DNA of 60,573 nucleotides, the filler included. It is 7 parts of 7 records of this genome, joined end to end, with 100 filler letters (N's around TTAATTAATTAA, not from the genome) between each part and the next. Parts side by side here need not be neighbours in the genome. Positions count along the whole stretch, not along the records: positions 13,773 to 22,037 come from SRR31156797_28401; 6 more parts are not named here. One strand, written 5' to 3'. The notes below the pieces were generated by a model that saw only the letters and a program-made list of their open reading frames with translations, was not told the DNA's origin and searched no databases. Positions 1 through 60,573 of this stretch are shown here, one piece after another; positions within the stretch are counted from its first letter, which is position 1, and every line of letters starts with the position of its first letter. The position numbers were made by a program, and so were the translations under genes.

Positions 1-38
1 AGATAGGTCACAATATCAAATATAGTAATTCATCAAAC

Positions 39-605
39 TCACCAGGGTTCGTTCTTTACCCCGATGTAGTATCCAATAACGTTAGTCACAAAATGCAATA
101 GCGGCGTGAATAGCAGTACAGTAATTACAATACTGAAAGTGAAGTTGCCCAAAAACCATGCTGGCGAAGTAACAAGTGTCAGCATCCATGCACCCATGAC
201 AAAATCAAGCTGGTCAACACCAGGCATGGCAGCACCTCTCTTGTATCCGATCCTGCGTTTGACAAAACTCATAGACATATCACCCAGAAGTGAACCGAAA
301 GCAAGGGTGAATATCACAAGCATGGCACCTGATCCTTCACCAAAAGACGGTAGCTCAACGCCAAATATGCTGCTGCTCCTGCTAAGATAGTACATCTGCG
401 ACAGACCCAGTAGCATTCCGCACAGGGTTCCTGCAGCAAGCCCACGCCAGGTTTTTCCATCCCCCAGCATACGCCGCCCATCGGACATCGTCCTGCCGCC
501 ATCTATAGCAGGACCGCCACCAAAAACGGCAGCCATTGAATTAGGCAGATATGCAGGAAGCATAAGCCATACAGCAGTTATCAGTATCTCTATCGTAAGT
601 ATCAA
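39..605 (-). CDS. carS: CDP-archaeol synthase (CDP-2,3-bis-O-geranylgeranyl-sn-glycerol synthase, DUF46)
   Basis: Motifs PAYLPN...GGG.AIDGG...GDGKTWRG and GDMSMSFVKRR..YKRG...PGVDQLDF; hydrophobic membrane protein. Confidence 0.92.
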   Translation of the reverse strand: MILTIEILITAVWLMLPAYLPNSMAAVFGGGPAIDGGRTMSDGRRMLGDGKTWRGLAAGTLCGMLLGLSQMYYLSRSSSIFGVELPSFGEGSGAMLVIFTLAFGSLLGDMSMSFVKRRIGYKRGAAMPGVDQLDFVMGAWMLTLVTSPAWFLGNFTFSIVITVLLFTPLLHFVTNVIGYYIGVKNEPW

Positions 606-801
606 TCCTCTTTGGTAACTTTAGCAACTCATTCCTGCAATACTAGCAAACTATATTCTCAGCCGTTGCTCTGTCCTCATATACAACATCATTATTTAAT
701 ATATCGAAATACAGCGGATTAAATAAAAATGCATTGTATGAATATACTTTGCCTCCAAGTTTAACTATAAATATAGTGTATACATAGAATCTCAGTCTAT
801 A

Positions 802-1866
802 ATGAAAAATAAAATACCGCAACTGACAACAAGCAATACCATGCTTGCAACTGTTGTCACTTTTCTTCTGCTGGCAACTATAATTACAATGGGAATGCTG
901 ACCCCTCTTATCGCAAAGCTTACAACAGGGGTCGAGCTCAGCTTGGAAGCAGAGTACTTCAATAACAGAACAGCACTCCCTGTAGCGGCCCTCATGCTGC
1001 TTCTGAGTACATGTATGCTGGTCGGCTATGCAGAAAGAAAGTACATACTTCCAATAGTCGGAGCATCTGCGTTGGTATCCGTTATTTTTGCAGTGGTCTC
1101 GCCTTTTGGAAACACACCCATTGACATAACACTACCCATTCTTACCGTGACGCTGCTTGCAACTCTTTACAGGATAATCGGCATCTATGCGAAGAATAAG
1201 AATGCAGATACCCGTGCAAAGATAAGAAAGCTCAGCGCACATGTGATCCACATAGGGATCATACTCATCCTTCTCGGGATAGTCCTTAGTTCCAATATGA
1301 AGATCGAAGGTTCAGCAGTTATCGGAACAAATGAGATGACATCCTTTGAAGACCAGCATTACCAGCTTGTGGTCAATAGCATGAACTCATACTACAGCGG
1401 CGAGGCTTACCGCACATATCCGGGCTCATCCTACACCACCGAGGTTATTTTCGACATTTACAAGAACGGGAACTATTTCAAGAGTGGAAAGATCGACTAT
1501 ATCAGCGACTTCAAGTGGGGACAAACCTACACCACAACTTACATCAACCGCGGACTTACTGAGGAACTTTTCATCGCGCCAAGAGCCATCAGCGAATCTG
1601 ACGGTGAGATAGACCTGTACATGCGAACCGTACCCTTCATCAACTGTCTCTGGGGAGGCATGTACCTCATGGTAATAGGCATCATAGCCCTGTTGTTCAC
1701 AGACCGCAGACCGGTATTGGACTCAAAACCTGAATCCAAATCCAATAATGCAGGCCTACCCGGCAGAAGTAACAATGTCAATTCAAACGTTGACGAAAAA
1801 TATGACCGAATGCTCGAACAGGAAATAAAGAAGCGCATGGAAAAGAGGACAAAGGGCAGGAGATGA
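802..1866 (+). CDS. ccmF: Cytochrome c maturation CcmF, C-terminal-half protein
   Basis: Multi-TM protein with AHVIHIGI motif, soluble beta-rich domain and final PFINCLWGG helix, as in the CcmF C-terminal region; adjacent to the N-terminal half. Confidence 0.75.
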   Translation: MKNKIPQLTTSNTMLATVVTFLLLATIITMGMLTPLIAKLTTGVELSLEAEYFNNRTALPVAALMLLLSTCMLVGYAERKYILPIVGASALVSVIFAVVSPFGNTPIDITLPILTVTLLATLYRIIGIYAKNKNADTRAKIRKLSAHVIHIGIILILLGIVLSSNMKIEGSAVIGTNEMTSFEDQHYQLVVNSMNSYYSGEAYRTYPGSSYTTEVIFDIYKNGNYFKSGKIDYISDFKWGQTYTTTYINRGLTEELFIAPRAISESDGEIDLYMRTVPFINCLWGGMYLMVIGIIALLFTDRRPVLDSKPESKSNNAGLPGRSNNVNSNVDEKYDRMLEQEIKKRMEKRTKGRR

Positions 1867-1870
1867 TGGT

Positions 1871-2962
1871 TTGAACTTCGGTATGATACTCATATGGCTG
1901 GCCTTTATCTTCGGATGGGGAGCCACATTCTATTCAATTCGCTATATCACAGCAGCCGACCACAAGGCAAGGATACGCTCAAAGAAGTTCGAGATACTGT
2001 GTACCGCCAGCCTCACACTCTCGTCACTCATACTCCTGTTGCACCTGCTGACCGTGAACGCTTCCTATGAATACGTTTACAGCCACTCCAGCACAGACCT
2101 CTCGTGGTTCTACCGCATCTCAGCCTTCTGGGCAGGACAGGAAGGATCACTCCTGCTCTGGACATGGGCAACACTTGTCATGCTGATGCTTGTCCGCTAC
2201 ACCGGACAAACAAAGAAACTCGCTGAAACAAGGATGATGGATATCACTACTATGGTTACCATGGCAATTGTATCCGTGTTCCTGATACTCCTTGTCATCG
2301 ACAGCCCGTTCTCTACATTCCGTGTAATCTCAGGCAGCGTGGAACCAACCAACTGGAACCCCTTTTCTGCACTCTATGACGTGCCATACGGACAGGGAAT
2401 GAACCCGCTCCTGCGTAATCCATGGATGGCAGTCCACCCGCCTATACTGTTCCTAGGATATGCGGCTTTTACAATACCCTTTGCAGCAGCAATTGCCAAC
2501 CTTATCACAAAGGACGGGCGCTGGACAGTGGTGGCAAGGGACTGGATGAGAATGGCATGGCTCTTCCTGACACTGGGAATAGGACTTGGAGGATTCTGGG
2601 CATACGAGGTTCTCGGATGGGGAGCATGGTACTGGACATGGGATCCTGTGGAAACATCCTCACTGATACCATGGATAACTTCCACCGCTTACCTGCATGC
2701 ACAGACACGCAGCAGACATGGAGAATACGGATTTCTGGCACCACTGCTTGCAGTCTCCTCATTCGTATTGGTTATATTCGCAACCTTTGTCACACGGAGC
2801 GGAATATGGGCTTCCGTTCACTCATGGCAGGATTTCACAACAGAAGGAGCTGTTATTGCCATATTCCTCGTAATACTCACTGGAATTAGCATATTTCTGC
2901 TTGGAAAGAGATATCTGGAAGATGAGAAAGAGGATGATGGAAGGAATGCAGGTTCTACCTGA
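1871..2962 (+). CDS. ccmF: Cytochrome c maturation CcmF, N-terminal (WWD/heme-handling) half
   Basis: WAGQEGSLLLW, GMNPLL..PWMAVHPP, WAYEVLGWGAWYWTWDPVE (WWD motif), TRSG...SVHS. Confidence 0.92.
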   Translation: MNFGMILIWLAFIFGWGATFYSIRYITAADHKARIRSKKFEILCTASLTLSSLILLLHLLTVNASYEYVYSHSSTDLSWFYRISAFWAGQEGSLLLWTWATLVMLMLVRYTGQTKKLAETRMMDITTMVTMAIVSVFLILLVIDSPFSTFRVISGSVEPTNWNPFSALYDVPYGQGMNPLLRNPWMAVHPPILFLGYAAFTIPFAAAIANLITKDGRWTVVARDWMRMAWLFLTLGIGLGGFWAYEVLGWGAWYWTWDPVETSSLIPWITSTAYLHAQTRSRHGEYGFLAPLLAVSSFVLVIFATFVTRSGIWASVHSWQDFTTEGAVIAIFLVILTGISIFLLGKRYLEDEKEDDGRNAGST

Positions 2963-3003
2963 ACCTCCAACCTTTTTGTTTTTTAATTATTTATGATATA
3001 ATC

Positions 3004-3783
3004 CTATTCTTTCACTGCATACACATTCAGCCTTCTGAAATATTCGAAATATGTCCCATCCGGCTGAGCAGCTTTTCTTTTAGCTATTTCAACTACCATA
3101 TCCCTGAAAAGCTGTCTTCTATTCCCCTCAAGGTAAGGCATAAATGGAACAAGACCGGGCTGCTCAATCCACCCTACAAAAGAATCCTCGTCCGGGAAAT
3201 TGCGGTCGGCATCCTCCATCCAGACCCTTCGTTGTTCAAAGCCTGCTGATAAGAGTTGTTCCTCATATTCTGAGGTTCCCGGCATGTACCAGGGCCATTC
3301 CAAGGAACTGAATTCCTTTTCAAATTCAGAAGAGGATATAGCCTTCATGAGCACATCATACAGATTCTTGCAATTACCCTCCCCTGCGAACTGAACTCTC
3401 ATGAACCCACCTGTTCTGAGATTATCGTATATGGTTCTCAGGAGTTGGGAATGACCTTTGACCCAATGCAGGGCTGCATTAGAAAAAACCACATCGAACT
3501 TTTCCTCAGGGACCATGGTTTCCATATCCATCTGCATGAACTCCATGTTTTCAGCCCTGTGTTCTTCTGCCTGCTTCAGCATTGATGATGAACTGTCAAC
3601 TCCCATTACTTTCCCGTCAGGAACTCTCTCAGCCAGCTTCGCAGTGAGAAGACCATTGCCACAGCCCAGATCAAGTATATGTTCATCGCCATGAAGTTCA
3701 AGCTCATCCATTACCTTGCTGCCCCAGTCCCTCTGTGGCTGGGAAAACTTCTCGTACTTCTGACCGTCAAAACCCTTTTCCAT
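3004..3783 (-). CDS. Class I SAM-dependent methyltransferase (trans-aconitate methyltransferase-like)
   Basis: ILDLGCGNG, GVDSS..ML, FDVVFSNAALHWV. Confidence 0.85.
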   Translation of the reverse strand: MEKGFDGQKYEKFSQPQRDWGSKVMDELELHGDEHILDLGCGNGLLTAKLAERVPDGKVMGVDSSSSMLKQAEEHRAENMEFMQMDMETMVPEEKFDVVFSNAALHWVKGHSQLLRTIYDNLRTGGFMRVQFAGEGNCKNLYDVLMKAISSSEFEKEFSSLEWPWYMPGTSEYEEQLLSAGFEQRRVWMEDADRNFPDEDSFVGWIEQPGLVPFMPYLEGNRRQLFRDMVVEIAKRKAAQPDGTYFEYFRRLNVYAVKE

Positions 3784-3811
3784 TCATATCTACCTATATT
3801 TCATCAAGTAT

Positions 3812-4072
3812 TTACTCATCTATGAATTTTTCAGTCTTCAGCTTCCCATTTTCCTCGACCAGTATCTGAATCTTACTTTCAGCCTTTGATAGCTTCTGGT
3901 TGCATACACGGGCAAGCTTCATCCCGCGCTCGAAGAGCCCAAGACTTTCATCAAGAGTAAGCTGACCCCTTTCAAGCTTCTCTACAAGTGATTCCAGCTC
4001 CTCAAGGGAACCTTCGAAGCTGATATCTTCCAATATTTTAAGATCTTCTGAACCATTTATTTCTTCTTCCAT
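3812..4072 (-). CDS. xseB: Exodeoxyribonuclease VII small subunit (start moved to ATG 4072)
   Basis: SFEGSLEELESLVEKLERGQLTLDESLGLFERGMKL...KL..AE.KI; AAGGAG SD before ATG 4072; directly after xseA. Confidence 0.92.
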   Translation of the reverse strand: MEEEINGSEDLKILEDISFEGSLEELESLVEKLERGQLTLDESLGLFERGMKLARVCNQKLSKAESKIQILVEENGKLKTEKFIDE

Positions 4073-4076
4073 AAGT

Positions 4077-5309
4077 TCAACTCCTTTTCTCTCCGGTGTC
4101 CTCGGCCTTCCCACCCTCATATCTGACACCTGTGACCCTGCACTCCACAGTACCATCAATGACCCTGACATCCAGAGGATCATCCGTATCAACATCACCT
4201 ATATTCCTTACAACACTGTGATCCCTACTTCTCAAGGCAATACTATAACCCCTTTCGAGCGTGTTCAACGGACTCACAGCATTCAAACGACCTGCAAGCC
4301 CTGAAAGGGACGATGCCTTTGAATCCATGACCTTTCTAAGTCCGAACTCCATTCTGGAACTCAGTTCATCCACTCTCTGCATGTCACGCCGGACGATCTC
4401 AGCGAACCTTTCGGGTTCGATCCTTGCTGAAAGGTTCTCAAGTTGCCGCCTCTTATCAGAGACCAGATGTATTGCAGCCTGCTCCATACGTGAGGATAGG
4501 GACAACACATGCTTTTTCAAATCCGACCTCTCAGACACAGCTATCTCCGCAGCTGCCGATGGTGTCGGAGCCCTCACATCAGCCACAAAGTCTGCAATGG
4601 TGTAATCGGTCTCATGCCCCACAGCAGATATTATCGGCACCTTTGAATCAAATATTGCCCTGGCAACGACCTCCTCATTAAACGACCAGAGGTCCTCAAG
4701 AGAGCCACCGCCCCTACCAACGATCATCACATCCACATCCATCTTGTTAAGGTGCTCTATGGCCCTGACAATGCTCTCAGCAGAGCTCTCACCCTGTACC
4801 AGTGCAGGACTCAGCAGTACATCCACAGGGAACCTGCGTTTAATCACATGAAGTATGTCATGTATCGCCGCACCTGTTGGAGATGTAACAACACCCACCT
4901 TTGCAGGATAACGTGGAATCCTTTTCTTGTGGACCACTTCGAACAGACCTTCTTCATGCAACCTGTTCCTGAGCTGTTCATATGCCTTGTACAGTTCACC
5001 GATACCATCAGGTCGCATATCAAGAACCCGTAGCTGATACTGGCCGCGAACTGCGTAAACATCCACGGTCCCGAATACAAGCACCTTCATGGAAACCTCA
5101 GGGTCAAACTTGAGAGTCCTGTTCGTCATCCTGAAGCTCACACAACTTATCTGGGCACCCTTGTCCTTCAGAGTGAAATAATAATGGCCGGAGCTATGTT
5201 TGGTCAGGTTCGATATCTCACCACGTACCCACACCTGTCCAAGACGGGGATCGTTTGTCAGAACCTGTTTGATATAGTCATTCAATTGTGAAACGGTGTA
5301 TATGCCCAT
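4077..5309 (-). CDS. xseA: Exodeoxyribonuclease VII large subunit
   Basis: OB fold VWVRGEISN...SGHYYFTLKD; VVTSPTGAAIHD, GRGGGSLEDLWSFN, SAVGHETD, RAPTPSAAAE. Confidence 0.97.
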   Translation of the reverse strand: MGIYTVSQLNDYIKQVLTNDPRLGQVWVRGEISNLTKHSSGHYYFTLKDKGAQISCVSFRMTNRTLKFDPEVSMKVLVFGTVDVYAVRGQYQLRVLDMRPDGIGELYKAYEQLRNRLHEEGLFEVVHKKRIPRYPAKVGVVTSPTGAAIHDILHVIKRRFPVDVLLSPALVQGESSAESIVRAIEHLNKMDVDVMIVGRGGGSLEDLWSFNEEVVARAIFDSKVPIISAVGHETDYTIADFVADVRAPTPSAAAEIAVSERSDLKKHVLSLSSRMEQAAIHLVSDKRRQLENLSARIEPERFAEIVRRDMQRVDELSSRMEFGLRKVMDSKASSLSGLAGRLNAVSPLNTLERGYSIALRSRDHSVVRNIGDVDTDDPLDVRVIDGTVECRVTGVRYEGGKAEDTGEKRS

Positions 5310-5532
5310 GCAGTACCTCCGGCCTTTGAAGTAAATTATGCTTTGAGAGTATAAAATCCAGAGGGGAGTTATGTGAAAGTATTATATTAACGGTTCTTGC
5401 CAGCCGGGGAAAAATCAAATACCGCAAGTGTAGCAAAACAGTCTTAATTAAATTTGAATTATAGATTTATTTCGAAAAGCTTTAATAGATTCTTTTGGTT
5501 TTTTGTAAAAACCTGCAAGGTGGGGTAAAAAC

Positions 5533-8130
5533 GTGAAAAACGAAAAAACGAAGGCAGACTTGCTCTCGCATAGTTCTGCTACCATAGATATCAAAACTGT
5601 TGATGTCGCTCACTATCAACAAATGCAAAGTATCCTTTCAGAAGAGAAAATGATGGATCTTGTTGATACCGGAGCAATAACTGTAAACAGGGAAAAAACA
5701 AAAGAATTAATTGACAAGGTTCTTCTTTGTGTTTCTTCACTCTCGGGAAAGAAAAAAGAGACTGAAGAGCTTTGCCCTTACAAATTAAAGGTTTCAAAGA
5801 AAAACAGGAATATCAATATTGACTGCAGGGAATGCGACCATGAGTCCAGCTTTGAAGATGAACAATGCAGGAAGAACATTTTTACTATTATTCAAAAAGA
5901 ACCTGTAGCCGACAGGATAACCCTGTCAAATCTTTATGAAAGAGATTATGAAGGCAGGTCGCTTGAGCTTATTTATCTGATGGCAGGTCTGAAAGACAAG
6001 CTTCTCCCATATAAAAATTCAAAGTCCGTAAGAGACGCATGTGACAATGCTGCAGGATGCAGAGAAGAACATGCGAAGATAATGGACACAATAATTGAAA
6101 CTTCGCAGTCTGATCCACTGAAAACCTGCTATGCAATCGGAAAGCTCATTGAACACAGCAAAAACTATGACAAAACACTGGACCAGGCCAAAGAGTTTCA
6201 GGATGAAGAACCTTGCGAATGTGAACTCTGCAAAGACAGATTTACAAACACCCTGCGAGAAATGAGCCTGATTTCCGGCAAGATAATAACAGAAACATAC
6301 TCTGGAAGATCAAGCAGCAGCGTAACCCTGTCTGGAGATGAATCTCCTGAAGAGGGGAACATGGACTATGAAAAACATCTAAAGTCCTATGTCAGACCTC
6401 CTTTCTCAACATCAAGGATCTACACAGAACCTCCTGACAACACTATTTTCCTTGAATGCTATGACATCAGCTACCAGGATGAAAGACGCCTTCCTGTGAG
6501 TATCTACCAGCTAACAGACCGACCGGAGATTATGTACATTATCAACCCTGAGGAATACTCTCTTGAAGAGGGGGAACTCAAACTGGTGGAAAAAGTCAGG
6601 AAAAAGATGATCATGCACCGGCCTGTAGACCTGCATTTTGCAGATCCTGCAAACTCAAGGGAATACTTCCGCAGGCTAAGCAAGCAACTTTTACTTGAGG
6701 AAGAAGATGCGGATGATATCATCTCTGACCCTGCAAAAGTAAAACTTTGCTGCGACCTGCTCACCAAATATACAACCGGACTGGGCATACTTGAAGACCT
6801 GATGTCCGATGAACGTGTAACTGATATCTATGTGAATGCACCTGCAGACCTTAATCCGGTGCACGTAGTGCTGGACGGAGAGGAGTGTATTACCAACATA
6901 TTCCTGTCCCAGGAAGACATGGAATCCATGGTCTCAAGATTACGTTCCATAAGCGGTCGCCCCTTTGGAGAAGCAACACCTGTGCTTGAAATGTTCCTCC
7001 GCGAGTACGGCGTGCGTGTCTCGGTCATCGGCGACCCCCTGAGTGCAAAGGGAATTGCCTACGCTTTCAGGAAACACGCAAAAGATCCATGGTCACTGCC
7101 AAAGCTTATCAATAACGGTTCGATCTCCCCGCTTACAGCAGGGCTTCTGAGTTTTATCATGGACGGGCAGGCTTCAATTCTTGTAGCCGGTGGTGTTGGT
7201 GCCGGTAAAACCTCACTTATGAGTGCCATGCTCCTTGAAATACCCCAGAAGTATCGTATGATAACCATAGAAGACACCTCCGAGATACCCATTGAAGAAC
7301 TGCAGGAAATGGGCTGGAAGGTACAGGGCCTTAACTCACAGTCTGCCATCATGAAATACGGCGTGGAGATCGAACCCTCTGTGGCACTCAGGGCATCCCT
7401 GAGACTGGGAAGCTCTTCACTCATCATGGGCGAGGTAAGGGGTCCTGAAGTAGCCGTGCTCTATGAAGCTATGCAGGTAGGAGCAGCCGGTAACTCAGTC
7501 ATTGGAACAATACACGGTTCGTCCACGGATGCGGTCTATGAAAGAATAGTAAATACACTGAAAGTCCCACCGGCATCTTTCAAAGCAACTGATGCGGTGA
7601 TCGTCTGTGCAAACACAAGAATCTCAGGAAGCATGACGATGAAAAGACGTGTTATGCAGGTTGCAGAGGTCAATGAAAAATGGGAAGAGGATTCTGGCAA
7701 GGTATTCTCTGACATACTTAGCTACGACGCGTCACAGGACTGCCTGGTTCCTTCGGACATCATGGACAGGGGACAATCCATACTGATCGGTAAGATCGCT
7801 GACAAATGGGGAATTTCCATGGATGAAGCTTCCAGGAATATACGTCTTCGGGCAGATATCAAGACAAAGATAGCAGAGTATGGTAAAGTGGATAAAAGCC
7901 TGCTTGAAGCGAAAAACGTTGCTATTGCCAATAACATGTTCTGGCTACTTATGGACAGGGAAATCACTGAAACCGATGGTACTAATTACAGGAGAGTTTA
8001 CGACAGGTGGCTTGAATGGTTTGAGGAATTTGCAGGGAAAAATCCGGCAGATGGTCTTCTGAAAATTGAAGCCAAACCAGGCACAGACCAAAACACAAAT
8101 TGCATCTGTGACGGTGGTCAGACTGTATAA
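5533..8130 (+). CDS. Type II/IV secretion-pilus assembly ATPase (TadA/VirB11/FlaI family) with Cys-rich N-terminal extension
   Basis: Walker A GGVGAGKT, Asp box TIEDT, Walker B LIMGEVRG, His box GTIHG. Confidence 0.9.
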   Translation: MKNEKTKADLLSHSSATIDIKTVDVAHYQQMQSILSEEKMMDLVDTGAITVNREKTKELIDKVLLCVSSLSGKKKETEELCPYKLKVSKKNRNINIDCRECDHESSFEDEQCRKNIFTIIQKEPVADRITLSNLYERDYEGRSLELIYLMAGLKDKLLPYKNSKSVRDACDNAAGCREEHAKIMDTIIETSQSDPLKTCYAIGKLIEHSKNYDKTLDQAKEFQDEEPCECELCKDRFTNTLREMSLISGKIITETYSGRSSSSVTLSGDESPEEGNMDYEKHLKSYVRPPFSTSRIYTEPPDNTIFLECYDISYQDERRLPVSIYQLTDRPEIMYIINPEEYSLEEGELKLVEKVRKKMIMHRPVDLHFADPANSREYFRRLSKQLLLEEEDADDIISDPAKVKLCCDLLTKYTTGLGILEDLMSDERVTDIYVNAPADLNPVHVVLDGEECITNIFLSQEDMESMVSRLRSISGRPFGEATPVLEMFLREYGVRVSVIGDPLSAKGIAYAFRKHAKDPWSLPKLINNGSISPLTAGLLSFIMDGQASILVAGGVGAGKTSLMSAMLLEIPQKYRMITIEDTSEIPIEELQEMGWKVQGLNSQSAIMKYGVEIEPSVALRASLRLGSSSLIMGEVRGPEVAVLYEAMQVGAAGNSVIGTIHGSSTDAVYERIVNTLKVPPASFKATDAVIVCANTRISGSMTMKRRVMQVAEVNEKWEEDSGKVFSDILSYDASQDCLVPSDIMDRGQSILIGKIADKWGISMDEASRNIRLRADIKTKIAEYGKVDKSLLEAKNVAIANNMFWLLMDREITETDGTNYRRVYDRWLEWFEEFAGKNPADGLLKIEAKPGTDQNTNCICDGGQTV

Positions 8131-10060
8131 TGAGAACTGGTACTACAATAGCTGCAAATTTATTTCTGCTAATTTCAGGTGGCTTATAAAAGACTTTGAG
8201 GCATTCCGCCTGAAAGCTGAAAAATCCACCAGTCAGGAATATCATGATGCACTGACCTACACCGGCTTTGTCCTTGAGCCTCATGAAACAGTGCTATTCT
8301 CCTATGTAGCTGCTGCCATTGCCCTGGCAGGCATGCTGATACTTGATGTACTCATCTTTAGCATATCAAGCTTTGAGCAGTCCACAATACTGGCTGTAGC
8401 AGTAACAAGCCTCTTGCTACCACTGGCTGTACTGTTCTACATAAGTGAATACATCAAGATACATGCAAAGTGGATGAAGGTAAATTCCCTGGGAGATATG
8501 CCGGAAATTATAAGCTATATCGTAATGTCCATGAAACTTGTTCCGAACATGGAAGTTGCAATTCGCTTTGCAGCCAGCAACTCAGGCAGACCCCTGGCAA
8601 AAGACCTGAAAAAAATGATATGGAACCTGCATGTCAGGGAATACAAGGGAATTGATGATGCAATACTTGAATTCTCAAATCTCTGGGGAAAAGAAAGTGA
8701 ATTCTTCAAAAGGGCTCTCCACCTGATTAAGAGTTCAACAAGCGAACCGGATGAAGCACAGCGGGTAATCACCCTTAACCGCTCACTTGACCTTGTACTT
8801 GAAAGTACAAGGGAACTTATGGATAGCTTTGCCTCAAAACTGAAGACTCCAACGTATGTCCTCTACTCAATATTCATCCTGATCCCCCTTGCACTGGTGG
8901 CACTGATGCCTGCAATAACAGTCGTAGGAATCAAGTTTGGCACAGGCACACTCATAATCATTTATGATGTTGTCCTCCCGTTTCTGACATTCGCATATGC
9001 AGAATACATACTGATGCAGCGCCCTGCAGCATTCATACCCCAGGACATTCCTGAAAGCCATCCTGAACTTACAGGCATCAGAAAAAGAAAGCAAATGTCC
9101 CTGCTCCTATCAGCATCAATTGGTATATTCATATCATCACTTGGATACATTTTGCTGTACCTTGGAAACCCCATGCATATCGTATCAACGGCAACCCTTG
9201 ACGGAATTGTTCCCCCTACATTGTTTATAATCTGGGGAATTGTCTTTGCAATTGCCGCTTACCTGAATATAAGCTACACCCCTTACAAGAAGATCAGGGA
9301 TGAGATACGCAAGATGGAAAACGAGTATTCAGATGCCCTTTTTGTTCTCGGGAGGAGAATATCAGAAGGAAGGTCTGCAGAAGAGGCTTTCATCCATACC
9401 GCAAGGACCATGGAAGGATCGGACATAGCAACTGCCCTTGAAAGAATATCACTTAACCTCATGAACATGAGGACAGATATTCATTCCGCGATATTTGATG
9501 AGGATTTCGGAGCGTTTAAGGACATCTATTCTGAAAGAATAAAGACTACAATGCTCCTGCTCGTTGAAAGTGTAAACAAGAGCCATGCTGTTGCAGGTGT
9601 TGCCATTGTCAAGCTTGCTGACCACTTAAAAGAACTCCAGGATGTGGAAACAAAGATCAAGCAGTCACTCTATGATATGACATCCACCATGCGTACAACC
9701 GCCGCAGTATTCGCACCGCTTATAGCAGGTGTGACAATTGCTCTCTCAGAAGTTATTGCAAAGATACTCCAGAACATAGCAGACAGTATAAAGCGTCTGC
9801 CTGAGAATGCTTTACCCGGTCCGGCACAAATCTCTCCGGAGAATCTCAGCCAGTCCATTCCATCTGACATTTTCATGTTTGCCATTGGGATATACATAAT
9901 TCTTATCACAGTGATACTCATTCGCTTCTCAGGCACCATAGAATATGGAGGAGATAAAGCACAGCTCAGGTATGATATAGGCCATATATTGCCGGTTACA
10001 ATCATAGTTTTCACAATTTCCACGATATTCTCAAGGATTATCTTCAGGGGAATGATATGA
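8066..10060 (+). CDS. TadB/TadC (T2SSF/FlaJ-like) membrane platform protein; true start probably near 8108-8123
   Basis: Two cytoplasmic T2SSF-like domains separated by TM pairs; overlaps the end of the ATPase gene. Confidence 0.75.
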   Translation: MKPNQAQTKTQIASVTVVRLYNENWYYNSCKFISANFRWLIKDFEAFRLKAEKSTSQEYHDALTYTGFVLEPHETVLFSYVAAAIALAGMLILDVLIFSISSFEQSTILAVAVTSLLLPLAVLFYISEYIKIHAKWMKVNSLGDMPEIISYIVMSMKLVPNMEVAIRFAASNSGRPLAKDLKKMIWNLHVREYKGIDDAILEFSNLWGKESEFFKRALHLIKSSTSEPDEAQRVITLNRSLDLVLESTRELMDSFASKLKTPTYVLYSIFILIPLALVALMPAITVVGIKFGTGTLIIIYDVVLPFLTFAYAEYILMQRPAAFIPQDIPESHPELTGIRKRKQMSLLLSASIGIFISSLGYILLYLGNPMHIVSTATLDGIVPPTLFIIWGIVFAIAAYLNISYTPYKKIRDEIRKMENEYSDALFVLGRRISEGRSAEEAFIHTARTMEGSDIATALERISLNLMNMRTDIHSAIFDEDFGAFKDIYSERIKTTMLLLVESVNKSHAVAGVAIVKLADHLKELQDVETKIKQSLYDMTSTMRTTAAVFAPLIAGVTIALSEVIAKILQNIADSIKRLPENALPGPAQISPENLSQSIPSDIFMFAIGIYIILITVILIRFSGTIEYGGDKAQLRYDIGHILPVTIIVFTISTIFSRIIFRGMI

Positions 10061-10131
10061 AAAGATATCATCCGCAAGATTAAAACTTCCTTGCGTCCCT
10101 TTGTTAGAATTATAGTTATAGAGGTGATTCT

Positions 10132-10692
10132 ATGAAAATATCCATGGGAGCAAAGACCCTGGCCTACCCAAGCCCCGCCTGGCTTGTCGGGACCTATGAC
10201 ATGTTCGGAAAAGCAAATGCAATGACGGCAGCCTGGGGAGGGATCTGCTGTTCTGACCCACCCTGTGTAAGCGTATCCCTGCGTAAGGCAACCTACAGTT
10301 ATGCCAACATAATGGAAAAGGAAACTTTCACCATAAGCATACCTTCAGAGGAATACGTCAAGGAAACTGATTACTTTGGTATTGCAAGTGGGAAAGATAC
10401 AGACAAGTTCGAGAAGATGGGACTCACAGCTGTCAAAAGTGATCTGGTATACGCCCCATACGTTGAAGAATTCCCTGTTGTCCTTGAATGCAAACTTATA
10501 CACAGTTTTGAGCTTGGGCTGCACACACAGTTCATTGGAGAGATTGTGGATGTCAAGGCAGAAGAAGCAGTACTTGATGGAAAAGGGAATCCTGATATTA
10601 AGAAGATAAAACCCATTATATATTCACCGCAGAGAACTTACTACGGTGTCGGAAAAGAGTTGGGAAAGGCATTCTCCATTGGAAAGGAATGA
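10132..10692 (+). CDS. Flavin reductase-like protein (flavoredoxin)
   Basis: [54 protein letters not shown]. Confidence 0.9.
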
Positions 10693-10744
10693 ATGGAAAA
10701 TTAAAATATAAAAAACAGGAGCTTATTGCCGACAGGGTTACTGG

Positions 10745-10930
10745 TTATTCCATGTATACCAGAGCCTTGTTAGGACATATTTTCACGCATTTCATACAAA
10801 GACCACACTTTGAATGATCCACATTCACAAATCCATCTATCCTGTAGAGCGCTTCATTTGGACAGACGTTTTCGCATCTGCCGCATTTTCTGCATCCTAT
10901 GACTGCGATAAAACCTTCACACTCTTCCAT
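10745..10930 (-). CDS. 2x[4Fe-4S] ferredoxin
   Basis: CRKCGRCENVCP and CGLCMKCVKICP. Confidence 0.9.
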   Translation of the reverse strand: MEECEGFIAVIGCRKCGRCENVCPNEALYRIDGFVNVDHSKCGLCMKCVKICPNKALVYME

Positions 10931-11035
10931 CGAACAGGCTTATTGCATGAATCTTAGATAAGTTTTCGGAAATACTGCCAGAATAGCCTGAGTTTTAGCC
11001 TTAGCCTTATATACATGCAGGTTATCATTGCCACA

Positions 11036-12091
11036 ATGAGTAAAATCATCCAGGGAGAAGCAGGCTCTTTTTATTCTTTTCTTTCAGAAGGCTGCAAGCT
11101 CTGTAAACAGGGAGCAAAGATGGTCCTTTTCATTACAGGCGTTTGCCCGAAGGATTGTTTTTATTGTCCTGTATCAGAGGAACGACGTGCTGATAACACA
11201 TACGCCAACGAAAGAAAGGTGACCTGTGACTTGGATGTACTGGAAGAAGCAAGGCAGATGAACGCCTTAGGTACAGGCATCACTGGTGGGGAACCGCTAT
11301 TAAAGCCAGACAAGGTACTGCATTACATCAACTTGCTTAAAACCGAGTTCGGCCCAGAGCACCACATACACATGTACACATCCGTGCCGGCGAACAGGGA
11401 ATTACTGGAAAAACTTGCCAGAGCAGGACTTGATGAAATCAGGTTCCATCCCCCTGTACGACTCTGGGATGACCTTGATAGTACAGAATATGGAAATTCC
11501 ATCAATTTTGCTAAAAAGTTGGGAATGGATGCAGGGATAGAGATTCCTGCAATCAAAGGGGCAGACAAAGTTGCAAGTTTTGCAAACAGGAACCATTGTT
11601 TCCTTAACCTAAATGAACTGGAATTCTCAGACACAAATGCAGAGGCAATGAAGTCAATGGGCTATGCACTCAGGGATGATATCTCAAATGCCGTTGTAGG
11701 TTCAGAGGAATGCGCAACTGAAATATCCCAACGTTGTAATATGATCCATTTTTGTTCTTCCAGCTACAAGGATGCAGTACAGCTAAGAAAAAGGCTCATC
11801 CGCATTGCAGAAACAACTGCAAGACCCTTTGATGAGATCAGCGAGGACGGAACTCTAATCTATGGAAACATAGAATGCAGCGACAGGGATGACCTGGAAA
11901 CTGTTGCACAGGTACTGTCGAAAATGAAAGTACCGTCTGATACGATGCAAACATATGAAGAAAGCATAGATATTGCATGGTGGATACTTGAGGATATTGC
12001 AGAAACTATCCGGAATAATAAAAGAAAATTATACATTATAGAAAGATATCCACTTGAAAATGGGTTAATTGTTGAAAAAATACCCCTTTAA
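11036..12091 (+). CDS. Archaeal radical SAM protein (COG2108-like, function unknown)
   Basis: GCKLC..GAKMVLFITGVCPKDCFYCP (CxxxCxxC), GITGGEP, DEIRFHP; TATA-like TTATATAC at 11007 favours ATG 11036. Confidence 0.85.
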   Translation: MSKIIQGEAGSFYSFLSEGCKLCKQGAKMVLFITGVCPKDCFYCPVSEERRADNTYANERKVTCDLDVLEEARQMNALGTGITGGEPLLKPDKVLHYINLLKTEFGPEHHIHMYTSVPANRELLEKLARAGLDEIRFHPPVRLWDDLDSTEYGNSINFAKKLGMDAGIEIPAIKGADKVASFANRNHCFLNLNELEFSDTNAEAMKSMGYALRDDISNAVVGSEECATEISQRCNMIHFCSSSYKDAVQLRKRLIRIAETTARPFDEISEDGTLIYGNIECSDRDDLETVAQVLSKMKVPSDTMQTYEESIDIAWWILEDIAETIRNNKRKLYIIERYPLENGLIVEKIPL

Positions 12092-12197
12092 ATGCTAAAT
12101 TATATATGTGAGAATGAGATAGATGGTACAATTTTCATATCCAATAAGGGTTTTAGAACTATTACAAATAAATAGTTTTATAAGATAAAATAACATA

Positions 12198-12521
12198 TTG
12201 AAGAAAGAGGTGTTTGTACTGGAAACGATTGAAGAGCGGGTAAGAGAACGGTTGGTTAAGTACCTTAGCCGCGATGATACTGGTATACGCAAAGTAGTAC
12301 TGAAGTTGTTCCTTAACGGTGATAAGTTCACTACAGGAGACGTGTACGAGCATCTGCATAAAACGGATTTTGAAGTAAGCTACAGAGGCGTTTCAGCCAT
12401 GGTTGGCCTTATGAATACAAGGCTGGGAATTCTAAGTATCGATGTAACAGGAGATCACAATATATACCTTCTAAAAGAAGACTACAGAGATATTGTAAGA
12501 TCCGTTCTCGATAATTACTAA
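12198..12521 (+). CDS. DUF2551-like winged-helix protein (start may be CTG 12219)
   Basis: YLSRDDTGIRK...SYRGVSAMVGLMNTRLGIL resembles the methanogen DUF2551 family. Confidence 0.7.
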   Translation: MKKEVFVLETIEERVRERLVKYLSRDDTGIRKVVLKLFLNGDKFTTGDVYEHLHKTDFEVSYRGVSAMVGLMNTRLGILSIDVTGDHNIYLLKEDYRDIVRSVLDNY

Positions 12522-12573
12522 TAAGCTTCTTTTTCTTTTTAGCTTGTAACCAAAATAAAATTGAATCTCTTTA

Positions 12574-13452
12574 ATGGGAGTGTCATCAATATTTGAACGC
12601 ATACACGAAATAGCGTATAAGGGATACGAACTTCTGCTCACCCAGGAAGTCCAAAATGAAGACGTCCCACGACATGTTGCCATTATTATGGATGGAAACC
12701 GCAGATATGCAAAAAAGCGTGGAAAAATAACATCGTTTGGACATCGAGTGGGAGCAGACGTTACTGAATACGTAATAGACTGGGCATGCAAACTTGGCGT
12801 TGAATACCTGACAATTTATGCTTTTTCAACTGAAAACTTTAACAGATCAGACGATGAAAAAGGCAAGCTTTTTGATCTTATCAGGGTCAAATTTGATGAG
12901 ATAGTCATAGATGAAAGAACCCATGAAAGAAAGATGCGTGTCCATGCAATAGGGGACATTGAGAAACTACCTGGATCCTTAAAAGAATCAATTAACAATG
13001 TGGAACTTGTGACATCCGAATATAATAAGTTCAACCTTATTGTTGCAATTGCTTATGGAGGCAGGCAGGAGATTGTTCAGGCAGTCAGGGATATTGCGAG
13101 TAAAGTTGAAGCAGGTGAAGTAGATCCAGATGATATAACTGAAAATACCATATCCAGCCACCTGTACCCCTCAGGTCACGCAGCTTTACCTGATGTTGAC
13201 CTTATTATCCGCACAGGAGGGGATGAAAGAGTTTCAAATTTCCTTCCATGGCAGGCAAATGGAAGTGAATGTGCAGCATATTTCTGTGCACCCTACTGGC
13301 CGGAATTCCGTAAAATAGATTTGCTTCGCTCAATACGAGTCTACCAGTCCCGCATGAGAGATAAACGTCGGCATACAGCCACCCGTGCCGCACACTTCCT
13401 CAAAGCCCTTGGACAGGTAGAAATTGAAGAGGTCAGACAACACTCTAAATAA
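12574..13452 (+). CDS. uppS: Polyprenyl (undecaprenyl) diphosphate synthase, cis-prenyltransferase
   Basis: PRHVAIIMDGNRRYA, YAFSTENFNRS, AYGGRQEI, DLIIRTGGDERVSNFLPWQ. Confidence 0.96.
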   Translation: MGVSSIFERIHEIAYKGYELLLTQEVQNEDVPRHVAIIMDGNRRYAKKRGKITSFGHRVGADVTEYVIDWACKLGVEYLTIYAFSTENFNRSDDEKGKLFDLIRVKFDEIVIDERTHERKMRVHAIGDIEKLPGSLKESINNVELVTSEYNKFNLIVAIAYGGRQEIVQAVRDIASKVEAGEVDPDDITENTISSHLYPSGHAALPDVDLIIRTGGDERVSNFLPWQANGSECAAYFCAPYWPEFRKIDLLRSIRVYQSRMRDKRRHTATRAAHFLKALGQVEIEEVRQHSK

Positions 13453-13480
13453 GAAAGAAAAAGATTTTTTCATTTATTTA

Positions 13481-13504
13481 GGTGAACCCTTCTTCAGGGT
13501 CACC
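13481..13504. terminator. Hairpin between convergent uppS and tRNA
   Basis: GGTGAACCCT-TCTTC-AGGGTCACC imperfect inverted repeat in T-rich context. Confidence 0.35.
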
Positions 13505-13642
13505 CATAATACACTAATTTTATATTTATTTTTGTAACCCAAGTTTGAAAGTCAAAATCAGGCTATTTTTTTAATTTATATCAAATTGCCCACAAGTAAA
13601 TGTAAACATGTCTTGGAAAGAAACTAAGAAAAATAGAGAATC

Positions 13643-13672
13643 TGGTGCGGGAGGTGTGATTCGAACACACGA
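13643..13672 (-). tRNA. 3' end of a tRNA (probably Leu), truncated by contig end
   Basis: Minus strand TCGTGTGTTCGAATCACACCTCCCGCACCA = T-arm, acceptor 3' strand, discriminator A and CCA; anticodon not visible. Confidence 0.8.
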
Positions 13673-13772
13673 NNNNNNNNNNNNNNNNNNNNNNNNNNNN
13701 NNNNNNNNNNNNNNNNTTAATTAATTAANNNNNNNNNNNNNNNNNNNNNNNNNNNNNNNNNNNNNNNNNNNN
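13673..13772. other. Artificial contig linker
   Basis: N-run + TTAATTAATTAA (stops in all six frames) + N-run, 100 nt. Confidence 0.99.
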
Positions 13773-14228
13773 TTCTCCCTTCCCGTGGACGACTTCATCG
13801 AATCCGCCTGGTACGGGGACAGACGCAGTTATCTCTATGCCGACGGCGAGAAGGCCCGGTCGGTTCACAACGGCCTCGACCTGGCCGCCGCCACGGGTAC
13901 GGAGATCCGATGTCCCATAGAGGGGAAGGTGGTCATGGCCAAAGAGCGGATCATTACGGGATGGACCGTGGTTCTCGAGCATCTGCCGGGCGTTTACACC
14001 CTCTACTATCATCTGGACCGGATGGACGTGTCTGTCGGAGAAATGCTGAAAACGGGGGACCTTATGGGGACCGTAGGTTCCACCGGGCTGGTGACGGGGC
14101 CCCACCTCCACTGGGAAATGAGGGTGAACACAATTCCTGTTGATCCAAAGCGTTATTTATCCTATCCCCTTATTGACAAAGACGGGATATTGACCATAAT
14201 TAACGGTACTAAAGAACAAGGGAGGTGA
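13773..14228 (+). CDS. M23 family metallopeptidase (5'-truncated)
   Basis: HNGLDLAA (HxxxD), YYHL, GSTGLVTGPHLHWE (HxH). Confidence 0.92.
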   Translation, partial: FSLPVDDFIESAWYGDRRSYLYADGEKARSVHNGLDLAAATGTEIRCPIEGKVVMAKERIITGWTVVLEHLPGVYTLYYHLDRMDVSVGEMLKTGDLMGTVGSTGLVTGPHLHWEMRVNTIPVDPKRYLSYPLIDKDGILTIINGTKEQGR

Positions 14229-14234
14229 TTTCGT

Positions 14235-14435
14235 ATCGCCAACATAAGAATCAGTGATGATGAGCCCCTGGAAAAGGCAATCAAGCGGTTCAAAAGAATG
14301 GTTGAAAAAGAAGGTATTATCCGCGAATGGAAAAAACGCGAATATTATGAGAAGCCTTCCACCATCAAGAATCGTAAAAAGAAAGCCATGATCCGGAAGC
14401 ATGCTAAGAAGCTGCGGAAGACCCAGGGCAGATAA
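14235..14435 (+). CDS. rpsU: 30S ribosomal protein bS21, 66 aa, apparent ATC start; missing from ORF track
   Basis: Translates (M)[76 protein letters not shown] at 14221-14229. Confidence 0.95.
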
Positions 14436-14482
14436 TTGGAATCTTCGCTTCAGGCGGGGTATTCCTCATATCACTTAAAAAC

Positions 14483-14514
14483 AGAGCTCCCATCCAGGGG
14501 GCTCTTTTTGTTTT
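14483..14514 (+). terminator. Rho-independent terminator after rpsU
   Basis: AGAGCTCCC-ATCCA-GGGGGCTCT followed by a T-tract. Confidence 0.8.
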
Positions 14515-14663
14515 CCCTTTTTTCGGCTGAAGAGGGCTGTCCCGAAGGTGGTTCCGGCAGGCTCCGAGGGGGCTGCTTTTTCTCTGGATTACCTCGCCCG
14601 CGGGCGGGTACGGCGGAGGGCTCCGGTCTTTTCGCTACAGCCTTTCCGTGCTACTATGAGCCC

Positions 14664-15101
14664 ATGGTTTTGTGGATACTCTACCTGATGGCGGCAGTTC
14701 TCGTTATCTGTGCCGCGGTTGCGCTCTTTTTTTTCCGGATAAGGAAAAAGAGAGAGTATAAAACCAATCTTCGCCTCAACCAGACCCTGCAGCAGCTGAT
14801 CAGTCAGGATCAGTACGAATACTATCTGGTGGATGTCCGTTCGGAAGGTGAGTTCCGTAAAGGGCATATTCCCACGGCGGTCAACGTTCCCTACGGAGAA
14901 TTGAACTCCTATCTTCCCACGGACGATCTGTTTGCCAACATAGTTGTTTACGGGCGATCTCCCCTTCAGTCTTCCCGGGCTGCGGGTATCCTCAGCGATG
15001 CGGGCTACTTCAACGTCACCAGTTTCGGACCCGTCTTTCGCTGGAGAGGTCCCGTTTCAAGGGGAAACGACACAGGGGAAGATCAGAAAAAAAGCGTCTA
15101 G
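14664..15101 (+). CDS. Membrane-anchored rhodanese-like domain protein (start moved to ATG 14664)
   Basis: N-terminal TM helix, LVDVRSEGEFRKGHIPTAVNVP; the ORF-track extension runs through a terminator. Confidence 0.85.
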   Translation: MVLWILYLMAAVLVICAAVALFFFRIRKKREYKTNLRLNQTLQQLISQDQYEYYLVDVRSEGEFRKGHIPTAVNVPYGELNSYLPTDDLFANIVVYGRSPLQSSRAAGILSDAGYFNVTSFGPVFRWRGPVSRGNDTGEDQKKSV

Positions 15102-15257
15102 TTCGCTGCGTTCCCCCCCTCCCGAGCCTCCTGACGAAACAGTTCTGTCCTCAAGCGCATATATTGATTATATTGATAGGAAAGGCCCTTAGGCCCTATC
15201 CGAAAAAAACCATCAGGGCTCCCGTGAGCGCCCTGGTAGGATATTGGAGTAACTAGT

Positions 15258-18209
15258 ATGCCAGCAATCAAACATCCCGATTCCTATACCCTGATCTCCA
15301 CCGACGATCTGAAGGAGTACAGGGGGAAAGGCCTGCTTTTCGAACATAAGAAGACGGGTTGTCAGATATATCATGTGTTCAACGATGACGAAGAGAACCT
15401 TTTTTCCTTCGCCTTCAGAACCCCTCCCAAGGACAGCACCGGGGTCGCTCATATTCTGGAGCATTCAGTGCTCTGCGGCTCAAAAAACTTTCCTGTCAAG
15501 GATCCCTTCCTTTCCATGATGAAGGGGAGCGTCAACACCTTCCTCAACGCCATGACCTATCCCGACAAGACCCTCTATCCCGCCGCCAGTGTGCTGGAGA
15601 AGGACTTTTTCAACCTTATGGACGTCTATGGCGACGCGGTCTTCTTTCCCCGTCTGAATGAGGAGGTGTTCCGTCAGGAGGGGCATCGCCTGGAGATGGA
15701 CGACGAGGGAAAGCTCGTCCGCACGGGGATCGTCTACAATGAGATGAAGGGGAACTACTCCACCCAGGACGGCATAGCCTATGAATGGTCCATCCGCTCC
15801 CTCTTTCCCGAAGGCCCTTACTCGGTGGACTCGGGGGGAGATCCCGAGGTGATCCCTCAGCTCAGCTACGAGGACTTCATGGCCTTCCATGCGGACTACT
15901 ACCATCCCTCTAACTGCCGGATCTTCCTCTACGGAAACATCCCTTCCCAGCGCTCTCTGGAGTTCCTGGACAGCCGCTTCCTCTCCTCCTTCGCAAGAAG
16001 GGAGGTCTCATCGGCCGTCCCCCTGCAGAAGAGCTGGGACAAACCGAGGATCATGGAGACCGGCTGGCCCCTGGGAGAGTCGGAATCGGAAGAGGGGAAG
16101 AGCACCATCAGTCTGAACTGGAAGATCTTTCCCTACGGCGACGCGGTAAAGACCCTGAGCATGTCCATCCTTTCGGAGATGCTGATGGGCAACGCGGGGG
16201 CGCCCCTTTACAAAGCCATCCTCCAGTCCGGACTGGGTGAGGACCTTTCTCCGGTTAGCGGCGTCGATTTCGATCTTGCGGAGGGGGCCTTTTCCGTGGG
16301 TCTCCGGGGGAGCGATCCCGACAAGGCGGAAGCCTTTCAGAGGCTTGTCTTCCGGACCCTGGAAGAGATCGTAAGCGAGGGATTTGAAGGGGACCTGATG
16401 GAAAGCTGCATGCGCCGGGTGGAATTCCGGGCCCGCGAGATTCAGGGCGGCGGCCCCTTCGGGCTGCGTCTGCTCCGAAAGGTTATGAAGGGCTGGAACT
16501 ACGGACAGAATCCCGGCGATGCCATACGCTTCGACTCTGTGATGAAGGAGCTGAGGGCTCTCGCCGCGGGGAAAGGCTACTTCGAATCCCTCCTGAAGGA
16601 GTGGATCCTGGAGAACCGTCATATGAGCCGGGTCACCGTCAAGCCGGACAAGACCATGGCGCGCCGTCAGGAGGAGGCCCTCCGGAAGGAGCTGGCCGAT
16701 CTGGCCGATGCCATGAGCGACGGGGAGAAAGAGTCTCTGGGAGAGAAAAACAGGGCTCTCAAGGCGTTCCAGGAGGCCGAAGATGAGGGGAGCGTTCCCT
16801 TTCTCTCCACCTCCGATATTCCCCGGCAGGTCAAGAAGCTGACCGTGGATGTGTCCGCCGAAGCCTCCGCCGCGGTTCTGAGTCAGAGGGTCTTCACCAA
16901 CGGTATCCTCTATAACGATATGGCCTTCTCCCTGGGGGATCTCGAGGATGAGCTGTTCCCCTATCTGCCCCTTTTCTGCAAATACATATCCGGTACGGGC
17001 CTGCCCGGCGTTCCCTATGACAAGGTCGCCACCGAACTCGCCCTGAAAACCGGCGGCTTCGGCGTCTCCGTGGAAGCGGGGCACAAGGTGGGAGACCTTC
17101 CCGAGCAGAAGCCCGAGAGCTTTCTCTATCTCCGGATGAAGATGCTGGAGGCCCAGTGCGGGGAGGCCCTGGAGCTGGCGGCCTCGCTGATGAGGAATGC
17201 CGACTTTGATAACCATGAGCGCATGGAACAGATCCTCCTTGAGCTCTGGAACGATCTGAAGTCATCTCTCCTTCCCGGAGGGCACTCCTATGTCATGATA
17301 CGCGGGGGAAGCCGTTTCAGCAGCTCGGCCCGGCGTGAGGACCTTATGTACGGCATCGGGCAGCTCCAGTTCCTGGAGGCTCTCAAGGAGAGGGACGGCC
17401 GTCTGGATGAACTCAGCCGTGTCATGAAATCCCTGCGGCGGAGGATCTTCCGTCTGGATCATCTGACCCTCAGCGTCGTGGGGGACGAGGAGATCCTTGA
17501 GAGGCGGAGCGATGCCCTGCGCGGCTTCTGGCGGGAGAACCTCGGCTCCTCTGCCGATCCCTCCGTTGAGATCTATCTGCCGGGAAACGGGCTTCCCCCG
17601 GCGGCTCCCGCTTTGAAAGAGGCCGAGGGGCTGGGGATAGCCGCCATGGTCGGCTATGTGGGAAAGACCATACGGGGTGCGGACATGGAGAGCGAGGGCT
17701 ATATCAGCGAATCCCTCCTCAGCCAGCTGATGAAGACCGGACCTCTGTGGGAGAAGATCAGGATGAAGGGCGGCGCCTACGGCGCGTTCAGTTCCAATTC
17801 GGGACTGGACAGGACCTTTACCTTCGCCACCTATCGGGATCCCGAGATAGGGGCCTCCCTGGACGCGTTCCGGGAGAGCCTGGAAGAGTTCTCGGGCTTT
17901 GACGATGCCGAGGAACTGGACAAGGCCGTGATCTCGGTAGCCGGAAAGGAGCTGAAGCCCCAGTCTCCTTCGGAGAAGAGCATGATCGCCATGAAACGGC
18001 GGCTCTACAGCATCTCCGACAGCCTCAGGCAACGGAACCGGGACCGCCTCCTGGCCTGCGGATGCGCCGATGTGGCGGGCTGCTCCCGGGAGCTGTTAGG
18101 CCGATGGGACGAGGACGGGGTGACCGTCATGGGTCATCCCGAGCGGCTGGATGAAGCGGCCGACCGATGGCCGGGACTGAAGGATAACCGCATCAATCTT
18201 CCCCAGTAG
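15258..18209 (+). CDS. Insulinase family M16C peptidase (presequence protease-like)
   Basis: TGVAHILEHSVLCGS (HxxEH), FLNAMTYPDKT, GIVYNEMKG, IRMKGGAYG, TYRDP. Confidence 0.95.
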   Translation: MPAIKHPDSYTLISTDDLKEYRGKGLLFEHKKTGCQIYHVFNDDEENLFSFAFRTPPKDSTGVAHILEHSVLCGSKNFPVKDPFLSMMKGSVNTFLNAMTYPDKTLYPAASVLEKDFFNLMDVYGDAVFFPRLNEEVFRQEGHRLEMDDEGKLVRTGIVYNEMKGNYSTQDGIAYEWSIRSLFPEGPYSVDSGGDPEVIPQLSYEDFMAFHADYYHPSNCRIFLYGNIPSQRSLEFLDSRFLSSFARREVSSAVPLQKSWDKPRIMETGWPLGESESEEGKSTISLNWKIFPYGDAVKTLSMSILSEMLMGNAGAPLYKAILQSGLGEDLSPVSGVDFDLAEGAFSVGLRGSDPDKAEAFQRLVFRTLEEIVSEGFEGDLMESCMRRVEFRAREIQGGGPFGLRLLRKVMKGWNYGQNPGDAIRFDSVMKELRALAAGKGYFESLLKEWILENRHMSRVTVKPDKTMARRQEEALRKELADLADAMSDGEKESLGEKNRALKAFQEAEDEGSVPFLSTSDIPRQVKKLTVDVSAEASAAVLSQRVFTNGILYNDMAFSLGDLEDELFPYLPLFCKYISGTGLPGVPYDKVATELALKTGGFGVSVEAGHKVGDLPEQKPESFLYLRMKMLEAQCGEALELAASLMRNADFDNHERMEQILLELWNDLKSSLLPGGHSYVMIRGGSRFSSSARREDLMYGIGQLQFLEALKERDGRLDELSRVMKSLRRRIFRLDHLTLSVVGDEEILERRSDALRGFWRENLGSSADPSVEIYLPGNGLPPAAPALKEAEGLGIAAMVGYVGKTIRGADMESEGYISESLLSQLMKTGPLWEKIRMKGGAYGAFSSNSGLDRTFTFATYRDPEIGASLDAFRESLEEFSGFDDAEELDKAVISVAGKELKPQSPSEKSMIAMKRRLYSISDSLRQRNRDRLLACGCADVAGCSRELLGRWDEDGVTVMGHPERLDEAADRWPGLKDNRINLPQ

Positions 18210-18218
18210 AATCGCCTG

Positions 18219-19397
18219 TTAAAGGGCGGCTCCGGCTTTCTTCGCGGAGGGTCGGAGCTGCAGGAGCAGGAGTCCCGTGAAGATCAGAGTCGTCCTCAGG
18301 TTATCCTGATGGAAGAAGAGGACGTTTATCGCAATCATCGCCACCCAGAGCATGCCCTGGATCCTCCAGAACCAGCTCAGGGCGGCCTCCCTGTTCTTCA
18401 CAAGCAGGATGCCCGCCACCAGGTAGAAGGGGTGGATCAGAAGGACGTTGATATTCTCCCGGGCCACCTGATGGTCCGTGAAGAAGGAGATGAACCAGAG
18501 CAGAAGTCCCGTAAGGCTCAGGAGGATCATAAGGATCATAAACAGGACGGCCGCCGCCTTTCTCCCCCTTCCTTTACGGCGGAAGCGGGCGAGTTGGAGC
18601 AGGAACAGCAGACCTCCCGATACAAGACCCGTGAACAGGGCCGGCAGGGCATGGGAGGAGGGCTTTTCGGGAATGGACGGGCCCCCCGATGCCTGCGAGA
18701 GGATGAGCTTTTCCGTCACAAGGGGGCCTCCGCCTACACTGAGGGCGTCAACGTGCTTCATCAGTTCATCCGGGAGGAACATGGTCTCCCACTCCGTAAC
18801 GGGTCTGTCTATCGTCCGCCCCTGGAGGAAGGAGAGGAGCCAGTCGGTAAAGAAGGCATGGCCGCTGTAGCGGCGGAAGGAGTTTCGAAAGCTTGTGCCG
18901 GCTGGCCTGTCCGTGGCCTCCCTCAAGGCTCCGCCGACGGCGTCGTTGAGAATATCCCTGGGACGAGTGGAGCAGTTATCCAGATAGTGGTGATAGAGGT
19001 AGACGTTGTTACCCGGTTTTACCCCTTCCTCAAGAGAGTCTCTCATCCGTCTGATCGTTTCCTGGGGGAGGTCCAGGCGCTGGAGGGTCACATCCCTGTC
19101 TTCATTGACAATGTAATTCAGATAGGCCCTGGAGGAGACGCCTATCTTGAGGTAGTTGAGCCTGCCCATGCCGAAATCCCAGTAGAAATCATCTGACTCA
19201 AAAGAGAAATTTCCGAAGTCGTAGAACCTTCCCCGCCCCTTCTCGTTTTCAATGATAATGCCCGTATGGCCGAACCAGGCGTAGAGCTCCTTTCCGGGGC
19301 CCACGGTCAGCAGTGAACAGGACAGAGTCTTTTCGGTCGCGGAGAGGAAAAGGGACATACCGAGAAGCTGAAGAAGAATCAAAAATCTGCGTTTCAT
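18219..19397 (-). CDS. DUF4105 / Lnb-like membrane protein (putative lipoprotein N-acyltransferase)
   Basis: Signal peptide, LLTVGPG.ELYAWFGH, YDFG.F.F, Y.YHHYLDNCSTR, C-terminal TM bundle. Confidence 0.75.
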   Translation of the reverse strand: MKRRFLILLQLLGMSLFLSATEKTLSCSLLTVGPGKELYAWFGHTGIIIENEKGRGRFYDFGNFSFESDDFYWDFGMGRLNYLKIGVSSRAYLNYIVNEDRDVTLQRLDLPQETIRRMRDSLEEGVKPGNNVYLYHHYLDNCSTRPRDILNDAVGGALREATDRPAGTSFRNSFRRYSGHAFFTDWLLSFLQGRTIDRPVTEWETMFLPDELMKHVDALSVGGGPLVTEKLILSQASGGPSIPEKPSSHALPALFTGLVSGGLLFLLQLARFRRKGRGRKAAAVLFMILMILLSLTGLLLWFISFFTDHQVARENINVLLIHPFYLVAGILLVKNREAALSWFWRIQGMLWVAMIAINVLFFHQDNLRTTLIFTGLLLLQLRPSAKKAGAAL

Positions 19398-19484
19398 TAT
19401 TGCCTCCGGGGCCGATCTGGTGTCAAAGCCCTCATATATTACGTCAGGAGACCTTTTTTTTCCAGCTAAGAGGCGAAAATCTAT

Positions 19485-19512
19485 TTCACAGCTGAGTGCA
19501 ATATGGTAGAAT
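19485..19512 (+). promoter_or_regulatory. Sigma70-type promoter of the histone gene
   Basis: TTCACA-16 nt-TAGAAT with extended -10 TG; SD AAGGAG at 19533. Confidence 0.6.
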
Positions 19513-19545
19513 AGGCGCTATCAAATTGGCATAAGGAGCAATTTT

Positions 19546-19731
19546 ATGGCCGAAAAAGAAACCCTGGTGGTATCATCTAAGGTTAAAAACTACATCAAGA
19601 GCAATGGTGATCTGAAGTGTTCTGCCAAAGTCATCGATGTTCTGTCAGACAAAATCAGAGAGATGTGTGACGCTGCAATCGAGAATGCAAAAAACGATAA
19701 AAGAAAAACCGTTCAGGAGAAGGACTTCTAA
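19546..19731 (+). CDS. Bacterial histone-fold protein (Bd0055/HLp-like)
   Basis: LVVSSKVKNYIK...SAKVIDVLS...AIENAKNDKRKTVQEKDF: three-helix histone fold with RKTxxxxD signature. Confidence 0.88.
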   Translation: MAEKETLVVSSKVKNYIKSNGDLKCSAKVIDVLSDKIREMCDAAIENAKNDKRKTVQEKDF

Positions 19732-19757
19732 GAGTTCCCTTGCGTTCTGAATGAAAG

Positions 19758-19786
19758 AGGCTGCCCTTCGGGGCGGCTTTTTTTTT
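19758..19786 (+). terminator. Rho-independent terminator after the histone gene
   Basis: AGGCTGCCC-TTCG-GGGCGGCTT followed by a T-run. Confidence 0.9.
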
Positions 19787-19840
19787 CTCCGGAACATGCC
19801 TTTCCCCGTGCCCTATCGCCATCTCGGGCATAGGGCTTTC

Positions 19841-19869
19841 TTGACCCGGGGAGGAAAGCCCGTTAATAT
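19841..19869 (+). promoter_or_regulatory. Sigma70-type promoter of coaX-pdxS-pdxT
   Basis: TTGACC-17 nt-TAATAT. Confidence 0.6.
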
Positions 19870-19979
19870 GAAATCGCTTCGGGTCGATTTTCCCTTTTGA
19901 AAACGGTACCGGGCTAAAATCAAAACTATCAATCAGGCTTGATCTGTGGAGGACAGGTGCTGAAAAGAACGAAAACACC

Positions 19980-20753
19980 ATGATTCTGGCTTTGGACGCA
20001 GGAAGTACCCGGCTCTTCGGGGGGATCCTGCAGAACGGACGACTGGGAGCCAGTTTTCAGAAGAACACAAGCTCTCATATGAGCTCCGACGAACTGGGAC
20101 TTTATCTCTTGCAATGGCTTCGGTTCAGGGAACTGAGACGGGAGGACATCGAAGGATTTGTCTTCTGTTCCGTCGTCCCCGAGCTGAACTCCGTTATGGA
20201 GGAGTGCAGCCGCCTGTATTTTGAGCAGGAGGCCGTTTCCCTTAAAGCCGGCGTGAAAAGCGGATTGCAGATCAAGTATACCAACCATCGTGAGTTGGGT
20301 GCGGATCTTATCGCCAACGCCGTCGCCGCCGTAAAAAGGCACCCGGGAAAGAACCTTCTCATCATTGACTTCGGAACGGCCACGAGCCTCTGCGCCGTAA
20401 GCGCTTCCAAAGAGTATCTGGGGGGAACCCTCGTTCCCGGTCTGGATATCTCCATGGAGGCCCTTGCGGGGCGGACCGCCCGGCTTCCCGAGGTCGAGAT
20501 ACGGAGCGCCAGAAGGGTGTGCGGCAGGGATACGGTGAGCGCCATACAGGGCGGCCTCTACTACGGAACGGTGGGCATGCTCAAGGAGTTGAGCTACCGG
20601 CTGAAGAAAGAGTGCTTCCCCGATGAAGAGCTGATCACCGTCGCTACGGGCGCCCATGCCTCCCTGTTCCAGAATCATAATCTCTTTGACGAAATCGTTC
20701 CCGAACTTGTCCTCCTCGGTCTGGAAGAAATCAGAAACCTCAACCTGGATTGA
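19980..20753 (+). CDS. coaX: Type III pantothenate kinase
   Basis: [37 protein letters not shown]. Confidence 0.93.
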
Positions 20754-20770
20754 TAAGGCTGGAGGTCGCT

Positions 20771-21676
20771 ATGAGCGAACAGACCTGGTCTGAAAGACAG
20801 ACCGCAACATGGAAGAGTAAGGTGGGCATGGCCGAGATGCTGAAGGGCGGCGTTATCATGGATGTGGTGACGCCCGAACAGGCTGTTATCGCCGAACAGG
20901 CGGGGGCCGCGGCGGTTATGGCCCTGGAGCGTGTGCCGGCGGATATCCGCAGCGACGGCGGAGTGGCCCGCATGTCCGATCCCCATATGATCGAAGGGAT
21001 ACAGAAGGCCGTGACCATACCCGTCATGGCCAAATGCAGGATAGGGCATTTCACTGAGGCCCGCATCCTCGAGGCGATGGAGATCGACTTCATCGATGAA
21101 TCCGAGGTGCTCACGCCGGCCGACGACCGCTATCATATACTGAAAGACAGGTTCTCCGTTCCCTTTGTCTGCGGCTGCCGTAACCTGGGGGAGGCCCTGC
21201 GCAGAATCGCCGAGGGGGCGGTTATGATCCGCAGCAAGGGCGAGGCGGGCACGGGGGACGTGCTTGAAGCGGTCCGCCATCTGAGAACCCTGAAAGAGGA
21301 TATCGCCCGATTGCGGGGCATGCCGCCTGAAACCCTGATGACGGCGTCCAAAGAGCTGGGAGCCCCCCTGGATCTGGTGAGGACCGTGGCAGAAGCGGGA
21401 AGGATTCCGGTGCCCCTGTTTTCCGCCGGAGGCGTGGCCACGCCGGCGGACGCGGCCCTGATGATGGAGCTGGGGGCCGAAGCGGTCTTCGTGGGCTCGG
21501 GTATCTTCAAGTCGGAAGAGCCCGCCAAACGGGCCCGGGCCATTGTGGAGGCTGTCAGCTACTATGACGATCCTGCCCGCCTGGTCGAGCTGAGCCGCAA
21601 TCTGGGAGCCCCCCTGACAGGGATCGCCATGGACGAACTCTGCATGGAGAAGCGCCTGGCCGGCCGGGGCTGGTAG
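20771..21676 (+). CDS. pdxS: Pyridoxal 5'-phosphate synthase, lyase subunit
   Basis: [53 protein letters not shown] before ATG 20771. Confidence 0.97.
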
Positions 21677-22037
21677 TGGCCGTCTGCGGTATACTGGCCC
21701 TGCAGGGCGGTTTCAAGGCCCATGCCGATGTCCTCCGCTCATTGGGTAGGGAGACCCTGTATGTAAAAAACTCCGACGAGCTGGATCGCTGCGACAGGCT
21801 GATCCTTCCTGGAGGCGAAAGCACGGCCATGATCCGGCTGCTGGGACGCTCGTCTTTAAGGGAGGCTCTTCTCCGCCGTGTGGGGGAGGGCATGCCCGTA
21901 TTCGGGACCTGCGCGGGGATGGTGCTCCTTTCCGCTGGTGTCTGCGGTTCCGGTCTGGAGACTCTGGGGCTTCTGGACTGCCTGGTGCGCCGAAACGCCT
22001 ACGGCCGGCAGATCGCCAGCTTCGAGGCTTCCCTTTC
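21676..22037 (+). CDS. pdxT: PLP synthase glutaminase subunit (3'-truncated)
   Basis: GILALQG, LILPGGEST, GTCAGMVLL, RNAYGRQ. Confidence 0.95.
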
Positions 22038-22137
22038 NNNNNNNNNNNNNNNNNNNNNNNNNNNNNNNNNNNNNNNNNNNNTTAATTAATTAANNNNNNN
22101 NNNNNNNNNNNNNNNNNNNNNNNNNNNNNNNNNNNNN
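22038..22137. other. Artificial contig linker
   Basis: N-run + TTAATTAATTAA + N-run. Confidence 0.99.
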
Positions 22138-22139
22138 TT

Positions 22140-22313
22140 AAACCTTTCAGCCAGATCGACTCATCTACGTCGCGAAAATATGAAGGAACGGGTCTTGGAC
22201 TTGCTCTTGTTAAAGAGATAATAGAACTTCACAAAGGCAGGATCTGGGTTGAAAGTGAATCTGGAAAAGGGAGTTCCTTCATATTTGAATTACCCTTGCA
22301 ACATAGATTGTAA
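22140..22313 (+). CDS. C-terminal fragment of a histidine kinase (HATPase_c); missing from ORF track
   Basis: [52 protein letters not shown] (F and G2 boxes). Confidence 0.92.
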
Positions 22314-22458
22314 TATTAAGATAAATGATTTCGAATGTGATCTTTTAACTTATAAACATATTTTATAATGTTTGTTAAAAACATGTTTAATCCAACTGCT
22401 TACCTGTCGTATCTCACACATTAAAGATAGGTTGTCAATTGTCAGACATACTTCCAGG

Positions 22459-22994
22459 TCACTGCTTCCTGAAGCGCATGAACCAGTCAAGACAGTACTT
22501 TCCTTTCTTCTTCAGATTCAACTCTATCCTTTGCAGTTCTACATGAACCTGATGATATGGGCTAATCACATCATAACCTGTCTGCTCAGGTGTAGCCACG
22601 TTCTCTGCATCTGGCTTCTGCATCACCAGCCAGAGTCTCTTGATTTCATCCATGTTTCTTCCGTTGGATAGTGGATAGTACATAATTGCCCTTACTTTTG
22701 CTTTGGGGTCGATCATAAACACTGCCTTGATAGCCTGTGTCTCTGATGCATTAAGTTGCCCATGACGAACTTCTTTGCTACATCCATCTTAAGATTAGCA
22801 ATGACAGAGAAAGTCATGAACTCGGTAGTACATACAGGAGTTTAGTCTGCAGGATGGCTGAAAAGTATAATCCATTTGTCTTTGTAATCTTTCGGGAAAT
22901 TAATCTCACCTGCTGTTGTTACGGCGGTGAATGAAGGTACATTACAGCCTAGAAGAGGCAAGGCCATAGGTTCCCTTGATGACTTTTCATCCAT
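22459..22994 (-). pseudogene. Peroxiredoxin (Prx6/TDXH type) pseudogene
   Basis: WIILFSHPAD*TPVCTTEF (stop replaces F), deletion after EFMTF, frameshift before AVFMIDPKAKVRAIMYYP..GRNMDEI. Confidence 0.9.
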
Positions 22995-23403
22995 AGTTCT
23001 TATTTTCTTCTTGCTGCTATAAGGTATTCATTAATATCTTTTACCTGCTTATCGAATTCCTTTTCCAGCTCATATCCTTGATGTTCCTGAAAATATTATT
23101 TTTCATATCCTTGAACTGTCCTTCAAGATACTTCTTTATGTCTTTTATCTCATCCATAAAATTATCATTCTACTGAAGTGTGAACTACATGAACATAGCA
23201 TAACTTAGCAAATATCTGACTACCATTGCTTGAATATTAATTGTCAAAAAAATAAGAACTTGATTATTAGCAATGTAATTTTTGTACTGTAGCATGCGAA
23301 TTGTGAAATATGATGGCAAAATATAAATACTGATTTATACAAATGATGTATGAAGACTAGCAAAAGTATACTGTATTAAAACATTGTCGTTTCTGAACTT
23401 ATA

Positions 23404-26400
23404 GTGGAAAACGATTATATGTCAACTGATAAAACTTTCAAATACCTGGAAAATACCTGCAATGAGTTTGAGAACCTCGTTGATGAGCTTCCCCTTGGTA
23501 TCCTTTCTTGTGACAGAGAAGGTAATATTACTGCTGTTAACGATTTTCTTTTAAATATTTTAGGTTCTCCTTCAGCAGAAGCTACAAAAAATATCAATCT
23601 GCTGAAATTTCCAGCTCTTATAAAATCAGGAATATCTGCTGCTCTTGAAGAAGCGCTTACAACTGGAAAAAACACTTCGATAGAGACACCTTATAAATCA
23701 AAATGGGATAAAGAATTATTCTTAAGCTTTAAGGCATTTCCTCTGAAGACCGGAGGTGGAGAAATTCATGGTTGCCATGTCATTATTGAAGATCTTACCT
23801 CAAAGAGAGAAGCAAATGCTGAGATTGAAGGCAACAAACGCAAGGATAAGCTGATATCACGTATATCAAATCGTTTTATCAATAGCAGTTTCAAAGATAT
23901 TGATGAACATATAAGTGAAACTTTGAAAGAGCTGGCTGTTTTTATAGGTGCAGATCGTGCAGCCATATTCAGTGCCGAAGAAAATACGGATTATATTGTT
24001 AAGACACATGAGTGGCATATTGCTGAAATAGAATCTAAGATACCCTTCAATCAAAAATGGGATACTAAAAAACTGCTCTTTGAACGACTGAGCAATTTAC
24101 AGATCGTCAATATCCCTGATGTCGATAAAATACCAGACGAAAACGAAGCATTGAAAAAGGTATTCCAGCATCTGGAAATCAAATCTATTGCACTGATCCC
24201 TCTTTCACGTTACGGTATATTCAAAGGTTTTATCGGGGTAGATTCAAAAAAGAAGCAAAGGGTCTGGAATGAGAATGATCTCTACGTTCTCAAAATTGCC
24301 GGTGACATAATAGCAAATGTCCTCGAGCGCAAAAATACAGAAAAGATCTTGCTTCAAAAAGAGAAGGACTATGATGAAGTCGTAAACTCAATAGATTCAA
24401 TAATCTGGAAAGCAACATTTGACAAAAACGGAAAGCCCCTTAATGCCTATATATCAGAACCTGTGGACAGGATTCTTGGTCTTCCTAAAGGAAGCATAGA
24501 TAATAACTGGGATAAATATTTTGAATATATTCATCCTGATGACCTGCAGAAGGTAAAGATTGCTATTAAACGTGCCTTCAAAGATACCGGAATTACTCTG
24601 GATGTAGATTACCGGATGATGGTTAAAGATGGCAGAACCATCTGGATGAATTCCACAGGTACAACCGAACTTCTGGAAAACGGAACATATCAAAGCTATG
24701 GAACATCAGTGGACGTCACTGAGAAGAAAATGGCAGAGGATGAACTAGTCAAAAGTGAGGAAAAATACAGGTCACTTATTGAACAGTCAAGCGATGCTAT
24801 ATTCTTGAATGGTCTTGACGGGAAGATAGTGGAAGTGAATAACAGAGCCTGTGTAATGCTTGGGTATTCAAAAGATGATCTTGAAAACATGACAATTCAT
24901 GACCTGCTGACACCGGATCGCAGAAAATTCGGCCAGGAGGAAATGAGAAGATTACAAATAGAAGGAATTATACGCACCGATACAAAATATCTCACTTCAA
25001 CCAGGAATGTTATTGATGTAGAGATGAGTGCCCAACTTCTCGAAGGTTACCCTGGATTAGCACAGACAATTATCAGGGATATCACAGAGCGTAAAAAATC
25101 AGAAGAGAAGCTGAAACTAAGCGAGAGAAGATACAGAGATCTGATAGGACAATTAAGCGATGCACTCATCATAAACACCTTTGCAGGAGAGATACTGGAA
25201 GTAAATGACAAGGCATGTGAAATGCTTGGTTATTCCAGAGAAGAATTGGAAAATATGTCCGTTTTTGACCTTATCTCTCCTTCATGGAGAGATTCTACAA
25301 GAGCTGATCTGGCAGCTATCATTCAAAAGAAAACAATCCAGGTTGAAAGTGAATTTATCACTGCAGATGGAAATGTAATTGATATAGAAGTAAATGCCAA
25401 AGCTCTTGAAGGCTATCATAACATGGCGCAAGTTATTGTCAGAGATGTCACAGAACGCAAAGCTGCTGAAGAAAAACTACGTGAAAGTGAGGCTCTTCTA
25501 AATAAAGTTGGAAGAATTGCCAAAATTGGTGGATGGGAATTAGATGTAGAATCCAATGCGCTTACATGGACTCCAGAAGTAGCAAAAATCCATGAAACAA
25601 ATGATCTCCATACTCTTGAAACGGGATTGAATCGTTTTCCTCCAGATTCAAGAATAATTGTTGAAAAAGCAATGAGTAATGCTATTGAAAAGGGTGAACC
25701 CTATGATCTTGAAGTGGAATCAATCACTGCAAAAGGCAATTACAAATGGCTACGGGTAATTGGAAACCCACTAACTAAAGATGGTAAAGTCATAAAAATA
25801 ACCGGTTCAGTGCAGGATATCACAGAACGTAAAACAGCTGAAAATAAACTGATTGAAAACGAGGAGAAGCTGAGACTGTTTATAGAGAATGCACCGGCAG
25901 CGCTAGTGATGCTAGACCGTGATATGCGACATATAGCCACAACCCGTCAATGGTTGGACATATATTCTTTTGATGAGAATGATGTTATTGGAAAATTCCA
26001 TTACGATGTACTTCCAGATATAAAGGAAGAATATAGGGATGCACATCGTCGGGCTTTGGAAGGGGAGGTTGTCCGCAAAGATGAAGAGCGCGTTGTGTTG
26101 GCTAATGGAAGAGTAGAATGGTCACGTTGGGAAGTCAAACCATGGAAAACGAATGATGGCATCATTGGTGGCATTATAATTTTAGCAGAAAATATCACAG
26201 AACGCAAACTTGCTGAAAATAAACTGCTTGAAAGCGAGGAACAGCTAAGATTGTTCATAGAGCATGCACCTGTAGACTTAGCTATGTTTGATCGCAATAT
26301 GTGCTACATAGCTGCTAGTAAACGCTGGAACAAAACCTTTTCCCTTGATGAGCGGGATCTAAAAGGACTATGCCACTATGATCTGTTTCCGGAGATCAGT

Positions 26401-27768
26401 GATGAGTGGAAATCTGTGCATCGCCGATCTCTAAAAGGAGAAGTTATACGCAACAATGAAGATCCTTTCAAACGGGCCGATGGAAGAGTACAGTGGCTAC
26501 GCTGGGAAGTGCGACCATGGAAAGCCGCCGACGGAACAATTGGCGGTATTGTGATTTTCTCAGAAGATATAACAAAACGTAAAGAATCCGAAGATGAATT
26601 GAAACATAAAGAAGAAAAGTACAGATCTCTTTTCGAGCAGTCAAATGATGCCATATTCCTGAATCATATTGATGGACAAATAGTAGACGTAAATGAAAAA
26701 GCCTGCGAAATGTTCGGGTATACGAAAGAACAATTCAAGAAAATGAATGTCTCTGATCTTCTGGCCCCATATCATAAAAATACCGGGGAACTGGAGATGC
26801 ATCAATTCAGAGAAGATGGAGGAGTCGATGTTCATGCATTGTACGCAAAAGCTAATGGTGAAACCTTTGATGCAGAGGTAAATGCCAAAGTGCTTGAAGG
26901 AACTCCAGATCTTGCACAGTCAATTGTAAGAGACATCAGTAAGCAGAAGGAGGCGGAAGATAAATTAAGAGAGAGTGAGGAAAAGTTCAGGTTATTCATA
27001 GAACATGCACCGGTTTCTCTGGCGATGTTTGACAATGATATGCGCCATATAGCTGTGAGCCAGCTATGGCTTGATGAATTTTCCCCTGATAACCGGGATA
27101 TAATCGGGCTGAATCATTATGATGTTTTTCCATGGATTCCCGATGAATTTAAAGAAGCCCATCGCAGGGGTTTGCAAGGAGAAGTGGTCCGAAAAGATGA
27201 TCACATGTTCTTGCAGGATGATGGAAGTATATGGTGGACACGCTGGGAAGTCAGGCCGTGGAAAATGACCGATGGTGACATCGGGGGCATTATAATTTTC
27301 TCAGAAGATATCACCAAACGTAAAGAAGCCGAGATTGCCATCAAGGAAAGTGAAATAAAATACAGAAGCCTTTTTGAGAGGTCAAATGATGCTGTACTTA
27401 TCCATGAGTTTAATGGAAAGGTAGTGGATGTTAATAACAGGGCCTGCGAGATGCTTGACTATACTAAAGAAGAATTGAAACACAAAACGATCACGGACCT
27501 TATCCTGCCAGAGGACAGGAGCATTATTGCAGAAGCTACCAGTGATCTAAAGTCAAAGGGACTGGCACGTAATGAAGCCAGGATGATAAGAGGCGATGGC
27601 AATATCATATACATGGACATAACCGGTTCAGTGATCAAAAATGGTCTTATACAGGCTGTGGGAAGGGATGTCACAGAGCGCGTGCAGGCGGAATCGGTTA
27701 TGCTCAATGCAAAGATAGAAGCTGAGACTGCCAACCGTACAAAAAGTGAGTTCCTTGCCAATATGAGC
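23404..27768 (+). CDS. Giant soluble sensor histidine kinase: PAS-GAF-9xPAS-HisKA (3'-truncated)
   Basis: Repeated PAS/PAC units ending D(I/V)TxRK, a GAF domain, and final ANRTKSEFLANMS just before the H-box His. Confidence 0.93.
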
Positions 27769-27868
27769 NNNNNNNNNNNNNNNNNNNNNNNNNNNNNNNN
27801 NNNNNNNNNNNNTTAATTAATTAANNNNNNNNNNNNNNNNNNNNNNNNNNNNNNNNNNNNNNNNNNNN
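27769..27868. other. Artificial contig linker
   Basis: N-run + TTAATTAATTAA + N-run. Confidence 0.99.
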
Positions 27869-27891
27869 CGGAGAATTAAACTCAATCACGA

Positions 27892-29184
27892 TTAAATATA
27901 ATAATTCCAAGTAGCTTTTATTCTAAACATATTCTCCTCAATAGGAGCTAAAGTACCATCTAAATCATTAGAATTTCTATATATCTCATAACTGTTTTTC
28001 ACTTCTACACTGCCTTTTTCTGAATATTTATAAGTATATTTTAGATATGTGATATTATGATCTTCATTTAGATATGAGCCGCTATCACCATCTTCCCATT
28101 TACCGTTTCTAACTATGTTTTCATTACCTACAGCCCATCTCGCACCCAGATCATACTCAATATAGAGTCTCAGCGCAAAAACAGAAGCTGAGTAAGTATC
28201 AGAGTATTTCATTGCTATTAACTCTTTATTATCAAAATTAATTCCTATCTCTTCCTGTTTTTCATATCCTGCACCTGCCGCACCCATTCTAAATTTACTT
28301 ATCCCTCTATATTCATATCTGGGTGCAACTTTGAAAGTATGCTGCCAGTAATCTATTGTCATCATTTTTTCATTTTCTATATTGGCATACATATAAGCAC
28401 TACTTTTCTTCGCCTCTTTATTATAGATAAATTGAGGATTAATAATTGTTTTATAAAAATAGTCTTTCTCGGTTCCGTTTAGATCAACTACTCCTTTGAA
28501 ATATTTTCTGATATCAACATAGGCTTCTCCTACAAATTTTAAGGCAGCCCATTCATCTACATAAAGAAATCTGGGTGTAACAGTTAGATAACTATTATCA
28601 GTATCTGTTTCTAATTCTTCATTTTCATAAATCATGATTTTATCATAATCATTTTCCTCGATTTTAGTAACAGCATATTCATTCCAAATTCCCGTAGTTA
28701 TTTTTGGAGCAGGATGAAAATACTTGTTAGCGTAAAACTTTAAACCAAAACTATTTTCAGTTTGCAAATTACCACTATATGGCAGATACTTCTCTTTTTC
28801 CATACGGGTATAATAGTTTTCTTTATTCAAAACTATATAATCATAATCAAGTGCTCCCTTTATTCCCAGAGTTGCATCTTTGATTCCGTTATATTGCCAC
28901 CTTCCTCCAAAAGCACTATAGTTCATATCTTCATCAAATCCACTATTAGTAGAAGTAGCAAACTTATATTTCATATCACCGTCAAATTTCAGATCATTAT
29001 TATAATAAGTAAACTTTCCTTTTGCTGGAACAAAAGTCGTAGCTGATATATCATTATAATCTGCTTGTGCCAGTTCAAATTCTGTTTGATGCAGACCTGA
29101 AAACACTGTCTCAGCCTGTGTATTTATAGCTATTAAGATATATATAAGAGCTACCATTATCTCTAGTATTATTTTTCGTTTCAT
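27892..29184 (-). CDS. Putative outer-membrane beta-barrel protein of unknown family
   Basis: Signal peptide ending TQA, many amphipathic Tyr-rich strands, C-terminal FRIKATWNYYI; SD GAGGTG before ATG 29184. Confidence 0.6.
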   Translation of the reverse strand: MKRKIILEIMVALIYILIAINTQAETVFSGLHQTEFELAQADYNDISATTFVPAKGKFTYYNNDLKFDGDMKYKFATSTNSGFDEDMNYSAFGGRWQYNGIKDATLGIKGALDYDYIVLNKENYYTRMEKEKYLPYSGNLQTENSFGLKFYANKYFHPAPKITTGIWNEYAVTKIEENDYDKIMIYENEELETDTDNSYLTVTPRFLYVDEWAALKFVGEAYVDIRKYFKGVVDLNGTEKDYFYKTIINPQFIYNKEAKKSSAYMYANIENEKMMTIDYWQHTFKVAPRYEYRGISKFRMGAAGAGYEKQEEIGINFDNKELIAMKYSDTYSASVFALRLYIEYDLGARWAVGNENIVRNGKWEDGDSGSYLNEDHNITYLKYTYKYSEKGSVEVKNSYEIYRNSNDLDGTLAPIEENMFRIKATWNYYI

Positions 29185-29237
29185 ATTTTCCACCTCTATT
29201 ATTTAGAGAAATATTATTCTATAAATTTATTCGTTCT

Positions 29238-29804
29238 CTATAATTTTTTAATAAAATATTTTGCATTAAGAATTATATCTTCTTTTCCCACTTCCACTTC
29301 CTTTATCTCCTGTATCATATGATCGAGTTCCAAAATCCTGAAAACTTCTTTTAATTTCTCTATTGCAACATGATCACTATTATAATCACAGCTTAAACGA
29401 AGATTTCTAAATACAGAATATTCAATTGCATCATATATGATTTTTCTCCCCGAATCATCAATTTTCCAAGGTTTAGTTATATATTTAAATACATAACCAT
29501 CATTAACAGCTGAAATTATATTTGCTATTTGAGCAAGTCCTGACAAAGCTACTCTTATTACATTAGGGTGTAACTCTTTTATTTTCTTAAATAGTTCTAT
29601 CCCACTCATTCCGGGCATATTCATATCACTGACTATTACATCTATTCTTTCTGTTTTAAGTATTTCAAATGCTTCATTTATATTATTAGTGTAAAACTGT
29701 TCATAATTTTCCTGTCTAAGTCTTCTCTTAAGCATATTTAAAAATTGCTGTTCATCATCTACAAATAGAACTTTTGCTTTTTCATTCGGATAAAATCGTT
29801 CCAT
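29238..29804 (-). CDS. Response regulator (REC domain plus short non-HTH tail)
   Basis: VLFVDDE, VIVSDMNMPGMSG, ALSG, YITKPW; GGAGG SD before ATG 29804. Confidence 0.9.
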   Translation of the reverse strand: MERFYPNEKAKVLFVDDEQQFLNMLKRRLRQENYEQFYTNNINEAFEILKTERIDVIVSDMNMPGMSGIELFKKIKELHPNVIRVALSGLAQIANIISAVNDGYVFKYITKPWKIDDSGRKIIYDAIEYSVFRNLRLSCDYNSDHVAIEKLKEVFRILELDHMIQEIKEVEVGKEDIILNAKYFIKKL

Positions 29805-29906
29805 TTCAATACCTCCTATCAAATCTCTGTTTTTTATTTTTGTCCTCTATAAAGGTATATTAAAGAAATATTGGAAAACCTTTTTTATTTTTTGAAATTA
29901 GCATAT

Positions 29907-29939
29907 AAAAAAATCAAAAGGAGGCTTGATGAGCCTCCT
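29907..29939 (-). terminator. Rho-independent terminator for the lruC-small ORF transcript
   Basis: AGGAGGCT-5 nt-AGCCTCCT, followed on the minus strand by TTTGATTTTTTT. Confidence 0.75.
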
Positions 29940-29964
29940 CTTAACCAGCTTATATTTACTTAAA

Positions 29965-30138
29965 CTACTCTGGATTCTTCTGCTCTTTTTTTACCAATAT
30001 AAGCTCTTCATCCAACTCATCCTTTGACATTGCGTGTAAAATTGGACTGTAACGTTCAAAAAATTCCCGATCATTTCCAAGTTCCTTTTCCATTAATTCA
30101 ATCAACTCCGCTATCAATTCCTCCTTTTCCTTCTCCAT
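29965..30138 (-). CDS. Small acidic hypothetical protein, 57 aa; missing from ORF track
   Basis: MEKEKEELIAELIELMEKELGNDREFFERYSPILHAMSKDELDEELILVKKEQKNPE; SD GAGGAG; lies between lruC stop and a terminator. Confidence 0.65.
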   Translation of the reverse strand: MEKEKEELIAELIELMEKELGNDREFFERYSPILHAMSKDELDEELILVKKEQKNPE

Positions 30139-30168
30139 AACACCAACTCCTCTAAAAACTCACTCTTT

Positions 30169-32304
30169 CTAATAGCCTTCATTTATAACTTCATAATGAA
30201 GGTAACCATCATTTCTGTATCCGTTTAGGTCCAGATACCAATCTTTATAGTCGACTCCTTCACTTGATGCCCATTCTACGAAATGATTATAAGCATATCG
30301 TATATCAATACCCTCTTCAGGATAGGCAAAACTTACAGGAATATTAAGCACCCACGGTAGATTATCAACTGTAGTATATTTACTCTCCGATCCTTCTGTA
30401 TCATCTGTATCCACCACTCCTGCAACTACCAGATCATCTGCATGTGATGAAAAAATCGTTCCGAACTTATCACTCATATGTACCTCTCTACCTCTTAAAC
30501 CATTTGACATAATATACGGATTATATGGTGGGGCTCCCACATCTGATTTTTTCTGCGCTGATGTAAATTTTACTTTTACAAAGAATTCTGCACCTTCATC
30601 ATCTCCGGCTTTGATACAATCCGAAATAATAATTACTGCTTTTTCGGTTCCGTTCTCTGTTTTATTTTCAGCTAATCCGCTTCCGTTACTACCTATATAG
30701 TCATTCAGTTCCAGTGGATCATATGTCTGAGTTAATTCATTGTTTTTATAAAACAATATCTCTGAAATATCTTCAGGATCTATCCCTAATTGAATAGCAA
30801 AACCATTCCCTCTGGTAAAGCCGGCCCCAATATATGATGCAACTTTGAAGTATGCTAATATCTCTGTTAAATTACCATCTGAATTAAGTGTCTCTTCAAA
30901 ATTATAATCAACTACCAAATCGTTAAAGTCATAATCACCTTTTACAGGCCATAAGTCTTCAAATGCTAAAGTAGCTGTTTCATCTTTAGAAGGAAAATAA
31001 ATCTTTGAACTTCCTGACAGATTATCATCTGTAGTTACTTCTCCTACAAGATTATCAGTACTTAGAAATTCACCATTGTCAGGAACTACTTCAGGAGTTG
31101 CTGTTACGTAAAATACCGCATCATTAAAATCCTGATCTCCTCCGGGTCTTAAAATATCTTCATAGGCCAAAACTAATTTTGATTCCCCGTCTTCCTCGTG
31201 ATTTAATAATGCCATTTGTTGAACTTGATTTGGATTAAACTCTTTATCAGAAAATAATTGATAATAACCTTTTGAAACTTTCCCTCTATCACCTATACGA
31301 TCACTTCCATATGGACTATAACCATTTGAGAAAAGAACCCAACCTATTACTGTATCTTTTGAAAATGAACCTAAATAGACAGTATCACCACTATTCAAGC
31401 CTCCTCCCCCATATCTGTATGAAGCATTGGGAAATACCAGAGTAACATCTCCAATATCATCAATTGATGTTGGTGGAGTAGCTTTATTATATGTATAATA
31501 ACCTAATACATTTCGATAACCTGCACCTTCATGAATGAAAGTCACCCATACTTCTGTATCATCATCTACAACTCTAATATTAGTAGCAATTTCAGTTGAA
31601 TCAACAGTGTCAGCTACATTTTTACTTTTTTCAGGAAAAATTTCATTAATCTTTTGAAGCAGTACATCTGATACCGGAAATCTTTCTGCTGATTTAATTA
31701 TTGTATTCGGAACGGCATTTGTATCCCAATCACTCCATAATTCATCACCACTATTTCCAAGTGTTCCTGATTCCGAAGGAATTAAATATGAAAAATTATC
31801 AATAATATTTTTACTAATGCTTAAACTTTTACTTATCAGACTTTTATTACTTGATTCTACTTCTATATTATTATCTTCTGTCAAAGACAAATAATTAATT
31901 GTTGCTTTATTATTAATAATTTGTACTTTAAATAATTCATTTATAATACCGGGATAATCTGTTTTTACATATATTTCCTCTAAATAAGATGGTAATGTCA
32001 GTGTAACATTTACCTCTCCTGAATCATTTGTAACAAACTCACCTAAAAGGTCTCGATTATTTACCTCTATTAAATAATTTTCATCAACTTCAAATGATTT
32101 AAATACTTGAAATGAAATCAAATTACCTTTATTCGGTGAAATAATCTCAAGTTTTATATCCTGAGTTGTTTTATATTGAAACTTTTCTGTTTGAACACTT
32201 AGTTTAACCGCTTCATCACTTCTGCTATTATCCGCTTTCTCAAACACGGCACAGCCCATATTCCATACAAGTACCGTCACAATTATCATCCATTTAATTG
32301 CCAT
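30169..32304 (-). CDS. LruC-domain (DUF4114 + DUF4842-like) lipoprotein
   Basis: Probable lipobox NMGC, FIHEGAGYRNVLGYY, AYEDILRPGGDQDFND, AFEDLWPVKGDYDFNDLVV, F.YP.E..DI..AY..F..W. Confidence 0.85.
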   Translation of the reverse strand: MAIKWMIIVTVLVWNMGCAVFEKADNSRSDEAVKLSVQTEKFQYKTTQDIKLEIISPNKGNLISFQVFKSFEVDENYLIEVNNRDLLGEFVTNDSGEVNVTLTLPSYLEEIYVKTDYPGIINELFKVQIINNKATINYLSLTEDNNIEVESSNKSLISKSLSISKNIIDNFSYLIPSESGTLGNSGDELWSDWDTNAVPNTIIKSAERFPVSDVLLQKINEIFPEKSKNVADTVDSTEIATNIRVVDDDTEVWVTFIHEGAGYRNVLGYYTYNKATPPTSIDDIGDVTLVFPNASYRYGGGGLNSGDTVYLGSFSKDTVIGWVLFSNGYSPYGSDRIGDRGKVSKGYYQLFSDKEFNPNQVQQMALLNHEEDGESKLVLAYEDILRPGGDQDFNDAVFYVTATPEVVPDNGEFLSTDNLVGEVTTDDNLSGSSKIYFPSKDETATLAFEDLWPVKGDYDFNDLVVDYNFEETLNSDGNLTEILAYFKVASYIGAGFTRGNGFAIQLGIDPEDISEILFYKNNELTQTYDPLELNDYIGSNGSGLAENKTENGTEKAVIIISDCIKAGDDEGAEFFVKVKFTSAQKKSDVGAPPYNPYIMSNGLRGREVHMSDKFGTIFSSHADDLVVAGVVDTDDTEGSESKYTTVDNLPWVLNIPVSFAYPEEGIDIRYAYNHFVEWASSEGVDYKDWYLDLNGYRNDGYLHYEVINEGY

Positions 32305-32979
32305 CCTTATCACCTCAAATATTCAAATATAATGCTCTCTATACTTTTATAACTTAACATGCCTCTAACCTGTCTTTAATTAACTAAAAAATTACTTTAA
32401 CAACTATCACACTAAACAGTTTATATAAAAGTCACGATTTTTAATGATTTTCGTTTTCAATACACTTTCCTGAAATTACTTCTCGTTTCGTTTTTTGTAT
32501 TTTGATTCAATTTATGTATCTGTTATGATTAACTTTATATTACATAATGTACTACATATTCTTATCAAAAATCAACAGTTTTTCAAATGTTTTTATTTTC
32601 AAATTATTTTTGTATTCGAAGATTATAAAATGAACACTTAGTTATATTAGCTGAACACTACTTATCTGTTAATAATACACCTCATTCTTTTTTCCCTGAT
32701 TTTATTATATAAATAAAGATATATATAAATGTTCAATAAAGAAACGAATACATAAAATATTTAAATTGCTTATGATTTTTTCTAAGCTCTTTTTTCGATC
32801 GTTAACATATATTGACTTATGCCAAAAATACATCTTCTGTTTTAATTTTTTAAAATTTAGTCTTTTTTGGCAATTTAAAATATTTTTTCATCTATTTTAA
32901 ATTTTTTTCTGTGAAAAAACTTCTATTCCAACACATTTTTCAACATGTATATACAGCTTCGTTATTTTATTTTTTAATA

Positions 32980-32991
32980 GCAATCGTTTGC
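32980..32991. promoter_or_regulatory. Possible LacI/PurR-family operator
   Basis: GCAATCGTTTGC near-palindrome with central CG in an AT-rich intergenic region. Confidence 0.3.
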
Positions 32992-33166
32992 GTAAGATCA
33001 TTTTTTTTGATTTAGACACATTTTTGTCAGTTGGGAACTATGACACATTCAAATTATATATCAGTTATATACAAACTATATATTTGATTAAATTTTTTAG
33101 GCGTATTATCATATTGGTACATTAGTTCGCAGAATGAAACAAATATAAAAATGGAGGTTGGATTAA

Positions 33167-34451
33167 ATGAAAAAACGTGTATTAAGTTTTGTCTTATTAG
33201 CAACATTTATCGCATTGTCAACGGTAGCATACGGTGGGATATTTGATATCTTTAAGAAAAAGGGTAAAAAAGCTAAAAATCAAGCAAAATACCTGAGAGT
33301 TGCCAGTGATGTGGAATTATCATCAATGGATCAGGATGTTGCTACAGACGGATTAGCTTTCCAAGCAATCGCAGCTACTATAGAGGGTCTATATAGTTTA
33401 GATGCAGCTGGAAACCTTATTCCTGCAATCGCAGTATCGCACGAAATGAGTGCAGACGGATTAGTTTACACTTTCAAATTAAGAGAAGGTGCTAACTGGA
33501 GTAACGGTGAGCAAGTAACAGCAGGAGATTTCGTATTCTCATGGAGAAGACTTTTAGATCCTAAAACTGCCAGTGAGTATAACTTCATAGGAGATATCGC
33601 AGGAGTTAAAAATGCAGCTAAAGTTGTAGCTGGAGAAGTTCCTACAAGTGAACTTGGAATCAAAGCAATTGATGATTTAACATTAGAAGTAACACTTGAG
33701 AGACCAACTCCTTACTTCTTATCATTAACAGCTTTCGTAACGTTCTTCCCTCTTAACGAAAAATTCGTTATGGAAAAAGGAGATCAATACGCATTAGAAA
33801 CTGAAAACTTATTATCAAACGGTCCATACAAATTAGTTGAATGGAAAAAAGGGTATGGATTTAAATTCGCTAAAAACGAAGACTATTACGATGCTGCAAA
33901 CGTAACAATTGATGGACTTGATTTCAGAGTAATCAAAGATCACCAAACAGCAGCACTTAAATTTGAATCTGGTGAATTAGATGTAGTAAAATTATCAGCT
34001 GAATTAGTAGAAAAATACGAAGATGTAGAAGCATTTACAAACATTTCAGCCGGATACCTATGGTACATGGGATTCAATAATAAAACTGAAATATTTGCTA
34101 ACGCAAATGCAAGAAAAGCAATGGCACATGCAGTTAATAAAGAACACATCGCGAAAAACATCTTAAATGATGGTTCATTCGCAGCTGATTTCATCGTTCC
34201 AAAAGGATTAGCAACTGGTCCAAGTGGAAAAGATTTCAGAGAAGAAGCTGGAACTTACTTAGAGTATAACAAAGCAATGGCTGCTGAATACTGGGCTAAA
34301 GCTAAAATGGAATTAGGAAAAGATAACGTTGAAATCGAAGTATTATTTGATGATTTCGAAACTGTTAAAAAAATGGCTGAGTTCATTCAAGCTGAATTAG
34401 AATCAAACTTGCCTGGATTATCAGTTTCATTAAAAGCTCAACCTAAGAAAA
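33167..34451 (+). CDS. oppA: Oligopeptide ABC transporter substrate-binding protein (3'-truncated)
   Basis: EGLY.LD, YTFKLR..ANWSNGE.VTA.DFVFSWRR..DP, NGPYKL..W, SBP family 5. Confidence 0.92.
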
Positions 34452-34551
34452 NNNNNNNNNNNNNNNNNNNNNNNNNNNNNNNNNNNNNNNNNNNNTTAAT
34501 TAATTAANNNNNNNNNNNNNNNNNNNNNNNNNNNNNNNNNNNNNNNNNNNN
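34452..34551. other. Artificial contig linker
   Basis: N-run + TTAATTAATTAA + N-run. Confidence 0.99.
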
Positions 34552-35756
34552 CAGAAGTCGATATCGAAGTCGGGCATGGACACGCGCTCGGGATTGAGGA
34601 ATCTCTCGAACAGGAGGTCGAACTTCAGGGGGTCGATGTCGGTGATCTTCATGGCGTAGGCGATGATGGAGCCCGCACCCGATCCGCGGCCGGGCCCCAC
34701 GGGGATGCCGTGGGTTCTGGCCCAGTTGATAAAGTCCCATACGATAAGAAAGTATCCTTCGAATCCCATGGTGAGGAGGATGTTCAGCTCGAACTCCACC
34801 CTCTCTTTTATCTCGTCGGTGATCTCTTCATACCGCTCTCTGATCCCCTCCCAGGTGATGTGCTTCAGATACTCAGCCTGGCTTTCAAACTCATCGGGAA
34901 TCACGTATTCGGGCAGTATGGGGCCGGGCTGGGGAATGGTGAGGTCGCACTTTTCCGCCAGGCGGACCGTATTCTCCAGAGCCTCGGGCATATCGCTGAA
35001 TATCTCGGACATCTCTTCGGGGCTCTTGAAGTAAAACTCGGTGTTTTCGAACTTCAGCCGTTTGTCGTCGTTCAGTTTCTTGCCCGTTCCGATACAGACC
35101 AGGATGTCCTGCGCTTCGGCGTGGCCCTTTTTCAGGTAGTGGATATCATTGGTGGCGATGACGGGGATGCCCGTTTCGGCGTGGAGCCTTTTGACGCCCT
35201 CGGTAACAATCTTCTCCTCGGGGATGCCGTGGTCCATCACCTCCAGGTAGAAGTTCCCCTCGCCGAAGAGCTCGTTGTATTCCAGGGCCTTGGCCTTCGC
35301 TTTCTCATAGTCTCCCGCCACCAGATAGCGGGGGATTTCTCCGGCAAGGCAGGCGGAGGAACAGATCAGGCCCTCGTGCCGCTCCCTGAGCAGATCGTCG
35401 TCTATCCGGGGCTTGTAATAGAAACCTTCGCTGAAGCCCTTGGAAACCAGGTACATCAGATTGCGGTAACCCACCTCATTCTTGCAGTATAGGACGAGGT
35501 GAAAATTCTTATATCCGGTGGTCTGTTTTTCAAAGCGGGTGGAGGGGGAAACGTAGACCTCGCAGCCCACGACCGGGTTGATCCCCGCCCCGTGGCAGGC
35601 CTGCTCGAAGCGGAGGGCCCCGAAGAGGTTTCCGTGGTCGGTCAGTCCCAGATGCTTCATTCCCATTTCCGAGGCCAGTTCCACGTATTTGGGAATCTGG
35701 GCGGCCCCGTCAAGTAGCGAATAATCCGAATGGTTGTGAAGGTGTGCGAATTCCAA
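34552..35756 (-). CDS. dnaE: DNA polymerase III alpha subunit (3'-truncated; TTG start)
   Basis: [18 protein letters not shown] domain, [29 protein letters not shown]. Confidence 0.97.
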
Positions 35757-35818
35757 AGTCCCCTCCCTGGTCGATCTCATTATCATCTCCTCTTCAGCCG
35801 GCGGGAAGAAGAGGATTC

Positions 35819-36715
35819 CTATCTTAACTCAATACCCTGATTCTGTGAATCCGCCGGGTCTCCCATAGACTCTAGCAGCTGATGAAAAAGGCTGTTCATA
35901 AGATAGTCTTCATAGGGATTGTCGGGAGGATTCAGGAAATGGGGCAGATTCGTCATGACCTCATCCAGATCCTTTCTGCTCAGCGGGAATCTGCGTCCCA
36001 GGAGGTTGGCTTCCAGATCCCTGCTTCGCAGGACGAAACGCCCTCCGTTGGTAAAGGCCAGGCGGATATCCGAGAGAATCCCCTTGTCCAGGGAGGCCAG
36101 GGCGTTGATGGTGAAAAAATCGTTGTCCCTTATGTTCACCTTTCTATGGAAGTGAAAATTGCCTTCGTAGTAGGGGATCCTGATACGGGTGAGGAGTTCG
36201 CCCTCTCCCAGGGCGAGATGCCCTTCCCCGTCCAGGAAGCTGTTGATCTGTATCCACCTGGATTTATAGGCGGCTCTTCCGTTCCTTTTGCGCCGGACGT
36301 GTCGGAGTTCCAGACGGGCGTCCAGGAGCAGGAGCACCGGATAGAGGTCGAAACGTTTGTGGGGGATGCAGAGGTTCCCTCCTATGGTCGAGCAGTTCCG
36401 GATAGGGTAGGGGCCCATCTGTTGGAGGGTTTCTATCAGAAGGGGGCTGGACAAAGCCATCCCCGATTCTATCATGGCATTGACGGTGACGCAGCATCCC
36501 AGCTCGGCGAAGCGTTCGGTCCGGCTGATCCGTCTCAGTTCTTCCAGCTGGGTCAGGGCCAGAACGTTCGGGCGCTCCTGTCCCGGCTGGAGGGCGTGGT
36601 TCATCAGATGGGTTCCCCCCGCCATCAGAACCGATCCCGGCTCGCGGTTATACAGCTCCAGGAGGCTGGTCATGCTCTGGGGTATATGGACATGGAAGGG
36701 GACGCTCTCTTTCAC
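35819..36715 (-). CDS. FAD-binding subunit of xanthine dehydrogenase/CoxM family
   Basis: MAGGTHL and [14 protein letters not shown] motifs; C-terminal CO_deh_flav_C-like region. Confidence 0.88.
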
Positions 36716-37185
36716 GACATCCTCCTCTGGCGCAGACGGGCCGCATGAAGTATCCCCCGCTTCAGGGTTTCGTAGGGGGTGCAGCTGCAGTTGACCGTCG
36801 TGACGATCTGCTGAAGCTGTCTCTCTTCGGGACGGGGGAAGCGTCTGAGCATGACGCCCGTGCTCAGGGCCCGGGCGGGGGCGCAGTAGTCGCAGAGGTG
36901 AACGCCCTCCTTTTTGAAGCCCGTGACTACGTCCTCGAACTCTTCGCTTTTGGAATAGCCCTCTATGGTGAGGATCTTTTTGCCTCTGGCCTGGAAGGCG
37001 GGGATCAGGCAGGAGTAGACGAGGCGGCCGTCCATCACAACCGAGCAGAGGCCGCAGTAGCCCTTGCCGCAGGCGTTCCTGAGTCCGTTCAGACCGAACT
37101 CGTCCCGCAGCACATCGGAAAGGGGGGTATAGGCCGGAACGTCCGCCTGGACGTTTTTTTCGTTCAGCTTGAACTCTATCAGCAT
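36712..37185 (-). CDS. 2x[2Fe-2S] subunit of xanthine dehydrogenase/CoxS family (start ATG 37185 or GTG 37188)
   Basis: CGKGYCGLC...SC, TIEG, CDYC...CSC; GGAGG SD. Confidence 0.9.
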   Translation of the reverse strand: MLIEFKLNEKNVQADVPAYTPLSDVLRDEFGLNGLRNACGKGYCGLCSVVMDGRLVYSCLIPAFQARGKKILTIEGYSKSEEFEDVVTGFKKEGVHLCDYCAPARALSTGVMLRRFPRPEERQLQQIVTTVNCSCTPYETLKRGILHAARLRQRRMS

Positions 37186-39221
37186 CACAATCCTCCCGTC
37201 AGAAGGGCGGCCGAATTGACCGGCAGGGTTCCCACCGAGCGGCCCCAGGCCTGTGACAAGGCCTGATTGAAGGCGGCGGGGACGGTGCCCAGCACCAGCC
37301 CTTCCAATCCGCCGTTCGTCTTGCTTCCGTCGTCGCAGAAATCTATATGAAGCTCCGGGAAGACGGTGGGGATGATGGCCTGCTTGTCCATGCACTGGCT
37401 CAGGGCCAGGCGCACCTCGGCCTCCACATAGGATCGGGCCGCGGCGGGAGCCGTCAGGGGACCGCAGCAGAGGGATAGCCAGATCCGGGGAATGGCTATC
37501 TCCCGGGTGGCGGTGATCATAGACGCCTCCACGACGGCGCAGCCCCAGGAGGGAGCGGAAAACGGTTTGCCGATCATCCTCGTCTCATCCCATTCCGCAT
37601 TGGTCCGCCTCCTGTACGACCGTGTCTCCGTGATGGGAAGAGCCTCGCGGAAGCGTTTCTTCTGTATGGTGTCGCAGCACTGTTCTATCAGCCTGGTGAA
37701 GACCTGGATATTGCGGGAGAGGCAGGAGGGGCCGTTGAAGCTCTGCTCGTCGGGCCTGTCCTGGATCAGCAGGATCTTCTCCTCTTCTATGCTCAGCCGG
37801 GCGGTGATGTTCTTCTTCCAGGCCGCCAGGATCCCCGGCGTGGCGGGGACGGTTCCCAGGAGGATCTCAATATGCCCTTCCTTGTGGAGTGTGGCGCTGA
37901 CCGAGGCGGCTGTGTAGAGCCTGTCCCTGCTCACGAATTCATAGCCCTGGCGCGTGACGGCCATGCCTATGCCCGAATAGCCGGTGGGGGCTATTTCAAG
38001 CACCTTTTTGTTGGTCCTGATCTGCCGGGATACGGCGTGCTTCCTGGTGTAGTCGGAGGATCTCGCCGTCTTTTCGATCATATCCGCCAGGGGGGGCGTC
38101 TGTTTCAGGGGGGCCAGCGTGGTGTTGATGCCTCCCTTGACGGGCAGGTTCAGGATACGCCAGCCCGCGGGATCCTGTCTCGCCTCAACGGCGAGGCGAT
38201 TGGCAAGCATCTCTATCCCGAAGCTACCCTGCGCCAGCCCCCAGCTGGCCATGGGCAGCCAGGGCGGGGTATTGCTCCTGTAGCATTTGGTCCTCAGTTC
38301 CAGATTCCGGCACTGGTAGACTCCGGCGGCTCCCAGGCACAGGCGCGACGCCGTTTCGGCGGAAAAGGCTCCGTAAGCGCCTGTATTCAGGAACACCTCT
38401 CCCTTCAGAGCCGTCAGCCTTCCGTTGCCGTCCATTCCCGCCTTGTAGCGGAAAAGGATCTCCTTTCGGAACACCCTTTCCTGTTCGCCTATCAGCTTGA
38501 CCGGCTGCCTGAGGATGCTGGTAATGCAGACCGCCAGGGCCGCTTCGGGGATCCCCCTGCCGATATGGCTGTCCCAGCTCCTGCCCGCGCTGTTGAAGTG
38601 CAGCTCCACCTGTTTGCGGCTGATCCCCGCCGCCAGGGCGCAGTTCCTGCGGACCAGCGAGGGCCACTGGGTATGGGTATGGAGGTGGTAGGTCCCCCCC
38701 TCCTTGGTGCACAGGACGTCGTTTCCGGGGTAGACGGGGACCTCGGGAGGGGTAAGCTCGTACTCTCCCTCCACGATCAGGTCGGCCTTGTCGAAGCCTC
38801 TTTGCATGTTCCCCTTGGAGATAAGCGCCGACGCGGGCGAGGCATTGGGGTCTCTCATTTCAAAGGGAGGGAATGAGGGGATCGGGCTCGTGTCGATACG
38901 GATCTCCCGCCTGATTTTATAGAGTTTGTTAAAGTCCGAACCCGTCAGCACGCCCACGGGCTGCCCCTCGTAGAGGATCTCATCCTCCGCCAGAAGGGGG
39001 TGGGCCTCGTCGGGAAAGGGGAGGAGGTTTTTGCCGGGAATGTGGGAGGCCGAGAAGAAGGATATCTCCTTGGGAAGGGGGGGAAGATGAATCTCCCCGA
39101 GCCTTCCGGGAGCCTTTTCCGCCCGTACGATCAGGGCGTAGACCATCTTCCTGGCTTTCAGATCCTCCGCGAAGCGGCTTCCGCCGGCCAGCCTTTTCCT
39201 GAATTTCTCTTCATCCATCAA
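37185..39221 (-). CDS. Xanthine dehydrogenase/CoxL-like large subunit with degenerate Moco-binding motifs
   Basis: Hammerhead domain (FAEDL...IPGKN...YEGQPVG), TQ, TGAYG, GIGMA; position in an L-S-M cluster. Confidence 0.8.
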   Translation of the reverse strand: MMDEEKFRKRLAGGSRFAEDLKARKMVYALIVRAEKAPGRLGEIHLPPLPKEISFFSASHIPGKNLLPFPDEAHPLLAEDEILYEGQPVGVLTGSDFNKLYKIRREIRIDTSPIPSFPPFEMRDPNASPASALISKGNMQRGFDKADLIVEGEYELTPPEVPVYPGNDVLCTKEGGTYHLHTHTQWPSLVRRNCALAAGISRKQVELHFNSAGRSWDSHIGRGIPEAALAVCITSILRQPVKLIGEQERVFRKEILFRYKAGMDGNGRLTALKGEVFLNTGAYGAFSAETASRLCLGAAGVYQCRNLELRTKCYRSNTPPWLPMASWGLAQGSFGIEMLANRLAVEARQDPAGWRILNLPVKGGINTTLAPLKQTPPLADMIEKTARSSDYTRKHAVSRQIRTNKKVLEIAPTGYSGIGMAVTRQGYEFVSRDRLYTAASVSATLHKEGHIEILLGTVPATPGILAAWKKNITARLSIEEEKILLIQDRPDEQSFNGPSCLSRNIQVFTRLIEQCCDTIQKKRFREALPITETRSYRRRTNAEWDETRMIGKPFSAPSWGCAVVEASMITATREIAIPRIWLSLCCGPLTAPAAARSYVEAEVRLALSQCMDKQAIIPTVFPELHIDFCDDGSKTNGGLEGLVLGTVPAAFNQALSQAWGRSVGTLPVNSAALLTGGL

Positions 39222-40414
39222 GGGGCTCCCCGACCGGAAAAGCGGCTGCCCGTCTCCAGGACGACCCGGCAGACCCGGTCCAGCTGGTCCGCGCTCATCC
39301 CGGGGAAGAGGGGAAGGCTGATCACCCGGTCGAAAAGGGCGGCCGCCCGGGGGCAGCTTCCCGCAGTCAGTCCGTAGCGCTTGCTGTAGTAACTCATCAT
39401 ATGGAGGGGCTTGTAGTGGACCGATGTGCCTATGCCCCGCTCATTCAGTCTGGCTATAAAATCGTTCCGGGATATGCTCAGTTCCCCGGTTTTCAGTCTG
39501 ATGACGAATAGATGCCAGGCATGCTCGTCGCTCCAGGAAGGGAGCTCCAGGAAGGGGGCGTCTCCCAGAAGATCAAGATAACGGCGGACCAGGGATTTCC
39601 TGTACTCCAGCAGTTCCTCCGCCTTTTTCAGCTGTTCCCGGCCGATGGCCGCGGCCAGGTCGGTCAGGTTGTATTTGTAGCCGGGAGCGATCACGTCGTA
39701 CTCCCATGGCGCCCCGGTTTTGGTATAGCGGTCCCAGACGCTCTTGTCTATGCCGTGAAGCCGCATCCGGCGTATCCTTTCAGCCCATTCCGGATTGGAA
39801 ACGGCGACCATGCCCCCTTCGCCGGTGGTGATGGTTTTGTTGGCGTAGAAGGAGAAGACGCCCCCGTCGGTCCAGGTCCCGGCATAGCCCCGCTCCCCTT
39901 TGACCGGGAAGCTGTGGGCCGCGTCTTCCAAAAGAAAGGTCCCGTGCTTCCGGCTCAGCTCCCAGTACTCCTCCAGGAAGAGAGGCTCGCCGGCGAAGTG
40001 GACCGGGATGATGCCTTTCGCCGGGGTGCCGGCTGCCTTCAGCTCCCTCAGCGTCTCTTCGCAGAGCCGGGGATCCATATGGAAGCCGTCCTGACAGCAG
40101 TCGATTAGTACGGGATCGGCTCCGCAGTAGCGGACCACCTCCGCCGTGGCGGTAAACGTATAGGAGGGCAGGAGCACCTTGTCTCCGGGACCGAGTCCCG
40201 CCGCCTCCAGGACCAGGTGAAGACCGGCCGTAGCCGAGTTGACGGCCAGGGCGTGGCGGGCGCCCGTGTAGGACCTGAACTCCTCCTCAAAGGCCGATGC
40301 CTCCCGGCCCGTTGTCAGCCAGCCGCTTCTCAGAACCCTGAGGGCCGCCTCCTCTTCCTCCTTCGCCAGACAGGGGAGGGCGAAGGGGATGGACTCAGTA
40401 CTCAGGTTCGTCAT
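39218..40414 (-). CDS. DegT/DnrJ/EryC1/StrS PLP-dependent nucleotide-sugar aminotransferase
   Basis: SGWLTTG, NSATAGLHL, EDAAHS, FSFYANKTITTGEGG (catalytic Lys), GYKYNLTD. Confidence 0.95.
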   Translation of the reverse strand: MTNLSTESIPFALPCLAKEEEEAALRVLRSGWLTTGREASAFEEEFRSYTGARHALAVNSATAGLHLVLEAAGLGPGDKVLLPSYTFTATAEVVRYCGADPVLIDCCQDGFHMDPRLCEETLRELKAAGTPAKGIIPVHFAGEPLFLEEYWELSRKHGTFLLEDAAHSFPVKGERGYAGTWTDGGVFSFYANKTITTGEGGMVAVSNPEWAERIRRMRLHGIDKSVWDRYTKTGAPWEYDVIAPGYKYNLTDLAAAIGREQLKKAEELLEYRKSLVRRYLDLLGDAPFLELPSWSDEHAWHLFVIRLKTGELSISRNDFIARLNERGIGTSVHYKPLHMMSYYSKRYGLTAGSCPRAAALFDRVISLPLFPGMSADQLDRVCRVVLETGSRFSGRGAP

Positions 40415-41867
40415 CGGGCACCCTCATTGCGGGAAAGCGTTCTCTGAGTATGTCTCTCAGGTATTTCCTGTTTCTGAAGCGCTCGGCCTGGTTCTCTTTG
40501 AAGAAGCAGACCTGCCGCAGTTCATCCAGCAGGACCTCCAGATCATCGTCGCCCGCCGGGGTGTCCACGCGGAAGATCCTTTCGTATTCGGTCTGGGTCG
40601 GCTCCTCCTCTTCGGTCCAGAGCCGCTCCACGACCTTCTCCCCGGGGCGCATGCCGATGTATTGGACGGGGATGTCCTCTTCCTTATAACCGTAGAAGCG
40701 GATCATCTGCCTGGCCAGCTCCAGGATCCTGATGGGCTCTCCCATATCCAGGATATAAAGGCCACGGTTCTCTCCTACCCCTCCCGCCTTCAGGACGAGG
40801 GAGGCCGCCTCGGGTATGGTCATAAAGTAGCGCGTGGTTTCGGGATGGGTGACCGTCACAGGGCCCCCGGCCAGGATCTGTTTCTTGAACAGGGGGATGA
40901 TGCTTCCCCGTGAGCCCAGGACGTTGCCGAAGCGGACGACCATAAAGTCCTGCCCCTTCTTCTTCTCCTCCAGGACAAGGGTTTCGGCTATCCTTTTGGT
41001 GACCCCGTAGATGCACGAGGGATTGACGGCCTTGTCCGTGGATATCAGAACGAGCTTGGCCGTTCCCGCCTTTTCGGCGGCCCTTATCAGATTGTAGGTT
41101 CCGAAGACGTTGTTCTTTATCGCCTCAACAGGATTCTGTTCCAGCATGGGCACATGCTTGTGGGCCGCGCAGTGGAAGATGACGTCCGCCTTGAGGCGCC
41201 CCAGGATGAAATCGGTGAACTCCCGGTCCTGCAGATCTCCTATGACGGGAACCACCGTGGCCTTCTCGCCCACGCCCCCCTCCTGAAGGAGGCGAAGCTC
41301 CCTGTCTATGCGGTAGATGCTGTTTTCGCCGTGTCCCAACAGGTACAGGCGCTCGGCGCCGCCCGAAAGGAGCTGGCGGGCCAGTTCGCTGCCGATGCTT
41401 CCTCCCGCCCCTGTGATAAGAACGCGCTTCCCCCTCAGGTAGGAGAGGCTCTCCACCAGGTCGATCAGCACGGGATCCCGGCTGAGCAGATCTTCGGGGT
41501 TGATGTCCCTGGCCTGTATCAGATGGGCATGGCCGTTGACGATCTGCGAAATATTGGGGAGTATCCTGATCCTGTTGAACTCCGCCCTGCTGAGAGTGCG
41601 GTATATGCCCGCCAGCTCCTCGCGGCTGGCCGTGGGGATGGCTATGATGGCCTCGTCGGCGGGAGTGGTGCCCAGGATTCCGGCGAACTCCTTGATGGGG
41701 CCGAGTACGGGGATCCCGCCGGGCTTGGTACCTATCTTTTCAGGATCGTCATCCAGGAAGGCCACTACCTCTCCGATGTGCTTCTTGACGCTTATCTCCT
41801 GAGCTATGTTCTGACCGGCGAATCCGGCGCCTATGATGAAAATTCTGTTCCCTTTCTTATTGCTCAC
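40395..41867 (-). CDS. PglF/CapD-like UDP-GlcNAc 4,6-dehydratase lacking the N-terminal membrane domain
   Basis: IIGAG, EDLL.R, TGAGGSIGSEL, AAHKHVP, ISTDKAVNP..IYGVTK, VRFGNVLGSRGS, RYFMTIPEA, GMRPGEK. Confidence 0.95.
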   Translation of the reverse strand: MSNKKGNRIFIIGAGFAGQNIAQEISVKKHIGEVVAFLDDDPEKIGTKPGGIPVLGPIKEFAGILGTTPADEAIIAIPTASREELAGIYRTLSRAEFNRIRILPNISQIVNGHAHLIQARDINPEDLLSRDPVLIDLVESLSYLRGKRVLITGAGGSIGSELARQLLSGGAERLYLLGHGENSIYRIDRELRLLQEGGVGEKATVVPVIGDLQDREFTDFILGRLKADVIFHCAAHKHVPMLEQNPVEAIKNNVFGTYNLIRAAEKAGTAKLVLISTDKAVNPSCIYGVTKRIAETLVLEEKKKGQDFMVVRFGNVLGSRGSIIPLFKKQILAGGPVTVTHPETTRYFMTIPEAASLVLKAGGVGENRGLYILDMGEPIRILELARQMIRFYGYKEEDIPVQYIGMRPGEKVVERLWTEEEEPTQTEYERIFRVDTPAGDDDLEVLLDELRQVCFFKENQAERFRNRKYLRDILRERFPAMRVPDDEPEY

Positions 41868-42024
41868 GAAATCAAGAATAACACAGGGCGCACCGTTCGT
41901 TAATAGAGCTCTTAAGAAAAATACCTGCCTTTTCTTTCTTAAAGGGGATTTCCAAAACGCCGATAATAAGAAAAATAAGCAGGTCCGCCCCGTCTCCGCG
42001 GGGAGAGAGGGACAGGAGAGATAA

Positions 42025-42468
42025 ATGAAACCGGGTTTTTTTAAGAGAGAGATACTGATTCTGGCGCTGAGTCTTTTTATGTTGAGTTCGTCTTGGGCTC
42101 AGACCGTCCTGGTACACTCGCCCGGAACCGACGGGGAGGATGAAACCCTGGCCCTCCAGTCCCAGTCGGCTGAGTCAGGTATCATGAACGTCCTGTTCGA
42201 CCGGGGATTCATCATCTTCTCCGACGCTTCGGATGCGGATGAACAGGGGCAGCGTTCCATGGCCGCAAAGGTCGGCTGCGAGTACATCCTCAGCTGGCGG
42301 CTCTCGGAAGGGGGAGTGACGGGCCGTTTGATCAGTCTGAACGGCGCCTCGTCAGCGCCTTCAGCCGTGGGCGAAAGCGAGCTTGACGGCCTGTACGGCG
42401 ATACGGGCGAGCTCTACGCCGCTCTGGGCGGACGCCTGTGCGAGTCCCTTGTGGGAGAGGTTCAGTAA
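42025..42468 (+). CDS. Secreted hypothetical protein
   Basis: Signal peptide ending SWA; SD AGGAG; first gene of a divergent operon. Confidence 0.7.
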   Translation: MKPGFFKREILILALSLFMLSSSWAQTVLVHSPGTDGEDETLALQSQSAESGIMNVLFDRGFIIFSDASDADEQGQRSMAAKVGCEYILSWRLSEGGVTGRLISLNGASSAPSAVGESELDGLYGDTGELYAALGGRLCESLVGEVQ

Positions 42469-42477
42469 AAGAGGAGC

Positions 42478-43650
42478 ATGATCATGAAGTCAGTCATCAA
42501 TATATGTAAGAAGTTTCTGCCCGTTCTGCTGCTGGTTACGGCAGCGGCCGGACTGAGCGCAGAGGCCATGTGGTCCGGAAACGCCTCGGTCGATGCGGGC
42601 GAGTTTGTAAACTTTATAGACGATTATCCTCTGGCGGGAGCCTCCAGCTCCTTTACCAGGAACACGAGGATCCGCGTCGTTAACCCTCAGAACGAAAAGT
42701 CCGTAGAGGTCACCATCGTCAAACGCGCGCCCCGTCCCGGGATATTCCTTGTCCTCAGCGAACAGGCCGCGGCGGTGCTGGATATGCCTGTGGATCAGGT
42801 CCTGCCCGTTCAGGTCCAGGTCCTGACTCCCGAAGAAAACAGAAGCTACGAAGAGTTCAACAGCATGGATCCCGATATCAATCCCGCCGTATCCGTGCCC
42901 GAAGCGGGGACGGACGAGATCGCTGCGGGAGACGGAGGGGAGGCCGGCGGTATTCCTGAGGAACTCGCTCCCGACGAAGAGCTTGTCTCCGGCACGAGCG
43001 CCCCCGGGCTTTTCCCGGAGGATGTGGTCCCCGTCCCCGTTCCCGAGGACAGCCTCCGCATGGAGAGGACCGAAGAGCCCGAGCCGGCGCCCGGAATCGT
43101 CGAAGCCCCCGAGGAACCGGCGGCCGAGATCCATGATCCCGTAGAAACCGCCGATATGATCCTTCCCGTCGAAGAGGGCGGGGCGGACGAGGATTTCGAG
43201 GCCCCGGCGGAGAGGGACGCCCCCGCCGCCGTGGACCTGACCATGGAGGAAGAGCTGAACGGCGATGTCCTTCCCTCGGGCGAGAACGTCATCTACTTCC
43301 TGACTCCCTCCGATTTCAGGCCCCCCACCGGGCCCGCGACCGTAAGGGAGGAGAAGGAGGAGATCGTTCCTGTTCTTGTGGACCGCAGCGCCCTGGAAGA
43401 CTATATCGTCTCCAATCTGAATAACGGCTCCTCCTATATCCAGCTGGGAGCCTACAGCAGCCCCGAGAGCATCTACAGCGAGATCGAGGCCATCGAGGCG
43501 CGCTACCCCATGGTCGTATGGACCGAGAACAGGGACGGGGCCAGAATCTACAAGCTCCTCATCGGCCCCCTGACCAGGGATGAGACAGGCGTTCTCTCCT
43601 ACCGCTTCCGCGATTCGGGTTATGCCGACCTTTTTCTGTACAAACCATGA
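42478..43650 (+). CDS. Secreted protein: RlpA-like DPBB domain, acidic linker, C-terminal SPOR domain
   Basis: TRIRVVNPQNEKSVEVTI..LSEQAAAVL; E/P/A-rich linker; YIQLGAYS...YKLLIGP. Confidence 0.75.
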   Translation: MIMKSVINICKKFLPVLLLVTAAAGLSAEAMWSGNASVDAGEFVNFIDDYPLAGASSSFTRNTRIRVVNPQNEKSVEVTIVKRAPRPGIFLVLSEQAAAVLDMPVDQVLPVQVQVLTPEENRSYEEFNSMDPDINPAVSVPEAGTDEIAAGDGGEAGGIPEELAPDEELVSGTSAPGLFPEDVVPVPVPEDSLRMERTEEPEPAPGIVEAPEEPAAEIHDPVETADMILPVEEGGADEDFEAPAERDAPAAVDLTMEEELNGDVLPSGENVIYFLTPSDFRPPTGPATVREEKEEIVPVLVDRSALEDYIVSNLNNGSSYIQLGAYSSPESIYSEIEAIEARYPMVVWTENRDGARIYKLLIGPLTRDETGVLSYRFRDSGYADLFLYKP

Positions 43651-44381
43651 TGGACAGCAGCGAAAACCAGATGGTCGCTGCCCTGTCCCGTTCGGGCTGG
43701 GGCTGTGAGTCGCCCGCCACATACCGCATCGATATGGATGACAGGTTCAGAGCTCTCTGGGAGAGGGTAGCCCCCCATACCATGATCTCCATGGAGAGGG
43801 GCTACGCCCTCTACGGCGCCGTCCGCTACGTACTGGACCGGAACATACCGGGGGATTTCGTGGAGTGCGGCGTCTGGCAGGGGGGCAGCTGTATGCTCAT
43901 GGCCCTGACCCTGATGGACGCCGGGGCCGAACCCAGGCCTATCTGGATGTACGACACCTACAGCGGTATGACAGAGCCGGGGGAAGAGGACCGCATCGCG
44001 GCCTCGGGGCAGGCCGTATCCGAGCGCTGGTCCGAAGGCTGGTGGGCCGCCGGGACAGAGCAGGTCCGTTCCCACCTGGAAAAAACCGGCTATCCCATGG
44101 CGTTGTTCAATCTTATAAAAGGGGACGTGTGCGAAACCCTGGACTCCCGGGCGCCCGAACGGTGCGCCCTTCTGAGGCTGGACACCGACTGGTATGCCTC
44201 TACGAAGAAAGAGCTGGAAGTCCTCTATCCGAAGCTGGGCCGGGGAGGCATCCTGATTATCGACGATTACGGCCACTTCAGCGGAGCCAGGCAGGCCGTG
44301 GACGAGTATTTCTCCGATCCCCTCTCCCGTCCCTTCTTTCAGAGGTCCGACTATACGGGCCGCTGCGCCGTCAAGCTTTAA
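43647..44381 (+). CDS. TylF/MycF/NovP-family O-methyltransferase
   Basis: TMIS.ER, IPGDFVECGVWQGGS, YDTYSGM, LLRLDTDWY.ST, IIDDYGH..GARQAVDEY. Confidence 0.93.
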   Translation: MMDSSENQMVAALSRSGWGCESPATYRIDMDDRFRALWERVAPHTMISMERGYALYGAVRYVLDRNIPGDFVECGVWQGGSCMLMALTLMDAGAEPRPIWMYDTYSGMTEPGEEDRIAASGQAVSERWSEGWWAAGTEQVRSHLEKTGYPMALFNLIKGDVCETLDSRAPERCALLRLDTDWYASTKKELEVLYPKLGRGGILIIDDYGHFSGARQAVDEYFSDPLSRPFFQRSDYTGRCAVKL

Positions 44382-44611
44382 ACGAATAACAGGAAAAATA
44401 ATCCGAGGCTATAAGGCGAAAATAGAGAATCGCAGCCAAAAACCGGCTTAAATTTCAATACTGAGGCGAATCGGCTTTACCCTGTCGAACTCCATAACAC
44501 CCAAAACCAGTCGAATCGCTTAAAACAAACCCCAAACACCGAAAGACCTGAAAAAGAAGATACTTTTCCCGCCTGCCAATCCATGAGAATCAATCAGTTG
44601 GCGATAAAGGA

Positions 44612-45154
44612 TTAAAGCCAGGTGGGGGGGCGCCCCTGTTTTACAAGATGTCGCAGAATGCGGTCTATCGCCTCAGGCTCTTGTATAACTGCGATTTCTT
44701 TCATTTTTGAGATTTCCGCAAAAAGCTTTCTGTCGCGGCGGAAGAATACCCGCAGAGCCTTCGGGAAAGTAAACACGAACTGTCGATGCGGAAGATACAG
44801 AAGGACTTCCTTATCAAGGTGTTCGGCAAAAAGGAGCGCCCTTTTTCGGCTGCGGGTGAGGCAACGATAGAATCCCTTGCAGGAGATAGGGCGGAAATAG
44901 TCGTGACTACAGTCCGGATTAGTGCAACGAATACGGGCTATTCCCCGTCGATAATCGCCGCAGGTAAGAAAGTTCTCGGCAACTGTCCGGACCCGCTCCA
45001 GGCGGAATTTCACGTATACGCCGGTATATGCCTCATCACATCGGCTGTAGAAATCGTTGAAATGTCTCCCAAAAACAATAAGCAGAGTGTTTCTTCCCCG
45101 AGGGAGGTACCCGGGTTCCTGTTTTCTCTGTGTGAAATTGTTCTGTATATCCAC
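44612..45154 (-). mobile_element. IS91-family (Y2) transposase remnant, internally deleted
   Basis: Zn-binding N-terminus FLTCGD..RG.ARIRC..PDC......SCKG and HRQFVFTFPK.LR joined directly to the C-terminal M..IAVIQ....IDRILRHL; GC lower than flanking host genes. Confidence 0.8.
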
Positions 45155-45285
45155 AGAAAATATTACCGCGGATATTCACCAATTGTTTCACCAAAAGATA
45201 AATTTAATCAGAATTCCAAAGAACTCACGAAGTCTTAGGGTTCTCGAGGACAAAAAATGCCCTCAAATCCATGACTGCTAAAGCA

Positions 45286-45314
45286 GCTTAACTTCCGTGT
45301 TCGGGATGGGAACG
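45286..45314 (-). rRNA. rrf: 5S rRNA internal fragment (loop C region) at the contig end, without a normal 3' half
   Basis: Minus strand CGTTCCCATCCCGAACACGGAAGTTAAGC is the conserved bacterial 5S segment. Confidence 0.7.
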
Positions 45315-45414
45315 NNNNNNNNNNNNNNNNNNNNNNNNNNNNNNNNNNNNNNNNNNNNTTAATTAATTAANNNNNNNNNNNNNNNNNNNNNNNNNNNNNN
45401 NNNNNNNNNNNNNN
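45315..45414. other. Artificial contig linker
   Basis: N-run + TTAATTAATTAA + N-run. Confidence 0.99.
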
Positions 45415-45587
45415 GAACAAGTTCTCAACTTCCCGGTCTTACTAGCATTTTTAAGCCAAAACAAAAGCCATTTAAAAAGTGGCCGATCTACCCATATTGC
45501 ACAAAAACATCATTTATGATTTTGATGTATTATGTTTATTAATTTGGAGACGCAACAATTTGTATAAAACGTAATTGACTTTATACT

Positions 45588-45797
45588 TTACCCTTGTTTC
45601 GCTGCTAATAGCTCTTTGTTTTTATCGCTCCATTTTTTGCATGCTGCATAAGTAGTTTCTGCAACGGAAGGGATATCTTCGAAATCCATTAATAAACGAT
45701 CTTCTACTAAATCGTGCAGTTCAGTGGCTTGCTGACTGGCTTTAAACTTGAGTTTGTTTACTTCTTTTTCAAGTTCTTTTATTTCGTCTGTTGTCAT
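45588..45797 (-). CDS. CCE_0567 / Rop-like family small protein (typically nif-associated)
   Basis: LEKEVNKLK..ASQ....LHDLVED......IP.VA..TY.A helical-hairpin pattern. Confidence 0.7.
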   Translation of the reverse strand: MTTDEIKELEKEVNKLKFKASQQATELHDLVEDRLLMDFEDIPSVAETTYAACKKWSDKNKELLAAKQG

Positions 45798-45803
45798 ATC
45801 GGT

Positions 45804-46055
45804 TTATTTTTCTTCGTTACTAATTGTGGTAATGGAAGTAATTTTTTCCCAATCGTAATAAGTGTTGCTGGTTTTGCCATCGCTGCATTCCGATATCCAA
45901 ACAATGTTTTCTTCCAGAAAAACGGTAGCATTTTTAAATACCTTACCTTCGTTTATTTGTAATTCAACACCTTTGCGTTGTTTGCGCGATAAAGTTCCAT
46001 GTAAAGGCATTGTAGCGTATTCCAGTACCTTTTCCCAAGTTTGTTTAATTTCCAT
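45804..46055 (-). CDS. Hypothetical protein, 83 aa
   Basis: Protein-like ORF 6 nt upstream of the CCE_0567-like gene; A-rich, SD-less start typical of Bacteroidota. Confidence 0.7.
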   Translation of the reverse strand: MEIKQTWEKVLEYATMPLHGTLSRKQRKGVELQINEGKVFKNATVFLEENIVWISECSDGKTSNTYYDWEKITSITTISNEEK

Positions 46056-46310
46056 TTGAATATGATTTTAAGATTAATTGGCAAAGCATTTTCAAATAGT
46101 AAACCGTTATTGCTAAGCCTCTGAAAATTAGGATGTGGAATTTGTATTTCCCACAAATATGTAAGATAATAGAGTAATGACTTACTTAAATGAAGGAAAA
46201 AAGAAATTCCTTTGGTGATTCTAAAAGCTATAAGGACAGAACTACATGCATATGATAATATTGTACATAAAATGATATGATACCTCATTCATTAAATAAG
46301 TTAGAGTAGC

Positions 46311-46318
46311 TATTTTTG
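46311..46318 (+). promoter_or_regulatory. Bacteroidota housekeeping promoter -7 element
   Basis: TATTTTTG matches TAnnTTTG, ~80 nt upstream of GH35. Confidence 0.5.
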
Positions 46319-46398
46319 CTTATTAGGGATGTATTGTCTTGCGTAGAATATTTTAAAAGTAAGATGATTTAGTCCATAAAGAATAAAAATTTAAATCT

Positions 46399-48807
46399 AT
46401 GAAACAGTTATTAAATCTATTAGGATTCATACTTATACTTTTAGTTTTTAATCAATATGGTGTAAAAGCACAAAGTACCTATCAAATTGATATCGATAAG
46501 GCTGAAAAGGAAATTATACGGGGGCATCTTGATTTGGGAGGAACGAATCCTGCAGGAGAGGAAATTGCTGTCAATAGTTATTTTATAGAGAAGGATGGAA
46601 AGCCGTTTTTTCCGGTAATTGGTGAGTTTCATTATGCCAGATATCCCCAGGAATATTGGGAGGAAGAAATCCTGAAAATGAAATCGGGAGGAATAAATGT
46701 AATTGCTTCTTATGTCTTTTGGAATCTTCATGAACGCAAAGAGGGACAATTTGACTGGAGTGGTGATTTAAACCTTAGAAAATTTATTGAGTTAGCTCAT
46801 AAACACCAAATTTACACCATCGTTCGAATGGGACCATTCTGTCACGGAGAAATGCGTAACGGCGGTTTGCCAGATTGGTTGTATGGTCGTGAATTTGAGG
46901 TAAGGAGTAATGATCCGGAGTACCTGGAATACGTGGATGTTTTATATGGCCAGATTGCCCATCAAATCAAGGGACTTTTGTATAAGGATGGCGGATCAAT
47001 TATAGGAGTTCAGCTCGAAAATGAATATCAGCATTCAGCAGCACCATGGGAGTTTACCTTTCCAGGAAGCGAGAAGGAATACACGGTGGCCGATCTTGAT
47101 GCAGCTTTAGCTCATGAGCAAATTACGGTTACCGATGGTATGAATCCAAGATTCGAATATGGAAAAAAGCATATGAACCATCTAAAGGCGATGGCCAAAA
47201 AACATGGTGTTGATGTACCTATTTACACCGCAACAGGATGGGGGAATGCGACGATTGTGGAAAAAGGAAGTATTCCGGTTACGGCGGGCTATGCGTATCC
47301 TTTCTGGACTGATCCACATCCGTCATCATTTTATTTGTTTAAAGACATTCATAAATACCCCGATTACAGTCCGGTGAGTTATAATACCGATTTATATCCT
47401 TCAATTCCTTGTGAGATTGGTCCAGGAATTCAGCCTAAATTTTCGCGTAGACCCATTGTGGCTTACGAAAGTGTGAATCCTTTGATGGTTCGTATTATTG
47501 GCAGTGGTTCCAATGGAATTGGCTATTATATGTATCATGGCGGAACAACACCTCAATACGATGGCAAATTCTATAATGAAGAAGTAAACGGTATAACCCG
47601 TATGAATTACGATTTTCAGGCACCATTGGGACAATATGGTCAGGCACGATACCATTACAAGCATTTAAGAATGCTCCATATGTTTTTGGATGCTTACAGC
47701 GAAAAGCTGGCGCCTATGAAAACTATTTTGCCGGAAACCAATGCTGCCATTACACCCGATAATGCAGAAACATTGAGATATGCGGTTCGTTCCTATGGAG
47801 AATCCGGGTTCTTGTTTATGATTAATTTTCAGGATCATTTGGAAGTCAAAAACATGGAAGATGTGAGTATTCAGATAAAAACAGCTCATAAAAGCATATC
47901 CTTTCCTGTAAAAGGTTCTTTTGATGTACCGCAAGCTATGAGTGCTATATTTCCATTTAATTTAAAATTAGAAAAGGCGACAATTCTATCGGCAACTGTG
48001 CAACCGCTTAGTATTTTGCATCAGAGCAAGGGCAATTATTACGTTTTTTCTGCCATTGATGGTATTTGTCCTGAGTTGAATTTTGCTGCGGAAACAAAGA
48101 TTGCCAAAATAAATAATGCCCGGGTTGAAAATGTTGGCGGTATTAAATCCATTAAAGCCAAAAATGATAGGCCTTTTTCTTTTGAAGCCAACGGGGTTCA
48201 TTTTATGATATTACCGCAATCTATGGCTATCAATGCATTAAAAGTAAACGAAGAATTGATCATCTCGGAAGCGATGGTTCTGGATAATCAAGATCAATTG
48301 CAACTCATCACGCATAAAACAGCTAATACCTTTCATGTTTTTCCGGCGCGGGAAATTGAAGAATGTTCTGCCTATTTAAAAAAGGAAAAAGCTATTTTCA
48401 AAGGCTTTGCATCGTATGCTGTTTCCTTTGATGAAATTAAACCTGATATTCAATTCAAAAAGGTTTCTGAGCGGAAGTACACCTTGTCCTTACATTCAGA
48501 TATTTCACAATTGAATGATGTTTTTGTAGATATTGATTACGTGGGAGACCGTGGCCTGGCTTTTATAAACGGGGAAATGATTACCGATCATTTATACCAG
48601 GAGAAAAAATGGGAGATTGGACTAAAAAACTTTGCTTCGCAGTTGAAAGAAGATAAGATGGTGTTGATTTTTCATCCGATGTATTCGCACTATACTTACC
48701 TGGAAGATTTAAAATCAGTGCCTGAGTTTGAGGACGGGAAATATTTAAAGGTGAATGGTATGGATATCATACCGGAATATAAAGCGGAAATCAGGTTTAA
48801 AAAATAA
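46399..48807 (+). CDS. GH35 beta-galactosidase
   Basis: Signal peptide, GEFHYARYP, YVFWNLHE, RMGPFCHGE.RNGGLPDW, QLENEY, YYMYHGG, YDFQAPLG. Confidence 0.93.
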   Translation: MKQLLNLLGFILILLVFNQYGVKAQSTYQIDIDKAEKEIIRGHLDLGGTNPAGEEIAVNSYFIEKDGKPFFPVIGEFHYARYPQEYWEEEILKMKSGGINVIASYVFWNLHERKEGQFDWSGDLNLRKFIELAHKHQIYTIVRMGPFCHGEMRNGGLPDWLYGREFEVRSNDPEYLEYVDVLYGQIAHQIKGLLYKDGGSIIGVQLENEYQHSAAPWEFTFPGSEKEYTVADLDAALAHEQITVTDGMNPRFEYGKKHMNHLKAMAKKHGVDVPIYTATGWGNATIVEKGSIPVTAGYAYPFWTDPHPSSFYLFKDIHKYPDYSPVSYNTDLYPSIPCEIGPGIQPKFSRRPIVAYESVNPLMVRIIGSGSNGIGYYMYHGGTTPQYDGKFYNEEVNGITRMNYDFQAPLGQYGQARYHYKHLRMLHMFLDAYSEKLAPMKTILPETNAAITPDNAETLRYAVRSYGESGFLFMINFQDHLEVKNMEDVSIQIKTAHKSISFPVKGSFDVPQAMSAIFPFNLKLEKATILSATVQPLSILHQSKGNYYVFSAIDGICPELNFAAETKIAKINNARVENVGGIKSIKAKNDRPFSFEANGVHFMILPQSMAINALKVNEELIISEAMVLDNQDQLQLITHKTANTFHVFPAREIEECSAYLKKEKAIFKGFASYAVSFDEIKPDIQFKKVSERKYTLSLHSDISQLNDVFVDIDYVGDRGLAFINGEMITDHLYQEKKWEIGLKNFASQLKEDKMVLIFHPMYSHYTYLEDLKSVPEFEDGKYLKVNGMDIIPEYKAEIRFKK

Positions 48808-48908
48808 TCAGTGAGGATAGTTCGGCTTAGTTTTTTTCTTTCATCAGGAAAAAAAAGTCAGAGTACTAGGGATGAAGATTTAAATAGGAAACAATAAATA
48901 AACAAACT

Positions 48909-50501
48909 ATGCAGCGTGTAACAAGAAGAACCATAACAGTAGCATTAGCATTTGGATTTTTCCTGTCGGGATTAGCCCAGTTAAAACCGATAAAAAACGA
49001 TCAGTTTTGGGATACTGTTGATGGCGATCCTATCTATAGTCAGGGCGGAGGTATTTTTACTTTTAAAGACCCGGAAAGCGGAGTGGAAAAATACTATTGG
49101 TATGGTGCTTTTTACAAGGAAGCGGAGTTATATCGTAATGATCCATCCTACACGCAACCCAAAGATAATTTTGTGGCGGTCACTTGCTATTCTTCCACTG
49201 ATTTAGTCAACTGGACATTTGAAAGCCATGTACTGGATAGAAATGAGGTGGATCAACATTATGAGAATACGCGCTGGATGGGCAGGTTGGGTGTTGCCTA
49301 TATCTCCGAAATAGAAAAATATGCCCTGTTTATTCAGCATGATAATGGCGTTTTAATTGCTTTGGCCGATTCTCCAAACGGCGCGTTTAAATGGCATCAG
49401 CGCTTGGATATGACCGAAACCATTGGTACACCCAATACCGGTGATCAAACCCTTTTTACCGATCCTGATAGCGGAAAATCCTACCTGGTATATTCCTATG
49501 GCCGAGGTAGAAATAAGATTTACATTTCGGAAATAGGTGTAAAAAATGGGATGGTTGATTTACTGGATTGTACCGAGGTTTTCAGAGGAAAGGGTAGGGA
49601 AGGCAATTGTATGGTGAAGCACAAAGACAAATACTATATTTTTGCTTCGAACCTGTATGGATGGGATTCTTCTTATGCATATTATTTGGTTTCGGATAAT
49701 GTAAAAGGCCCATTTATACCTGCTAACGAAATGCTGATTACACCGGGTTGTATGGATGATTATGCCCATATTACACAAACCGGATTTTTTGTCAATGTAA
49801 AAGGAAGCAAGCAGGAAACAGTGGTTTATTGTGGAGACCGTTGGGCCAATTTTGCCGGAAATGGTTTGGGCTACAATCAGTGGTTTCCCATGTCTTTTAC
49901 CGGAGAAACACCATATTTTAATTCTTTGCATTCCTGGAAATTGGATGCCCTTACTGGAGAGTGGGAAGTGGCAGATGACAATAACTATGTGCGAAACGGA
50001 AGTTTTGAGGCCGATCGCAGGCATATTCCATCGCCTGTAAAACCCATTCAGGAACAACTGAAAGGATGGACAACGGTGATTTACCAAGGTAATGAGATCG
50101 TGATTGAAGATAAGGCATCGCCGGTTCTGAATTACTTTAATACCCGTGAAGACAGAAAGCAGGTAGTGGGTGAAAAAAGCCTGAATATCGAAGATCAGAT
50201 TCCGTTTAAACGTAAAGTTTATCAAACCATAGAATCTACTCCATTTGTACAATTGGAGGATGGAAAATACGTCTTATCTGCAAAAATAAAGCATAACAAT
50301 CAGTTTACGCACTTGGAAATGTATGCAGAGAGTGGAGGCAAATCTGGCTCTCTTAAGCTAAGTAAAGGAAATATTGACTGGACTGAAATAATTCTGGATA
50401 ATGTGCGCGTAAAAAATGGCAAAGTGGAAATAGGCTTTAAAGCCGAAGGAGAAGCTGGTGCCAGTTGCCAGATTGATGATGTTTCTTTGGTAAAAAAGTA
50501 G
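48909..50501 (+). CDS. GH43 glycoside hydrolase (GH43_24-like beta-galactanase) with C-terminal CBM-like domain
   Basis: IYSQGGG...YYWYG, CYSSTDLVNW, GDQTLFTD, REG, TQ, YCGDRW; NGSFE-initiated beta-sandwich. Confidence 0.82.
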   Translation: MQRVTRRTITVALAFGFFLSGLAQLKPIKNDQFWDTVDGDPIYSQGGGIFTFKDPESGVEKYYWYGAFYKEAELYRNDPSYTQPKDNFVAVTCYSSTDLVNWTFESHVLDRNEVDQHYENTRWMGRLGVAYISEIEKYALFIQHDNGVLIALADSPNGAFKWHQRLDMTETIGTPNTGDQTLFTDPDSGKSYLVYSYGRGRNKIYISEIGVKNGMVDLLDCTEVFRGKGREGNCMVKHKDKYYIFASNLYGWDSSYAYYLVSDNVKGPFIPANEMLITPGCMDDYAHITQTGFFVNVKGSKQETVVYCGDRWANFAGNGLGYNQWFPMSFTGETPYFNSLHSWKLDALTGEWEVADDNNYVRNGSFEADRRHIPSPVKPIQEQLKGWTTVIYQGNEIVIEDKASPVLNYFNTREDRKQVVGEKSLNIEDQIPFKRKVYQTIESTPFVQLEDGKYVLSAKIKHNNQFTHLEMYAESGGKSGSLKLSKGNIDWTEIILDNVRVKNGKVEIGFKAEGEAGASCQIDDVSLVKK

Positions 50502-50519
50502 CAGAAAGTATTCCTAAAA

Positions 50520-50777
50520 AAGTTCTTGGCAGCATTTCATTTTAAAATGGGCTCAAATTTTTGGAAAGGCAGCATTTCTGTGCCAAAAAGTACACAATGC
50601 AAAGATTTGTGTTGATTTCATTAAAAAAATGGCCACAATTCAAGGAATTGGGGCTATTTTATTTTGTAATGAAGCCAAATCACGGATTTGAATCCATTTT
50701 ATCTCCGCAAAGCACACAATGCAAGGATTTGGGTCCATTTCATTTTAAAATGACGCCAAATCCAACATAAGGAATTG
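50520..50777. repeat. Degenerate tandem array of ~40-41 bp partly palindromic units
   Basis: Units start near 50520, 50561, 50601, 50642, 50682, 50723; recurring AAGGA(T/A)TTG, CATTT, CATTTTAAAATG and AAG(T/C)ACACAATGC. Confidence 0.7.
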
Positions 50778-50960
50778 TTAACTGGGTAAAAACCGGATTT
50801 TCAATACTACAAGCTAAAGCTGAAAGCCTTTTATTTCAAAGCTTAGGGCATCGTATGAATATTCTAAAAAAGATATTGATATTCTCATTTAGAGTAATTT
50901 GCAAGCTGTAAATCGGCTCTCCTCCTTAAGAAGCTACTCTTTTAACTCTTTATTGTTAAA

Positions 50961-51060
50961 NNNNNNNNNNNNNNNNNNNNNNNNNNNNNNNNNNNNNNNN
51001 NNNNTTAATTAATTAANNNNNNNNNNNNNNNNNNNNNNNNNNNNNNNNNNNNNNNNNNNN
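50961..51060. other. Artificial contig linker
   Basis: N-run + TTAATTAATTAA + N-run. Confidence 0.99.
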
Positions 51061-53694
51061 TGGACCATGTATCCCTTTTCCACCCAGAATCAAAAAGATT
51101 ATTACAATCTCATGGACGTTTACCTGGATGCCGCCTTCTTCCCCAAAATCGAAGCGCTGAGTTTCAAACAGGAGGGGCACAGATTGGAACTGGAAGGCGA
51201 AGGTGCCGAAACCCAGTTGGTTTACAAAGGTGTCGTATACAATGAAATGAAGGGGGCCATGTCTTCTCCGGACCAGGTCATGGTACGATCACTGCTGAAC
51301 GCCCTCTATCCGGACACGACCTATAGCAGCAATTCGGGCGGAGAACCATCCGCCATTCCCTCACTTACCTATGAAGCACTCAAAGCGTTTCATGCCAGGC
51401 ACTACCATCCGAGCAATTCATATTTCTACACTTACGGGAATCTGCCGCTGAAAGATCACCTGAACTTCATCCAAAAACGAGTGTTGAACCGATTTTCCCG
51501 GATCGACCCGAAAACCGATGTGCCTGCACAACCCCGATGGTCGACGTCGAAAACGGTCTCCTACCCCTACCCAATGAGCCGGGACGAAGACCCGGAAAAG
51601 AAATACCAGGCCTGTGTGGCGTGGCTGATGAATGACATCAAGGATACCTTCGAAGTATTGGTAATGGCTGTCATCGAACAGATCCTCATCGGAAACGCCG
51701 CATCTCCCCTCAGGAAAGCACTGCTGGAAAGCCGCCTTGGCACCTCCCTTTCCGATGGAACCGGGTATGATGCTGAAAATAGGGACACGCTCTTCTCCAT
51801 TGGCCTGAAAGATGTGTCCGCTTCCGATGCCGAAAAAGTAGAAGGGATCGTTTTCGACGTCTTGAAGACGCTCGTGAACGAAGGGATCGATCCGGAATTG
51901 GTGAAATCGGCCATCCACCAGATCGAATTTCATCGAAAAGAGGTTACAAATACCCCCTACCCCTACGGCATCAAACTGCTGATTGGCGTTACGGCCAGTT
52001 GGCTTCACGGAGGAGATCCGGAACGAATTCTTCAGTTGGATACCGACTTTACCCGTCTTCGCACAGCCTTGGAGGGCAAAGGCTTTCTCGAAGAAAAGAT
52101 ACGGACCTGTTTTCTTGACAACCCACACAGGATCCTTTTTTCACTGGTTCCCGACCAGGAGATGGCCGAAAAAGAGAACCTGCGTGTTCAAAAAGAGTTG
52201 GCAGACAAGTTGGCCACCATGGACACGTCTGACCGGCAGCGCATCCGAGAAGAAGCGGCAGCCCTCGAAAAGCTGCAGGAGGCACGGGAAAGCCTCGAAT
52301 CACTTCCGACCCTCCAACGCGAGGACATTCCTCCAACCGTTGTTTGTATTTCTCCAACGTCGGAAACGGTTAATCCCCCAGCTACACGTTATGCCCCGAA
52401 CACATCGGGAATTTTTTACGTCTCCGGCGGGTTGGGTGCGGGAAAGATTGACGACAACCTTTTACCATTGCTCCCGTTCTTCTGTTATTCTGTTTCTAAA
52501 GTCGGCACCAGCCAATTCGATTATACACAAATGGCACGTCGTATGGACCTTTATACCGGCGGTATCGGCCTGTCCGCCAATGCGAGGACCCGATTCGATG
52601 AAAAGAGAAATTGCCTTCCGTTCGTCTCTTTCAGCGGAAAATGCCTGAACCGAAACCAGGAGAAAATGTTCGACATCCTGACACAATTTGTTTCAAAAGT
52701 GGATTTTTCGGATCACACCAGACTGCAGCAATTGATGTTGGAATTCCGTGCAGGACTCGAGGCGGCTGTTGTACACAATGGGCACCGCCTGGCCATATCC
52801 CTGGCCTCCAGAAACTTTTCAAAAACCAATTATCTTCAGGAAGCATGGGGTGGTGTGCATCAGTTACACGCCATAAAACAGCTCGAAGCAGAAATGGCCA
52901 ACGGCGGTGTCGAAGCTGTGGCAGAGAAGTTGAAAACCATTGGCGGTGCCCTGTTGTCTAAAAAGAATATCAACTTCGCCCTGATCGGAGAGCCGGAGGC
53001 GCTGGAGGCGGCTGACCAATCGGTCAGCGCACTGATCGATGCGCTGTCGGCGAACGGTAGCGATGGATTCACTTCGCCAACGGTATCCATCCCTACCGAT
53101 TTACCCATGGAGGGATGGAGTACCTCCACCGCCGTCTCTTTCGTGGCCCAGACGTTTCCCACCGTCCGACTCGGTCACGCGGACAGTCCGGCGCTATCGA
53201 TCATCGCAAAGTTGTTGCGATCCATGTATCTGCACCGGGAAATCCGGGAAAAAGGAGGTGCCTACGGAGGGTTCGCCATCTATAATGCCGAAGACGGCCT
53301 TTTCAGTTTCGGATCCTATCGGGATCCCCATATCGTAAATACACTGGAAGTGTATGCCAATGCGGCCGGCTTCATCCGATCGGGGGTATTTACCGATGAG
53401 GACGTTAAAGAGGCGATCCTGCAGGTCTGCTCGGAAATTGACAAACCGGACCCACCCGGCCCCGCTGCCCGCAAAGCCTTTTACCGGAAACTCGCCGGCT
53501 TGTCCGACGAAACGAGGCTCCAAAACAAAGAGAACCTGTTGGCGCTGACACGAAAATCAATCATGGATGCAGCTGACCGATATTTTACCTCGGACTCATC
53601 TGGCAAGGCAATTGCCGTGATCTCCAACAGTGAACAACTGGACGCGGCCAACAAGAAGGTTGAAGGCCTCGATCTTTCCATCCATCGGGTATAA
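51061..53694 (+). CDS. Insulinase family M16C peptidase (5'-truncated)
   Basis: WTMYPFSTQN.KDYYNLMDVYLDA, GVVYNEMKG, IREKGGAYGG, SYRDP; HxxEH lies beyond the contig start. Confidence 0.93.
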   Translation, partial: WTMYPFSTQNQKDYYNLMDVYLDAAFFPKIEALSFKQEGHRLELEGEGAETQLVYKGVVYNEMKGAMSSPDQVMVRSLLNALYPDTTYSSNSGGEPSAIPSLTYEALKAFHARHYHPSNSYFYTYGNLPLKDHLNFIQKRVLNRFSRIDPKTDVPAQPRWSTSKTVSYPYPMSRDEDPEKKYQACVAWLMNDIKDTFEVLVMAVIEQILIGNAASPLRKALLESRLGTSLSDGTGYDAENRDTLFSIGLKDVSASDAEKVEGIVFDVLKTLVNEGIDPELVKSAIHQIEFHRKEVTNTPYPYGIKLLIGVTASWLHGGDPERILQLDTDFTRLRTALEGKGFLEEKIRTCFLDNPHRILFSLVPDQEMAEKENLRVQKELADKLATMDTSDRQRIREEAAALEKLQEARESLESLPTLQREDIPPTVVCISPTSETVNPPATRYAPNTSGIFYVSGGLGAGKIDDNLLPLLPFFCYSVSKVGTSQFDYTQMARRMDLYTGGIGLSANARTRFDEKRNCLPFVSFSGKCLNRNQEKMFDILTQFVSKVDFSDHTRLQQLMLEFRAGLEAAVVHNGHRLAISLASRNFSKTNYLQEAWGGVHQLHAIKQLEAEMANGGVEAVAEKLKTIGGALLSKKNINFALIGEPEALEAADQSVSALIDALSANGSDGFTSPTVSIPTDLPMEGWSTSTAVSFVAQTFPTVRLGHADSPALSIIAKLLRSMYLHREIREKGGAYGGFAIYNAEDGLFSFGSYRDPHIVNTLEVYANAAGFIRSGVFTDEDVKEAILQVCSEIDKPDPPGPAARKAFYRKLAGLSDETRLQNKENLLALTRKSIMDAADRYFTSDSSGKAIAVISNSEQLDAANKKVEGLDLSIHRV

Positions 53695-53755
53695 GTGCCC
53701 AAAAGTAGAGACGCTGACGTTAAAAGAAGCATAAGGGGAAGGGAGAATTTCATCA

Positions 53756-54688
53756 ATGAACAATGCGACACAGCAATCTCAATATGTGGAGACAACCGAG
53801 CAACCGAGCGCAACGGATTTGCCCCGCCTGAAAAAGCTCGGGGAGACGATGACAAACCACGGCAGGGAGATGGCGCTCGCGCTGATTTTTTTAATTCTGG
53901 GCCTGCTCATCGTTCGTTGGCTGGACAAAGGGTTGCGCGCCGGCATGGGCAAATTGTCGATCAAGCCATCGCATGTCATGACCATCGGTAATGTTATCTA
54001 TGTCATCCTTGTGGCGCTCGTTGTCACCGCGGCAGCCGTACAAATGGGTGCAAAGCCGGTGAACATGCTGCGGCTGATCACCATCATTACACTGATCGCA
54101 ACGGGCGTTCTCATCTTTTTGCGCCCCTTTTTGCCAACGTTGCCGTTCAAGGTGGGAAACACGGTAAAAGCCGGCGACCTTTTAGGAAAAGTAGAAGCCA
54201 TTTCTTTTTTGAATACGAGATTGAAAACCTTTGACGGCAAAACCTTTTTTGTTCCCAACCGAAAAATCTTAGACGACATTGTTATCAACTACCACTTCAC
54301 CCAAACGCGTCGTTTAAAACTTGACGCAACGATCCGCTACGACCAGGATCTATTGAAAGCCAAACGTGTCTTGGAAGCTGTAATGACGGCGGACCCCCGG
54401 GTAAAAGAGAAACCGGGTCCGATGGTTTACGTGCTCCATTTAACAAAAAACGGAGTTGACATTGGGGGCCGCTGCTGGGTTGACAATAAAGACTACTGGG
54501 TCGCCCGCTGCGATCTTCACGAGAAAATCAAATTGCGGTTCGACCAGGAAGGCATCTGTTTCGCTTATCCGCAACTGGATCTTCATGTCAAAAACGATCC
54601 TGCCTCCTGTAGCGCAGCAGGCGCCGAATTTCCGGATGGTTACAAGGATACCTATGATCACGAACCGCACAATGAATTAGATACATAA
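53756..54688 (+). CDS. mscS: Small-conductance mechanosensitive channel family protein
   Basis: 3 TM helices, PFKVG..V.....GKV..I....T.L.TFDG....VPN, IN, AYPQ.D.H. Confidence 0.85.
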   Translation: MNNATQQSQYVETTEQPSATDLPRLKKLGETMTNHGREMALALIFLILGLLIVRWLDKGLRAGMGKLSIKPSHVMTIGNVIYVILVALVVTAAAVQMGAKPVNMLRLITIITLIATGVLIFLRPFLPTLPFKVGNTVKAGDLLGKVEAISFLNTRLKTFDGKTFFVPNRKILDDIVINYHFTQTRRLKLDATIRYDQDLLKAKRVLEAVMTADPRVKEKPGPMVYVLHLTKNGVDIGGRCWVDNKDYWVARCDLHEKIKLRFDQEGICFAYPQLDLHVKNDPASCSAAGAEFPDGYKDTYDHEPHNELDT

Positions 54689-54697
54689 GGAGGGACC

Positions 54698-55018
54698 ATG
54701 AAAATAGCCGAGGGGTTGGAAATCATCAAACACGGATGGATCCGCAAACCGAAAGGGTTTCGTGTTCGATTTCAAAAACAGACCGAAAACGGAATCGAAG
54801 AGGTATTATCACCACCCGATGGAATCGCACCGCTGAATTCAGACGTTACCGCCTGGCGATATGCATGGAAGCTTTGGCAGGCCTCCTTGAAGGCATATGA
54901 AACAGAATCGGAAGGGGCTCTTTACAACATCACCGTTGTGGATGATCTGAATCAGCCAACTCTTTATTACGGTACAGGTGATGTCGAGATATACAATCCG
55001 AAAGAGGCCGTATCTTGA
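54698..55018 (+). CDS. Hypothetical protein, 106 aa
   Basis: Strong SD AAGGAGG, 9 nt after the mscS stop. Confidence 0.75.
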   Translation: MKIAEGLEIIKHGWIRKPKGFRVRFQKQTENGIEEVLSPPDGIAPLNSDVTAWRYAWKLWQASLKAYETESEGALYNITVVDDLNQPTLYYGTGDVEIYNPKEAVS

Positions 55019-55072
55019 AACCAGGGTAAGCGGAGACGCTAAGGGCTCGGATGTAAGGATGCAGACGAAAAA

Positions 55073-55612
55073 ATGAGCGTCATTTTCAAACACCAGCAGC
55101 TGAAAGCAGTCGGTTTTTTCCTTCTTGGCCTGCTGTATCTTTTTGAGCCGGCCGTAGCAGGAAAAATCTATACGTGGGTAGATGGAGAGGGAAATGTCCA
55201 CATCTACGACAAACCGCCCACGGACGAACGTGTTGTAGAAAAAATCATCCATTATCAGGCTCCCCCGCCCAAAAAAAGATCCCAAGAGAACGGGGTCCGG
55301 AAAAAACAGGCAGCCGATGTTGAAAAAAAGCTCAAGCGCCTGAAGGAACGGAAAGCACAGATTGAAGCGATCGTTGAAGAAAACGAAACGACCATCATGG
55401 AGGCCGAAAAAGACGTCGCCCGCTATAGAAAAAGAAGTGGCGCCTATGCACGCAGGAATAAAAAGATTTATGAGCGGCAACTGGTCGTGCTAAGAAACAA
55501 TCTGATGACCTATCAGAAAAATTTGCAATATGTGGAAGAGGACATTTCCGAAACCGAACAATCCATCAAGGAATTGAAACAGAAATCTGAATCGGAAAAC
55601 CGGAATCATTGA
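55073..55612 (+). CDS. DUF4124-domain secreted protein with coiled-coil tail
   Basis: Signal peptide AVA, IYTWVDGEGNVHIYDKPP. Confidence 0.8.
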   Translation: MSVIFKHQQLKAVGFFLLGLLYLFEPAVAGKIYTWVDGEGNVHIYDKPPTDERVVEKIIHYQAPPPKKRSQENGVRKKQAADVEKKLKRLKERKAQIEAIVEENETTIMEAEKDVARYRKRSGAYARRNKKIYERQLVVLRNNLMTYQKNLQYVEEDISETEQSIKELKQKSESENRNH

Positions 55613-55641
55613 ACCGCGACTTGAAGCGATATACAACTATA

Positions 55642-55671
55642 AAGGGAGATGGCATTAACCCCATCTCCCTT
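55642..55671. terminator. Probable bidirectional terminator
   Basis: Perfect 11-bp stem AAGGGAGATGG/CCATCTCCCTT between convergent genes. Confidence 0.75.
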
Positions 55672-55724
55672 CGTTGTTCTATTTTTGATACATTACCGCA
55701 TCTGAATTTCTATGCGACGGACAA

Positions 55725-56045
55725 TCATTCCATGGCCGAAAGGTTCGTAAACGATTCTTTTAAAATACCTTCCGCCGCTTTTTCGCTATCAACGACATAG
55801 GTGCCGTTTTGAACCTCCGACTGAATCTTAGCAACCAAATCCTCTCGGACATCAGGCGCAGAGGAAACAGCCCTTTGGGCCTCGGCCATCATTTTCCCTC
55901 TTCCGCTCAGCGCTACCTTATCCTGCAAAGATATGGGGTTCGTGGAAGATTGCCCTGATTTTTTTGTCTCCTGGCTATCGTCCTGTGTATTTGCATTTTT
56001 GTACACATTTAACTGGGTCTGAAGTTCGCTTCCGTTGATTTTCAT
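55725..56045 (-). CDS. flgM: Anti-sigma28 factor FlgM
   Basis: MKI..., DKVALS, PDVREDLVAKIQSEVQNGTYVVDSEKAAEGIL; sigma28 -10-like GCCAATAA upstream (56081-56088). Confidence 0.9.
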   Translation of the reverse strand: MKINGSELQTQLNVYKNANTQDDSQETKKSGQSSTNPISLQDKVALSGRGKMMAEAQRAVSSAPDVREDLVAKIQSEVQNGTYVVDSEKAAEGILKESFTNLSAME

Positions 56046-56195
56046 TTTCGCTACTCCTTGTTGTTCATTGGGTACCTACATTATTGGCGGTTGAACCAAA
56101 AACAAAAGCTTTTTTTTCAAAAAAATGAAAATTCGTACCATTTGTATACATAATAATACAGAACAGCTATCCGTAATCCGGTATTTTAGGATAGG

Positions 56196-59100
56196 ATGAA
56201 AACAGCACTGAAAATTTTAGCGAAGATGACCTCACTTTTCATGGTCGTTTTATTGCTGGCAATCCTGGGCTTCCTGGGTTGGATAAAATCGGATCATTGT
56301 CTTTTGTGGGTGCAGAGAAAAATCAACGCCGCGATTCCGGGACAAATTTTCATCGAATCCCATACGCTATCTTTTTTCCCACTTCAGATCAATCTCTACG
56401 ACACGGTTCTTTCTGACGATAAGGAGACCTCGCTGGCCGGCTTCTCTCATCTCCTTGTCCGGGTGAACATTCCGGCCTTCTTAGAGAAGGCGATCGTTTT
56501 CGAGACCCTCTCACTGGAGTCACCCTGGGCAGCTATTAGCGTTCAAGAAAACGGAAAGTTAAACATCGTCGCGGCCTTGTCCTCCGGCTCCGCCAAGGAG
56601 GATCAAGTGACGGACAAACAAGGTTTTCCGCTAAACCTTGTTTTTCATGCCATTCATCTGACCGATGGGAAATTTCAGCTTAAAAGTACAAATGGATCCC
56701 TTCCCCTCGAAGCATCCGGAATCGATATTTCCGCCAAGGGCAACCTCAAGGAACGCTCCGGAAATCTGGAATTAAACGTTCCTCACCTTACATTTTCCGG
56801 ATCCGGGTTTCACCCGGAACCGGCGAAGGTGAGCCTATCTGCAAGGTTGGAGGGAGATCGCCTGGACATCCCTGGCTTAAACCTGACGTCCGGGTTGTCC
56901 GCCTTGCATCTCTCCGGAACGACAACGGGATTCTTACCTGAACCGGAAGTGGATGCGGTTATTTCCATAACAAGCCGGCTTTCCGAATTGAAGACACTCC
57001 TTGACATCAAAGGAGACTATCAAGGGCCGGTTTCGATTAAGATCGAAGCCAAAGGAAAAGTGAAGAACCCTATGGCCGATCTAGCCTTGACCCTTGGAAA
57101 AGGCCGGGTTGCCGGGCAACCCGTGGACCAGGCCAACCTGCTCTTATCTTTGCAGGACAGAAAGGTGGAGATCAGGGAAGCGACTTGGCGCTTGGCCGGT
57201 GGAGCCATCACCCTTGGTGGAGCTATCGATTTGCAAACTACCTTTCCATCAGGCCTGCTGGTTCCCCCGAAAAATCCGGAAACCATCGCCTATTCCTTGA
57301 ACCTTGAAACCGACATTCCAAACCTCCAGCCCTGGTTGGAAAAGCACTTTGAACTGAAAGGAAAAGCGACCTTGGAGGCTTCCATCACAGGGAAAGGATT
57401 CGTCTGGCCTGACCTCTCCGCGGCTGTATCGATGAAAGCAGGTGCAAGCGATTTGATCGCTCCCGGCATGGATCGTTCAATCGGTGCGGACGCGACGGTA
57501 ACAGCAGAAGTGGGGGGGGACGGCATCCATCTTTCACTTTTGGAAATCACTTCAGATGATGCCAGATTGAGCGGCGAAGGCAACCTTCAAATGGATAGAC
57601 GGACCGTTGACGGGAACGTTTCGCTGGCCGCAGATGAACTCTCCAGAATCCTAACCGTAGTTGGGGTCCCCTTTGTCGGCGGCTCCCTCGAGACGTCGAT
57701 GATCGTTGGCGGCACCTTGGAAAAGCCCCACTTTTCCGCATCTTTTACATCGAAGGACCTCAAGCTGGACAGGGTTACGATGGGTGATATCGAGACAGAG
57801 GTAAGGCTGGAAAACGAGACCCTCCGGGTAGAACAGTTTACATTGATCAACAAGGATTCGAAGATTGCAGCGACCGGGAACATCAGGTTATTTACCCAAG
57901 GAAGTTTCTTTAAACCCGTCAAGGATCCCGAATTCAATCTCACACTCTCATCGGAGCAGTTCAATCCCAAGCATTTTATTGATTCGGCAAGCGGCAATTT
58001 TAAAATGAGAGGATCGCTGTCCGGCAGCATAGGCGATCCGGCAGGCAATATCGTGCTGGCAGGAGACCAGATCGACCTTTTCGGGCAAACCATCCAATCC
58101 ATGACGTTCGACGCGCGCCTTGAAAAAGGGCGTTTGTGGCTGGATAAGGTATTGGCGGAACTCGTCCCCGGTGAACAGGTTCGGGGAGGCGGGTGGCTGG
58201 ATATGGACCAAACCATGGACCTGCACCTGCGCTCTGACAGCATTGATATCTCCCACATTCAACCGCTGAAAGATATTTTTCCAGGTGGTAGTCTGCTGGA
58301 ACTCGATGTTTCCGCACAAGGCGTAATGCAAAACCCGGAGATCGACGGTCGACTGACCGTGACCGACATTGTCGTCAACGGAGAACCCATTGACGACATC
58401 AAACTCCACGTCTACCTCAAAGAGATGCAGGCCAAGGCCGTCGGAAATTTGAATTTTGACATCGACGCAGACTACGATGTGAGAAAGGGAGATTTTAACG
58501 CCAGTTTCCTGTTTGACCAGACCGAAACCCGAGACTATTTCAAGGCGGCAGGGATACAGGATATCAATGGAACCTTATCCGGACATGTAAAAGCAGCCGG
58601 CAACGTGAACCAAATCGATCAACTCTCCGCCGATTTGGTTCTGAAAGACATTGGCCTTTTTCATAAGGGTCAAACACTGTTCCGATCCGAACATCTCGCA
58701 GCACGGCTGGAAAACAGCAAGCTTTCCATTCCCGAATTTGAAGTGGAATTGCTTTCTTCGGGTCACATAAAGGTAAAAGGTGAGGCCGATTTGGGAGGTT
58801 CCCTTGATTTTACTGCCGACGGCCGCATCCCCATAGCCGCTGCTGCCCCTTTTACGGAACTGCTCACCGAAGCGGAAGGGTTCATCTCTATCAAGGGCAG
58901 CCTTTCCGGAAAACCGAATTCTGCCCGGTACGATGCCCGCATCGATCTGGAAAACATCGGAGTCACGGTGCCGGAGCTGGCCCAGCAACTTCACGGTCTC
59001 AATGGGACCATTGTTTTGACCCCCGATGTGATCCAACTCGACGATTGCAATGGCTTTTTGGATACGGGGTCGTTTTCGATTGAGGGCACCATTGGCCATG

Positions 59101-60101
59101 ACAATTTTCAACCCAGCAGTAGCGATGTTTCCCTGCAAGCGAGATCCCTCCCTATAGAGCTTCCGGACACTTTTTCGGTTCTCACAAACGGTGACATTCG
59201 CATAAAAGGAAAAAATCGCAAGGCAAAGGCCACAGGAGAAATCATTCTGTTAGAGGGCGTTTACTACAAGGATATCAACTTCAACCTTTTGGACATCGCC
59301 TCCTCGGCAACAACCCGACGACGGGCCGAACCGGTAGCATCAAAACCGCTGCAACTGCCCTATTTGGACTCCGTCGATCTGGACATCGCCATCCGACATC
59401 GGCAACCCTTTGAAGTGCAGAACAATCTAGCGGAGTTGGCGATCCGGCCGGATCTGAGGATCAGGGGAACCCTTTCAAATCCGATCATTAACGGTAGAGC
59501 ACAAGTGAGCGACGGAATCATCACATTTCAACGGAGAGAGTTCAATGTGAAGAAAGGGGTAATCGACTTTGTGGATCCCTATAGGACAGAACCGGACATC
59601 GATATCGAAAGCGAAGCACAAATCCGGGATTGGGCGGTTAATCTGGCAATCGAGGGAACACTGGACAACCTCGTATTCACACTCACGTCGGTGCCTTCGG
59701 AAACGGAAGCGGATATTATATCCCTCATCCTTTTCGGCCGAACCACCCGGGAACTCTCAAGCGGAGAAGGCGGCTCAACACTTACCACCAACCAAATCAT
59801 AGCAGAAATGATCGCCGACACCTTTGGCGAGGACATTAGACAGAATGCGGGCATCGACATCCTTCAACTGGAAACGGCCGACGGTTCCGATGACAGCAAA
59901 ACCGGCAGCGTCAGGGTGACCGTCGGAAAGCATCTTTCCGACCGCATGACCGTCAAGTATGCCGTTGAAACCGTAGACGGACAATCGACACAGTGGGCCA
60001 TCATGGAATATAAACTGCTCGAGCGGATTCTCGTCAATGGATCCCAGAGTTCGCATGGGTTGTTTGGGGGGGAACTGATATACAGAATCGAATTCAGATA
60101 A
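56196..60101 (+). CDS. tamB: Translocation and assembly module TamB (DUF490)
   Basis: N-terminal anchor, long beta-taco repeats, C-terminal L.S.P...EADIISLILFG...VGK.LSDR, ending YRIEFR. Confidence 0.88.
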   Translation: MKTALKILAKMTSLFMVVLLLAILGFLGWIKSDHCLLWVQRKINAAIPGQIFIESHTLSFFPLQINLYDTVLSDDKETSLAGFSHLLVRVNIPAFLEKAIVFETLSLESPWAAISVQENGKLNIVAALSSGSAKEDQVTDKQGFPLNLVFHAIHLTDGKFQLKSTNGSLPLEASGIDISAKGNLKERSGNLELNVPHLTFSGSGFHPEPAKVSLSARLEGDRLDIPGLNLTSGLSALHLSGTTTGFLPEPEVDAVISITSRLSELKTLLDIKGDYQGPVSIKIEAKGKVKNPMADLALTLGKGRVAGQPVDQANLLLSLQDRKVEIREATWRLAGGAITLGGAIDLQTTFPSGLLVPPKNPETIAYSLNLETDIPNLQPWLEKHFELKGKATLEASITGKGFVWPDLSAAVSMKAGASDLIAPGMDRSIGADATVTAEVGGDGIHLSLLEITSDDARLSGEGNLQMDRRTVDGNVSLAADELSRILTVVGVPFVGGSLETSMIVGGTLEKPHFSASFTSKDLKLDRVTMGDIETEVRLENETLRVEQFTLINKDSKIAATGNIRLFTQGSFFKPVKDPEFNLTLSSEQFNPKHFIDSASGNFKMRGSLSGSIGDPAGNIVLAGDQIDLFGQTIQSMTFDARLEKGRLWLDKVLAELVPGEQVRGGGWLDMDQTMDLHLRSDSIDISHIQPLKDIFPGGSLLELDVSAQGVMQNPEIDGRLTVTDIVVNGEPIDDIKLHVYLKEMQAKAVGNLNFDIDADYDVRKGDFNASFLFDQTETRDYFKAAGIQDINGTLSGHVKAAGNVNQIDQLSADLVLKDIGLFHKGQTLFRSEHLAARLENSKLSIPEFEVELLSSGHIKVKGEADLGGSLDFTADGRIPIAAAAPFTELLTEAEGFISIKGSLSGKPNSARYDARIDLENIGVTVPELAQQLHGLNGTIVLTPDVIQLDDCNGFLDTGSFSIEGTIGHDNFQPSSSDVSLQARSLPIELPDTFSVLTNGDIRIKGKNRKAKATGEIILLEGVYYKDINFNLLDIASSATTRRRAEPVASKPLQLPYLDSVDLDIAIRHRQPFEVQNNLAELAIRPDLRIRGTLSNPIINGRAQVSDGIITFQRREFNVKKGVIDFVDPYRTEPDIDIESEAQIRDWAVNLAIEGTLDNLVFTLTSVPSETEADIISLILFGRTTRELSSGEGGSTLTTNQIIAEMIADTFGEDIRQNAGIDILQLETADGSDDSKTGSVRVTVGKHLSDRMTVKYAVETVDGQSTQWAIMEYKLLERILVNGSQSSHGLFGGELIYRIEFR

Positions 60102-60208
60102 GGTGTGGCCGTGTTCATGGAATTTAACCGAATCAATCGAAAAAGAGTTTTCGATTTAAGTCCGGAATCCAATTTTGAGATCATTGGATTGCCGCGTAAG
60201 AGACAGCA

Positions 60209-60573
60209 TTGATCAAGTCCTCCAACCAAATCGTTTTCGTCCTCCTCTTCGGAATGCTTCTGGTATTTCCGGCTATCGCGCCGTCCGAAGAGGAGAACAC
60301 CAGTGAGCCTCCGATTTCCATTGCCGCTGAACCATCCGTTACTGTGGGCGAGGTTCTCGTGGAAATCGATGGCTACGAAGAGGACAAAGACTACTACGCC
60401 GACATGGCGAAACAATTGATCACGGTCCAGCCCGGAGAACCGTTGGGTGAAACCGCCCTGAAGGAAAGCGTTCAGGCGCTGAAATTGAGCAACCGATTCA
60501 GTCACATTCATGTGGACTCGTCTACCCAAACGGACGGCGAGACACTGATTTTTTCCCTAACACCCTTTCTTTA
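60209..60573 (+). CDS. Omp85-family (BamA/TamA) protein N-terminus, 3'-truncated; missing from ORF track
   Basis: TTG start, signal peptide, then POTRA-like LITVQPGEPLGETALKESVQALKLSNRFSHIHV...LIFSLTP; follows tamB. Confidence 0.75.
   Translation, partial: MIKSSNQIVFVLLFGMLLVFPAIAPSEEENTSEPPISIAAEPSVTVGEVLVEIDGYEEDKDYYADMAKQLITVQPGEPLGETALKESVQALKLSNRFSHIHVDSSTQTDGETLIFSLTPFL

Follow-up and report, generated by a model that had tools for sequence, protein, structure and literature searches.

The window, a stretch of 60,573 nucleotides, carries the gene of ribosomal protein bS21 (rpsU) downstream of an M23 peptidase gene of which the 3' part is present (Table 1). The ORF preceding rpsU (13785..14228) was identified as Peptidase_M23 by Pfam with an E-value of 1.3e-28. 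Its stop codon, TGA at 14226-14228, lies within the Shine-Dalgarno (SD) sequence of rpsU, inside the motif GGTGAT and in the rpsU reading frame, as the original prediction had described. The rpsU start is read in the order AAGGGAGGTGAT TTCGT ATC GCC AAC, and translation from 14229 ends in ...QGR*. A consensus scan found one promoter-like site, as compared with 0.7 expected from shuffled sequences; this site could be rpsU's own promoter. A terminator-like hairpin begins 48 nt 3' of the rpsU stop codon.

Table 1. Features of the rpsU locus, in positions of the window.
Feature	Position	Strand	Description
M23 peptidase gene, 3' part	13773..14228	+	Truncated by the contig start; contig limits 13773-22037
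Promoter-like TTGACA-16 nt-CATAAT	14173..14200	+	11 of 12 positions match; some 18 nt 5' of the SD; pattern match only
Extended Shine-Dalgarno AAGGGAGGTGAT	14218..14229	+	Pairs with the 16S tail over 12 consecutive positions, one of them G.U
Spacer TTCGT	14230..14234	+	5 nt after GAT; sequence unconstrained among relatives
rpsU AUC codon, very probable initiation codon	14235..14237	+	Upstream in-frame TGA, conservation, contigs, NCBI starts of relatives
rpsU CDS	14235..14435	+	66 codons and TAA; long-form bS21 with basic C-terminal tail
Terminator-like hairpin, then TTTTTGTTTT	14483..14515	+	9 pairs, 6 of them G-C; consensus scan, pattern match only

The 66-residue product of rpsU was assigned to the Pfam family Ribosomal_S21 (PF01165; E-value of 2.8e-19; 69 bits, above the curated cut-off of 27), its residues 4-56 covering positions 2-54 of the 55-position profile. 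Its best match in the PDB was bS21 of Borrelia (8fmw_U, 1.2e-20). Since residues 4-64 align with residues 4-64 of E. coli bS21, the ATC codon occupies the position of Met1, as had been proposed. The short bS21 chain of S. aureus aligns over residues 6-56 only, and the bS21 of the window is the long form, in which the C-terminal helix region is present. Its residue 54 is Arg, and its tail is rich in Lys and Arg.

An in-frame TGA is located three codons 5' of the ATC codon. The first ATG, GTG or TTG thereafter is the ATG at 14298, which corresponds to codon 22, in agreement with the original prediction, and which begins the sole ORF with a canonical start in this frame. Since the TGA closes the frame at codon -3 and the next canonical codon is codon 22, the start codon should not lie elsewhere. 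It is very probable, judging from the sequence, that translation of rpsU begins with the AUC at 14235, which would be read as Met by the initiator tRNA. A check of the reads at 14237 had been proposed. Logan contigs of three runs (X1, possibly the source, and X2 and X4, which belong to two other studies) cover 14194-14408 and show identical letters at the ATC; the differences listed for the contigs, 10 in X2 and two in record 13 of X4 (at 14258 and 14285), are all outside the start. A sequencing error at the ATC is ruled out by these agreeing contigs of three runs and two independent studies.

The start was further analyzed at 67 ATH sites, namely those of 66 related loci and that of the window. 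No ATG, GTG or TTG was found between the preceding in-frame stop codon and the ATH codon at 21 of the 67 sites. The other 46 have an in-frame canonical codon upstream, mostly the GTG of GGTGAT, and gene callers of the Prodigal type use this GTG within the SD, giving 72-residue proteins that begin with MIxIA. One could suppose that translation starts at the GTG or at Met22, or that an ATG was misread as ATC. The GTG, however, sits inside the SD and has no spacer to any upstream SD, the frame of the window reads TGA at this point, and codons 2-21 are conserved as protein. The entropy over codons 2-22 was 12.5, 7.6 and 31.2 at the first, second and third codon positions, a coding signature that starts at codon 2, and positions -1 to -3 showed 1.27-1.80 bits at the 67 sites, as free positions. 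Callers of the Prodigal type thus mis-start rpsU, either at the GTG in the SD or potentially, where the frame is closed as it is here, at Met22.

The bS21 records of relatives from NCBI sources (ncbi, nr, uniref) are 68-69 residues long and start at the ATH codon (e.g., MAHIRINDEE and MAFVRVDDSE). In the GenBank bS21 protein of Sediminispirochaeta smaragdinae DSM 11293, the residue at this position is read as Ile. The NCBI annotation thus gives the same start as ours, but as an annotation choice based on homology and not as evidence of initiation. This annotation is already known, and so is the fact that the rpsU SD is the strongest one in several spirochaetes, which is found in a published supplementary table. 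In Table S1 of PMC9976891, the 7 spirochaete rows covered here (Sediminispirochaeta smaragdinae, two of Spirochaeta thermophila, Sphaerochaeta globosa, S. pleomorpha, Borreliella garinii and Treponema denticola) are labeled 'S21_Winner', with values from -15.7 to -23.3. A description of an AUH start of spirochaete rpsU was not found in the literature consulted, including term searches of PMC13000457, PMC7797042, PMC9976891 and PMC3353972.

The tabulation of start codons suggested with the original prediction showed ATC in 47, ATA in 17, ATT in 2, ATG in 12 and GTG in 1 of the 79 readable related spirochaete loci. The start is thus ATH in 66 of the 79, always behind the same long SD, and the long SD motif is kept in all 79. 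The distance from GGTGA to the start was 5 nt at 45, 6 nt at 19 and 4 nt at 2 of the 67 ATH sites, GGTGA being absent from one. In a tree of bS21, which rests on 65 columns and is a gene tree and not a species tree, all 70 ATH starts fell within one clade of 92 leaves (support 94), and none was found among the 105 leaves outside. This clade spans Spirochaetaceae, Sediminispirochaetaceae and some Treponemataceae and Rectinemataceae. The original wording 'in spirochaetes' was therefore too broad: in an even sample of the phylum, only 4 of 117 copies had the ATC start. At least five changes between ATH and canonical starts are required on the tree. Since about five or more reversions to ATG, GTG or TTG have taken place, the AUH codon is dispensable. 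The ATG revertants retain the long SD (-20.9), which is shifted to 7-10 nt from the start in 8 of the 12, and across the phylum GGTGA is present in 64 of 115 rpsU copies. The long SD is therefore more than a mere compensation for the AUH codon.

The strength of the SD was analyzed with relatives (G001-G005) as the genome-wide controls, in place of the window's own genome. The 3' tails of their 16S rRNAs were canonical and identical in all five (...GGATCACCTCCTTT), and the segment 5'-AUCACCUCCUUU-3' is the partner of the rpsU SD. Differing tails are given in Table S1 of PMC9976891 for Brachyspira (...CCTTTAT) and Leptospira (...CCTTTTT). With this tail, the SD is complementary over 12 nt rather than the 9 nt first proposed, and it carries a start-proximal extension, GGUGAU. 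The duplex energy was -20.0 kcal/mol in the window, and -20.0 to -23.0 kcal/mol for rpsU overall. Of 180 long ORFs from 160 kb of G002, a close relative, each scored at its best candidate start, none reached this energy (mean -8.75, sd 2.65, minimum -16.0). Together with the ATH codon in 66 of the 79 related loci, this speaks against a chance occurrence. In the five genomes, the rpsU SD gave -20.8 to -23.0 kcal/mol, as against a best value of -11.6 to -14.6 kcal/mol among the 26-29 genes of the ribosomal-protein clusters. The second bS21 copies in G001 and G005 start with TTG or ATG behind an ordinary AAGGAG SD (-7.7 kcal/mol).

Further genes that combine such an SD with an AUH start were searched for in G002 with the pattern AGGRGGTGAT, which misses rpsU itself because G precedes GGAGG there, and no second case was found. 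Of the 26 matches, seven fell on the opposite strand of the seven 16S 3' ends, and a candidate start followed by 40 or more open codons was present in four of the remaining 19. In Pfam scans of four ORFs, three gave no match; the other, with a periplasmic-binding domain, has an ATG directly behind the motif. An ATA candidate (L218) was rejected, as it lies antisense within an ORF of 529 residues. Among the ribosomal-protein genes, the apparent lack of a canonical start was an artefact both for uL5 in L243, where the reference start was mis-set, and for uL14 in L245, where the MAG has a frameshift. A hairpin that would sequester the SD, by pairing of GGUGA with UCGCY of the start and codon 2, is present in the minimum-energy fold of the window, but with a z-score of -0.32; 69 of 200 shuffled sequences fold as well, and RNAalifold gave no pairs for 34 sequences. 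Although 91% of the cells pair, there was neither covariation nor an excess over the shuffles, and this hairpin is thus unsupported.

The AUC start behind a very strong SD, the core of the original prediction, thus held up. What was observed is a start codon that is conserved and an SD that is exceptional, a combination confined to the main rpsU copy and seen in no other ribosomal-protein gene checked. Because of these features, the site looks like a selected regulatory start site. Feedback control, as in rpsU of Flavobacterium and in infC, would be a plausible explanation. We propose that subunits lacking bS21 preferentially translate rpsU, to which we assign a probability of roughly 0.4 to 0.45. 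AUH, the weakest class of start codon, is joined here to about the longest SD that the 16S tail allows (12 bp with GGUGAU). The long SD would hold 30S subunits firmly, while fMet initiation at the AUC and the passage to an elongating ribosome would be slow and subject to a veto by IF3 on mature, bS21-replete subunits. On such subunits, the C-terminal helix of bS21 and the start-proximal part of the long SD-antiSD helix would compete sterically for the same space. Subunits without the late-assembling bS21 would form the full helix and evade proofreading by IF3 more readily. They would thus translate rpsU by preference; the new bS21 would complete them, and its synthesis would drop, closing a feedback loop. 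In its strictest form, the proposal amounts to a double lock opened only by unfinished small subunits, in which a 12-bp helix that requires the room taken by the C-terminal helix of bS21 is combined with an AUH codon vetoed by IF3. This form seems doubtful to us.

The proposed feedback was compared with known systems. In F. johnsoniae, the 13-bp SD-antiSD helix of rpsU collides with the bS21 C-terminal helix and excludes bS21, and ribosomes lacking bS21 translate rpsU better (PMC13000457, PMC9976891). In most of the solved initiation complexes, however, the SD helix lies between the two helices of bS21 without expulsion (PMC13000457), which counts against the feedback proposed here. The spirochaete case resembles the autoregulation of Bacteroidota rpsU in the gene itself, in an SD that far exceeds those of the other ribosomal-protein genes in strength, and in a product located beside the SD-antiSD helix (PMC7797042, PMC9976891, PMC13000457). 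The SD forms 12 pairs here and 9-13 pairs in Bacteroidota, and in the five genomes, as in Bacteroidota, it is below -13 kcal/mol and the strongest among the ribosomal-protein genes. Bacteroidota rpsU, however, starts with AUG in genomes that otherwise lack SDs and in which the anti-SD is hidden by bS21, bS18 and bS6. In the spirochaetes, the start is AUH, the other genes have SDs, and the helix reaches further toward the start, ending 5 nt from it. A sequestered anti-SD in an SD-poor genome is thus not what is found here. Since the other genes use SDs, hiding of the anti-SD is not general, and the logic of Flavobacterium cannot apply unchanged. The protein itself also argues against the feedback: the anti-SD-sequestering bS21 of Bacteroidia has Tyr54 and a less basic C-terminus (PMC7797042), whereas the window's bS21 has Arg and a basic tail, if the numbering at position 54 is assumed to be equal, as the coincidence of Ser42 indicates.

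The combination of a weak AUH codon with an extended, start-proximal SD that is conserved among relatives is also found in S. aureus, in cvfC1 (AUU), ccpN (AUA) and citZ (AUA); together with infC, which starts with AUA, these genes show about 10% of the expression obtained with AUG (PMC13009471). The authors of that study state that a long bS21 of the E. coli type would sterically hinder the extended helix (PMC13009471). The S. aureus genes differ in being unrelated to the ribosome, and the Firmicute bS21, a short form, does not occupy the helix region of the structure described, while the spirochaete bS21 is long. As in that class, the rpsU locus allows no canonical start, its AUH codon is conserved and its SD is start-proximal (GGTGA with 5 or 6 nt spacing at 64 of the 67 sites), all as read from the sequence.

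In E. coli, infC starts with AUU and is autoregulated through IF3. Spirochaete rpsU is similar in that a translation-machinery gene has a conserved AUH start, of the codon class rejected by IF3. The product of infC is, however, the discriminator itself, while that of rpsU is a ribosomal protein, and the conserved start of infC in the five relatives is apparently UUG and not AUH. By this comparison, rpsU is not a member of the infC-type autoregulation, but may have a similar sensitivity to IF3. Immature 30S subunits of E. coli, from rbfA and ksgA deletions, elude IF3, with initiation at AUA, CUG and AGG (PMC6868393).

There is another possible interpretation, in which the AUC merely fixes a low initiation rate without feedback and the long SD makes the weak codon usable and sets the frame. 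bS21 is small and present in one copy per ribosome, and the proposal made for cvfC1 and ccpN might hold here as well. Since the pair also occurs on S. aureus genes unrelated to the ribosome, with the low output of all four starts given above, static damping would suffice to explain the pair, and this counts against the feedback. The occurrence of AUH and the long SD together at 67 of 67 sites, and that of revertant lineages, are also consistent with it. A weak SD with AUG would, however, be a simpler route to low output, and the long SD persists in the ATG, GTG and TTG lineages, hence a role of its own. Static attenuation also does not account for the strongest SD among the sampled genes of five genomes being on the one protein beside the SD helix, nor for the paralogous bS21 copies without either feature. 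We regard it as a real possibility, though one that we do not favor.

It is conceivable, but improbable, that the AUH start makes the synthesis of bS21 report free IF3 (growth rate, cold or the ribosome-to-IF3 balance), with no role for the occupancy of bS21. IF3 rejects AUH starts, as indicated by the autoregulation of infC cited in PMC13009471 and by the rescue of misinitiation by IF3 in PMC6868393, and with infC starting at UUG in the five relatives, rpsU would be a prominent IF3-sensitive message. This leaves unexplained, however, the extension of the SD toward the side of bS21, as well as the presence of the features on rpsU and their absence from the paralogs.

Ribosomes that end the M23 gene at the TGA in the SD might also restart 6 nt downstream at the AUC, with no need for initiation by free 30S subunits. 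At 22 of the 67 ATH sites, that of the window and 21 others, a long ORF on the same strand does end no more than 15 nt from the start, in most cases with the TGA of GGTGA. At the other 45 sites, however, the upstream ORF is more than 15 nt away (more than 60 nt in 18 of them), and the SD is kept regardless. In the window, moreover, most of the M23 gene is located 5' of the promoter-like site, which itself precedes the SD. As a general explanation, reinitiation is thus quite unlikely; at the 22 sites where the upstream gene stops inside the SD, translational coupling may contribute. Least probable is a start elsewhere or a wrong base, given the closed frame of the window and the C confirmed by independent contigs.

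Ribosomal-protein genes are textbook cases of efficient canonical starts, and to our knowledge, special translational control of the bS21 supply has been demonstrated only in Bacteroidota. The conserved AUH codon and the strongest SD sampled, both on rpsU, suggest that the supply of bS21 is under special translational control outside Bacteroidota as well. It is plausible, from the comparisons above, that this design ties the production of bS21 to the state of the ribosome. If the proposed feedback is true, bS21 would be made on demand by the subunits that lack it, and the 'specialised ribosome' autoregulation of rpsU would extend from the SD-blind Bacteroidota to ordinary SD-using bacteria. 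If confirmed, it would join in one mechanism the exclusion of bS21 by long SD helices, the licensing of AUH codons by extended SDs and the evasion of IF3 by immature subunits. The AUH codon would then be a sensor of the assembly state of the ribosome, and rpsU a natural reporter for it.

The window joins seven unrelated contigs (G+C 0.31 to 0.59) through spacers of the form N44-TTAATTAATTAA-N44 into 60,573 bases; sequences on either side of a spacer are not adjacent in a genome. The rpsU gene, encoding ribosomal protein bS21, lies on the second contig (13773-22037; 8,265 bp, G+C 0.572). Its start region reads ...AAGGGAGGTGAT TTCGT ATC GCC AAC ATA AGA..., and its reading frame was translated from 14229. 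Counted from the ATC codon, the 66-residue product matched the Pfam Ribosomal_S21 profile (E 2.8e-19; residues 4-56 on profile positions 2-54 of 55), and its best solved relative was the Borrelia bS21 (8fmw_U, 1.2e-20). Since residues 4-64 were aligned with residues 4-64 of E. coli bS21, the ATC codon is located at the Met1 position. The TGA of the upstream M23 gene lies inside the GGTGAT of the Shine-Dalgarno (SD) sequence in the same frame as rpsU, and the only canonical-start ORF in this frame begins at codon 22. The start site was as described in the original prediction, apart from the length of the complement to the 16S tail. The promoter-like and terminator-like patterns around the gene suggest that rpsU may be transcribed separately as a short unit.

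Features around the rpsU start site in the window
Feature	Position	Strand	Remark
Peptidase_M23 ORF	13785..14228	+	upstream of rpsU; truncated by contig start
Promoter-like TTGACA-16-CATAAT	14173-14200		inside end of M23 gene; pattern match
Extended SD AAGGGAGGTGAT	14218-14229	+	pairing with 16S tail
SD/start hairpin	14224-14240		ATC-GCC with GGUGAU; 6 bp, 5-nt loop
Stop TGA of M23 gene	14226-14228	+	inside SD
rpsU	14235-14435	+	bS21
Start codon ATC	14235-14237	+	Met1 position
First canonical start, ATG	14298	+	codon 22
Terminator-like hairpin and T run	14483-14515		after rpsU stop; pattern match

The SD/start hairpin listed in the table was present in the minimum-energy fold. It could be formed in most relatives with ATC, but had no statistical or covariation support.

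A sequencing error at the ATC codon, which the original prediction had allowed for, was ruled out, because Logan contigs from three runs (X1, which may be the source, and X2 and X4 from other studies) span the start site and agree with the window there. The single X2 contig covers a 1,528-base stretch with 10 differences, every one away from the start site; record 13 of X4 spans 14194-14408 and differs only at 14258 and 14285. The near-identical X2 stretch corresponds to 13773-15300 of the window and comes from a run labelled as a coral metagenome; part of it recurs in X4 and in a further run, X3.

When one genome per species was scanned, 543 stretches encoding relatives were obtained, the best 80 of which were kept. 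One locus, L075, was cut at the start and was left out of the codon count. It encodes a spirochaete-like bS21 (74% identity) and lies at the extreme end of its contig; the contig belongs to a bin labelled Flexilinea and may be mis-binned. At the 79 readable loci, the codon at the Met1 position was ATC in 47, ATA in 17, ATT in 2, ATG in 12 and GTG in 1, so that 66 of the 79 carry ATH (ATC, ATA or ATT), and AAGGGRGGTGA(T) was directly upstream in all 79. Together with the window, there are 67 ATH sites. At 21 of these, no ATG, GTG or TTG occurs between the preceding in-frame stop and the ATH codon. The other 46 have an in-frame upstream canonical codon, mostly the SD's own GTG at codon -3. This GTG was rejected as the conserved start, since a spacer longer by one base puts it out of frame or gives TGA, and since its position leaves no space for a separate SD.

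The coding signature was clear from codon 2 onward, the summed entropies of codons 2-22 in the 67 ATH sites being 12.5 bits at the first codon position, 7.6 at the second and 31.2 at the third. Positions -1 to -3 are unconstrained (1.27-1.80 bits), and the SD is almost invariant. Translation therefore starts at or just before codon 2, where ATH is the only near-cognate codon. Such starts are in fact already annotated, though by homology only. NCBI-sourced records, for example P0002 of Oceanispirochaeta, contain 68-69-aa bS21 proteins beginning at the ATH codon, and the first 15 residues of the database protein P0004 (MAHIRINDEE...) are those of locus L002, where the start is ATC and codon -3 is TGA. 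In Prodigal-type sources, the protein begins at the GTG and has 72 aa with a MIxIA N-terminus; Sediminispirochaeta smaragdinae is found in both forms (P0014, 72 aa, MIHIAFVRV...; P0020, 69 aa, MAFVRV...).

The SD of rpsU is exceptionally strong. The 16S genes of five related spirochaete genomes (G001-G005), from which all genome-scale controls were drawn, end in ...GGATCACCTCCTTT. Read directly against this tail, AAGGGAGGTGAT pairs over 12 consecutive positions, including one G.U, with the helix ending 5 nt before ATC; the original prediction had put the complement at 9 nt. A scripted count of 14 includes two extra U.G pairs with the GG closing helix 45. The duplex energy was -20.0 kcal/mol in the window and -22.5 and -23.0 kcal/mol in two Oceanispirochaeta relatives. 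None of 180 long ORFs in 160 kb of G002 matched the rpsU energy (mean -8.75, sd 2.65, minimum -16.0), although each was scored at whichever of its candidate starts was best, a choice that works against our claim. In the Pfam-confirmed str-S10-spc-alpha cluster of G002, 26 ribosomal-protein genes, tuf, secY and rpoA all start with ATG, GTG or TTG behind SDs of -5 to -14 kcal/mol, and the clusters of the other four genomes likewise have canonical starts and ordinary SDs. The best SD among the 26-29 cluster genes was -11.6 to -14.6, as against -20.8 to -23.0 for rpsU. Two apparent exceptions were artefacts. The uL14 gene of G001 (L245, G001:C11) looks frameshifted a few codons past its ATG, probably by an assembly error in this MAG. 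Unlike the main copy, the second bS21 genes of G001 (L091, G001:C6) and G005 (L092, G005:C1) have an ordinary AAGGAG SD (-7.7 kcal/mol), followed by a TTG and an ATG start, respectively.

These results are in line with an independent computation in the literature. Among the rows listed in Table S1 of PMC9976891, S21 is the 'winner' in Sediminispirochaeta smaragdinae (-18.5), Spirochaeta thermophila (-23.3 / -22.5), Sphaerochaeta globosa (-22.3), S. pleomorpha (-19.9), Borreliella garinii (-18.9) and Treponema denticola (-15.7); for Brachyspira hyodysenteriae and for Leptospira santarosai it is listed as the 'loser'. The main text of that paper deals with Bacteroidota only. The rpsU case is thus implicit in NCBI annotation and this one supplementary table, and no discussion of the spirochaete ATH start was found in the literature searched.

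Across the phylum of G001, 111 genomes were sampled evenly, and 110 of them yielded bS21 matches, 117 in total (115 copies, L101-L215, and the two of G001). Where a non-start codon stood at the expected position, the first ATG, GTG or TTG within 8 codons upstream was taken. The 115 copies start with ATG (59), TTG (43), GTG (10) and ATC (3), so that ATC accounts for 4 of 117 including the main copy of G001. GGTGA was present in the start region of 64 of the 115, and 74 reach -13 kcal/mol or stronger. Mean SD energies were -22.1 for ATC, -17.2 for GTG, -14.0 for TTG and -11.9 for ATG. All ten copies of one group (L101-L110) have GTG or TTG behind GAGAGGGGGTGA.

In a FastTree phylogeny of 197 bS21 sequences with residue 1 removed, weakly resolved because of its about 65 columns, the 70 ATH sequences all belonged to a single 92-leaf clade (support 94), the 105 leaves outside it contained none, and at least 5 changes between ATH and canonical starts are needed. 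The canonical members inside are a Sphaerochaeta-like group (12 ATG, 1 GTG), a 7-leaf group (ATG, GTG, TTG) and two paralogs. NCBI places ATH loci in Spirochaetaceae (23), Spirochaetales without family (16), Treponemataceae (4), Rectinemataceae (1) and Sediminispirochaetaceae (1), the others being unnamed. The AUH start is therefore ancient and has been kept within a single large clade, and does not characterize spirochaetes as a whole. The ATG revertants (L025, L028, L029, L031, L050, L059, L062 and L078 among them) keep the long SD (mean -20.9), which is therefore more than compensation for a weak codon; in 8 of the 12 ATG loci GGTGA lies 7-10 nt from the start in place of 5-6 nt. What is under selection seems to be strong subunit capture together with a codon or spacing of low efficiency.

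What a start site of the anatomy and conservation shown here would do can be inferred from published systems. The rpsU SD of F. johnsoniae is described as pairing over 13 bp, in a helix that collides with the bS21 C-terminal helix; bS21 is absent from these complexes, and ribosomes poor in bS21 are reported to translate rpsU faster (PMC13000457, PMC9976891). The S. aureus genes cvfC1, ccpN, infC and citZ, with AUU/AUA starts, are all reported to have extended start-proximal SDs and about 10% of AUG output, and the authors state that a long E. coli-type bS21 would sterically hinder the extended helix (PMC13009471). Immature E. coli 30S is reported to bind IF3 poorly and to initiate at AUA, CUG and AGG (PMC6868393). 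The rpsU case is a variation on known kinds, in which an extended SD licenses an AUH start or an extreme SD serves to control rpsU. Since spirochaete bS21 is of the long form and the SD has its conserved GGUGAU extension at the end nearer the start, feedback through bS21-less subunits is favoured. Against this reading, the pocket that hides the anti-SD in Bacteroidia is not present, because the window bS21 has Arg at position 54, in place of their Tyr54 (PMC7797042), and a very basic tail, and because other genes have SDs. Also against feedback, the SD helix is described as coexisting with bS21 in most solved complexes (PMC13000457). The 16S tails were identical in all five genomes and therefore offer no variation for SD-antiSD covariation.

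Static damping suffices by itself to explain AUH with a long SD, as the S. aureus AUU/AUA cases show (PMC13009471). A live rival is that rpsU serves as an IF3 sensor. The infC genes of the five relatives (L086-L090) have an apparent conserved TTG-GCN start behind GGAG(G), so with UUG where infC of E. coli and S. aureus has AUU/AUA; an AUH-based IF3 loop of the classic type seems absent in them. Coupling to the upstream gene, whose stop lies inside the SD at 22 of the 67 ATH sites (the window and 21 related loci), often ending an ORF of 320-385 codons, may add to the picture at some sites, but at the other 45 the upstream gene ends farther off.

The AUC start site of rpsU is thus confirmed. The interpretation in the original prediction, a possible feedback device sensing bS21 or IF3 status in spirochaetes, is partly supported: the conserved AUH behind an exceptional SD stands, feedback would fit the published systems, and the extension to spirochaetes at large was too broad, one large clade only being concerned. 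In the favoured feedback, 30S subunits still without bS21 would form the full SD-antiSD helix and would also pass the AUH codon, so that bS21 would be synthesized on demand in a feedback loop.

Follow-up and report, generated by a model that had tools for sequence, protein, structure and literature searches.

The locus analysed here raises the question of whether a reading frame of only 61 codons, set in a spirochaete-like contig, encodes a bacterial histone and, if it does, to which class of histones the product belongs and what it might do in its host. A stand-alone histone of the kind described for Bdellovibrio and Leptospira, in a spirochaete other than Leptospira, had been proposed from the letters of the sequence alone (hereafter the original prediction). 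The window (the whole stretch of DNA that was analysed, 60,573 nt) is split by six linkers of the form N44-TTAATTAATTAA-N44 into unrelated pieces, whose GC3 spans 0.18 to 0.80; the piece at positions 13773-22037 is the sole part of the window that belongs with the histone gene. Over 7.4 kb, about 82% of the nucleotides of this piece are identical to those of a metagenome-assembled genome (MAG) of Oceanispirochaeta sp. (contig L002 of genome G001), in agreement with the proposed non-Leptospira spirochaete host, and G001, as the closest public genome, was used for the whole-genome comparisons. According to Pfam, the genes of the piece include those for a rhodanese-domain protein and an M16C/PreP-like peptidase. 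A gene for an Lnb_N/5TMH_Lnb membrane protein lies directly upstream of the histone gene in divergent orientation, and type III pantothenate kinase, PdxS and PdxT are encoded downstream. Of 80 loci compared, 26 retain the divergent Lnb-like gene upstream and 19 the M16 peptidase; L002 alone retains the coaX-pdxS pair downstream, and the 80 loci share no conserved partner gene downstream of the histone gene. A contig from run X2, which is labelled a coral metagenome, is at least 99% alike over positions 18730-21676.

The coordinates of the gene, of its putative signals and of the predicted secondary structure of its product are collected in Table 1. The anatomy read from the sequence by the original prediction was recovered throughout: a 61-aa frame running from ATG to TAA, a candidate promoter of its own (TTCACA-16-TAGAAT with an upstream TG), an AAGGAG ribosome-binding site and a terminator with a UUCG loop. 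By computation, the protein has a mass of 6.9 kDa and is mildly basic (pI 8.6, net charge +2); the median pI of its homologues is 8.62 (n=120). The consensus scan found two promoter-like sites in a 700-nt region, compared with 0.8 +/- 1.1 in shuffled sequences. The extended -10 element is kept in all 9 closest sequences aligned, where the adjoining upstream DNA diverges, and the -35 hexamer is common to the window and L002 only; transcription would start near position 19519. The GGAG core of the Shine-Dalgarno sequence is nearly invariant in the upstream alignment of the closest sequences. A simple pattern scan over the window and the 80 loci, whose counts are raw and without a shuffle control, found GGAG 4-10 nt 5' of the start in 76/81 sequences, TGnTANAAT within 110 nt upstream in 30/81, and a hairpin followed by a T-run within 110 nt downstream in 35/80 loci. 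The terminator hairpin of the window folds at -26.6 kcal/mol (RNAfold, z -3.15), with 0/200 shuffles folding equally well, and its stems vary between loci through compensatory changes. A rule-based terminator scan reported 0 terminators, thereby missing the UUCG hairpin. The histone gene is thus its own, monocistronic transcription unit.

Table 1. Positions of the histone gene and its signals (nucleotides of the window) and of the predicted structural elements of the protein (residues)
Feature	Position	Strand	Basis and remarks
Sigma-70-like promoter	19485-19512	+	Consensus scan, 10/12 matches, TG present
-35 element, TTCACA	19485-19490	+	Spacer to -10 element, 16 nt
Extended -10 element, TGgTAGAAT	19504-19512	+	TG at 19504-19505, TAGAAT at 19507-19512
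Shine-Dalgarno sequence, AAGGAG	19533-19538	+	7 nt 5' of ATG; direct reading
Histone coding sequence, 61 aa	19546-19731	+	ATG start, TAA stop; ORF call and translation
Intrinsic terminator	19759-19786	+	RNAfold hairpin and T-run
Terminator hairpin	19759-19778	+	GGCUGCCC / GGGCGGCU; 8-bp stem, two G-U pairs, UUCG loop
Terminator T-run	19778-19786	+	Nine T; first T doubles as last stem base
Predicted alpha1	residues 3-21		AF2
Predicted L1	residues 22-26		AF2
Predicted alpha2	residues 27-50 (24 residues)		AF2
Predicted L2	residues 51-57		AF2
Predicted alpha3	residues 58-60 (three residues)		AF2

The identity of the protein was assessed by family models, by searches against solved structures and by structure prediction. 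Pfam PF00808 (CBFD_NFYB_HMF) matches residues 29-60 with 22.4 bits, just 1 bit over its cut-off of 21.4, while DUF1931 (PF09123; 14.6 bits, cut-off 21.8) and the NCBIfam model NF043032 for archaeal histones (26.7 bits, cut-off 50) stay below theirs. Searching the PDB chains with the single sequence (phmmer) gave the histone HBb/Bd0055 (8fvx/8cmp) as the best match (E 1.1e-11), aligned without a gap over residues 5-60, followed by HLp of Leptospira perolatii (9qt0; E 8.7e-10), the margin between the two being modest (47.7 versus 41.7 bits). HTkC was matched with E 9e-4, and HmvA (E 0.03) and an archaeal histone A (E 0.19) were above the usual threshold. Between HLp and HTkC ranked a designed repeat protein (7rdr, E 3.7e-6), no stretch of which was significant alone. 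A profile built from 30 spirochaete homologues set the matches further apart, with 69.4 bits for HBb (E 2.7e-18), 54.6 bits for HLp and 40.9 bits for HTkC (E 2.2e-9).

Structure prediction, on which the original prediction had made the histone fold depend, yields that fold: the AF2 model has a pLDDT of 81.9, with three of the five models at 59-66. The Foldseek search, which had been suggested as a check, ranks HBb first (51-52% identity) and then HLp (43%); the top nine matches are HBb, HLp and HTkC chains (TM ~0.7), after which come H2B and NF-Y. The three-residue alpha3 of the model is the truncated helix that had been anticipated. The "long alpha2" of the original prediction did not hold, as AF2 gives 24 residues and the papers on these histones describe an alpha2 shorter than the archaeal one. 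The 61 residues hold a single histone fold and no other domain, and the chain ends one residue past the aspartate of the clamp described below. Sequence, family profile, predicted fold and predicted dimer all agree with a histone of the Bd0055/HLp kind; as judged from sequence and model, the gene encodes an alpha3-truncated bacterial histone.

Residues were mapped onto HBb and HLp via the phmmer alignments to the solved structures. Hu et al. 2024 describe DNA contacts of HBb through N22, R57, S9, T53, T8, S24, K10, K12, K52 and K16, and salt bridges D49-R51-D58. HBb residues T8, S9, K10, K12, K16, S24, K52 and T53 correspond to S10, S11, K12, K14, K18, S26, K54 and T55 of the present protein, and the clamp D49-R51-D58 to D51-R53-D60. 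Three contact residues are changed, N22, T23 and R57 of HBb being replaced by K24, C25 and K59. Conservation among 121 close homologues is complete for K12, K14, R53, K54, T55 and D60 (121/121 each), so that the RKTVxxxD-type motif of the original prediction is found as R53-K54-T55 with D60; S11 is kept in 120/121 and K18 in 119/121.

The base composition and codon usage of the gene bear on its expression. As had been noted, the gene is AT-richer than its neighbours (GC 0.395-0.45, versus 0.55-0.68 in the flanks), and its GC3 is 0.50, compared with 0.69-0.77 in four neighbours. In G001, GC3 is 0.498 over the ribosomal-protein operon (19 genes, 3330 codons), versus 0.60-0.74 in the genes flanking the histone gene; because this operon is equally low, the low GC of the histone gene is not a sign of foreign DNA. 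A codon score was calculated as the log-likelihood ratio of ribosomal-operon usage to flanking-gene usage over 59 codons of the histone gene. The score per codon is +0.135 for the gene of the window and +0.197 for that of L002; in leave-one-out scoring, the 19 ribosomal-operon genes have a mean of +0.168 (range 0.05 to 0.27). The mean of the 9 flanking genes is -0.137, with 8/9 negative, and the neighbouring genes in the window lie at -0.11 to -0.42. In addition, the histone gene is identical to that of L002 at 182/186 nt, the 4 differences all being synonymous third positions, compared with about 82% identity in the surrounding region. Taken at the level of sequence, codon usage and low synonymous divergence fit strong selection on the gene and suggest high, ribosomal-protein-like expression.

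Contigs assembled from RNA libraries also touch the locus. Those of run X7 (a polyA metatranscriptome) that are identical to the window cover positions 19534-19781, and in run X10 the contig of a 95%-alike relative passes through the terminator to 19839; these are Logan contigs, from which neither expression level nor strand nor true ends can be read, and in which uncovered parts are uninformative. One X7 contig ends in the terminator T-run followed by nine A, a weak hint, as other X7 contigs were A-rich at their ends too.

On the observed homology, predicted fold, class residues, distribution and codon bias, we infer that the gene, in a transcription unit of its own and as a core gene, encodes a singlet histone of the HBb dimer type, which probably serves as a DNA-bending nucleoid protein and is probably expressed much as ribosomal proteins are. 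Two 61-residue chains would pair in the cell as the usual antiparallel histone-fold handshake dimer, each end of which, by analogy with HBb, would offer an L1-L2 site together with the first turn of alpha1. The putative DNA site would comprise S10, S11, K12, K14, K18, K24, C25, S26, K54, T55 and K59, with the D51-R53-D60 clamp holding loop L2. Contacts would be made with the phosphate backbone in the minor groove and would carry no sequence preference, so that the dimer would act on DNA by bending and compaction and not by wrapping. The histone would act as a nucleoid-associated protein alongside proteins of the HU/IHF family, for which G001 shows four matches (PF00216), all above the cut-off. 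Given these matches, it need not be the main nucleoid protein and would work beside the classical ones, as has also been reported for Bdellovibrio (Schwab et al. 2024; Hu et al. 2024). The "histone-based chromatin" of the original prediction is therefore upheld as to the presence of a histone gene and overstated as to the chromatin, in view of the four HU/IHF matches and of an abundance that is judged from codons.

The protein might instead have a narrower job, as a low-abundance specific regulator or as the partner of another protein. Some public records of homologues carry the name "NFYB/HAP3 transcription factor subunit", and Schwab et al. 2024 warn against taking every prokaryotic histone-fold protein for a global organiser; G001 has its HU/IHF-family genes, and the abundance of the histone is gauged from proxies. 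However, the NFYB/HAP3 names match the Pfam PF00808 hit, from which they presumably derive, and all 121 homologues (121/121) retain the residues equivalent to the backbone contacts and RD clamp of HBb. High expression is indicated by the codon usage and by the scarcity of synonymous differences, no conserved partner follows the monocistronic gene, and every sampled genome of the order has it once (see below). A narrower job is thus unlikely, and a general DNA-bending protein is the reading that we prefer.

A second alternative concerns the class of the histone. In the description of Schwab et al. 2024, the alpha3 of alpha3-truncated histones is down to 3-4 residues and their alpha2 is shortened; the tetramer of the face-to-face (FtF) histones depends on R48/N52 (logo numbering), and an N-terminal tail is common in the bacterial FtF proteins, while the "bacterial dimers" are without R48/N52 and retain RKTxxxD and the alpha1 lysines. 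The HLp paper describes tetramer contacts of R49, S52 and N53 with F63, T61 and R55, and reports R49, N53 and R55 as conserved in FtF histones. The present protein might then be an FtF histone like HLp, in which a pair of dimers forms a DNA-wrapping tetramer shaped like a torus: Spirochaetota are reported to have FtF histones, HLp is second-best both by sequence (E 8.7e-10) and by fold (43% identity, TM ~0.7), and F61, R53 and the overall length are common to the two proteins. Against this, HLp R49, S52 and N53 are occupied here by N47, N50 and D51, and none of the 121 close homologues has R at position 47 (0/121) or N at position 51 (0/121); among R49, N53 and R55, R55 alone is retained (as R53). 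The alignment with HLp needs a gap in L1 and that with HBb needs none, the 61-aa histone has no N-terminal tail, and the family profile favours HBb over HLp by about 15 bits. Since R49/N53 are absent and HLp scores so much lower on the profile, a DNA-wrapping tetramer is not expected, and we regard the FtF reading as very unlikely.

The sequence and fold features of the dimer class, on the other hand, are present: the short alpha3, RKTxxxD, the S-K motif with the alpha1 lysines, and the lack of R48/N52. One fold in 61 aa and a PF09123 score below its cut-off likewise differ from a DUF1931 pseudodimer. As the FtF tetramer residues are missing and the HBb contact and RD-clamp residues are kept, the protein is assigned to the "bacterial dimer" class, a category which was itself defined by CLANS clustering. 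A dimer model had also been called for to set the class. The predicted homodimer scores 0.76 (best control 0.00), although this value may reflect memory, since the HBb and HLp dimers have been solved; the mark that it passes was reached by 21/30 proteins solved as pairs of one chain and by 0/23 solved as single chains. Between runs, at least 98% of the contacts are the same, and the partner chain has a pLDDT of 87 or more. The prediction shows likeness to the HBb and HLp dimers; the class itself is set by the residues.

The gene is widely distributed in the spirochaetes. Among the matches listed by a word-index search there are 139 homologues at E <=1e-18, and the named records among these matches are spirochaetal ("histone-like protein", "NFYB/HAP3", "histone H3/H4"). 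Protein P0041 of Thiospirochaeta perfilievii is 80% identical to the 61-aa histone, a relative is encoded in 136 stretches (genome_contigs), and the identical protein occurs in two MAGs. G001 carries one copy. All 38 genomes of its family (38/38) show one match each, the order-level draw consisting of the same 38 genomes; for the class, 90/401 sampled genomes match, or 52/363 outside the order of G001. This supplies the distribution in Spirochaetia that the original prediction had pointed to. At the level of the phylum, 93/401 genomes match: identity is at least 50% in 21 of them and 43-49% in 72, the latter presumably being of the Leptospira type. A full HMMER scan of cluster representatives returned 476 proteins at E <=1e-3 and 52 at <=1e-10. 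The phage and plasmid collections gave no tblastn match to the histone.

That the frame is open by mere chance, or belongs to a passenger gained recently by horizontal transfer, whose low GC (0.40, versus 0.56-0.63 in neighbouring genes) marks foreign DNA and whose relatives in two non-spirochaete MAGs (L076 and L078) are 65-66% identical, is hardly credible and was rejected as contradicted by the conservation data, namely the many homologues just listed, the presence in 38/38 genomes of the order with conserved upstream synteny, a GC3 matching that of the organism's own ribosomal-protein genes, and the lack of phage or plasmid matches. Within Spirochaetia, the histone gene belongs to the core genes of an Oceanispirochaeta-like order, where it is inherited vertically and present in single copy.

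The two cysteines of the protein, for which redox sensitivity had been suggested, differ in character. C41 aligns with the alpha2 cysteine of HBb and is a cysteine in 104/121 close homologues and 33/44 wider singlet representatives. It packs in the predicted dimer on residues 13, 16, 17 and 33 of the other chain, and a C41-C41 intersubunit contact is absent from the 25 least-error pairs of that model; as modelled, C41 is an ordinary, family-wide residue of the dimer interface. Position 25 is C in 119/121 close homologues, and in the wider set it is T in 30/44 and C in 13/44. C25 replaces T23 of HBb, a backbone-contacting residue of L1, and in the predicted dimer it is in contact with the partner chain's T55 at the L1-L2 site. 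By sequence comparison, C25 is a spirochaete-clade Thr-to-Cys change at the predicted DNA-contact loop L1. Oxidation or modification of its thiol in vivo could conceivably stop a core chromatin protein, expressed at levels like those of ribosomal proteins, from binding DNA, which we consider very doubtful; were it so, nucleoid compaction would be coupled to redox state in anaerobic spirochaetes.

[quoted passage not shown] The literature searched contained no bench study of a dimer-class histone from Spirochaetia, and among the titles and abstract starts listed for Oceanispirochaeta none had a histone as its topic. For dimer-class histones in Spirochaetia, the only full-text matches were Schwab et al. 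2024 and its preprint. Bacterial dimers are reported there to occur in Spirochaetota, class Spirochaetia, and the HBb contact residues are described as conserved in Spirochaetota relatives by Hu et al. 2024. Hocher et al. 2023 lay their stress on Bdellovibrionota and Leptospirales, and their main text has no word starting with "Spirochaet", "Spirochet" or "Treponema". The present histone is therefore a further member of the already described HBb class, and the gain is incremental because the class is already in print for Spirochaetia. New are the class assignment of this protein, its universal single copy in one spirochaete order, the codon usage and synonymous conservation that hint at high expression, and the clade-specific cysteine at the predicted DNA-contact loop. 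One phylum, Spirochaetota, would thus carry both types, the FtF type in Leptospira and the HBb type in the Oceanispirochaeta-like order. Outside Bdellovibrio, T. perfilievii with its closely related P0041 would allow a test of what a dimer-class histone does in vivo; in O. crateria, no homologue was identified.

Like HBb/Bd0055 of Bdellovibrio bacteriovorus (PDB 8FVX, 8CMP, 9EZZ, 9F0E), the protein is a singlet of about 60 residues (about 51% identity) with a truncated alpha3. The two also have in common an alpha1 that opens with the S-K motif and carries the lysines, RKT in L2, the D-R-D clamp and an alpha2 cysteine (HBb C39, C41 here), and both are devoid of the FtF tetramer residues. Unlike HBb, the present protein has K24-C25 in L1 in place of N22-T23, K59 in place of R57 and F61 in place of I59; its host is a spirochaete rather than the predatory Bdellovibrio. 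HLp of L. perolatii and L. interrogans (LA_2458; PDB 9QT0-2) comes from the same phylum and shares the alpha3-truncated fold (43% identity), the N-terminal pattern AEK-TL-V-SKVK-YIKS, the RD clamp and the C-terminal DF, whereas the 61-aa histone is without R49 and N53 of the tetramer interface and has one more residue in L1. The archaeal nucleosomal histones (HMfB, HTkA/B) and HTkC have in common with the present protein the histone fold and an RxTxxxxD-type L2 motif, with weak but significant matches; unlike the archaeal nucleosomal histones, it has a shorter alpha2 and an alpha3 of three residues instead of about ten. Bacterial singlets are reported by Hocher et al. 2023 to be without the sprocket arginine, and interfaces of the hypernucleosome type are not expected in the 61-aa histone. 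The DUF1931 proteins (Aquifex Aq_328, Thermus 1WWI) bear a distant histone-fold relation to it, at a score below the cut-off; whereas DUF1931 doublets are said to lack the DNA-binding residues, the singlet described here keeps them.

At least seven pieces, with linkers of the form N44-TTAATTAATTAA-N44 between them, make up the window, and GC3 in their long ORFs varies from piece to piece, between 0.18 and 0.80. The pieces may derive from different source organisms, and genes outside positions 13773-22037 therefore provide no context for the histone gene.

Within this piece, a gene for a Lnb_N/5TMH_Lnb membrane protein lies upstream of the histone gene and is divergent from its promoter region. 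Of 80 related loci, 26 retain the two genes as a pair. The spacer between them measures 148 nt and may accommodate both promoters. On the other side, between the histone terminator and coaX, is a second promoter-like site, which may drive coaX-pdxS-pdxT.

Coordinates of the features discussed, with strand where assigned
Feature	Position	Strand	Remarks
Linkers between pieces	13673-13772, 22038-22137, 27769-27868, 34452-34551, 45315-45414, 50961-51060		
Lnb_N/5TMH_Lnb membrane protein gene	18219-19397	-	Divergent from histone promoter region
Second promoter-like site	19841-19869	+	TTGACC, 17-nt spacer, TAATAT; 9/12 matches

Contigs from a polyA metatranscriptome library (run X7) are identical to the window over positions 19534-19781, a span that extends from the ribosome site of the histone gene to the T-run of its terminator. 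They end at 19781 and are followed by nine A residues. Because other X7 contigs also carry A-rich loose ends, the nine A residues may be an artefact of the library and not mark a polyadenylated 3' end.

Relatives of the histone, at 65-66% identity, are also encoded by two MAGs labelled Myxococcota and Deltaproteobacteria (L076 and L078), and these are as close as many of the spirochaete copies. They could reflect horizontal transfer, common membership of an old family or a binning error.

In two genomes of the class sample (G614 and G666), the histone match lies inside longer open frames, of 240 and 154 aa; fusion or an N-terminal extension may explain these frames. Another genome of this sample, G571, contains a second, partial histone match (residues 20-61, 74% identity). 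The top-scoring cluster representatives (proteins P0122-P0131) are doublets, 126-274 aa long, in which two HBb-like histone folds stand in tandem, and some of them (P0128 and P0131) bear a Cys-rich, zinc-finger-like region at the N-terminus. These doublets may be related to the dimer class as pseudodimeric and ZZ-type forms; it is to this class that the solved Bdellovibrio histone HBb belongs.
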